IMG/VR virus record: IMGVR_UViG_3300020042_003020
Coordinates: 1 to 27,701 of that record
Length of the DNA: 27,701 nt
Reading direction: 5' to 3' (one strand)
From: a virus
Lineage: Duplodnaviria > Caudoviricetes
Part shown: positions 1 through 27,701 of the stretch, piece after piece
Layout of the letters: every line of letters starts with the position of its first letter
Numbering within the stretch: the stretch's first letter is position 1
The notes under the pieces: model-generated
What the model was told of the DNA's origin: nothing
Database searches by the model: none
What the model saw: the letters and a program-made list of their open reading frames with translations, nothing else
Program-made: the position numbers and the translations under genes

Positions 1-2
1 AT

Positions 3-263
3 GGCAAGAAGCGTACGTTCCACGACACAACGGTGACCAATGCCGTTGACTTGTGTGAGTTGTTGCAGGTCATGAATATTACTAACGACCCTGCGTTGAC
101 GAAAGCTTCACGTAAGCTTGAAGAGGTATTGTCTGGCATAACACCTAAGGAATTGCGTGAAGAAGATAGCACTCGTGCTTTAACCAAGATCAAGGTGGAT
201 GAAATCCTTGGTGCATTTGATTGGGGGATAAATGATGGGGAAAGTGAAGGCGATGGTAACTGA
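3..263 (+). CDS. C-terminal part of a conserved phage protein (DUF3150-like), 5'-truncated
   Basis: Frame is open from the window edge (GKKRTFHDTTVTNAVDLCELLQVMNITNDPAL...KVDEILGAFDW). The family call is from recalled similarity. Confidence 0.6.
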   Translation, partial: GKKRTFHDTTVTNAVDLCELLQVMNITNDPALTKASRKLEEVLSGITPKELREEDSTRALTKIKVDEILGAFDWGINDGESEGDGN

Positions 264-594
264 GATTATGGAAGTAGCAGACAGACATGGGCGAGCGAAA
301 TCTGACGCCCTTCGAATGCTAGAACATAAACTTGGATACCACAAAGACAATCCTATGTACGAATGCAGATACGAAGAACGTGGACTTGACTACACCCTTA
401 AGCGGTGGCGTGATGGACACGAGGAAGCGTCTCGTGGTCTAGTGACAGACTTACCTGATTGGCTAGAGAGAATCAGGGCAGTCGCAACGGTAGGTGGGCA
501 TCTCAAGAAAGTGAACGTGCCCCCGCCTGACAACATCGTATGGTTCACTATCGACGATGACGGAAATTTACTTAACTTTATGGAGCTTCGATGA
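232..594 (+). CDS. Hypothetical phage protein (120 aa)
   Basis: ORF preceded by GGGGA. Its stop overlaps the next ATG (ATGA at 591-594). Confidence 0.7.
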   Translation: MMGKVKAMVTEIMEVADRHGRAKSDALRMLEHKLGYHKDNPMYECRYEERGLDYTLKRWRDGHEEASRGLVTDLPDWLERIRAVATVGGHLKKVNVPPPDNIVWFTIDDDGNLLNFMELR

Positions 595-764
595 ACTATG
601 ACAACTTGACCGATGAGGAACTAATCCGAGTTGCCGATGGGCACTCGGGGTTAATCAAAGTCTTATCTGAAAGGTTGGAGATGCGGTTGCGTGACATGGA
701 GGATTTATCACGCACCATGCCTGACCCTAAACAACTTAACTTATTTGAGGATGACAATGCCTGA
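591..764 (+). CDS. 57-aa protein with C-terminal QLNLF beta-clamp-binding-like motif (not in ORF track)
   Basis: Hand translation MNYDNLTDEELIRVADGHSGLIKVLSERLEMRLRDMEDLSRTMPDPKQLNLFEDDNA*. GGAG at 582-585. Fills the gap between neighbours and overlaps both. Confidence 0.75.
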   Translation: MNYDNLTDEELIRVADGHSGLIKVLSERLEMRLRDMEDLSRTMPDPKQLNLFEDDNA

Positions 765-1320
765 TCTACACACAGAAATGCAAAAGATATTGCAAGCTTG
801 GGAACAACCAGAAACAACTGAACAACCTAAGGAAACAACCGTGTTCAAACCTACAAACAACGTAACGCAATCGACCTTTAACTTTGTGCGAGACAACTCC
901 GGTTGCGCTCGTAATGATGCAATCCGAATCCTTGTACAGCAGGGGCATAAGAAATCATCTGTGTCATCCCTGATTGGGCAGATGCTACGCCAAGGGCATA
1001 TCTATAAAGATAGCGATGGTTTGCTACGCCCTAATGGGAAAGCGTACACACCCATCAAGTCTGCCAAGACAATGGCTAAGCGAGAAGCTAAGGTAAAGAA
1101 AGTCAAAAGTTATAAGGTTATAACTTCTAAGACAACTGAGCCTAGCACAGAGGCACTAACGGCTGCTGCAACGGCAATGGGGGGCATAAACATGTTGGTT
1201 GACCACGACCACACCCCTATTCGTACAAGCATCGACATCATCATGGATACAGTTAGCCTTAACGATGCGCATGAGTTGTATCGTCGTTTGCACCTGTACT
1301 TCGGTGGCTTGGGTAAATGA
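757..1320 (+). CDS. Hypothetical protein (187 aa), possible winged-helix DNA-binding domain
   Basis: ATG 757 with GAGG at 747-750, preferred over the 691 start. The central TFNFVRDNSG...SVSSLIGQMLRQGHIYKD segment looks wHTH-like and is followed by a basic linker. Confidence 0.65.
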   Translation: MPDLHTEMQKILQAWEQPETTEQPKETTVFKPTNNVTQSTFNFVRDNSGCARNDAIRILVQQGHKKSSVSSLIGQMLRQGHIYKDSDGLLRPNGKAYTPIKSAKTMAKREAKVKKVKSYKVITSKTTEPSTEALTAAATAMGGINMLVDHDHTPIRTSIDIIMDTVSLNDAHELYRRLHLYFGGLGK

Positions 1321-1511
1321 AATCAAAAGCCATACTGGAGTTTGACTACCCCGACGATGAGGATGCGTTACTGTTCGCATTGAAGGGGCAAGCTATGTAT
1401 AAGGCGTTGGCAAGTATCAAGATGGTTATGTCCGCACCTTATACAAAAGCTGAGATGGTCAGCCAAATCAAAACCGTACTCAACGACATCTTTGAGGAAT
1501 TAGGAGAATAA
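1317..1511 (+). CDS. Hypothetical phage protein (64 aa)
   Basis: ATGA overlap with the upstream gene. KAILEFDYPDD-type N-terminus resembles small phage proteins. Confidence 0.7.
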   Translation: MKSKAILEFDYPDDEDALLFALKGQAMYKALASIKMVMSAPYTKAEMVSQIKTVLNDIFEELGE

Positions 1512-1515
1512 CCAA

Positions 1516-2094
1516 ATGCCAATTAAGGACCCAGTTGCCCGAGCCGCTTGGCACAAGGCGTACCGAGAAGCTAACTTAGAACGCATTAAAGCAGTAAATA
1601 AAGCGTATAGGGAAAGTCTTGGAGACACACTTAAGGCTAAAAAACGAGCGTACCGAGAGGCTAACAAAGAAGTCATAAACGCCAAAGGACGGGAGTATTG
1701 GTGGGAAAACCGTGAAGCCAAGGTAGCCAAACACGCTGAGTGGCGTGCAAATAACAAAGAGTTACTAAAAGAAATAAACAGGAGGTACAGAGAACAGAAC
1801 TTAGAAAAAGTAAAAGCCATTGCGAAAGCGCGTCGTAATGGGCCGAAACGAGATGAGATACTTAAAAAGAAAGCCGAGTGGGGGCACGCAAGCTACCGCA
1901 AGGATATAGAAGTCAGTCGAGAACGTGCCCGTGCGGTGGCACTTAGACAGACTAAAGAGTTAACCCCTTCGTACGTAGCAGTATTACTACAAGTGCCACG
2001 CAAGGTTTTAACTCCCGAGCTTATAGAAGCTAAACGAATGCAAATGTTAATCCAACGTAAACTAAAGGAAATTAAAGATGAAACACATCAGTGA
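1516..2094 (+). CDS. Basic helical-repeat protein (192 aa) with six 15-aa [KRA]x[YW]xxx[NL] repeats; no nuclease motif
   Basis: Strong RBS AGGAGAATAACCAA-ATG. Repeats visible at aa ~13-102. Confidence 0.75.
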   Translation: MPIKDPVARAAWHKAYREANLERIKAVNKAYRESLGDTLKAKKRAYREANKEVINAKGREYWWENREAKVAKHAEWRANNKELLKEINRRYREQNLEKVKAIAKARRNGPKRDEILKKKAEWGHASYRKDIEVSRERARAVALRQTKELTPSYVAVLLQVPRKVLTPELIEAKRMQMLIQRKLKEIKDETHQ

Positions 2095-2275
2095 ACTAAC
2101 AACAGAACTGTCTGCTTTGTATGACGGACTCAAGAACGGCACAGTCGATGTAAAAGTTGCAGCCGAGCTTAACAATACTGCGGGTAAGATAATACACGCC
2201 CAACGTGTGCAGTTGGAATACGCAGAGTTACGCAAAGAACAACCTGACATTGAGTTCATGGGCACTAAGAAGTGA
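2078..2275 (+). CDS. Small helical hypothetical protein (65 aa)
   Basis: AAGGA RBS. Overlaps the upstream gene and is GTGA-coupled to the next. Confidence 0.75.
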   Translation: MKHISELTTELSALYDGLKNGTVDVKVAAELNNTAGKIIHAQRVQLEYAELRKEQPDIEFMGTKK

Positions 2276-2367
2276 CTTGGCCCTTCCCCCCATTCCCAAA
2301 CCCCAAGGACAAGGGCAACCGAGTCCCTAAGTTCAACCCTGACAACCATGAGGATGCACCGAGATGA
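2272..2367 (+). CDS. 31-aa proline-rich micropeptide (not in ORF track)
   Basis: GTG 2272: MTWPFPPFPNPKDKGNRVPKFNPDNHEDAPR*. 4-nt overlaps (GTGA, ATGA) with both neighbours. Confidence 0.6.
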   Translation: MTWPFPPFPNPKDKGNRVPKFNPDNHEDAPR

Positions 2368-2585
2368 AACCAATAGCATGGTACGACCCAACTAACGGGA
2401 TGGTCAGCACAGACAAAGACAGCCCTTTGTTTACACCGCTTGGTCAGGTGTTGCCTTTGTATACACAGCGCACATGGGTAGGGCTGACCAAAGAGGAGCG
2501 TCACGGAATTAGCATGGCTAATAAACCATACGTTGCAGACATTATGGCGGCACATGAAGCCAAGCTTAAGGAACTGAACATATGA
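2364..2585 (+). CDS. Hypothetical phage protein (73 aa; PIAW...PLYT...WVGLT..EAKLKE type)
   Basis: GAGG RBS. ATGA coupling on both sides. Confidence 0.75.
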   Translation: MKPIAWYDPTNGMVSTDKDSPLFTPLGQVLPLYTQRTWVGLTKEERHGISMANKPYVADIMAAHEAKLKELNI

Positions 2586-2890
2586 AAGTACTTGACTTAA
2601 TTCGATACGACCCCATCAGAGAGTGTTTTGTTCTGAAGAACGGCAACCCCCCACGCGTACTTAACCCTTGGGATGACTTGCGTTTAGTAGATCGCCCGAG
2701 CATCTTTCTCAAAGATGTTTATTTTCGTGCCAAAGGTTTGGGAACAATCGCAAGCGAGACCGGTCTAGGCTACAAACAATTTGGCACTTACACAAAAGCA
2801 CGACAACCAAACAAACACGAAAGGTCACCCAGAGATGCCGAGAGCAAAACCTCCCGAGCCACTAATAGGAAGACAAATAAGGATGTCTGA
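2582..2890 (+). CDS. Hypothetical protein (102 aa)
   Basis: AAGGA RBS and ATGA overlap. The 3' end overlaps the next gene by 56 nt. Confidence 0.6.
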   Translation: MKVLDLIRYDPIRECFVLKNGNPPRVLNPWDDLRLVDRPSIFLKDVYFRAKGLGTIASETGLGYKQFGTYTKARQPNKHERSPRDAESKTSRATNRKTNKDV

Positions 2891-3026
2891 TCGGCAGTGG
2901 ATTATTTTTAATCAGCTTGGTGGTGCCGAGTGGCTACGTACCATCATCACCAAGAAAGCCCCGATGCCCAAGAAGTACTATGACGCACTACTACAGGAGA
3001 AACCAAATGATTCAAAGAGCCGATGA
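2835..3026 (+). CDS. Small putative DNA-binding protein (63 aa, ribbon-helix-helix-like)
   Basis: ATG 2835, MPRAKPPEPLIGRQIRMSDRQW...LGGAEWLR. Beta-strand plus two helices pattern. The function is an inference. Confidence 0.6.
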   Translation: MPRAKPPEPLIGRQIRMSDRQWIIFNQLGGAEWLRTIITKKAPMPKKYYDALLQEKPNDSKSR

Positions 3027-3222
3027 CACGCAAGTTGGCGGGTCACACTACAAAGACAAAACCATACAACCATGGGACTACATCATTGCCAACGACCTTG
3101 GGTATCTTGAAGGTAACGTGGTGAAGTACATATCCCGTTGGAAAAACAAAAACGGTATTGAGGACTTGAAGAAAGCCCAACACTACTTATCCAAACTAAT
3201 TGAGGTTGCAAATGGAAAATAG
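3007..3222 (+). CDS. DUF3310 / SaV-like phage protein (71 aa)
   Basis: QVGGSHY...IQPWDYI...YLEGNVVKYISRW..KNGIEDLKKAQHYL signature. RBS AGGAGAAACCAA-ATG. Confidence 0.85.
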   Translation: MIQRADDTQVGGSHYKDKTIQPWDYIIANDLGYLEGNVVKYISRWKNKNGIEDLKKAQHYLSKLIEVANGK

Positions 3223-3700
3223 AATGATAATGCGAGACGCTTGGGGGCGCACGATTGCCGGTGACGGTGGGCACTGCCCTGTGTGTGACCGATGGGGCAA
3301 GATATACATCCGCAACATTAACAAAACAATGGCGCAAGGATTGTTGTGGCTGCATCATCAAACTGGCGATGAGGACGGTTGGGTAAACGTTCCTATAACT
3401 GGACCTCAATGGTTGGTGCGATCTAACCAACTGGCTACGTTGCACTGGTGGAACCTTGTGGAACGCAAGAGCAAAGACGACTCACACAAGTCCAAGTTCT
3501 CAGGCATCTGGCGTACTACACGGTTAGGTAAAGACTTTGTAGCAGGACTAATACGTGTCCCACGTAGCGTGTACACATACAACAACAACGTTGTCAAACA
3601 TGGGACTGAAGATGTGCTACTTAGTGAATGCCTCGACGAGGGGTTCGATTACAACCAAGTTATGAGTACCAATCTACATGGCAGCAACACCCGAATCTAA
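3212..3700 (+). CDS. Hypothetical protein with CxxC motif (162 aa)
   Basis: ATG 3212 with GAGG at 3202-3205. HCPVCDRWGKIY motif. Confidence 0.7.
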   Translation: MENRMIMRDAWGRTIAGDGGHCPVCDRWGKIYIRNINKTMAQGLLWLHHQTGDEDGWVNVPITGPQWLVRSNQLATLHWWNLVERKSKDDSHKSKFSGIWRTTRLGKDFVAGLIRVPRSVYTYNNNVVKHGTEDVLLSECLDEGFDYNQVMSTNLHGSNTRI

Positions 3701-3974
3701 AGTCAAAGCCAAGATCAAAGCAATCTTGAAAGCCCACAACATCTACTACGCTATGCCAATTGGCACTGGCTACGGCAATAGCGGTGTGCCTGACTTCCTG
3801 TGTTGTCTTAACGGAAAGTTCTTTGCTATTGAAGCCAAGGCAGGCAAGGGCACGACAACTGCCCTGCAAGAAAAAAACCTCAAAAACATCATCGAGTCCG
3901 GTGGTGACGCATGGGTGGTAAACGAGACCAACCTTGTCCATCTGGAAGAATTTGTAAAGGAGAACTGTAAATGA
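3678..3974 (+). CDS. VRR-NUC domain nuclease (putative Holliday junction resolvase)
   Basis: PESKVK...GVPDFLCC...FFAIEAKAGKG...TALQ PD-(D/E)xK signature. Confidence 0.88.
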   Translation: MAATPESKVKAKIKAILKAHNIYYAMPIGTGYGNSGVPDFLCCLNGKFFAIEAKAGKGTTTALQEKNLKNIIESGGDAWVVNETNLVHLEEFVKENCK

Positions 3975-4396
3975 TGCAATCAGTACAAGTAATTATCGAA
4001 CGACTTAAAACCAACCCCGAAGATTTTTTTGGGGATGCGGACCACCGTGGGCGCATACCGAAGTTTAGTAGCATTTTAGATAAGCTTGACAACTTGCTAA
4101 CGGAAACCCAAGACGGACATGTACACCGCTTGTGGTTCTTGGAGCCGGAAGAAAAAGCAGCGTTGATTGAAGCGTACAAAGAAGCCCGACGTACAAGGTT
4201 TGAGGCTCAAGTGTTTCACGACTTATTGTCCCCGCAGGAAGAACTAAACGTAGCTACGCGCCAACACCCACGAACAGGCAAGACGCTTATGCAAGGGTCA
4301 AGTAGTGCCGTTACCTCACAAAGTATGGTTGAACAAACCACAAAACTAATCAGAGAAGAGTTTGACAAACAATATGCCAAAAATCGTAACACTTGA
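3971..4396 (+). CDS. Hypothetical protein (141 aa)
   Basis: AAGGAG RBS. Overlaps both neighbours. Confidence 0.7.
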   Translation: MMQSVQVIIERLKTNPEDFFGDADHRGRIPKFSSILDKLDNLLTETQDGHVHRLWFLEPEEKAALIEAYKEARRTRFEAQVFHDLLSPQEELNVATRQHPRTGKTLMQGSSSAVTSQSMVEQTTKLIREEFDKQYAKNRNT

Positions 4397-6275
4397 CCTT
4401 GAGTGCTTCTACTCAACTGAGTATTCCCTGACCAAGATTCCTACCGAGGAGTATGTGCGGTCGCCTCAGTTTGAGATAATTGGCATTGCAATCAAGGTGG
4501 ACGACGGCCCGACAACTTGGTATCCCAAACCGCAAGTGGAACGGATACTAAAAGAGTTCGACTGGTCTGATGCAATGGTGGTTGCACAGAACACTGCGTT
4601 TGACGGTGCGGTACTTGACTGGCTGTATGGCGTAAAGCCACTGGCTTGGTTTGATACGCTTGGTATGTCACGGGCTTTGTATCCGCATGAAAAGGCACAC
4701 CGCCTCGAAGTGCAAGCACAACGCATGGGTATTGGAGTCAAGGGCGATGAGGTCAATCATGCCAAGGGCAAGCACTACGCTGACTTTTCGGTAGAGGAGA
4801 TGGCACGTTACGCTGAATACTGCGTCAACGACGTAGAGCTAACGTACAAGCTATTTAATGCGTACATGGCGATGGGTTTCCCTAAACAAGAACTGAAACT
4901 GATAGACATGACTCTACGCATGTTCATTGAGCCTGTGCTTGAGTTGGACAAGAAGCTATTGGTTGACCACTTGGAAGCCGTAAGGGACGCCAAAGAAACG
5001 CTAATGGAATCTGTGCGGGACTTTATGCTAAAAGACGCTGATCCCGAATACGTACACGCTATCTTTAGCGAGGGCATGGCAGGCATTAAGAAGCTACTCA
5101 TGTCTAACGACAAGTTTTCCAAAGTGTTAGAGAACTACGGCGTTGTACCGCCCACAAAGGTAAGCCTGCGCACTGGCAAAATAGCGTGGGCATTTGCCAA
5201 AACCGATGAAGAGTTTAAATCCTTAGAGGAGCATCCCGATGAACGAGTCCAAATGCTTGTCGCAGCCCGCCTTGGAAACAAGACGACAATTGAGGAGACT
5301 CGCACTGAGCGCTTTATTGGTATGTCTAGCCGAGGCAAGTTTCCTGTACCTCTACGTTACTACGGGGCACACTCTGGTCGTTGGTCTGGTCAAGACTCTG
5401 TAAACCTGCAGAACCTACCATCACGCGGTGATAACGCAGGCAAGATCAAGAAGGCTATCAAAGCGCCCAAGGGTTACGTTGTGATTGACTGCGACTCTGC
5501 ACAAATCGAAGCTAGAACTTTAGCTTGGCTTGCGGGTCAGCATGACTTGATAGAGGCGTTCGAGGATAAGAAGGATGTGTACCGCCTGATGGCTAGCCAG
5601 ATTTACCAGATACCGCCAGAGCATGTGACGACTGGCCCTGCCAGTCAGCGTCAGGTGGGTAAGACCGTGGTGCTTGGTGCAGGCTATGGCGTCGGACCAA
5701 ACAAGTTACAGATATTCTTAAAGGTACAAGCCGGTGTCGAGGTGACGCTTGACGAGGCAAAACGCATCATCCACGCATACCGGACAACGTACTACAAGAT
5801 ACCCGAGTTGTGGCACAAAGCCGACGAAGCGTTGATTGCGTTGCGTACAGGCAACGGCTTTCAAGTAGACGAGCAAGGGCTAATCCACGCCATACCCAAG
5901 AAAGGGTTAACCCTACCTAGTGGGCTACATATCCAGTACCCCGGCTTGGGTGAGGTGTTGGATGAGAAGACTGGCAAGACTCAGCTACGCTATTTCTCTA
6001 AGGGAATACCCGTGTATATCTATGGCGGGAAGGTAGTTGAGAACCTGTGTCAAGCCGTAGCAAGGCAGGTCGTTGCGGAGCAGATGCTCAAAATCGGCAA
6101 GAAGTATAAGGTGGTGTTGACAGTTCACGATGCCGTGGCTTGTATTGCACCAATTGAGGAAAAAGATGAAGCAAAACAATACGTTGAGGAGTGTATGTCA
6201 TGGCGTCCAAAGTGGGCACAAACTTTACCTCTAGCCTGCGAATCAGGCGTAGGGGCTTCCTATGGGGACTGTTGA
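4374..6275 (+). CDS. polA: Phage family A DNA polymerase with 3'-5' exonuclease (633 aa), Leu762 type
   Basis: ExoI TLDLE, ExoII QNTAFD, ExoIII YCVND. Motif A DSAQIEAR, motif B RQVGKTVVLGAGYG, motif C VHDA. No 5'-3' exonuclease domain. Confidence 0.95.
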   Translation: MPKIVTLDLECFYSTEYSLTKIPTEEYVRSPQFEIIGIAIKVDDGPTTWYPKPQVERILKEFDWSDAMVVAQNTAFDGAVLDWLYGVKPLAWFDTLGMSRALYPHEKAHRLEVQAQRMGIGVKGDEVNHAKGKHYADFSVEEMARYAEYCVNDVELTYKLFNAYMAMGFPKQELKLIDMTLRMFIEPVLELDKKLLVDHLEAVRDAKETLMESVRDFMLKDADPEYVHAIFSEGMAGIKKLLMSNDKFSKVLENYGVVPPTKVSLRTGKIAWAFAKTDEEFKSLEEHPDERVQMLVAARLGNKTTIEETRTERFIGMSSRGKFPVPLRYYGAHSGRWSGQDSVNLQNLPSRGDNAGKIKKAIKAPKGYVVIDCDSAQIEARTLAWLAGQHDLIEAFEDKKDVYRLMASQIYQIPPEHVTTGPASQRQVGKTVVLGAGYGVGPNKLQIFLKVQAGVEVTLDEAKRIIHAYRTTYYKIPELWHKADEALIALRTGNGFQVDEQGLIHAIPKKGLTLPSGLHIQYPGLGEVLDEKTGKTQLRYFSKGIPVYIYGGKVVENLCQAVARQVVAEQMLKIGKKYKVVLTVHDAVACIAPIEEKDEAKQYVEECMSWRPKWAQTLPLACESGVGASYGDC

Positions 6276-6285
6276 TTGGTACACT
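6257..6285 (+). promoter_or_regulatory. Putative sigma70 promoter with extended -10
   Basis: TTCCTA (6257-6262), 17-nt spacer, TACACT (6280-6285) with a TGn extension. Lies upstream of the Cas4-like gene. Confidence 0.4.
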
Positions 6286-6316
6286 AGGGCTTGCAAAAAC
6301 AAACCCAGTTCTTTCC

Positions 6317-6982
6317 ATGACGCTAGCCCATTCATACTCAGGCATCAAAGACTACGAAGGTTGTCCACGCAGATACCACGAAGTCAAGATACTAAAAAAG
6401 TTCAAATCTAAAGACACTGAAGCAACCATGTACGGCACTGCCGTACACAAAGCATTTGAAGATTACATCCGTGATAAAACACCACTTCCGGCAAGTTATA
6501 CAAACTACAAATCATTTGTGGAACCCCTCGCCAATTTCAAAGGCGACGTACGATGCGAAGAGAAGCTTGGCATCCGAGCAGACTTTACCCCCTGCGGGTT
6601 CTTTGACAAAGATGTATGGTTCCGAGGCATCCCCGACTATCTTGCAATCAACCACGACAAGGGAATTGCAAGGGTAGCCGACTATAAGACCGGCAAGTCA
6701 AGTAGGTACGCAGACAGCGCTCAATTAGAACTAATGGCAGCTATGGTAATGATTCACCATCCCAACGTACATACCGTTAAAGGGGCACTGCTGTTTGTTG
6801 TAGTTGGCGACATTATTAAGTCTGAGTACACTCGGAAACAATTGCCTGAAATCCTGTCTAAATGGGCTGGCAGGGCTAGTGCAATCGAAGCAGCGGTGGT
6901 GCATGGGGTATGGAACCCTAAAAGCTCTGCCCTGTGCAAGTTCTGCCCAGTTACTACATGTGAGAATCACAATGGCAACTAA
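6317..6982 (+). CDS. Cas4/RecB-like PD-(D/E)xK exonuclease (221 aa)
   Basis: HSYS...CPRRY N-terminus, GIPD...DYKTGK, QLELMA, and C-terminal CKFCPVTTC (4-Cys Fe-S staple). Start reassigned to ATG 6317. Confidence 0.88.
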   Translation: MTLAHSYSGIKDYEGCPRRYHEVKILKKFKSKDTEATMYGTAVHKAFEDYIRDKTPLPASYTNYKSFVEPLANFKGDVRCEEKLGIRADFTPCGFFDKDVWFRGIPDYLAINHDKGIARVADYKTGKSSRYADSAQLELMAAMVMIHHPNVHTVKGALLFVVVGDIIKSEYTRKQLPEILSKWAGRASAIEAAVVHGVWNPKSSALCKFCPVTTCENHNGN

Positions 6983-7256
6983 ACGCAATTATGCTGCTGA
7001 GTATAAAAACTATCAGGGCACACCAAAACAACTCGCTGCCCAGTCCGAGAGGCACAAGGCTAGACGGGCATACGAGAAGGCTAATGGCACTCTACCTGAC
7101 GATGTAGACGTAGACCACAAGAAGGCTATGTCCAAGGGCGGTACGTCTAAGTTAAGCAACCTCCGTGCCTCACCGCAATCGGAAAACACTAGCTTCTCCC
7201 GCACTAAATCTGGTGCGTTAAAGTCACAAATTTCTAAGCGAGAGCGTAAAAAGTAA
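6972..7256 (+). CDS. Small HNH endonuclease-family protein (94 aa)
   Basis: DVDHKKAMSKGG...SNLR...EN motif. ATG 6972 overlaps the upstream gene. Confidence 0.8.
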   Translation: MATKRNYAAEYKNYQGTPKQLAAQSERHKARRAYEKANGTLPDDVDVDHKKAMSKGGTSKLSNLRASPQSENTSFSRTKSGALKSQISKRERKK

Positions 7257-7270
7257 TGTAAGATAAAACC

Positions 7271-7361
7271 ACTCGGTGCCTGCAGTTGCTGAGTTGTTTC
7301 GTTGGATTTTCTCCTCCCCAGTAATGGGTTTGCCCAGTAGCAGTGCTACTGGGCTATTTTT
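7271..7361 (+). ncRNA. Candidate anti-Shine-Dalgarno small RNA (~91 nt)
   Basis: -10-like TAAGAT at 7259-7264. 5' hairpin 7271-7294, unpaired UUUUCUCCUCC 7307-7317, GUAA tetraloop mini-hairpin 7317-7328, intrinsic terminator 7332-7361. It occupies the largest intergenic gap in the window. Confidence 0.5.
7332..7361 (+). terminator. Rho-independent terminator
   Basis: Perfect 10-bp stem GCCCAGTAGC-agt-GCTACTGGGC followed by TATTTTT. Confidence 0.8.
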
Positions 7362-7382
7362 GTCACCTCTATTCAATTTATT

Positions 7383-8936
7383 ATGCAAATCATTGACAAC
7401 AAAGCATTGGTGTTTAATACACGCAAAGCAAATCAAATCACTTCAATCATTCCTAAGAGCAAGGTGCTTGAGAACAACGGAGACGTTGATCAAGTCATTG
7501 TTAACTGGGGCTTTGACGAAGTGCAACTGTTACGCAATCTAGGTATACGTGATGTGCCTAGTCCCATACTGGGACGCTACCAGTGGCCCGGAATGTTTAC
7601 GCCGTTCGATCATCAGCGTACTACTGCAGAGTTCCTCACACTCCATCCACGTTGCTTTGTGTTCAACGAAGCAGGCACAGGCAAGACCAGTGCAGCAGCT
7701 TGGGCTGCGGATTATTTGATGCAACAAGGCAGAGTCAAGCGTGTGCTTGTTGTGTGCCCAGTGTCCATTATGGACACCGCATGGCGATCTGATTTATTCA
7801 AGACAGTCATGCACCGAACCGTTGCAATTGCGCAGGGGTCACGCACACAAAGACAGAAGGTCATTGATGGTGATTACGAGTTTGTCATCATTAACTTTGA
7901 TGGTGTGAAGGTCGTCAATAAAGAGTTGATAGCCGGTGGATTTGATCTCATCATTGTGGACGAAGCTAACGCAGTTAAGAGCGTGACTACTGATAGGTGG
8001 AAGTGCCTTGCAACCCTGATTAAACCTGCTACACGCCTATGGATGATGACGGGTACGCCTGCCTCGCAGTCACCGCTTGACGCATACGGTTTGGCTAAAC
8101 TTGTGGCACCTGATGCGGTGCCTAGATTCTTTGGTGCGTTCCGTGACAAGGTGATGCTTAAACTTACGCAGTACAAGTGGGTGCCGAGACAAGACGCACA
8201 ACAGATCGTTCACCAAGTATTGCAACCTGCCATTAGATACACAAAGCTAGAGTGCTTGGACTTGCCTGACTTGTTGTACTCGACTCGTGAAGTTCCGTTG
8301 ACTGCTCAGCAGACCAAATACTACGACGCACTCAAAAAACAAATGATGACTATTGCAGCAGGCTCAGAAATCACAGCGGTGAATGCGGCAGCAATGCTTA
8401 ACAAACTTTTGCAAGTTGCGCAAGGTGCGGTTTATACCGATGACGGAGGTGTTGTTGAGTTTGACGTATCTAATCGCATGACTGAGTTACTGAATGTGAT
8501 TGAGCAAACTGACCATAAGGTATTGGTGTTTATCCCATATCGGCACACGCTTCAGATGGTTGAGAATACTCTACTCAAAGAAGGATACACAGTGCAGACA
8601 ATTCATGGCGGCGTTGCTTCTACACGCCGAGCAGACATCATCAAACAGTTTCAAACCGAAGACGACCCACGCATACTCCTGCTAGTACCACAAGCTACTG
8701 CACACGGTATCACGCTGACTCGTGCCGATCAAGTTGTGTGGTGGGGTCCAGTAGCGTCCACAGAAATCTATTTGCAAGCTAACTCCCGAGCACACCGTGC
8801 AGGGCAGGTAAATCACGTTACGGTTACACACCTACAAGGTAGCCCTGTCGAGCGGCGCGTGTATACCATGTTGCAAAATAAAATAGATTTACATCAAAGT
8901 TTAGTAGATTTATACAAACAAGAGCTTGACATGTAA
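7383..8936 (+). CDS. SNF2-family (SF2) DNA helicase (517 aa)
   Basis: Walker A NEAGTGKT, motif Ia VVCP, motif II DEAN, motif III TGTP, motif V GITLT, motif VI QANSRAHRAGQ. Confidence 0.93.
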   Translation: MQIIDNKALVFNTRKANQITSIIPKSKVLENNGDVDQVIVNWGFDEVQLLRNLGIRDVPSPILGRYQWPGMFTPFDHQRTTAEFLTLHPRCFVFNEAGTGKTSAAAWAADYLMQQGRVKRVLVVCPVSIMDTAWRSDLFKTVMHRTVAIAQGSRTQRQKVIDGDYEFVIINFDGVKVVNKELIAGGFDLIIVDEANAVKSVTTDRWKCLATLIKPATRLWMMTGTPASQSPLDAYGLAKLVAPDAVPRFFGAFRDKVMLKLTQYKWVPRQDAQQIVHQVLQPAIRYTKLECLDLPDLLYSTREVPLTAQQTKYYDALKKQMMTIAAGSEITAVNAAAMLNKLLQVAQGAVYTDDGGVVEFDVSNRMTELLNVIEQTDHKVLVFIPYRHTLQMVENTLLKEGYTVQTIHGGVASTRRADIIKQFQTEDDPRILLLVPQATAHGITLTRADQVVWWGPVASTEIYLQANSRAHRAGQVNHVTVTHLQGSPVERRVYTMLQNKIDLHQSLVDLYKQELDM

Positions 8937-8953
8937 ATTTGACAGTGTATAAT
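8926..8953 (+). promoter_or_regulatory. Consensus sigma70 promoter
   Basis: TTGACA (8926-8931), 16-nt spacer, TATAAT (8948-8953). AAGGAG RBS and ATG 8988 follow. Confidence 0.8.
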
Positions 8954-8987
8954 TTCAATTTAGTTCAACGCAAATCAAAGGAGTCCT

Positions 8988-9377
8988 ATGGATGCAAGCC
9001 AGTTAGTCAATGTGTATATCAAAATACGTGACGCTAAAGAAATGAAGAAGAAGCAGATGGAAGCTGAGATAGCTGACCTTGATGTTCAGCTTGATGCCGT
9101 TGAGCATGAGCTTCTAGAAATCTGCAAAGCCACTGGTCAAGACGGTGGCAAGACACAACATGGTTCGTTCACACGAGCCGTCAAAACACGCTACTGGACC
9201 AGTGACTGGGACAGTATGTACAAATTCATCCGTGAGCATGATGCCCCTGACCTTCTCGAACGTCGTATTGCGCAAGGTAACTTTGCACAGTTCGTCAAAG
9301 AGAATCCAGACAGCATGCCTGCAGGTGTGAATATCGAGTCCAAGTACTCGATCACGGTTCGCCGTTCATCCAAGTAA
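8988..9377 (+). CDS. Conserved phage replication-module protein (129 aa)
   Basis: Strong RBS. N-terminal coiled coil (YIKIRD...) and an RYWTSDW motif. Located between the helicase and the SSB-like gene. Confidence 0.8.
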   Translation: MDASQLVNVYIKIRDAKEMKKKQMEAEIADLDVQLDAVEHELLEICKATGQDGGKTQHGSFTRAVKTRYWTSDWDSMYKFIREHDAPDLLERRIAQGNFAQFVKENPDSMPAGVNIESKYSITVRRSSK

Positions 9378-9397
9378 CTTCCCAATAGGAAATCAAA

Positions 9398-10288
9398 ATG
9401 AGTAACATGACACTTTTCAAATCCGGTTCCGTTATCCCTGACTATTTGCGTGAGGCTTCTGACGCTACTACCCGTGACATCGCAGGTAGCTCTGGCGGTA
9501 AGCAAATCTCAATCAAGGGCGGTGTGTGGCGTATGGTTGTAGGCGGTGAAGAAGTCGCCAAGAACGAAGAACGCGCCATGAACTTTGTGGTGATTGCATC
9601 TGGCAAAGGTGTGACCCGCACGTTCTATGCAGACAAATACGAAGAAGGCAAGGACATCAAGCCTGCCTGTTGGTCTGCCGAAGGCGTAGTGCCCAACGAA
9701 GAAGTGGCAAATCCACAAGCCAAGACGTGCGCTACCTGCCCACAGAACATCGAAGGCTCTGGTGATGGTAAGGCTCGTGCCTGCCGTTACAGTAAGCGTT
9801 TGGCTGTAGCTTTAGAGAACGACATTGGTGGCAACATCTATCGCCTGTCAGTACCTGCCAAGTCATACTTCGGTCGTGCTGAAGGTGAGAAGATGCCACT
9901 GCAAGCGTTTGGTAAGTTCTTGTCAGGACATGGTATTCCGATTACAGGCATCGTGACCGAAGCTCGCTTCGACACAGCCGAAGCAGTGCCCGTGTTGAAG
10001 TTCCGTGCTGTACGCCCCTTGTCGAAAGAAGAGTGGGAACTGGGTAAAGCACAGAGCCAAACAGAAGACGCTCGTCAAGCTATCGAGTTGAAGATGGTTC
10101 CATCTAAAGCTGAAGGCATGCCTGCGTTACCACAGTCGTTCAAGGAAGCCCCTGCTGCCGTCGAGAAAGCGGAAGAAGTGGCGGAGCCTGTCAAACGTGC
10201 CCCTACCAAAGCGAAGCCCGAAGCTCCCGCTGCAGCAAAGAACGTATCTGACATCTTGAGTGACTGGGCTACTGACGAAGATGCGTAA
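9398..10288 (+). CDS. Putative ssDNA-binding/annealing protein (296 aa)
   Basis: AGGA RBS. Beta-rich core with Cys residues (ACWS, CATCPQN, ACR), Ala/Pro/Glu linker, acidic aromatic tail (ILSDWATDEDA). Function inferred from tail and context. Confidence 0.65.
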   Translation: MSNMTLFKSGSVIPDYLREASDATTRDIAGSSGGKQISIKGGVWRMVVGGEEVAKNEERAMNFVVIASGKGVTRTFYADKYEEGKDIKPACWSAEGVVPNEEVANPQAKTCATCPQNIEGSGDGKARACRYSKRLAVALENDIGGNIYRLSVPAKSYFGRAEGEKMPLQAFGKFLSGHGIPITGIVTEARFDTAEAVPVLKFRAVRPLSKEEWELGKAQSQTEDARQAIELKMVPSKAEGMPALPQSFKEAPAAVEKAEEVAEPVKRAPTKAKPEAPAAAKNVSDILSDWATDEDA

Positions 10289-10529
10289 TAGACCACGGGG
10301 GCATGACACCCTCTTCATTCAGAAAGTTGAAGATGCAGACCAGAGGCCGATTGTTATGCAGTTGGCTGACGTTTGCATCAACAAAGGTACACCAATTACC
10401 GAGATAGCGCTAATGTTTGGCGTGACTCGTGCGAGTGTGTACAACTGGCTGACTGGTAGATCAGTGCCACGCGCTCGTTATCAGGCAGTAATGCCTAAAG
10501 TTATTGCACGTCTTTCAAAACGTAAGTAA
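10281..10529 (+). CDS. Cro/CI-like helix-turn-helix protein (82 aa)
   Basis: ITEIALMFGVTRASVYNWLTGRSVP is a typical HTH_3/XRE pattern. Confidence 0.82.
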   Translation: MRNRPRGHDTLFIQKVEDADQRPIVMQLADVCINKGTPITEIALMFGVTRASVYNWLTGRSVPRARYQAVMPKVIARLSKRK

Positions 10530-10535
10530 CCCTCG

Positions 10536-10570
10536 GGGGTAACAGGTAGCACTGTTGCCCCTATTTTTTT
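10536..10570 (+). terminator. Rho-independent terminator between the HTH and primase genes
   Basis: Stem GGGGTAACAG-gtagca-CTGTTGCCCC (one G.U pair) followed by TATTTTTTT. Confidence 0.8.
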
Positions 10571-10592
10571 CTCCTCAACCCAGTGAGGTTCT

Positions 10593-13439
10593 GTGACTGA
10601 CTTTCTCAAATCCGTTTTACCAACGCAGGGCTTGTATTGCACTGTGGGTATTCGGGCAAACGCTGTCAAGCAATCGTTCCAAGCGACGATTGAAGACGTG
10701 GAGGCAGTCGGCTCAGGTATGGATTCCCAAGGCGTGGACGCGTATTTTGCGCTTGCCACATTTGAAGATGACTCAGGTCGTAAGGCGGACAACGCCATCT
10801 TTCTGCGGTCGTTCTTTCTAGACTTAGATTGCGGTACAGGCAAGCCCTACGCTGACCAAGCTACCGCTGCCCAAGCACTATCCATATTTGTTGCTGACAC
10901 AAAGCTCCCAAGTCCAACGCTTGTTAACTCAGGTGGTGGTCTCCACGTCTATTGGCCTTTGACCGAAGACGTGCCTGTATCCGAGTGGATACGACACGCA
11001 AAATCACTGAAGCGCTTGTGCGCTCAAAAGAAATTATTTGCTGATCCCGCCGTAACTGCAGATGCTGCACGTATCCTGCGCATACCCGGCACCCATAACT
11101 TTAAGAACGCAACCTCGAGACCTGTACAGATTATTGCAATGGGTACGCCTGTATCCCTTGTTGAGTTTATTGAGCCGTTACCCGCCCCTGCAATGGACTT
11201 GAGCGCAGCCAAACAGTTTGGCATGGACGAGACGTCTAAAGATATTGGTGGTACTGGCGACTACCCTAAGTGTTCGTTTAAGCGTATAGCTATCCGTAGC
11301 ATTAACGGTAACGGCTGTGCGCAGATGAAACACGCCATTGAACAAGCCCATACGCTAGAAGAACCGTTGTGGAGGGCTGCGCTATCTATTGCGGTGCGGT
11401 GCGAAGACGGCCCTACGGCTATCCATACGCTGTCCAAACGGCATCCCGACTACTCGGCAGAGGCGACTGAATCCAAAGCTGCTGAGACCAAAGGTCCGTA
11501 TACCTGCGAGTGGTATCGGGACAACAACTCATCTCTGTGCGAGGGTTGCCCACAGAAGATTTCTACGCCAATTCTGTTGGGTAAGTTTGTAGAGCAGGCA
11601 GTTGTCGAGGATGACCAGTACATCATTGAGACGCCCAAAGACGAGACAGCACCGGCACTCACCATGTCGATACCGGCATACCCGTTCCCATACTTTCGTG
11701 GCGTTAACGGCGGTGTGTACAAGAAAGAACGTACCCCTGATGGTGAGGAGAAGGACGTTGAAATTTACCCATACGACCTATACCTGACAGAGAGGTTCTT
11801 TGACTCTGACCAGTACGGCAACGGTGAAGGCGAGATGGTGGGTCTAAACTTGCACATGAAGCAAGACGGTGTTCGCAGGTTCTACGCCCCCGTGACTACG
11901 CTGTTCACCAAAGATAAAATGCGCGACTTACTGATTAAAAACGGTGTGGTCGCTTACGGAAAACACTTGGATGCAATCATGGCTTACTTTGCTTCGACAC
12001 TACGCAAACTGCAATCGCAGTACGCTGCGAACAAAACACGCAGCCAAATGGGATGGACACCTGACGGGCTTGGCTTTGTCGTAGGTGAGTTGGAATACAC
12101 GGCAGCGGGTACTAAGCTGGCACCGCCTTCAAGCGGTACACGGGAGTTGGCTGAGCAGTTCAAGCCAACCGGCACATTGGAAGAGTGGAGCAAGATCGCT
12201 AACTTCTATAACAGGCCCGGACTCGAGACGCATGCACTGGCTTTGTTTTTTGGTTTTGGTTCGCCCTTGCTAAAGTTTATTGGCCCCAAACAGAACGTGA
12301 AGGGTGCGTTGATTCACCTTAAACACAACGGCTCAGGCTCAGGCAAGTCTACGGCTCAGATGGTAGTCAACTCTATCTTTGGTAATCCTGACACCTTGTT
12401 GTTAAAGCAAGACGACACGTACGCTTCCAAGATGCACTTGCTTGGCATGATGAACAGTATTGCGTTTACTGTGGACGAGATCACCAACGAGAAGCCTGAG
12501 ATTCTGTCCGACTACGCTTATGGGTTTACCTCAGGGCGGGGCAAGCACCGTATGGAAGCGCAGAGTAACAAACTGCGTGTGAACAACACAACATGGTGTA
12601 ACTTTACTTTGTCGTCAGGCAACGCCTCTGTTGTGGATGCCCTGCAAAATCTTAAAAGTACGGCAGATGGTGAGCTTCGTCGGGTGCTTGAGATTGCGTT
12701 TCACGCATACACAGGCTCGCCCAAAGCTGAGATTGATGAAACGTTCGGCAAGCTCAGTACTAACTACGGCTTGGCGGGTCCAATTTACGTTCAGTACATC
12801 ATTGACAACCACGACCATGTGATGAAGCTGCTTGCTGATATGCAAGCCAAGGTTGACAAGGCTCTGAACCTAGACCAGACCGACCGTTTCTATTCTTGCT
12901 TGCTGACATGTGCCTTTGTGGGTGCGTTGATTGCAACTAAGCTTGGGCTGATTAACATCGACATTACACGTATATATCAGTTTGCGTTGGGAGTTGTGCG
13001 GGAGTCAATTGCGTCTAACATGTCTAGCGTTGGCAACCCAATGACTGTGGCTCAGGAAACTCTGGGTGCATTCATCAACGAGAACGTTAACAACGCAATG
13101 GTAGCGGCATATACACCCAAGGGCGGCTTGCCTGAGAGAGCGGCTCTGTCACCAAAGGGCAAGTTGGTTATGCGGTATGACCCTGACACTAGAACACTGG
13201 CTATTCCTGTGGCTGAGTTACGCAAGTACTTTACTAGCAGGCAAGTGGACGTTCGGGATAGCTTGGCACGGTTGACCACTGCAGGGTATCTCAAGCATGG
13301 TGGTAAGTCACATCCCACTCGTATTGGTGCGGGAGCCGTAGGGGGGCTTAGCGGTATTGCAGTGCGCTGCTACATCTTTGATGGAGACGTAATTGGCATC
13401 GACGAAACGGCGTTTGCGCAAGCAGAAAACAGCGCTTAA
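10593..13439 (+). CDS. Primase-helicase: RepB-like AEP primase, Cys-rich linker domain, DUF927/P-loop helicase (948 aa)
   Basis: FLDLDCG, VNSGGGLHVYW and ARILRIPGTHN primase motifs. QMGW, Walker A GSGSGKST, Walker B TVDEIT. GTG start with GAGG RBS. Confidence 0.88.
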   Translation: MTDFLKSVLPTQGLYCTVGIRANAVKQSFQATIEDVEAVGSGMDSQGVDAYFALATFEDDSGRKADNAIFLRSFFLDLDCGTGKPYADQATAAQALSIFVADTKLPSPTLVNSGGGLHVYWPLTEDVPVSEWIRHAKSLKRLCAQKKLFADPAVTADAARILRIPGTHNFKNATSRPVQIIAMGTPVSLVEFIEPLPAPAMDLSAAKQFGMDETSKDIGGTGDYPKCSFKRIAIRSINGNGCAQMKHAIEQAHTLEEPLWRAALSIAVRCEDGPTAIHTLSKRHPDYSAEATESKAAETKGPYTCEWYRDNNSSLCEGCPQKISTPILLGKFVEQAVVEDDQYIIETPKDETAPALTMSIPAYPFPYFRGVNGGVYKKERTPDGEEKDVEIYPYDLYLTERFFDSDQYGNGEGEMVGLNLHMKQDGVRRFYAPVTTLFTKDKMRDLLIKNGVVAYGKHLDAIMAYFASTLRKLQSQYAANKTRSQMGWTPDGLGFVVGELEYTAAGTKLAPPSSGTRELAEQFKPTGTLEEWSKIANFYNRPGLETHALALFFGFGSPLLKFIGPKQNVKGALIHLKHNGSGSGKSTAQMVVNSIFGNPDTLLLKQDDTYASKMHLLGMMNSIAFTVDEITNEKPEILSDYAYGFTSGRGKHRMEAQSNKLRVNNTTWCNFTLSSGNASVVDALQNLKSTADGELRRVLEIAFHAYTGSPKAEIDETFGKLSTNYGLAGPIYVQYIIDNHDHVMKLLADMQAKVDKALNLDQTDRFYSCLLTCAFVGALIATKLGLINIDITRIYQFALGVVRESIASNMSSVGNPMTVAQETLGAFINENVNNAMVAAYTPKGGLPERAALSPKGKLVMRYDPDTRTLAIPVAELRKYFTSRQVDVRDSLARLTTAGYLKHGGKSHPTRIGAGAVGGLSGIAVRCYIFDGDVIGIDETAFAQAENSA

Positions 13440-13674
13440 GCCCAAGGTTCCGCTACCTGACCATCTGCGAGTACTCTCCCTTCACGGGGTGGAGTATTTT
13501 ATGCAGTGGGAAAAGCTGTTGGTTGGCAGTTCGTTCTTTATACCAACTACCGCAACACCCATGCAGATACGAGCCGCACTGCTTCCCGTATCTAGGTTTT
13601 TTAGAATACGGTTTGAAGTACGCTCCCGCTGTGAGTACGGGAGGTACGGTGCTCGAGTGTGGCGAATCTATTAG
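13393..13674 (+). CDS. Small conserved phage protein (W..L.VGSSFFIP...G.RVWR type), possibly DNA-binding
   Basis: TTG start with GGAG at 13383-13386. Last + strand gene. Start position uncertain. Confidence 0.65.
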   Translation: MASTKRRLRKQKTALKPKVPLPDHLRVLSLHGVEYFMQWEKLLVGSSFFIPTTATPMQIRAALLPVSRFFRIRFEVRSRCEYGRYGARVWRIY

Positions 13675-16600
13675 CGTTGAACCTTGCGTAGTTCTGTCTT
13701 AGCTTCTCGCACCCACTGTACGTATTCCAACTCTGTCCGCTTAAGTTCTTTAAGGTCAGCTTCGCGGTCTTCTTTACTCATGTCGGCAGCGCCTTCGGGA
13801 CTATTTAAATACTTGCGATACGCACGAGTGCGTTCCAGTTGCTCAAGCGTAGAGTTAATCATACCTTCTAGCTCAAGCTCGGCCTCGTGTTCTACAACGT
13901 ATTTCTCTGCCCGATCAAGGTCAGTTTTTATCAACTCGTTTAGCGTAGTGTTGGCTTTGCCGACCTTCTCGCGCTCTTCGTAGAACTCAGTCATGCGTCG
14001 TGTGCCAACTGGGTCATACAAGTAGTTGCTGAACAGTGCGTACTTGTGCAGTGGGCGGTCGACTCGCGTTGGGTTGAGTAAGCTGTCCGTCACCATGGTA
14101 ACCATAGCAGCAGTTGAACCGAAGTAACCACGCAGTGCGTTATCAATCATGATTGGGGAAACTTCAACACCAATCTCATCACGGCTAAACACCGCAATAG
14201 CTTTTGCAAGCTCGGAGGTTTGGTCAGTCTTACGCATGCTTGGGTCCATTGCCCTGTGGTGATAGCCCTCTAAGTCTTTGCCAGTCAAGAATGACTTGTT
14301 AGCCCATGCTTCAATCACCGGTTTGATAGCTTGCGGTATTGGAACGGCGCGGCCCAAGTATTGCTCAAACATGTAGTTTAGCGTTGTGCGCACGGCTTCA
14401 AATGCCGTCTGCTCTTCAGGCGTACCCTGACGGCGCATGTACTCTACGATACGCTCGGGGATGACTTTAAAGATAGCGCCTAGTTCGCCCGGAACTCCGA
14501 TCTTGTATCCGCCACCAAGAATCCAGTTGCTGTCCCGTGTACGCAAGTCCATCTCGTTGTAGTCTTCGTCATCATCGCCCTTACCCAACGCATACAGGGA
14601 ACTCAGCATCGTGACGGTAATTGCACGGCTATAGAACAGTTGTCGAGCTTTTGCGCGATCAACGGACGAGCTTGAGTCTTTGCCAGATGCAGCGCGGTAC
14701 AACACATCCATACCTTGAATGTAAGCATTAAAGAACGGAATAACCGTAACCATGTCAGTCACAAACTGGTTTGCGCCACGGCGACGAAAGTTAATAAACT
14801 CACGGGCGCGGGTCTGCGCCAACAATTCATCTTTGCTTTCATTCAAGGTTTGGTCGTAGATAGCTTTACGAACCGCCAAGTCAGATGCGCGGGTAATACC
14901 ATCTAATCTGTGAATTAGCGTTTCAAACATGCCACGCTTTTTGTAGCCTAAGTCTTTTAGCAGAGATGTTGCAGGCTTACCGGCTTCAAAGTCATACTCA
15001 CCGGTCAAACCAAGCCGCCCAAAGTCTTTAACTATCGGGTGCTGGATGCCACGCAGTTCTGCCAATGCCAGCTTGGGAAAGTTAGTCAAAGACATCCAAA
15101 CTAACGCGCCGGGATTTCTTACACCAGACGTCATGATGGCACGTTGTACGTCATCCATCACCTGCTTCAACGCAAATGGTGGCAGTACAGTAACTGTTTT
15201 ACGTAGGATGTTAGAGAACGCACCCATTGCCCGAATCCAACCCGCTTTAGGTGGGTTCAAATCTTTAAACGCCATGACGTCGTACTTGCTTGGCAACTCC
15301 CAGTACTGCATTTCACCGTTTACGTAAGCCCCCACACTGTTTGCAGTTGGCGATGCTCCAGTACGCAATTTTTTAGCTTGCCCAATATCTTCCAAACTGC
15401 GCAAAGTTATTAGAGTAGCGTCGGCTTTAAGCGTTTGCCCAACCATCCAACCAAGCGTGTTTAGGTAGTTATCGAACACATTGCCCACTGGACGTTCAAA
15501 CGAACCAACCAACTCAGGTAGTTTGCCAAGCTGTGCCAAACCTTTGCCACTAATCTTTTTAGCCTTATTAAAATTGGCAGCTACGGAATCAATTGTTTCA
15601 CGATCAAACGGCACATAGCCTACGACGTCACGCCACAACTTACCTTCTTCGGCAGACAACCTACCTACCGCAACCAAGTTGTCAACCATCGCTTTACGGG
15701 CTTCGTCCATGAGCTTGCTCATTTCCTTCAAGTCCGGGTCGGCGTTGTAAGCTCGCACCAACTGGTCAATCTCGTTGTCTTTTAAGTGAAGTGCAAAGTT
15801 TGTCATGCCCGTATTATTAGACCGGCGCATCTCATCTAAACGCACACCTTCTAATATGCGACTGGCAATTTGTGTAGCGCGTTCGCGGCTGTACCCGTTC
15901 TTCTCCGCATACTGGTCAATCAACGCATAGACTTCTGCAGGGGGGCGGACGCCTTCACCCATGCCGGACTTCCACAGACCGGTTGTTTTATCTTTGTACA
16001 ACGTACCAGTCTGGAAGTATTCCAACAGCATTTTGGTGTAGTCTTGCGCCTGACGGTATAGACCCATAGGATTAAGTTCACCCAGTGAGTTACGCACTGC
16101 GCCATCAAACTTCTCCCTCAGACGTTTTTCAATAGTGGCAGCAATGTCCGTTACTTGCGTACGGAACTTAGTCACGTAGCCAATGTCAGGATTGGATTGG
16201 ACACCTACAAGCAGTTTCTTTAACCCGGATTTGTCGTCGCGGTTTAGCGGCCCCATAGAGTCAATTAGCTGTTCGTCGCTAAACGATATGGAGAACTGTT
16301 GTTTTATCTCCTGCGAATTTTCCGGCAAGCTAATGTTTGGCGCTGTCTTAAAGTTTGCTGGGCCTGCTTTGTTTAAGAAGTCTGCAACAGATTTAGCGGG
16401 TGGATATTTACGGCTGGTAACAATAGCTACCAAGTCGCGCATCATCTGAGCAACTCTAGAGAAAAACTTATCTGCAATACTCAATGGCTTTTCGTTAGTC
16501 GTAGCCCAACGTGATACGTTGTCTGCAAACCATTCGCCAAATGAAATCCAATAAGACTCAAACTCTTCCATTGTGGCTGCAGCGGCATCCGCGTCGCCAT

Positions 16601-19600
16601 TTAATTCGGCTCGTCTAATATTGCTTTCGGCGTCTTCGCGATTACGCAACATGTACATAAAATCACGTTTTGTTGCTACCTTAGCTTTTGCGCGCCATGC
16701 TAAATATTCGTTAGTAATGGCTTTTTGTTCTGCGGTACTGGCGTTGTCGTACAAATGGACTTGTGCTATGTGGCCAAGTTCGTGAGTTAAAATCTCTAAT
16801 TGTTTGCTCTCGCTCATACCGGGTCGCAAATAAACGGCGTACGTCTTGCCGTCCCCACCAAGATGTAATGCAGAGCCATTTACGTTATTTTCTCGTATCT
16901 CAACTATTCGAGCAAACTGAGTACCATACAGCTTGTGCTTGTCCACATAACTACTGTCAGTTGGATCGGGTTTGCTAAATATAAATATTCGTAGGTTACC
17001 TAAACCCAATAATTGCAATATGTTTTCCGTGTACCCTACTATTGCAGGATTAACAGCATCGGCACCAACTATATTTTTTCCTGAAAAGAATGGCCCGTCA
17101 CGATTGCTTACAGCTAAGTCAAGTTCTTTCATATGCAACTTGGTTGCAGCGTCAACCAACCGAGTAAGGTCTTTCCCCGCTAACCAACTAGGTTGCATGT
17201 TTGGCAGTGATATAGGATACGTCGCTACTTGCCCTTTACGGTTAACCACGTAGAATCGGACGCGGTTGTCTTTGTTTAATGCGCGATACATTGCAAAATC
17301 AGCGTCTTCATAAACAATTGGTGTTTGCGGCGATCCGTAAATTTCTGACCATGTAGGCTCAATGACAATACTATTAGTCCACTGTCTGGCTATTGCATCT
17401 TGCTTAGCTTCTTCAGCTTTACGTTCTTCTTCAGCTTTACGTTCTTCTTCAGCTTTACGTTCTTCTTCAGCTTTACGTTCTTTTTCTTCAGCTTTCTTGG
17501 CGTCGGCAGCTTTCTTGGCTTCTTCAGCTTTCTTGGCTTCTTCAGCTTTCTTGGCTTCCTCGGCTTTACGCGTTTCTTCAGCTTTAGTAATTTTATCGGC
17601 AGCTTTCTTGGCTTCTGCAGCAGCTTTTTCGGCTTCTTCAGCGGCTTTAACGGCTCTAGCCGCAGCTTGACCGGCCTTAGTGTCTTCAGTTTCGGCTTGT
17701 AATTTTTCGCCAATTGTGGATGGGCCACTAAAGTCAAACGGAGATTTAGTTTTTGCGGGTTTAGGCGCTTCTTCCTCAACCGTTGTTCCGGCGTCGCCTG
17801 TATCTTTTACCAATGCAGCAAACGGATTTACAACTTTAGGAGCGCCAGTAGTAGCCGGTGCTTGAGTCTCTTTGGTAGTGGTAGTTTTAGTAGTCCGGCC
17901 AGTAGTCTTCTTTGGTCCCGTAGTAGTCGTGGTAGTGGCAGTAGTACCAGTATCAGCAGGAGTAGTAGTAGGCGCATTGGTTTCTTTGGGTAGTCGCTCG
18001 GCTCTGTCAAGTTCAGCCCACTCCGCTTTCTTTTGGTCAATCTGCGTACTCAACGAATCCCATTTTTTACGGGCTGGAGATTTCACAGCAGGGATACGCC
18101 CAGCTTTAGTAAGCAAGGCTTGTTGTTCTGCGATTAGCGCACGTATCTCTTCAAAGACTACGTTAGTAGTGCGTTCAGTGGGAGTCGTTACTGCAGTGGG
18201 CTGCGCTCCTTGAGTTGTAGTTCCCGTGCCAGCAGGTTGTCCAGCAGGTGCCAGTCCGAGTCCGTTAGGTGTTTCAGATGTTCCGGTGGTGGCGGGAACT
18301 CCGGTTCCGGGTTGTACCACGTCGGTTCCGGTAGGCTTACCAGATACTCCCACGCCTGACTCACCTCCTCCGAGGTCAAGCTCTCCTTGAGGCTTATCCG
18401 TTTGGGTAATGGTCGGCTCATTTGGTTTCTCCTCAAAAGCTGCAGGTTGTGGCGCTATTAGCGCTTTCAATACCCCAGCACGCGCACCAGTACCGCTAAT
18501 AAGTTTGGGGTCGCGCTGAACCAGCGCTTTAATTTCTTCAACGGTTTTGCCAAGCACATTGGTAGTTATCCATTGCTTGGATGTTTTTAGAGGCAGTCCT
18601 ATGGCATCAATGTCTGCTTGGGTAATAGCCGCAGTGGTTGGACCTGCCAGACCGGGAAAGCGTTGCGTACCGGCTTCGTCAGCAGCTTTTTTCTCTGCTT
18701 CTTCCGTAAGTCGTTGTTCTTTAATGATTTTTTCGGCTTGACGTCTGCCAATATCAGCTTCGTCGTATGACGCCCGTTGCTCGGCTAGTTCTTTGATACG
18801 CGCCTTGACCTCAGGGGTTTGGGGCTGCATCTTAAGCGTTTCTTGTTCTTTTACAAGGTCAGCGTATTCACGTTGGAAATCTAAACCAAGAGTGGCTTGT
18901 TCGCCTTGCTGCACTGCAGCAGTTTTAGGTTCCGGTTCTTCCTTTGGCGGCGCAACTTTCTTACCCATCTCTTGGGGCGTGAACAGCGTACCCTGCGTAC
19001 CTACACGGGCAGTTTCAGGTAGCGTGGCACCCGGTACAACTTCTTCTTTTGGCTCGCGTGGTCGTGCAGCTTCTTCAGCGCGACGTTGTTGGTCTAACTG
19101 ACCACGGGCTTGGCCTCGTTCTACAGCGCCTGCTGCGCCGCCCAAGGGCGTACCAATCAAAGCGGCTTGGTATGCAGACTCACCGTATTCTTTATAGGCT
19201 TCTGGAGACGTTAACTCTAACCCTGCTTGGTAGCGCTCAAGAACTTGTTGGGCAACCTCTACGGGCATCTCAGCCGTACCACGGATAGCTCCACGCCCCG
19301 CAGATGCAGCCAGCGAACGCTCGGCGGCTTTGACTAACTCAGTTTGCGCGGCAGCAGTTTTGAGAGCAACATCATCCGTAAGCCCAAGTATCCCGCCAAC
19401 TACGCGTTTGCCCAGCGTGAATGCAGTACCAACACCTTCTAGTGCGGCTTGACCTGCGGCGGATATATAGGCTTTTTTGCGGTCAATGTCTACATTCTTA
19501 CCTGCCTCTATCTGTTCTTCGGCTTGGCGTTCAACGTTGGAACCCATAAATTGTGGAAGCAGAACCGCGCCAGTTCCTAAAGCCGCACCAACTGCACGAC

Positions 19601-20039
19601 CGGGAACACCAAATGCAGAACCGGCAGCAGAACCTGCCTTAGCGCCAGCATACATGGATGCTAGGTTTGCGCCTTGACCGGCCAATGCACGGGGGACTTG
19701 CGACACAACTTCGCCTGCTGCAGACAGCAAGCCTTTGTCTTTGTATGCTTTTTTAACGGCTTCTAAGCTAACGCCTTCGCCAGCTTCTCTACCAATGTCT
19801 TCGCTACGGGCAACACCAGCCCTAGCTGCCCCCTCAGGGTCAAAGATACTTCCGATACCCGTACGCGCTGAAGATACTAACTGTTTACCACCACGAACCA
19901 GTTCGCTACCAATTGTGGATTGTTTTGGGGTGGATGATTGAGCGACTAACCGTTTGACTGTTGCTTGAATTACGCTTGGGTCTGTGCCGTCGGGGAATTC
20001 AAGAATTCGGCCATCGGCCAGTTGCGCTTCAATCGCCAT
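13671..20039 (-). CDS. Large polyvalent virion/ejection protein (2122 aa) with zincin metallopeptidase and LPD38-like C-terminus
   Basis: GAGGTG RBS. N-terminal DGRILEFPDGT, Gly/Ala-rich hydrophobic region, THELGH...EWFA, and C-terminal PFFNAYIQG...RDSNWI...IKPVIEAWANKSFLTG. Confidence 0.82.
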   Translation of the reverse strand: MAIEAQLADGRILEFPDGTDPSVIQATVKRLVAQSSTPKQSTIGSELVRGGKQLVSSARTGIGSIFDPEGAARAGVARSEDIGREAGEGVSLEAVKKAYKDKGLLSAAGEVVSQVPRALAGQGANLASMYAGAKAGSAAGSAFGVPGRAVGAALGTGAVLLPQFMGSNVERQAEEQIEAGKNVDIDRKKAYISAAGQAALEGVGTAFTLGKRVVGGILGLTDDVALKTAAAQTELVKAAERSLAASAGRGAIRGTAEMPVEVAQQVLERYQAGLELTSPEAYKEYGESAYQAALIGTPLGGAAGAVERGQARGQLDQQRRAEEAARPREPKEEVVPGATLPETARVGTQGTLFTPQEMGKKVAPPKEEPEPKTAAVQQGEQATLGLDFQREYADLVKEQETLKMQPQTPEVKARIKELAEQRASYDEADIGRRQAEKIIKEQRLTEEAEKKAADEAGTQRFPGLAGPTTAAITQADIDAIGLPLKTSKQWITTNVLGKTVEEIKALVQRDPKLISGTGARAGVLKALIAPQPAAFEEKPNEPTITQTDKPQGELDLGGGESGVGVSGKPTGTDVVQPGTGVPATTGTSETPNGLGLAPAGQPAGTGTTTQGAQPTAVTTPTERTTNVVFEEIRALIAEQQALLTKAGRIPAVKSPARKKWDSLSTQIDQKKAEWAELDRAERLPKETNAPTTTPADTGTTATTTTTTGPKKTTGRTTKTTTTKETQAPATTGAPKVVNPFAALVKDTGDAGTTVEEEAPKPAKTKSPFDFSGPSTIGEKLQAETEDTKAGQAAARAVKAAEEAEKAAAEAKKAADKITKAEETRKAEEAKKAEEAKKAEEAKKAADAKKAEEKERKAEEERKAEEERKAEEERKAEEAKQDAIARQWTNSIVIEPTWSEIYGSPQTPIVYEDADFAMYRALNKDNRVRFYVVNRKGQVATYPISLPNMQPSWLAGKDLTRLVDAATKLHMKELDLAVSNRDGPFFSGKNIVGADAVNPAIVGYTENILQLLGLGNLRIFIFSKPDPTDSSYVDKHKLYGTQFARIVEIRENNVNGSALHLGGDGKTYAVYLRPGMSESKQLEILTHELGHIAQVHLYDNASTAEQKAITNEYLAWRAKAKVATKRDFMYMLRNREDAESNIRRAELNGDADAAAATMEEFESYWISFGEWFADNVSRWATTNEKPLSIADKFFSRVAQMMRDLVAIVTSRKYPPAKSVADFLNKAGPANFKTAPNISLPENSQEIKQQFSISFSDEQLIDSMGPLNRDDKSGLKKLLVGVQSNPDIGYVTKFRTQVTDIAATIEKRLREKFDGAVRNSLGELNPMGLYRQAQDYTKMLLEYFQTGTLYKDKTTGLWKSGMGEGVRPPAEVYALIDQYAEKNGYSRERATQIASRILEGVRLDEMRRSNNTGMTNFALHLKDNEIDQLVRAYNADPDLKEMSKLMDEARKAMVDNLVAVGRLSAEEGKLWRDVVGYVPFDRETIDSVAANFNKAKKISGKGLAQLGKLPELVGSFERPVGNVFDNYLNTLGWMVGQTLKADATLITLRSLEDIGQAKKLRTGASPTANSVGAYVNGEMQYWELPSKYDVMAFKDLNPPKAGWIRAMGAFSNILRKTVTVLPPFALKQVMDDVQRAIMTSGVRNPGALVWMSLTNFPKLALAELRGIQHPIVKDFGRLGLTGEYDFEAGKPATSLLKDLGYKKRGMFETLIHRLDGITRASDLAVRKAIYDQTLNESKDELLAQTRAREFINFRRRGANQFVTDMVTVIPFFNAYIQGMDVLYRAASGKDSSSSVDRAKARQLFYSRAITVTMLSSLYALGKGDDDEDYNEMDLRTRDSNWILGGGYKIGVPGELGAIFKVIPERIVEYMRRQGTPEEQTAFEAVRTTLNYMFEQYLGRAVPIPQAIKPVIEAWANKSFLTGKDLEGYHHRAMDPSMRKTDQTSELAKAIAVFSRDEIGVEVSPIMIDNALRGYFGSTAAMVTMVTDSLLNPTRVDRPLHKYALFSNYLYDPVGTRRMTEFYEEREKVGKANTTLNELIKTDLDRAEKYVVEHEAELELEGMINSTLEQLERTRAYRKYLNSPEGAADMSKEDREADLKELKRTELEYVQWVREAKTELRKVQR
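17405..17645 (-). repeat. 18-bp coding tandem repeats (AEEAKK x~4, AEEERK x~4)
   Basis: Near-identical units TTCTTCAGCTTTACGTTC and TTCTTCAGCTTTCTTGGC on the + strand. Confidence 0.9.
18188..18421 (-). CDS. Overprinted 77-aa protein nested in an alternative frame of the polyvalent protein gene
   Basis: GAGGAG-N7-ATG. The 16-mer AGGAGAAACCAAATGA is identical to the DUF3310 start region. Protein-like amphipathic sequence (LTSEEVSQAWEYL...PPPEHLKHLTDSDWHLLDNLLAREL). Confidence 0.65.
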   Translation of the reverse strand: MSRPLPKRISLKESLTSEEVSQAWEYLVSLPEPTWYNPEPEFPPPPEHLKHLTDSDWHLLDNLLARELQLKERSPLQ

Positions 20040-20047
20040 ACATCACC

Positions 20048-22012
20048 TCATTTAATTTGGTTCCCTTGCGCATCAAATCGCACGCGGGTGGTTCCGCCGG
20101 GGCCTGCTGCGCCGGGGGCTGCTCCCATTGTACCGACTCCGGCCATTTGTGCAATCTCAGCTTCAATAACGGCTAACTCACTTTGTAGTCGTCGTTTTTC
20201 AGAACCAAAAGCGGTCCTAAGTTGCGTAGTTTTAGACAACTGTAAAGCTTTAAGCTCATTCAATCGTTGTTTGTCGCCAGACCCAGAACCAGCCGCACGT
20301 TTTGCGTCAGCCGCAAGTTTTGCCGCTAGGACTTTTGCTTCTGCCGCCTCTCTAGCGGATTGTTTGCGCTGAGCAGTTTGCTCATCTACATTGAGCAAAC
20401 TTGTGCCGGAATGTTCTGATTTCTCTTTACTGTCAATAGCGGCCTTAATTGCAGCTTCGCCAGCAGCGGCGGCTTTATAGTTACCCTCAAGCGTAAGCTT
20501 AAGGACTTCGTCTTTCATGGCGCTGATCTCATCAAAAAACTTCAAGTCCTGACCGGAGTACGCTTCGCGTTGGCCTTGCATGCCAGAACCTAGATTGTTT
20601 AGCATCGTACCAATACCGCCGCTTACAATAGGTTTAGAAGCGCGGTCAAAACCAGTTACCCACTCGGGCAAACGTTCGCCTTGAATTTTCTTCAGCATGC
20701 CTTCGCGCTCTGCGATTCGAGCATTTTTTGGCTCGAGTAATTTATCTATGCCTACGTAATCTTTATAACGCTGAGCGTTCTTTTGAAACTCAGCGCCTTC
20801 GTCTTTGTTCAAGTTTTTAAAGATATTGGCTTCTATGGCTTCGCGTAGTTTGTTAACCGGTTCTGCTTTTTCCACTTCTGGTTTGGTAACGGCTTCTACG
20901 GGTGGCTTGGGTGGGCCGGGGGGTCCTGCTGGTTTTACCGCTGCAGGGGGGCGTGGGCGCAACGCGGGGTTTGTGTTCTGCCCAGTCTGCGCTCTGGCTG
21001 CTGCTAAACGCTTTAGTTTTTCTGTCTCTGCATCTACTGCCGTAGCTTCTTGTTTGGCGGGCGCAGATACGTTGTCTTTAAACAAACCGGAACTCCGCAG
21101 TAGTTTGTCGTACGCACTAGACACAGGAGCTTTACCGGGCACAACGTAGTCAAGTGTGTTTGCAACAGATGACCCTAAGTCTGCGCCTAGTTCACCTAAG
21201 CCCATGCCTAAACCTTTAGCGGCTCGACCCAACTCACCCTTTTTTAAATCTTCAAATGTGCCTGAAGCGGAGGTGTCAATGTCATCATCGGATTTAAGTT
21301 TGTAGTCACCAAACTTACTAGCTGCTTCAAGAGCTAATCCTGCAGGACCGGCTCTTCGCAAAACTTTACCCGCCATTTTACCAGTGCCTTCTGACAATCT
21401 ACGAAGCAAACTTGCTTCTTCAGCGGCAGCAGTGGCGGCAGCAGTGGGCACAGCTTTAGCTGCAGCCGAGGCGGTTTGTCCTGCGGTCGGGCCTGCGGCT
21501 TTAGTTTCCGCATACATTTCTTTAAGGTTAGCTTTGACTTCGGGTGGTGAATTGGCGTACTCCACGTAATCCGTACCCATTTTTTGTAAGAACGAGGCAA
21601 AGTCTGTACCTAGCTTAATTTCTCCGCCCGGTGCAAACGCAACAATGCCGCCGCCGTCGTAGTTACGGCCAAGGTTAGACATAAGCTGGTTTATGCTACC
21701 ACCACGCGCAGCCATTACGGGCTGTTGAGGCATGGGAGGTTGGCCTTGAAGCATTTGCGGTTGTTGGCGCTGCTGAGCATTACCTAGCATCTGTTGTAGC
21801 CTTTGGACTACAGACGGCTGAGGACCCCCAGCTTGCATAGCTTGTTGATTTTGCGCACCTTTTTGTATATCGGCGATCTTTTGCAGGGCAATAGCTTCTT
21901 CTAAATCTCTAGGGATTTCGTTAGGCGGTTTGTTGGCGTTGGCCCGATCAACCTTGGCTTTTAACGGCGCTGGGTTGCCCATAAAGTTATCTACTAATTG
22001 TTCAATACCCAT
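20048..22012 (-). CDS. Putative internal virion/ejection protein (654 aa)
   Basis: AAGGA RBS. Gln/Pro-rich N-terminus, AARGG/YDGGG/FAPGG motifs, coiled-coil C-terminus. Directly upstream of the polyvalent protein. Confidence 0.65.
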   Translation of the reverse strand: MGIEQLVDNFMGNPAPLKAKVDRANANKPPNEIPRDLEEAIALQKIADIQKGAQNQQAMQAGGPQPSVVQRLQQMLGNAQQRQQPQMLQGQPPMPQQPVMAARGGSINQLMSNLGRNYDGGGIVAFAPGGEIKLGTDFASFLQKMGTDYVEYANSPPEVKANLKEMYAETKAAGPTAGQTASAAAKAVPTAAATAAAEEASLLRRLSEGTGKMAGKVLRRAGPAGLALEAASKFGDYKLKSDDDIDTSASGTFEDLKKGELGRAAKGLGMGLGELGADLGSSVANTLDYVVPGKAPVSSAYDKLLRSSGLFKDNVSAPAKQEATAVDAETEKLKRLAAARAQTGQNTNPALRPRPPAAVKPAGPPGPPKPPVEAVTKPEVEKAEPVNKLREAIEANIFKNLNKDEGAEFQKNAQRYKDYVGIDKLLEPKNARIAEREGMLKKIQGERLPEWVTGFDRASKPIVSGGIGTMLNNLGSGMQGQREAYSGQDLKFFDEISAMKDEVLKLTLEGNYKAAAAGEAAIKAAIDSKEKSEHSGTSLLNVDEQTAQRKQSAREAAEAKVLAAKLAADAKRAAGSGSGDKQRLNELKALQLSKTTQLRTAFGSEKRRLQSELAVIEAEIAQMAGVGTMGAAPGAAGPGGTTRVRFDAQGNQIK

Positions 22013-22021
22013 GATGTTTCC

Positions 22022-24829
22022 TTACAAGCCTAATTGTTGTAACAGATCGGCTACAGTTTTATCGCTCTTGCCAACTGCTTTTGCGCCACCTGCCGCACCA
22101 GCCATAATTTCTTGAAGCTTTGTGGGTTGTGCAATGTTGTAGCTAGTTGCAGAAATTGGCATGCCTTGAAGCATAGACTGCTGAAACTGAAGCATCTTGT
22201 ACGGGTTTTCCCTAGCAGCTTCAAACGCCGATTTGTCCGCTGCTATACCTTCGGCCTCAATACCACGTTGCTGTTGACCAGCAGCAAGCTGTTGTGACAA
22301 GTTAGCCAAACCTGTGGAGGATTGTGTAGCACCAAGCTGACCTTGAGCTTGAGCGGCTTGTAAGCCGGTCTGCAAGCCCTGCAAACCATAGGTTGCGCCG
22401 TACTGAGCTTCTTGCATCTTACGGGCTTGGTCAGCATTAAATTGCTGTTGAGCATTGTTATATGCGGTGTTATAGCCAGTGCCAGTAATATTGGACATAT
22501 TGGTGCCAAGATTGCGCTGTGTTTCTGCATCGAGAATGGCTTGACGTCCACCACCAAAAGCACCCGCTTGAGTCATCTTACCGGCATTCTGAGCTTGGGT
22601 AATCTGTGACTGACGGCGGGCTTCTTCTAGTTGAGGATTAAGGGAAGCCTGCAAATACGGGTTCATGTATTGCTGTGCTTGAGTGGCATCGAACGATTGA
22701 GTCGTAGGGGTGTACTTTAACCCTTGGGCGGCAGTTCCAATATTACCTGCGGTTGTAGCGGCAGCGCCAATACTAGACGGTGTTTGTAAGTTTGCGGCGT
22801 TGTTAAACGCTGAAGTTTGCAAGGGAGATTGACCCGCAGTCAATGGCCCCATGTACTGCTGATATGGAGACTCAGTTAGCGCTTGGGTCTTACCAAGCAT
22901 GTTAGACATATAGTCGCCCGCCCAGCTATTAGGGCCAGTTTCTGTGCCAGTAATACCGGCATTTACCGCAGAACCAAGTCCAGTTGCGCCTACTGCGCTA
23001 CCGTCAGGGCCTGCAAATCCTTGTACTTTGCCACCGTTAGCATAAGCGTTTGTTAAACCGCCGGGCATAAACTTGTCCGGGTTAATTTGTTTGCCTTGTT
23101 GTTTATTGCCAGTGCGGGCAACACGAATTCGGTCCATCATTTGGTAAAGCTTTTTAGCTCCGGCATCTGAGTTGCCGTTACCCAGATGAGACACAACATC
23201 CGCAGGCACAACAAACTCGCCGTGGCTAAGCGCAGCAGGTTGTTTTTTACCAATACGAGCGGGGATTTTGTCAGCCATACCGTCGGTGTTTCCTTGTAAG
23301 TAACGACCCCTTGCCATATTAATCCTTCCGCCCCTTGCGAAGTCGTAGTCAGCTAAATCAAAACTAAAGTCATCACCGCCACCAAAATCAAAGTTAGAGT
23401 AATCCCCGTTGCCGAGGTCAAACTCACTTAGGTCAAGGTCGTTACTGCCAAAGTCAAACCCAGAGTAATCAAAGCCACCGTAGTCGGTGTTAGACATGTC
23501 TTGCGTATAGTCATAGTAGCCATCATCCCCACCGCCAAGAACAACGTCGTCTATACCGGTAAAGTCGTGGAAACTGTCACCGCCAATAATGTCAGTGGTA
23601 TCAATACCATCTCCCGTGCCATATACGTCGTCTGTTTCGGCAGCTACACGAGCTAATTCAGCATCAACTTCTTCATCAGACAACACTGGAGCTTCCGCAA
23701 GATCGTTTGCATTAGCAGCAATTTGTTCGTCAATTCCAGTAAATTCATCCGCACCGGCATATTCACCTTCGGGGGTAGTAAGTCCTTCTTCACCACCGGT
23801 AACAGTTCCAGTACCACCAGCGCCTCCAATACCTCTAGCACCACCTCCAGCACCACCTCCAGCAGGGCTACCGCCTCCACCGCCGCCACCACTCCTAGTA
23901 GGCGTGTTTGCGCCACCAGCGCCCGTAACAGCTTTGGTAACCGCGCCTATAACACTGGCGTTATTAGTTCCAGCCGGAGTACCAACAGTTGTTTTTGTGT
24001 TGCCAGTCGTACCGCCCGTAGTAGTTGTACCGCCGGTAGTTTTTGTACCACCGCCAGTGAGCGTATTGATTAGGTTTTGCAACCCGTCAGTAGTTTTATT
24101 GCCTGTACCACCAAGAACTTGTTTTGCCAATGCAGCAATGCCAGCGGTTTTTGCAAGGTTAGTTAGTGTAGAGTTTTTCTTAGGCGCAACAGCGGTAGCC
24201 CTAGCCGCATTAGCCGCAGCAACTTGCGCAGCAGGGGTCATTGTTCCCGTCATGCCCGCAGGTACAGTACCTGCAGGAGCGTAAAACACATCAGCATTGT
24301 AGTTAACGCCGCCCTGTCCGGGACGGTAGTTCGTCGTAGGAGGAGCAGTCACCATGTTACGGATAGCTTGCAGTTGAGGGATCTTACCCTCGTATGCTTT
24401 TTTAGGCGCATTTGTAAACGCGCCCGTTGCACCAGCCAGCGCACCAGCTATACCGCCAGCATTGGTTAAATTTAAAGACTTTAAAAAGTCAGTAATACCG
24501 TTACCGCCAGTATTTGCAGGAGCAGCATTAGCGCCACCACCAAAGATTGAGCGTGTGTTAACACCGGGAAGCTGACCGCCAAAGGTAGGGTCAAATACGT
24601 TTTCTCCGGCTACATTACCAAGCTGACCGCCAAAGGTGGGGTCAAATACATTTTCGGCCCCAGCGCCATATTGACCGCCATAAGTAGGGTCAAACACACT
24701 CTCGCCGCTATTCATACTAAACTGACCGCCGTAGGTAGGATCAAATACGTTCTCAGCACCGCCCTCGCTCATACCAGTAAAGTCATGAAAGCCTTCGGTG
24801 TTGCCGCCAGTGCCGTCGTCATAAGCCAT
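22022..24829 (-). CDS. Putative internal virion/DNA-pilot protein (935 aa), multi-module
   Basis: AAGGA RBS. N-terminal repeats, Gly/Thr and acidic tracts, a DGMADKIPA...LSHGEFVVPADVV module, and a Gln/Ala-rich C-terminus (QQYMNPY, AGAFGGGRQA). Confidence 0.68.
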   Translation of the reverse strand: MAYDDGTGGNTEGFHDFTGMSEGGAENVFDPTYGGQFSMNSGESVFDPTYGGQYGAGAENVFDPTFGGQLGNVAGENVFDPTFGGQLPGVNTRSIFGGGANAAPANTGGNGITDFLKSLNLTNAGGIAGALAGATGAFTNAPKKAYEGKIPQLQAIRNMVTAPPTTNYRPGQGGVNYNADVFYAPAGTVPAGMTGTMTPAAQVAAANAARATAVAPKKNSTLTNLAKTAGIAALAKQVLGGTGNKTTDGLQNLINTLTGGGTKTTGGTTTTGGTTGNTKTTVGTPAGTNNASVIGAVTKAVTGAGGANTPTRSGGGGGGGSPAGGGAGGGARGIGGAGGTGTVTGGEEGLTTPEGEYAGADEFTGIDEQIAANANDLAEAPVLSDEEVDAELARVAAETDDVYGTGDGIDTTDIIGGDSFHDFTGIDDVVLGGGDDGYYDYTQDMSNTDYGGFDYSGFDFGSNDLDLSEFDLGNGDYSNFDFGGGDDFSFDLADYDFARGGRINMARGRYLQGNTDGMADKIPARIGKKQPAALSHGEFVVPADVVSHLGNGNSDAGAKKLYQMMDRIRVARTGNKQQGKQINPDKFMPGGLTNAYANGGKVQGFAGPDGSAVGATGLGSAVNAGITGTETGPNSWAGDYMSNMLGKTQALTESPYQQYMGPLTAGQSPLQTSAFNNAANLQTPSSIGAAATTAGNIGTAAQGLKYTPTTQSFDATQAQQYMNPYLQASLNPQLEEARRQSQITQAQNAGKMTQAGAFGGGRQAILDAETQRNLGTNMSNITGTGYNTAYNNAQQQFNADQARKMQEAQYGATYGLQGLQTGLQAAQAQGQLGATQSSTGLANLSQQLAAGQQQRGIEAEGIAADKSAFEAARENPYKMLQFQQSMLQGMPISATSYNIAQPTKLQEIMAGAAGGAKAVGKSDKTVADLLQQLGL
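24571..24760 (-). repeat. Four peptide repeats E[NS]VFDPT[YF]GGQ
   Basis: Visible at aa ~25-86 of the 935-aa ORF. Synonymous positions differ between copies. Confidence 0.9.
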
Positions 24830-24830
24830 A

Positions 24831-27506
24831 TCAGTTCCTTAAAATGTGCAACAAGGCATCAACGCTAAGATCATCTACGTGCCCGCCGTTAAAAAAGTCA
24901 TCATCCGAATCTTGCGCTTCAAGGTCGCCCGCTGAAGGGGGTACGTAATTGTCCCCAAACAAGTCATACCCGTAAAGGTCTTTGTAAGATTTTATATTAG
25001 CAAGCTGATCTTTACCACTACCACCCATTAGATTGAGTAAATTGGTTTGTTGAGTTTGCTGTTGTTGCGCCAAGTTAGTAATTGCATCAACCGCAGGGTT
25101 TGTAGATGCCGTGGCCGCAGTTTTTGCCGTTGCAGGGGTGGTTGTTTTACCAAGCGCAGGCAGCAAACTAGCTACCGTTTTTGCAACATTTGTACCGGTA
25201 ATAGTTTTAGGTCTTGTTGTAGTTACAGTAGGTCTTGTTGTAGTAACCGTGGGTTTTGTCGTAGTTACAGTAGGTCTTGTTGTAGTAACCGTGGGTTTTG
25301 TCGTAGTTACAGTAGGTTTAGTTGTGGTAACCGTGGGTTTTGTTGTAGTTACAGTAGGTTTAGTTGTGGTAACCGTGGGTTTAGTAGTTGTAATTCCCGT
25401 TTCAGTTCCGGTTGTGGTTCCAGTTCCGGTTGTGGTTCCAGTTCCAGTTGTAGTCGTTTTAGTTGTTCCGGTTCCAGTTGTTTTAGTTGTTCCGGTTCCG
25501 GCAGTCAAACTCTGAATCAAGCTGGTTATGTTACCAACGTTTCCACTGTTTAATATACTGTAAATATCATCTTCAGTGACATTTGTAACAGTAGGTACAA
25601 AATCATCATCAACACTAGGTAGAGTAACGTCTGTGTCTGTGCCTGTTGTAACAGTGGGTACAAAATCATCGTCAACACTAGGTAAAGTAACGTCTGTACC
25701 TGTACCTGTACCTGTACCTGTATCTGTACCTGTTGTAATGGTAGGTACAAAATCATCGTCAACACTAGGTAATGTAATGTCTGTGCCTGTACCCGTACCT
25801 GTACCTGTACCTTCTATAATGGTAGATGAAGAACCATCGCCATCACTAAGCAAACTAGTAAGACCGCCTGTGCCTGTCTCACCGGTTATTAAATTCATAA
25901 TGTCGTCGTTACTTAACCCGCTGTCAATTAAGTCGTCAACGCTAGTAATGCCAATAGATTGCAAGAAGCCATCAGTGCCACCTGCACCGTCAATATAACC
26001 TTCCCCACCGGGGGCAAAGTAACCTTCAATAAATTCCGTGCTGTCAGGGCCATCAACGCCACTGCCACTACCTAAGAAACTGTCCATAGCGCCACTGCCC
26101 ATCAACAGCTTAAGGGGATCAATTCCCTTGCCGCCGCTACCGACAAACTGTTTAGCTGCATTAGCCGCTATTTTTGTTCCGGTTTCACCCAGTATGTCCG
26201 TGATACCTTCCGCGCCAGATACAAAGCTACCCGCCTGTCCGCCAAGGTATGACAACGCTGCGGATTTAAGAATGTCCCCCGGAGGTTTACCAGAAAGTAC
26301 ACCCATCGCAGCCACCGCCATAGGGCCACCAATAGCAGCAAGAGCAATGTTACCGATTGGGCCAAGGTCTTGCATGAGCTTGGCAAAGTCATTAGATGAC
26401 GCGCCAGCAGTGTAAAAAACTGGATTGCCTTTGGCATCAAATTTTACGCCGTACCCAGTGTTGCCCTTACCGGCAAAAGTGCCACCAAAGAAATCACCAG
26501 TTTGACGTTCTCCGTATGTACTACTTACTTCTTGACCTGTTTTCTTATTACCAAATACTTCTTGTTTACCTACAGGCGCAATGTAGGCAGTGCTATCACT
26601 TCCGCTTTCGCCGCCATAAACAGTCTCAGTTTTAACCAAACTAGCGTCAACTGGCTTGCCATCTTGGTCTACGTAACCAATAATTTTTTGCGAATAATAT
26701 TGCTGACCTTCGCTGTCAGTTACCAAGTCACCTTGCCCATATACAGGCTGTACAGCGGCATCAACAGTTTTAGTAACTTTGCCAAAATCTTTAATGCTTG
26801 TAGCGCCTGTGGACGCAATGATCTCTGCCATATCTCTAGCATTGGCTTCAGCCGACCCTTTACCCTCACCAGACCATTTTGAGCTTAAGTTTTGCGCAAG
26901 AATTTGTTTGGTAATTGTGTCTACTGCTGAAGGTTTAGCGGTAGTTGTAGCAGTAGTTTTGGCGGCTGGCAACGATGCAATCCCCGCAGGGGCACTAACT
27001 ACCGGAACAGGCGGTGGAGGTGGTGGAGACGGTGGCGGAGGAGGCGGAGGTGGTGGCTCTGGTGGAGATGGTGGCTCATAAACACGCGCTGGCGGAGGAG
27101 GTGGTGGCGACTCGTCTTGAGGTTTAGCTGTTTGCTCATTAGCAACTTCATTTTGTGCTTGAACAGCCGCAGCAATATTTGGTGAAGATTCCACGCGACC
27201 TTCATTAACCCCGTAATTGGTGTAGTGAAAATCGGCAAACTCTTGTGGACTCATGCCGTAGCTATTGTCTTGGTATGCGTTAGCTACATCTGGGTTGGCA
27301 TTAAAGTACGCAGGCTCTGGAGCAGGGGGAGGTTCTACGCCTGCATTACCAAAATAACCACTAACGTCAGCAACAGAAAATCCAGTAGCGCGAGACAGAT
27401 CTTCCATTGATACGCCAGCCGCCGCCGCTGCTTCTGCAATAGCCGCAGGATTATCTATGTTTGCTTCTACATAAGCGCGTATTTGTTCGTCTGAATACTG
27501 TGCCAT
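24831..27506 (-). CDS. Low-complexity putative virion protein (891 aa) with Pro-rich and Thr-rich repeats
   Basis: Start reassigned to ATG 27506 (TAATG overlap with the upstream gene, GGAAGG RBS). Its stop abuts the next gene. Confidence 0.7.
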   Translation of the reverse strand: MAQYSDEQIRAYVEANIDNPAAIAEAAAAAGVSMEDLSRATGFSVADVSGYFGNAGVEPPPAPEPAYFNANPDVANAYQDNSYGMSPQEFADFHYTNYGVNEGRVESSPNIAAAVQAQNEVANEQTAKPQDESPPPPPPARVYEPPSPPEPPPPPPPPPSPPPPPPVPVVSAPAGIASLPAAKTTATTTAKPSAVDTITKQILAQNLSSKWSGEGKGSAEANARDMAEIIASTGATSIKDFGKVTKTVDAAVQPVYGQGDLVTDSEGQQYYSQKIIGYVDQDGKPVDASLVKTETVYGGESGSDSTAYIAPVGKQEVFGNKKTGQEVSSTYGERQTGDFFGGTFAGKGNTGYGVKFDAKGNPVFYTAGASSNDFAKLMQDLGPIGNIALAAIGGPMAVAAMGVLSGKPPGDILKSAALSYLGGQAGSFVSGAEGITDILGETGTKIAANAAKQFVGSGGKGIDPLKLLMGSGAMDSFLGSGSGVDGPDSTEFIEGYFAPGGEGYIDGAGGTDGFLQSIGITSVDDLIDSGLSNDDIMNLITGETGTGGLTSLLSDGDGSSSTIIEGTGTGTGTGTDITLPSVDDDFVPTITTGTDTGTGTGTGTDVTLPSVDDDFVPTVTTGTDTDVTLPSVDDDFVPTVTNVTEDDIYSILNSGNVGNITSLIQSLTAGTGTTKTTGTGTTKTTTTGTGTTTGTGTTTGTETGITTTKPTVTTTKPTVTTTKPTVTTTKPTVTTTKPTVTTTRPTVTTTKPTVTTTRPTVTTTRPKTITGTNVAKTVASLLPALGKTTTPATAKTAATASTNPAVDAITNLAQQQQTQQTNLLNLMGGSGKDQLANIKSYKDLYGYDLFGDNYVPPSAGDLEAQDSDDDFFNGGHVDDLSVDALLHILRN
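25219..25386 (-). repeat. 21-bp/42-bp higher-order tandem repeat encoding (TTT[KR]PTV)n
   Basis: Four 42-bp units (25219-25260 identical to 25261-25302; 25303-25344 nearly identical to 25345-25386), ~8.7 peptide copies in total. Confidence 0.92.
25585..25812 (-). repeat. Three copies of TD[IV]TLPSVDDDFVPT[IV]T interspersed with (GT)n 6-bp repeats
   Basis: Repeated GGTACAAAATCATC[AG]TCAACACTAGGT and (GTACCT)n on the + strand. Confidence 0.9.
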
Positions 27507-27700
27507 TATCCGACCTTCCAATTTGTGCCGTCAGAATAGACGGGCGTAGCAGTAGCACCACCACTCGCAACGGTTGCTCCAAATACAGGAGCCAAAGCAT
27601 CGGTTACAAAAGACCTTGCGCCCTTGCCTGAAGTGACTGCGCTGGGTAATGTTGCCACTGTGTAGTTAGTCAGAGCAGGAATGATCTCATCCGTCTTTAG
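27506..27700 (-). CDS. C-terminal part of a tail/tail-fibre-associated structural protein, truncated by the window end (not in ORF track)
   Basis: Hand translation ...NYTVATLPSAVTSGKGARSFVTDALAPVFGATVASGGATATPVYSDGTNWKVG*. The YTVATLP...YSDGTNW module is typical of phage tail-appendage proteins. Confidence 0.7.
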   Translation of the reverse strand, partial: LKTDEIIPALTNYTVATLPSAVTSGKGARSFVTDALAPVFGATVASGGATATPVYSDGTNWKVG

Positions 27701-27701
27701 C

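Follow-up and report, generated by a model that had tools for sequence, protein, structure and literature searches.

The largest gap between genes in this phage sequence, by inspection of the genes retained from its list of open reading frames, measures 126 nt and lies between a small HNH-like gene and a helicase gene. An earlier note had rightly picked it out as the largest and had placed in it a small RNA complementary to ribosome-binding sites. The question raised by the locus is whether such an RNA gene is present and, if so, against what it would be directed.

The window, i.e. the whole stretch of DNA analyzed, covers 27.7 kb of the genome of an uncultured phage, and no DNA-level match to it was found among GenBank phages. 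Its plus strand carries small genes together with genes for a family A DNA polymerase, a PD-(D/E)XK exonuclease, a 94-aa HNH-like protein, an SNF2 helicase and a primase, and its minus strand carries long genes. Complete relatives measure 60-68 kb, with terminase, portal and capsid genes on the minus strand and a pair of AAA ATPase and DUF2201 genes in the plus arm. Throughout, "early" denotes the plus arm upstream of the element and "late" the minus arm, as assigned from strand, gene content and annotation, with gene starts in the relatives called heuristically. The early arm is mostly missing from the window; a relative that is 99.86% identical over 7.7 kb has one. The HNH-like gene (6972..7256, plus strand) is kept in 80 relatives and had weak HNH matches, i.e. 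phrog_4578 (E 6e-4) and, below cut-off, PF13392; its profile found no match in prokaryote genomes. The SNF2-family helicase gene (7383..8936, plus strand) matched both PF00176 and PF00271 above cut-off, and its identity to the nearest helicases of cultured phages is about 40%. The HNH stop codon at 7254-7256 and the helicase ATG at 7383 were read directly.

A conserved element between the HNH-like and helicase genes

The components described in the earlier note were all recovered at the positions it gave, on the plus strand, and it was also right that a good -35 is absent, as no sigma-70 -35 was found upstream of the -10-like hexamer. This hexamer, TAAGAT (7259..7264), is a predicted promoter of the family pattern TAnnAT. 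It is followed by an 8-bp 5' hairpin with three G.U pairs, P1 (7271..7294), where the RNA is predicted to start, and by a linker (7295..7316) that forms the predicted pairing region, with CGU at 7300-7302 (anti-AUG) and UUCUCC at 7309-7314 (anti-GGAGAA). The last C of the CTCCTCC tract (7311-7317) sits in the stem of the subsequent mini-hairpin CCCA-GUAA-UGGG (7317..7328). A U-rich spacer, an intrinsic terminator with a 10-bp stem (7332-7354) and the tail TATTTTT (7355-7361), i.e. beginning UA, then make up a predicted Hfq-type module and the predicted 3' end (7329..7361). None of 200 shuffles was as stable as the fold of the element (z -3.57), and 7271-7361 alone gave a z of -3.46.

Gaps were collected from the 80 HNH relatives and from further helicase and pattern matches, yielding 63, then 67 and then 88 distinct elements. 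The 67- and 88-element sets were extracted with a pattern that requires hexamer and terminator, and the invariance of the hexamer, given below, is therefore quoted from the 63-element set. Covariation across the gaps of related phages, which the earlier note had proposed as a check, was found for both P1 and the terminator, where compensating changes keep the pairing. The sequence of P1 is fully different between lineages; in 24 short-type relatives all 6 pairs show double-sided changes and 94.3% of cells are paired, a value reached by none of 500 shuffles. Among 54 copies of the terminator, 99.8% of cells are paired, with double-sided changes in 5 of the 10 pairs. The first helix of the relatives begins 5-6 nt downstream of the hexamer, the lower value being a floor since the folds were started 5 nt after it. 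All 67 elements have at least two U within 4 nt before the terminator stem, consistent with an Hfq module as defined in the accessible text of PMC5362039 (U-rich stretch, hairpin and U tail). The GNRA mini-hairpin, which is present in the window as described earlier, turned out to be restricted to its subclade and is missing in the short-type relatives. A model of the 24 short-type copies detects the window copy at 30.2 bits (E 9e-4) and a single copy in each of 8 out of 10 whole phage genomes searched, with no significant match in distant relatives and none in four of the phages with the closest cultured helicases. At the gathering thresholds of Rfam nothing was found in the window or in 15 distant loci. 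Judged by these patterns of conservation, the HNH-helicase gap encodes a real, uncatalogued phage small-RNA family that is absent from Rfam, and the element very probably gives rise to a discrete transcript.

The corresponding gap of related phages seems to hold further RNAs that are not catalogued. In the distant relatives L121 (465-700), L122, L133, L144, L149, L156 and L160, the gap contains a different RNA, about 150-170 nt long, for which two pseudoknots are predicted and whose middle is UCC-rich; 97.8% of its cells are paired, with 5 double-sided pairs among the 7 sequences, the structure having been drawn from these same sequences. Another group (L100:3581-3812, L102, L106, L107, L108, L138, L140, L155 and L162) has a third RNA-like element with invariant AGG.ATGAGT and AACC..AT.A.T blocks, and neither of the two had an Rfam match in the members scanned. 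Just upstream of the helicase start of certain distant relatives (L116, L126, L133, L136, L142, L145, L148 and L151), a hairpin with a GA(C/G)AC-type loop precedes a GGAGA site and resembles a translational operator. One relative (L077:360-830) has a second HNH-like ORF inserted between terminator and helicase. Furthermore, two outgroup genomes, G183 (at about 15085-15190, with CAU before the seed) and G176 (at about 32190-32285), show a hairpin-UUCUCC-terminator arrangement after the primase gene, at the end of the replication arm; both were missed by the short-type model and are possible analogues at another site.

Seed of the element and start sites of the early genes

Sequence conservation in the linker concerns TCTCC, found in 50 of the 63 linkers (2.6 expected from shuffles), in 22 of 30 clusters (0.7 expected) and in 58 of 67 elements of the larger set. 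The earlier proposal of a CUCCUCC seed needs a correction in this respect: an anti-ribosome-binding-site seed is conserved and mostly open, but its core is UUCUCC(U), i.e. anti-GGAGAA, with TTCTCCT present in 42 and CTCCTCC in only 25 of the 63 linkers. Likewise, the tract is unpaired in most relatives (median unpaired probability 0.76, and at least 0.5 in 52 of 58), but in the window copy the linker is partly closed by a marginal 3-bp GGA/UCC pair, leaving UCUCC with a mean unpaired probability of 0.49. On the helicase tree, a quick one of 64 rows used only to show that the seed extends through the clade, about 5 seed changes were counted. A seed-like motif is preceded by CAT at a distance of 1-10 nt in 20 of 30 clusters, as against 2.6 expected, and by either CAT or CGT in 25 of 30 (7.3 expected), both counts being based on a list of seed variants chosen post hoc, after the data were viewed. 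Where CAU is replaced, CGU is the most frequent substitute (6 clusters), followed by CAC or CAA (4), and 3 clusters have none. Most relatives have CAU, and the CGU of the window pairs with AUG through a G.U wobble. Since the conserved seed usually follows CAU or CGU, the linker reads as the complement of GGAGAA-spacer-AUG. The RNA probably acts against ribosome-binding sites.

The choice of targets was analyzed with the genome as unit; of 36 sequences, the 22 with five or more early families were reduced to 12 clusters, with means taken over at most 10 families per genome. When own and foreign early start sites were compared, the residual pairing energy was -1.45 kcal/mol, with 11 of 12 lineages negative (p<5e-5) and one, L363, positive and against the trend; stricter clustering gave 9 out of 9 negative. 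A genome added later (-1.3) brought the total to 12 of 13, a second added genome having too few early families. For late genes the same comparison gave -0.18 kcal/mol (p 0.29, n=7), whereas the early genes of those same 7 genomes were negative in 7 out of 7 (p 1.5e-4), and the replication genes showed a weak signal (p 0.043). Pooled over 8 complete genomes, the values were -1.50 for early, -0.41 for replication and -0.20 kcal/mol for late genes. Swaps between nearest neighbors favored the own partner in 5 of 6 pairs, the sixth being reversed (+3.9). Shuffled start sites gave approximately zero, and the control probes were null, i.e. the reversed linker (p 0.19), the helicase leader (p 0.81), P1 (p 0.88) and a coding piece (p 0.88); 12 shuffled probes had a mean of -0.04 and a minimum of -0.38. 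Most of the signal is carried by the 5' part of the linker together with the seed (p 1e-4), and less by the 3' part (p 0.05). With folding included, early sites were bound more strongly than late ones in 8 out of 8 runs (p 3e-5 to 0.022). The class signal is modest (about 1.5 kcal/mol) and was found after single-target tests had failed.

Specific gene families and lineages add to this. The DUF2201 gene favors its own RNA (p<2e-4, 11 of 13) and so does the AAA ATPase gene (p 0.006), while 7 of 8 late families showed no own preference, the remaining one giving p 0.03. Lineage-specific flanks of the seed match lineage-specific early leaders in L492, G010, L412 and also L512, which lacks UCUCC. 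In the 99.86% identical relative, one early leader box occurs 9 times, in 7 cases leading directly into GGAGA, and when the window RNA was cofolded with two such leaders, the linker paired with GGAGAAA-N-AUG with all three hairpins intact. The suggestion in the earlier note of an early-to-middle switch is thus supported by a lineage-matched pairing between linker and early start sites that is absent in late genes, and we give roughly even odds to the small RNA being directed mainly at the early genes of the phage itself.

Near-palindromic boxes, in 3-14 repeats, were also observed in L600 (567-7620) and in the early arms of G001, G002, G003, G006, G007, G008, G010, G168 and G182. These boxes are lineage-specific, e.g. 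TATAACCTTATAA, TTTTAACCTTAAAA and TCTAA-N3/4-TTAGA, often lie directly before early ribosome-binding sites, and are possibly operators of the HTH protein encoded at 10281-10529 in the window.

No single target stood out across the family. The best single start site within 10 kb upstream was not bound better by the own RNA (p 0.27 for 34 phages, 0.09 for 16 clusters). By net binding, the best predicted partner in the window is the start site of the DUF3310 gene (AGGAGAAACCAAAUG, 2995..3012, plus strand), which at -16.9 kcal/mol ranked first among 24 early-arm start sites of the 99.86% identical relative. Strong pairing of this gene is found in the window and in G001, but it does not co-vary across the family (p 0.14 and 0.24). 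The exonuclease and VRR genes were rejected as targets, their signals being gone after clustering (p 0.24 each). The DUF7307 gene was the strongest of 14 families tested by cluster (p 5e-5 to 0.002 over cluster representatives, with one of 70 rows, L541, left out as it has no leader). As a general target it was rejected, with neighbor swaps at 18 of 34 and ranks of 32 out of 89 in the window and 205 out of 231 in G001; it is a possible target in some lineages. Before this gene (8988), a perfect TTGACA-16-TATAAT promoter is found at 8926-8953, and the corresponding gap in relatives often carries 60-900 nt of inserted sequence. The primase leader (10530-10593 in the window) contains a terminator-like hairpin, a U run and a CCUCA able to pair with its own UGAGG site; the hairpin recurs in several relatives and the Shine-Dalgarno pairing in some only.

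Known RNAs, the host and alternative explanations

The GGAGA motif is unevenly distributed in the phages, occurring in 44 of 143 early start sites, 6 of 164 late ones and 1 of 35 in the downstream replication genes. The leaders of the clade are nearly devoid of it in the helicase (0/65), the exonuclease (0/59), a 296-aa gene (0/52), the primase (0/44) and the polymerase (1/48). Any Shine-Dalgarno motif was seen in 3 of 65 helicase leaders of the clade, as compared with 25 of 54 in distant relatives, where GGAGA itself occurs in 15 of 54, the contrast in helicase-leader GGAGA between the two groups representing a single evolutionary event. Distant relatives without this RNA have GGAGA in 49 of 157 early vs. 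23 of 135 late start sites (p 0.006), and in 96 of 238 upstream ones. Late-gene GGAGA in seeded phages and in the outgroup compared at p 0.16.

With Rfam thresholds relaxed, the best resemblance was to RF02278, at 26.9 bits (E 0.0017, cut-off 50), followed by NmsRb (RF02877) at 21 bits (E 0.42, cut-off 52). RF02278, as defined here from Rfam and from the accessible portions of PMC5688073 and PMC4603805, is the betaproteobacterial family whose architecture the earlier note had recognized. The likeness holds as the best one in Rfam and extends to the CU-rich open anti-RBS stretch, but formal membership does not, as the score lies below the gathering cut-off. Relatives scored 22-35 bits (best 35.4 among 18 loci) and none of 5 phage genomes exceeded the cut-off, while true host members score 61-69 bits. 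Shared with ncS03, ncS05, ncS27 and ncS62 of this family, according to what could be consulted of PMC5688073 and PMC4603805, are the CU-rich open anti-RBS stretch, GGRUU before a GCCC-type terminator and a similar size. RF02278 RNAs differ in being double hairpins with the CU-rich stretch in the first hairpin loop, and in having several chromosomal copies in betaproteobacteria; the phage RNA is single copy per genome, carries its seed in the single-stranded linker that separates P1 from the terminator, and shows an extra 5' hairpin, an anti-AUG triplet and covariation with phage genes. A search of 151 genomes from the candidate host family gave a single strong match, to a phage contig, and no host match above 34.5 bits. 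NmsR-A/B of Neisseria (NgncR_162/163, RF02877) likewise combine a 5' hairpin, an open UC-rich anti-SD linker and a terminator and cover the SD of a set of mRNAs, but they are a host sibling pair with TCA-cycle targets, at least in the accessible sections of PMC5362039, whereas the phage RNA is single copy with predicted phage targets. The phage RNAs c4 (P1/P7), lambda PreS and VP882 VpdS are trans-acting sRNAs as well, and c4 blocks a phage RBS. As far as PMC12197685 could be consulted, they are RNAs of temperate phages directed at a single operon, a host gene or Hfq, whereas many early genes are predicted as targets here; no Rfam match of the element to c4, PreS or VpdS was found.

A pattern scan of prokaryote genomes gave 120 matches, mostly by chance, which included two phage contigs of the clade in bins and two host RNAs. 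The latter (L504 and L505, about 1495-1575) are RNA-like elements after a phasin-like gene in two betaproteobacterial bins, with 30-31 bits to RF02278 and a terminator nearly the same as that of the phage, a likeness that exists partly by construction since they were selected by the search pattern. Two bins hold contigs of the clade, one of Burkholderiaceae and the other of Aquiluna. A betaproteobacterial host is suggested by the style of the start sites and by the likeness to RF02278; helicase homologs and the accessible part of a Hi-C preprint pointed to no host.

These host-type features bear on the alternative that the same sRNA is directed chiefly at those host mRNAs whose start sites are of the GGAGA type, like NmsR and the Burkholderia double-hairpin RNAs, an alternative that we regard as rather unlikely. 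The match to early phage genes would then be indirect, since those genes copy the strong start-site style of the host. GGAGA-N3-8-ATG is 2.3 to 8 times as frequent as the reversed control in 5 out of 5 genomes (a Burkholderiaceae bin, a Burkholderiales bin and three of the first bin's family), and candidate host-type genomes have hundreds of GGAGA-N-ATG sites. Overexpression of ncS27 slows growth, according to the accessible text of PMC5688073, and RF02278 is the top resemblance of the phage RNA in Rfam. Because the GGAGA bias of early genes exists in outgroups too, host mRNAs may also be among the targets, and a host-specific start-site style may drive part of the covariation, as the early genes of the outgroup are GGAGA-rich and loss of UCUCC is accompanied by a small drop only (225/667 GGAGA in seeded vs. 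31/126 in unseeded phages, p 0.06). Against this, late genes share the same ribosomes yet show no own-partner signal, the lineage-specific flanks described above pair with lineage-specific early leaders, and the contigs of the clade sit in a Burkholderiaceae bin as well as an Aquiluna bin.

The RNA could also lack a promoter of its own and arise by processing of the HNH mRNA at its 3' end, as the earlier note had considered; this concerns its origin and is compatible with the other functions. The missing -35, the start of the hexamer 2 nt after the HNH stop and a terminator that also ends the upstream operon are in line with it. The hexamer, however, has T1, A2 and T6 in 63 out of 63 unique elements, with positions 3-4 varying freely; these are T-12, A-11 and T-7, which we take to be the three key -10 bases. 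Of 576 stop codons called in 11 genomes, only 10 are followed by this pattern, and most of these probably belong to the HNH genes themselves. In two distant members (L522 and L210), a TAnnnT hexamer moves relative to the stop and stays, by eye, about 5-6 nt before the hairpin. Because the three key bases are invariant while the middle ones vary, the RNA is more likely to have its own promoter than to be a processed 3'UTR, an origin that we consider improbable.

Similarly doubtful, and a shade more so, is a promoter-leader-attenuator that sets helicase dosage and leaves the short RNA as a by-product. In its favor, the 28 nt that separate the terminator from the helicase ATG contain no promoter-like site, the upper terminator stem is nearly invariant in sequence, and the tail begins with non-U bases in most copies. 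Attenuation is unlikely because a conserved antiterminator is absent: z averaged 0.00, with 4 of 67 elements below -2, and the pair probability of the terminator was never under 0.98. In addition, the AT-rich helicase leader (7362..7382) has no Shine-Dalgarno motif to sequester and shows no preference for its own RNA (p 0.90), and the conserved seed and its covariation with genes 6-14 kb away would be left unexplained.

That the RNA serves as a sponge or decoy, titrating Hfq or the anti-SD sRNAs of the host instead of pairing with mRNAs, seems very improbable. Such a role would suit the Hfq-type module of all elements and the RF02278 members found in each of 5 candidate host-type genomes, and VP882 VpdS competes for Hfq, as stated in the part of PMC12197685 that was available. 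Titration, however, predicts no covariation with early start sites, and the seed has the same sense as that of the host RNAs and therefore cannot pair with them.

Lastly, the RBS and ATG of a small minus-strand gene can hardly explain the pattern: the reverse complement reads AGGAGAA-N-ATG in many relatives, but the frames are split 13/8/7 with lengths of 4 to 180 aa and no common peptide in 28 clusters, the window has ACG at that site, and the hexamer, the U tail, the G.U pairs and P1, which is more stable on the plus strand in 38 of 48 clusters, fit the plus strand.

A possible class-wide shut-off of early genes

The reading that we prefer, with a probability of about 0.5, is that of an sRNA gene of about 90 nt (70-95 nt in the clade) with a -10-only promoter, whose product would block translation of the phage's own early genes. 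Because the exposed middle of the RNA matches the ribosome-binding sites and start codons of these genes, it would be likely to switch them off as infection proceeds. Transcription would start at the -10-only promoter after the early phase, and the linker would pair over the Shine-Dalgarno motif, the spacer and the AUG of the early genes, with a presumed dependence on host Hfq. The exonuclease, helicase and primase, being without GGAGA, would escape the silencing, and read-through of the terminator probably feeds the helicase.

In our assessment, the nearest functional phage precedent for such an early shut-off is the protein-based RegB/RegA of T4. In the accessible text of PMC3014915, early mRNAs are cut by the endoribonuclease RegB at GGAG within their Shine-Dalgarno sites, and the repressor RegA covers the AUG region. 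The likeness is that of a class-wide shut-off of early mRNAs through GGAG motifs or occlusion of the AUG region; RegB and RegA, however, are proteins with shown activity, while that of the phage RNA is predicted and there is no sequence relation. As far as PMC12197685 could be consulted, most phage small RNAs with a described function belong to temperate phages. No description of an RNA like the present one was found in the literature searched, mostly papers accessible without subscription.

At somewhat under even odds, these apparently lytic and widespread phages may thus use one RNA to mask the SD and start codon of a whole class of genes with which it co-evolves, the replication genes having shed the motif, as an RNA counterpart of T4 RegB/RegA. 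Natural leader variants already provide matched and mismatched pairs with the RNA. How early genes are shut off in phages without RegB- or RegA-like proteins is largely an open question. If the proposed role is true, the element would constitute a new RNA family absent from Rfam, and phage gene expression in this abundant uncultured group would be timed, for a whole class of genes, by a base-pairing RNA.

Follow-up and report, generated by a model that had tools for sequence, protein, structure and literature searches.

Genes that lie out of frame within other genes are already known in phages. Genes B, E and K of phiX174 are embedded phage genes, and share with Rz1 the arrangement of a same-strand gene that lies wholly within another and has its own start site. 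Rz1, located out of frame inside Rz, is the case described in the available text of PMC9144972. LPD38 ejection proteins are known from the polyvalent proteins of PMC5512222 and from gp47 of phi24B (10.64898/2026.04.10.717836), and, as far as the available portions of both reports go, their genes are like the giant gene studied here in having LPD38 and a zincin-like motif, in closing a late operon and in exchanging their central domains. We describe a small gene nested in the +1 frame of such a giant gene. It differs from Rz1 and the phiX174 genes in that its product has no lipoprotein signal, no membrane helix and no sequence or fold link to theirs, and in that the host is a polyvalent gene of 2,000 codons whose own frame is near-neutral over the overlap. 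No nested gene is described for polyvalent proteins in the available parts of PMC5512222 and of the phi24B report (10.64898/2026.04.10.717836); the word "nested" denotes a hairpin fold in the former and is absent from the text of the latter. A literature search, mostly without subscription journals, likewise found no nested or overprinted gene in polyvalent, DarB-like, ejection or virion-polymerase genes. Judging by sequence conservation, this is almost certainly a real and unnamed overprinted family, which went unnamed because standard annotation drops genes nested in long ORFs.

The window, the whole stretch of 27,701 nucleotides that was analysed, is a 27.7-kb phage fragment, about 43% complete, in which a plus-strand replication module meets a minus-strand late module. 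The last gene of the late operon (13671..20039, minus strand) encodes a polyvalent protein of 2122 aa. Its LPD38 domain occupies residues 1824-1988 (14076..14570, minus strand; Pfam PF18857, E 6.5e-27), and the HExxH motif of a swappable zincin-like metallopeptidase domain (residues ~1000-1250), a class defined in the available text of PMC5512222, is found at residues 1086-1090 (16770..16784, minus strand). A small helical domain conserved in the host frame, residues 466-538 (18426..18644, minus strand), adjoins the start of the nested gene; it is present in 54 of the 56 hosts and is modelled by AlphaFold2 as five short helices (pLDDT 80), with a best Z of 3.3 in a fold search. The central domains of the giant gene are swapped between phages, with ART-PolyVal and HATPase in some relatives. 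In a complete 66-kb relative (G001), genes for terminase, portal, capsid, tail fibre and endolysin form an operon that the giant gene closes; neither a spanin nor a credible lipobox was found in the neighbourhood of the endolysin. By analogy with gp47 of phi24B, as presented in the available part of 10.64898/2026.04.10.717836, the 2122-aa protein is likely a virion ejection protein.

The nested gene runs on the minus strand from an ATG at 18421 to a stop at 18188, encodes 77 aa followed by TAA, and covers host residues ~540-618. A sequence-only reading of the window had pointed to a same-strand, alternative-frame ORF of this length, preceded by GAGGAG 7 nt before the ATG and lying over a Gly/Thr/Pro linker of the host frame, and all of this is confirmed; the Shine-Dalgarno (SD) sequence is at 18429..18434 (minus strand), where the host frame reads Glu-Glu. 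The end coordinate given there, 18436, belongs to an upstream TTG, which would give 82 aa, and is replaced by the ATG. The same reading had noted a 16-mer shared by the nested start and the start region of the DUF3310 gene (2995..3010, plus strand). The identity stands within the window, where AGGAGAAACCAAATGA occurs at two sites only, 2995 (+) and 18433 (-), but the link is not conserved: G001 keeps the 16-mer at DUF3310 and has a different ribosome-binding site at the nested gene, and similar ribosome-binding sites are used by other genes of the window. The shared 16-mer is a matter of ribosome-binding-site style and is coincidental. The proposed pairing of this site with an anti-SD small RNA, left unspecified in that reading, was examined with the one antisense site found in the window (11 nt, 10568-10578) and gains no support, the best match averaging 8.3 nt over 47 loci against 8.1 nt for random 23-mers; the 11-nt site is present in the window and its closest relative (L020) only, and matches of at least 11 nt are reached in 4 of the 47 loci. 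An internal promoter scan gave one weak sigma-70-like site, at 18751, against a chance expectation of 1.3. A lake metatranscriptome run shared 6% of words and produced low-depth contigs only; one contig of 166 nt aligns to 18241-18403 (depth 3.5, 5 differences), and is uninformative on transcription or its level.

A single genome is insufficient as proof of a nested gene, because 19 of 56 related giant genes carry some other SD-led alternative-frame ORF of at least 60 codons; what establishes this gene, unlike evidence of that kind, is its conservation in relatives. A search with the nested protein recovered 18 loci, all of them nested, but this set is biased by its own query, and loci were therefore selected solely by the C-terminal domain of the giant protein. 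A +1-frame homolog is found in 72 of 87 loci so selected, which supports the genetic locking inside the giant gene that had been proposed from the one sequence. In the first set it was found in 44 of 51 loci; the second scan gave 80 viral and 2 genome loci, of which 36 on new contigs were examined, 28 with a positive result. The remaining 15 loci are all 5'-truncated before the site: six of them were tested and have also lost the upstream landmark domain, and the other nine have at most 440 codons before the C-terminal match, where the nested gene, if present, lies ~660 codons or more before it. In one locus (L067) a frameshift within a repeat further downstream breaks the giant gene in two, and the locus comprises just its 5' part. 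The SD sequence and an ATG or GTG are retained in 72 of the 73 matched loci, the last being cut at the start; the start codon stands 22-26 codons ahead of the first conserved Trp, and the position of the stop is kept among relatives as well. The sole genome-contig match with the nested gene comes from an actinobacterial bin, possibly misassigned.

The family extends to a distant AT-rich clade, ~25% identical in the C-terminal part of the host protein, which has a 56-aa version in the same place, nested in the +1 frame in 11/11 metagenome loci found with it. Among 1.84 billion representatives, a profile search matched 43, of which 40 are family members of 45-95 aa; P0045 and P0047, which are unrelated repeat proteins, and P0041, in which host-frame and nested-frame sequences are fused, were dropped before the tails were counted. 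The four complete relatives searched have one copy per genome, and no free-standing copy is seen among the loci examined. The nested gene was not detected in six full-length giant genes (L139-L144, a clade related to a contig from a Bacteroidetes bin), which also have no upstream host domain, or in five cultured LPD38 phages. A range narrower than that of the host gene fits overprinting on an older linker, and insertion of a once free gene is a possible alternative origin.

The two frames differ sharply in how they evolve. Over 22 disjoint pairs, with single changes counted, dN/dS is 0.14 in the nested frame (Fisher p 1e-39) and 0.65 in the host frame (p 0.056); these values are simple counts rather than likelihood estimates, and the controls reverse cleanly, with 0.07 for the host and 0.71 for the +1 frame in the upstream helical domain, and 0.03 and 0.99, respectively, in the C-terminal domain. 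In a further 17 pairs, which are more divergent, the values are 0.15 (nested frame) and 0.85 (host frame). Identity is higher in the nested frame than in the host frame in 556 of 561 pairs drawn from 34 distinct loci (means 0.61 and 0.43). The suggestion that selection acts on the nested frame is thus upheld, and the ORF is, with very high confidence, a protein gene whose translation can be predicted from these comparisons. It is highly improbable that the frame encodes no protein and stays open as a side effect of an RNA signal or of the Ala/Pro/Thr/Gly richness of the linker: the SD-led ORFs found elsewhere in 19 of the 56 host genes show that such frames arise, but here, per site, substitutions that leave the nested protein unaltered are about seven times as frequent as those that replace one of its residues, the third codon position of the host is the least variable one over the overlap, and +1 stops become scarce in the three bins over the gene (0, 0 and 0.8 per 100 codons, against 1.7-4.9 in the other bins displayed); gene callers, moreover, report the nested protein, mostly on short contigs. 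SD-like sites can stimulate frameshifting, and a programmed frameshift might instead join the +1 frame to the first 540 residues of the giant protein, as the database protein P0041, which joins host-frame and nested-frame sequence, would suggest. This, too, is very unlikely. The junction in P0041 is internal to the ORF and has the look of an indel introduced by assembly, the region upstream of the nested start has no shared slippery site, and no fused form occurs among the proteins of 159-2000 aa that were searched, although the last point is weak evidence. An initiation codon is, furthermore, kept in 56/56 distinct loci even though this imposes rare codons on the host frame: the host codon at the nested start is CGT, AAT, AGT or GAT (N-[AG]-T), followed by G, and these codons make up 11-33% of their synonymous sets.

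The nested proteins are ~56-90 aa long and acidic (mean net charge -4.6), and appear to consist of two helices. AlphaFold2 places them at residues 17-29 and 54-73 (mean pLDDT 79.8), with a Pro-rich loop between them that includes a short turn, so the helix / Pro-linker / helix architecture read from the sequence agrees with the model. Both predicted helices are amphipathic, with conserved Leu and Trp. Three Trp are indeed present in the window's copy, but only W24 and W57 are conserved; L27, L49, L52, W57 and L64 are invariant in 77 sequences. The copy in the window has no Cys. None of 92 members has a membrane-grade hydrophobic window above 1.6, the highest 19-residue hydropathy being 0.93. 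No match was found in Pfam or PHROGs, and a PHROG scan of 44 family members gave a single match, for one member, at E 0.0011. The ESM Atlas had no usable match for the nested protein; for one relative it returned unnamed or low-share clusters (0.92-0.94) with low recognition. Foldseek against BFVD and PDB found nothing with E below 0.001, and the VIA fold search listed many three-helix homeodomain/Myb entries, the best at Z 4.4 and none at Z 5, with rmsd 3.3-5.0 over 55-64 aligned residues; the net charge of the nested family is negative. Among GenBank phages there was no match for the nested protein or two distant members, and a third member gave partial noise; a viral scan with P0043 found no match either.

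The most distinctive element of the family is its C-terminus. The window's copy ends in Ser-Pro-Leu-Gln (18191..18202, minus strand), and the family consensus is S-x-[LVI]-[HQ]-COOH. Of 52 distinct locus proteins, 49 terminate in [LVI][HQ], as do 39 of 40 database representatives, against 0.9% of 2637 other +1 fragments; the representatives were found by a profile that contained the tail, and their count is biased, whereas the host-selected loci are free of such bias because none that reaches the site escaped detection. His or Gln closes 85 of 87 sequences, and the terminal residue has switched at least 11 times on a low-resolution tree; this constraint belongs to the nested protein, because the middle base of the last codon is silent in the host frame. 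Terminal Pro, which would be equally silent there, occurs in 0/87. His ends 27 of the 52 locus proteins and 31 of the 40 representatives, and Gln ends 24 of the 52, including the copy in the window. The penultimate residue is Leu, Val or Ile in 49/52, and in the model the tail is free of the last helix; position -3 is mostly Pro, not Leu or Ile.

Such tails resemble signals read by the Lon protease, which recognises C-terminal x-L/I-L/I/V-H degrons (PMC11986505, available text). The His degrons of SulA, Smg and Y2853 described there, as well as LarA, which acts on Lon through a helix and a short His-ended tail (PMC10665427, in the part available), share with the nested family a helix followed by a short free tail, and between about half and three quarters of the nested proteins have the aliphatic-His ending. 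In contrast to them, the nested proteins have Gln in place of His in 24/52 and mostly Pro at -3, and show no homology. Phage antagonists of proteases include T4 PinA, and lambda CIII is reportedly an antagonist of a host protease. The proposed logic is closest to that of phage PaoP5, where Dap2 binds Lon and rescues a packaging enzyme, so that, in the Dap2/Dap1 case as set out in the available text of PMC13083879, a small phage protein guards an assembly protein from a host AAA+ protease. The known phage protease antagonists are free-standing genes and have no sequence or fold similarity to the nested protein in Pfam, PHROG and fold searches.

Our leading guess, a tentative one, is that the nested protein is a protease decoy whose C-terminal tail shields the giant protein before packaging. 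Ribosomes would probably start at the nested gene's own binding site on the late mRNA. The product, soluble and with two predicted helices, would probably have a non-virion role in the producing cell, where its free Leu-His/Gln tail may engage a host Lon-type protease as a decoy. Lon would be expected to attack a giant protein that contains long low-complexity linkers, and the decoy might keep the newly made protein intact until packaging. The proposal touches on the open problem of how ejection proteins of 2,000-4,000 residues, partly disordered, survive in the cytoplasm and are loaded into the capsid. The Gln ending of the window's copy is a weaker Lon signal and counts against it: a reporter of Yersinia Lon has a half-life of 152 min with terminal His but 402 min with Gln, and Val and Pro outrank Gln as the terminal residue (Table S1 of PMC11986505). 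The absence of terminal Pro from the family and the prevalence of Pro at position -3 weigh against it as well. The preferences of Yersinia Lon may differ from those of Lon in the host of this phage. It also counts against the decoy that a degron could merely shorten the lifetime of a protein that acts otherwise, and that some giant genes have the peptidase without a detectable nested gene (L139-L144, phage Pondi). In its favour, His is the last residue of five small ORFs nested within the giant genes of cultured phages.

Other functions can be considered for the same tail and helices. The free tail might act as a broad-range cap that fills the cleft of the giant protein's own metallopeptidase like a substrate and keeps the protein from cleaving itself before it is packaged or ejected; zinc peptidases inhibited by a tail in the cleft are known. 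Exactly one HExxH or HExxxH motif is found downstream of the nested gene in 54/54 hosts (the HExxxH variant occurs in six full-length hosts), cultured giant genes with nested ORFs carry HExxH-type motifs too, and the peptidases of polyvalent proteins have been proposed to be autoproteolytic (PMC5512222, available text). We nevertheless regard the cap as unlikely. The peptidase domains of the 54 hosts form 7 freely swapping clusters, nested proteins show no co-variation with them (Spearman 0.08), 29 of 73 pairs with nested identity of at least 85% differ in cluster, identical nested proteins stand beside peptidases with no detectable similarity or only 19% (L081/L084 and L104/L116), and giant genes with the motif but without a nested homolog exist. 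A cognate inhibitor is unlikely for the same lack of co-variation, and the sequence-only proposal of a dedicated inhibitor or immunity factor of the neighbouring metallopeptidase is accordingly disfavoured. A chaperone for folding or packaging, which would be translated together with the giant protein from one mRNA, bind a conserved part of it and later be eliminated by way of its own tail, is given no better chance. The fixed site directly after a conserved host-frame domain and the predicted amphipathic helices with their conserved Leu and Trp would suit such a role, and nested similarity follows that of the 300 C-terminal residues of the host (rho 0.66, partial 0.29); but an unlinked primase gene is tracked equally (rho 0.66, partial 0.35), so the correlation with the host C-terminus is one of shared ancestry, and the partial correlation is about zero for the adjacent domain and the N-terminus. 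A complex prediction for the nested protein with the upstream host domain returned a score of 0.00, "no answer", and weighs neither way.

The nested gene may, alternatively, encode an independent late factor, such as an inhibitor of a host enzyme, an exclusion protein or a determinant of lysis timing, that uses the linker as free coding space. Different families fill the linkers of different giant genes, in the manner of opportunistic overprinting; overprinted genes are mostly accessory (PMC8227390), and phage Fc02 has overlapping exclusion genes (PMC9936078), both according to the available parts of these papers. The acidic charge would also suit a mimic of protein or DNA. Against this stands the absence of a membrane helix in all 92 members, which makes a holin, a spanin or a membrane exclusion protein unlikely, and the occurrence of the gene once per genome in the four complete relatives searched, with no free-standing copy among the loci examined; we consider an independent factor improbable. 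Superinfection exclusion, one of the roles suggested from the sequence, finds no support in this lack of membrane-grade segments or in the position of the gene in the late operon.

Nested +1 ORFs are also found in cultured phages, for example Pseudomonas phage Skulduggery, where the ORF has 129 aa. In 4 of 5 cultured LPD38 phages the first half of the giant gene holds an unannotated SD-led +1 ORF; the giant gene of Pondi has no +1 ORF of at least 40 codons. None of the nested ORFs is annotated in the GenBank records examined, and knockout or CRISPRi phenotypes of giant genes may be confounded by such a hidden gene. Parlo, ZX1 and phiARM81mr have additional +1 ORFs of 64-71 aa. The small ORF of ZX1 weakly matches (E 0.01-0.6) +1 ORFs in the virion RNA polymerase genes of Erwinia N4-like phages, which start behind weak SD sites; its matches in Vibrio phage 51E28 fall in an ordinary annotated gene and were rejected. 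All five aligned small ORFs end in His, three of them having been picked by eye partly for that ending. Aligned with the nested family by HHalign, the small His-ended ORFs reach a probability of 2.5% and a score of 15.4, the maximum of 40 shuffles being 14.4, and the phiARM81mr ORF alone reaches 0.1%. It is a doubtful generalization that polyvalent and virion RNA polymerase giant genes of podoviruses routinely hide small +1 genes in their linkers, those ending in x-L-H/Q forming an unrecognised class of built-in decoys that would protect the giant cargo protein from host Lon up to packaging. A further family is represented by a 131-aa nested ORF of Vibrio phage D274, with relatives in 8 GenBank records. 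In the six examined (D274, 1.232.O, Skulduggery, Parlo, 45A6 and ZX1) the ORF lies in the +1 frame of a DarB-like gene and has a Met start behind an SD-like site, and the nested frame scores above the host frame in 15/15 pairs, or in 13/15 when identities are counted.

The nested start is immediately preceded, on the 5' side, by a conserved domain of five helices encoded in the frame of the giant gene (window 18426-18644, minus strand). Fold comparison of this domain produced only weak matches of the SAM/PNT-like type, with Z of about 3, which are not significant; a divergent version of it is found in the compared loci L113, L114, L153 and L154. The middle of the giant gene, in the window (about 16100-18190, minus strand) and in the homologous regions, is a swappable cassette, in which seven peptidase clusters are accommodated between nearly identical flanks, and which in some relatives carries extra ART-PolyVal or HATPase domains. 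The giant gene also contains an additional +1-frame ORF of 61 aa behind a Shine-Dalgarno (SD) site (window 15920-16105, minus strand); this ORF is probably incidental, because among the close relatives a comparable one is found only in L026.

In one relative, L067, the giant gene is split between frames by a frameshift within a tandem repeat (about 5760-6035). The split is probably an assembly error, and the nested gene, which lies upstream of it, is intact. In the genome collection, the only contig with the nested gene is L128, a 24-kb sequence from an "uncultured Aquiluna" bin; it is possibly a misbinned phage, and therefore gives a weak hint as to the host. The complete 66-kb relative, G001, has a GroES-like gene that adjoins the gene for the portal, and its tail genes include one for a 2OG-Fe(II) oxygenase (L135:3155-3676 and L137:11661-12236).

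DarB-like giant genes harbour a second conserved +1-frame family, unannotated and 120-131 aa long, in cultured phages of Vibrio, Pseudomonas, Serratia, Ruegeria and Klebsiella (L131:7151-7543, and from 8001 on in L156, L157, L158, L159 and L160). Small +1-frame ORFs that end in His are nested within giant genes of phages Parlo, ZX1 and phiARM81mr, and the Erwinia phages Pastis and S6 have such ORFs inside their genes for the virion RNA polymerase (L157:5952-6164, L159:6336-6545 and L132:5021-5212, with ends at 6195 in L161 and 6162 in L162). Phages of Planktothrix, Achromobacter and Ruegeria have further SD-led +1-frame ORFs, of 50-69 aa, in their giant genes (L130:2122-2328, L133:8705-8908, and at residues 1018 and 1408 of the giant protein in L158).

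Anti-SD-like pyrimidine runs lie between genes at two places in the replication module (window 7308-7315 and 10568-10578, plus strand); in the relative L023, a small ORF on the reverse strand has a similar site as its SD.
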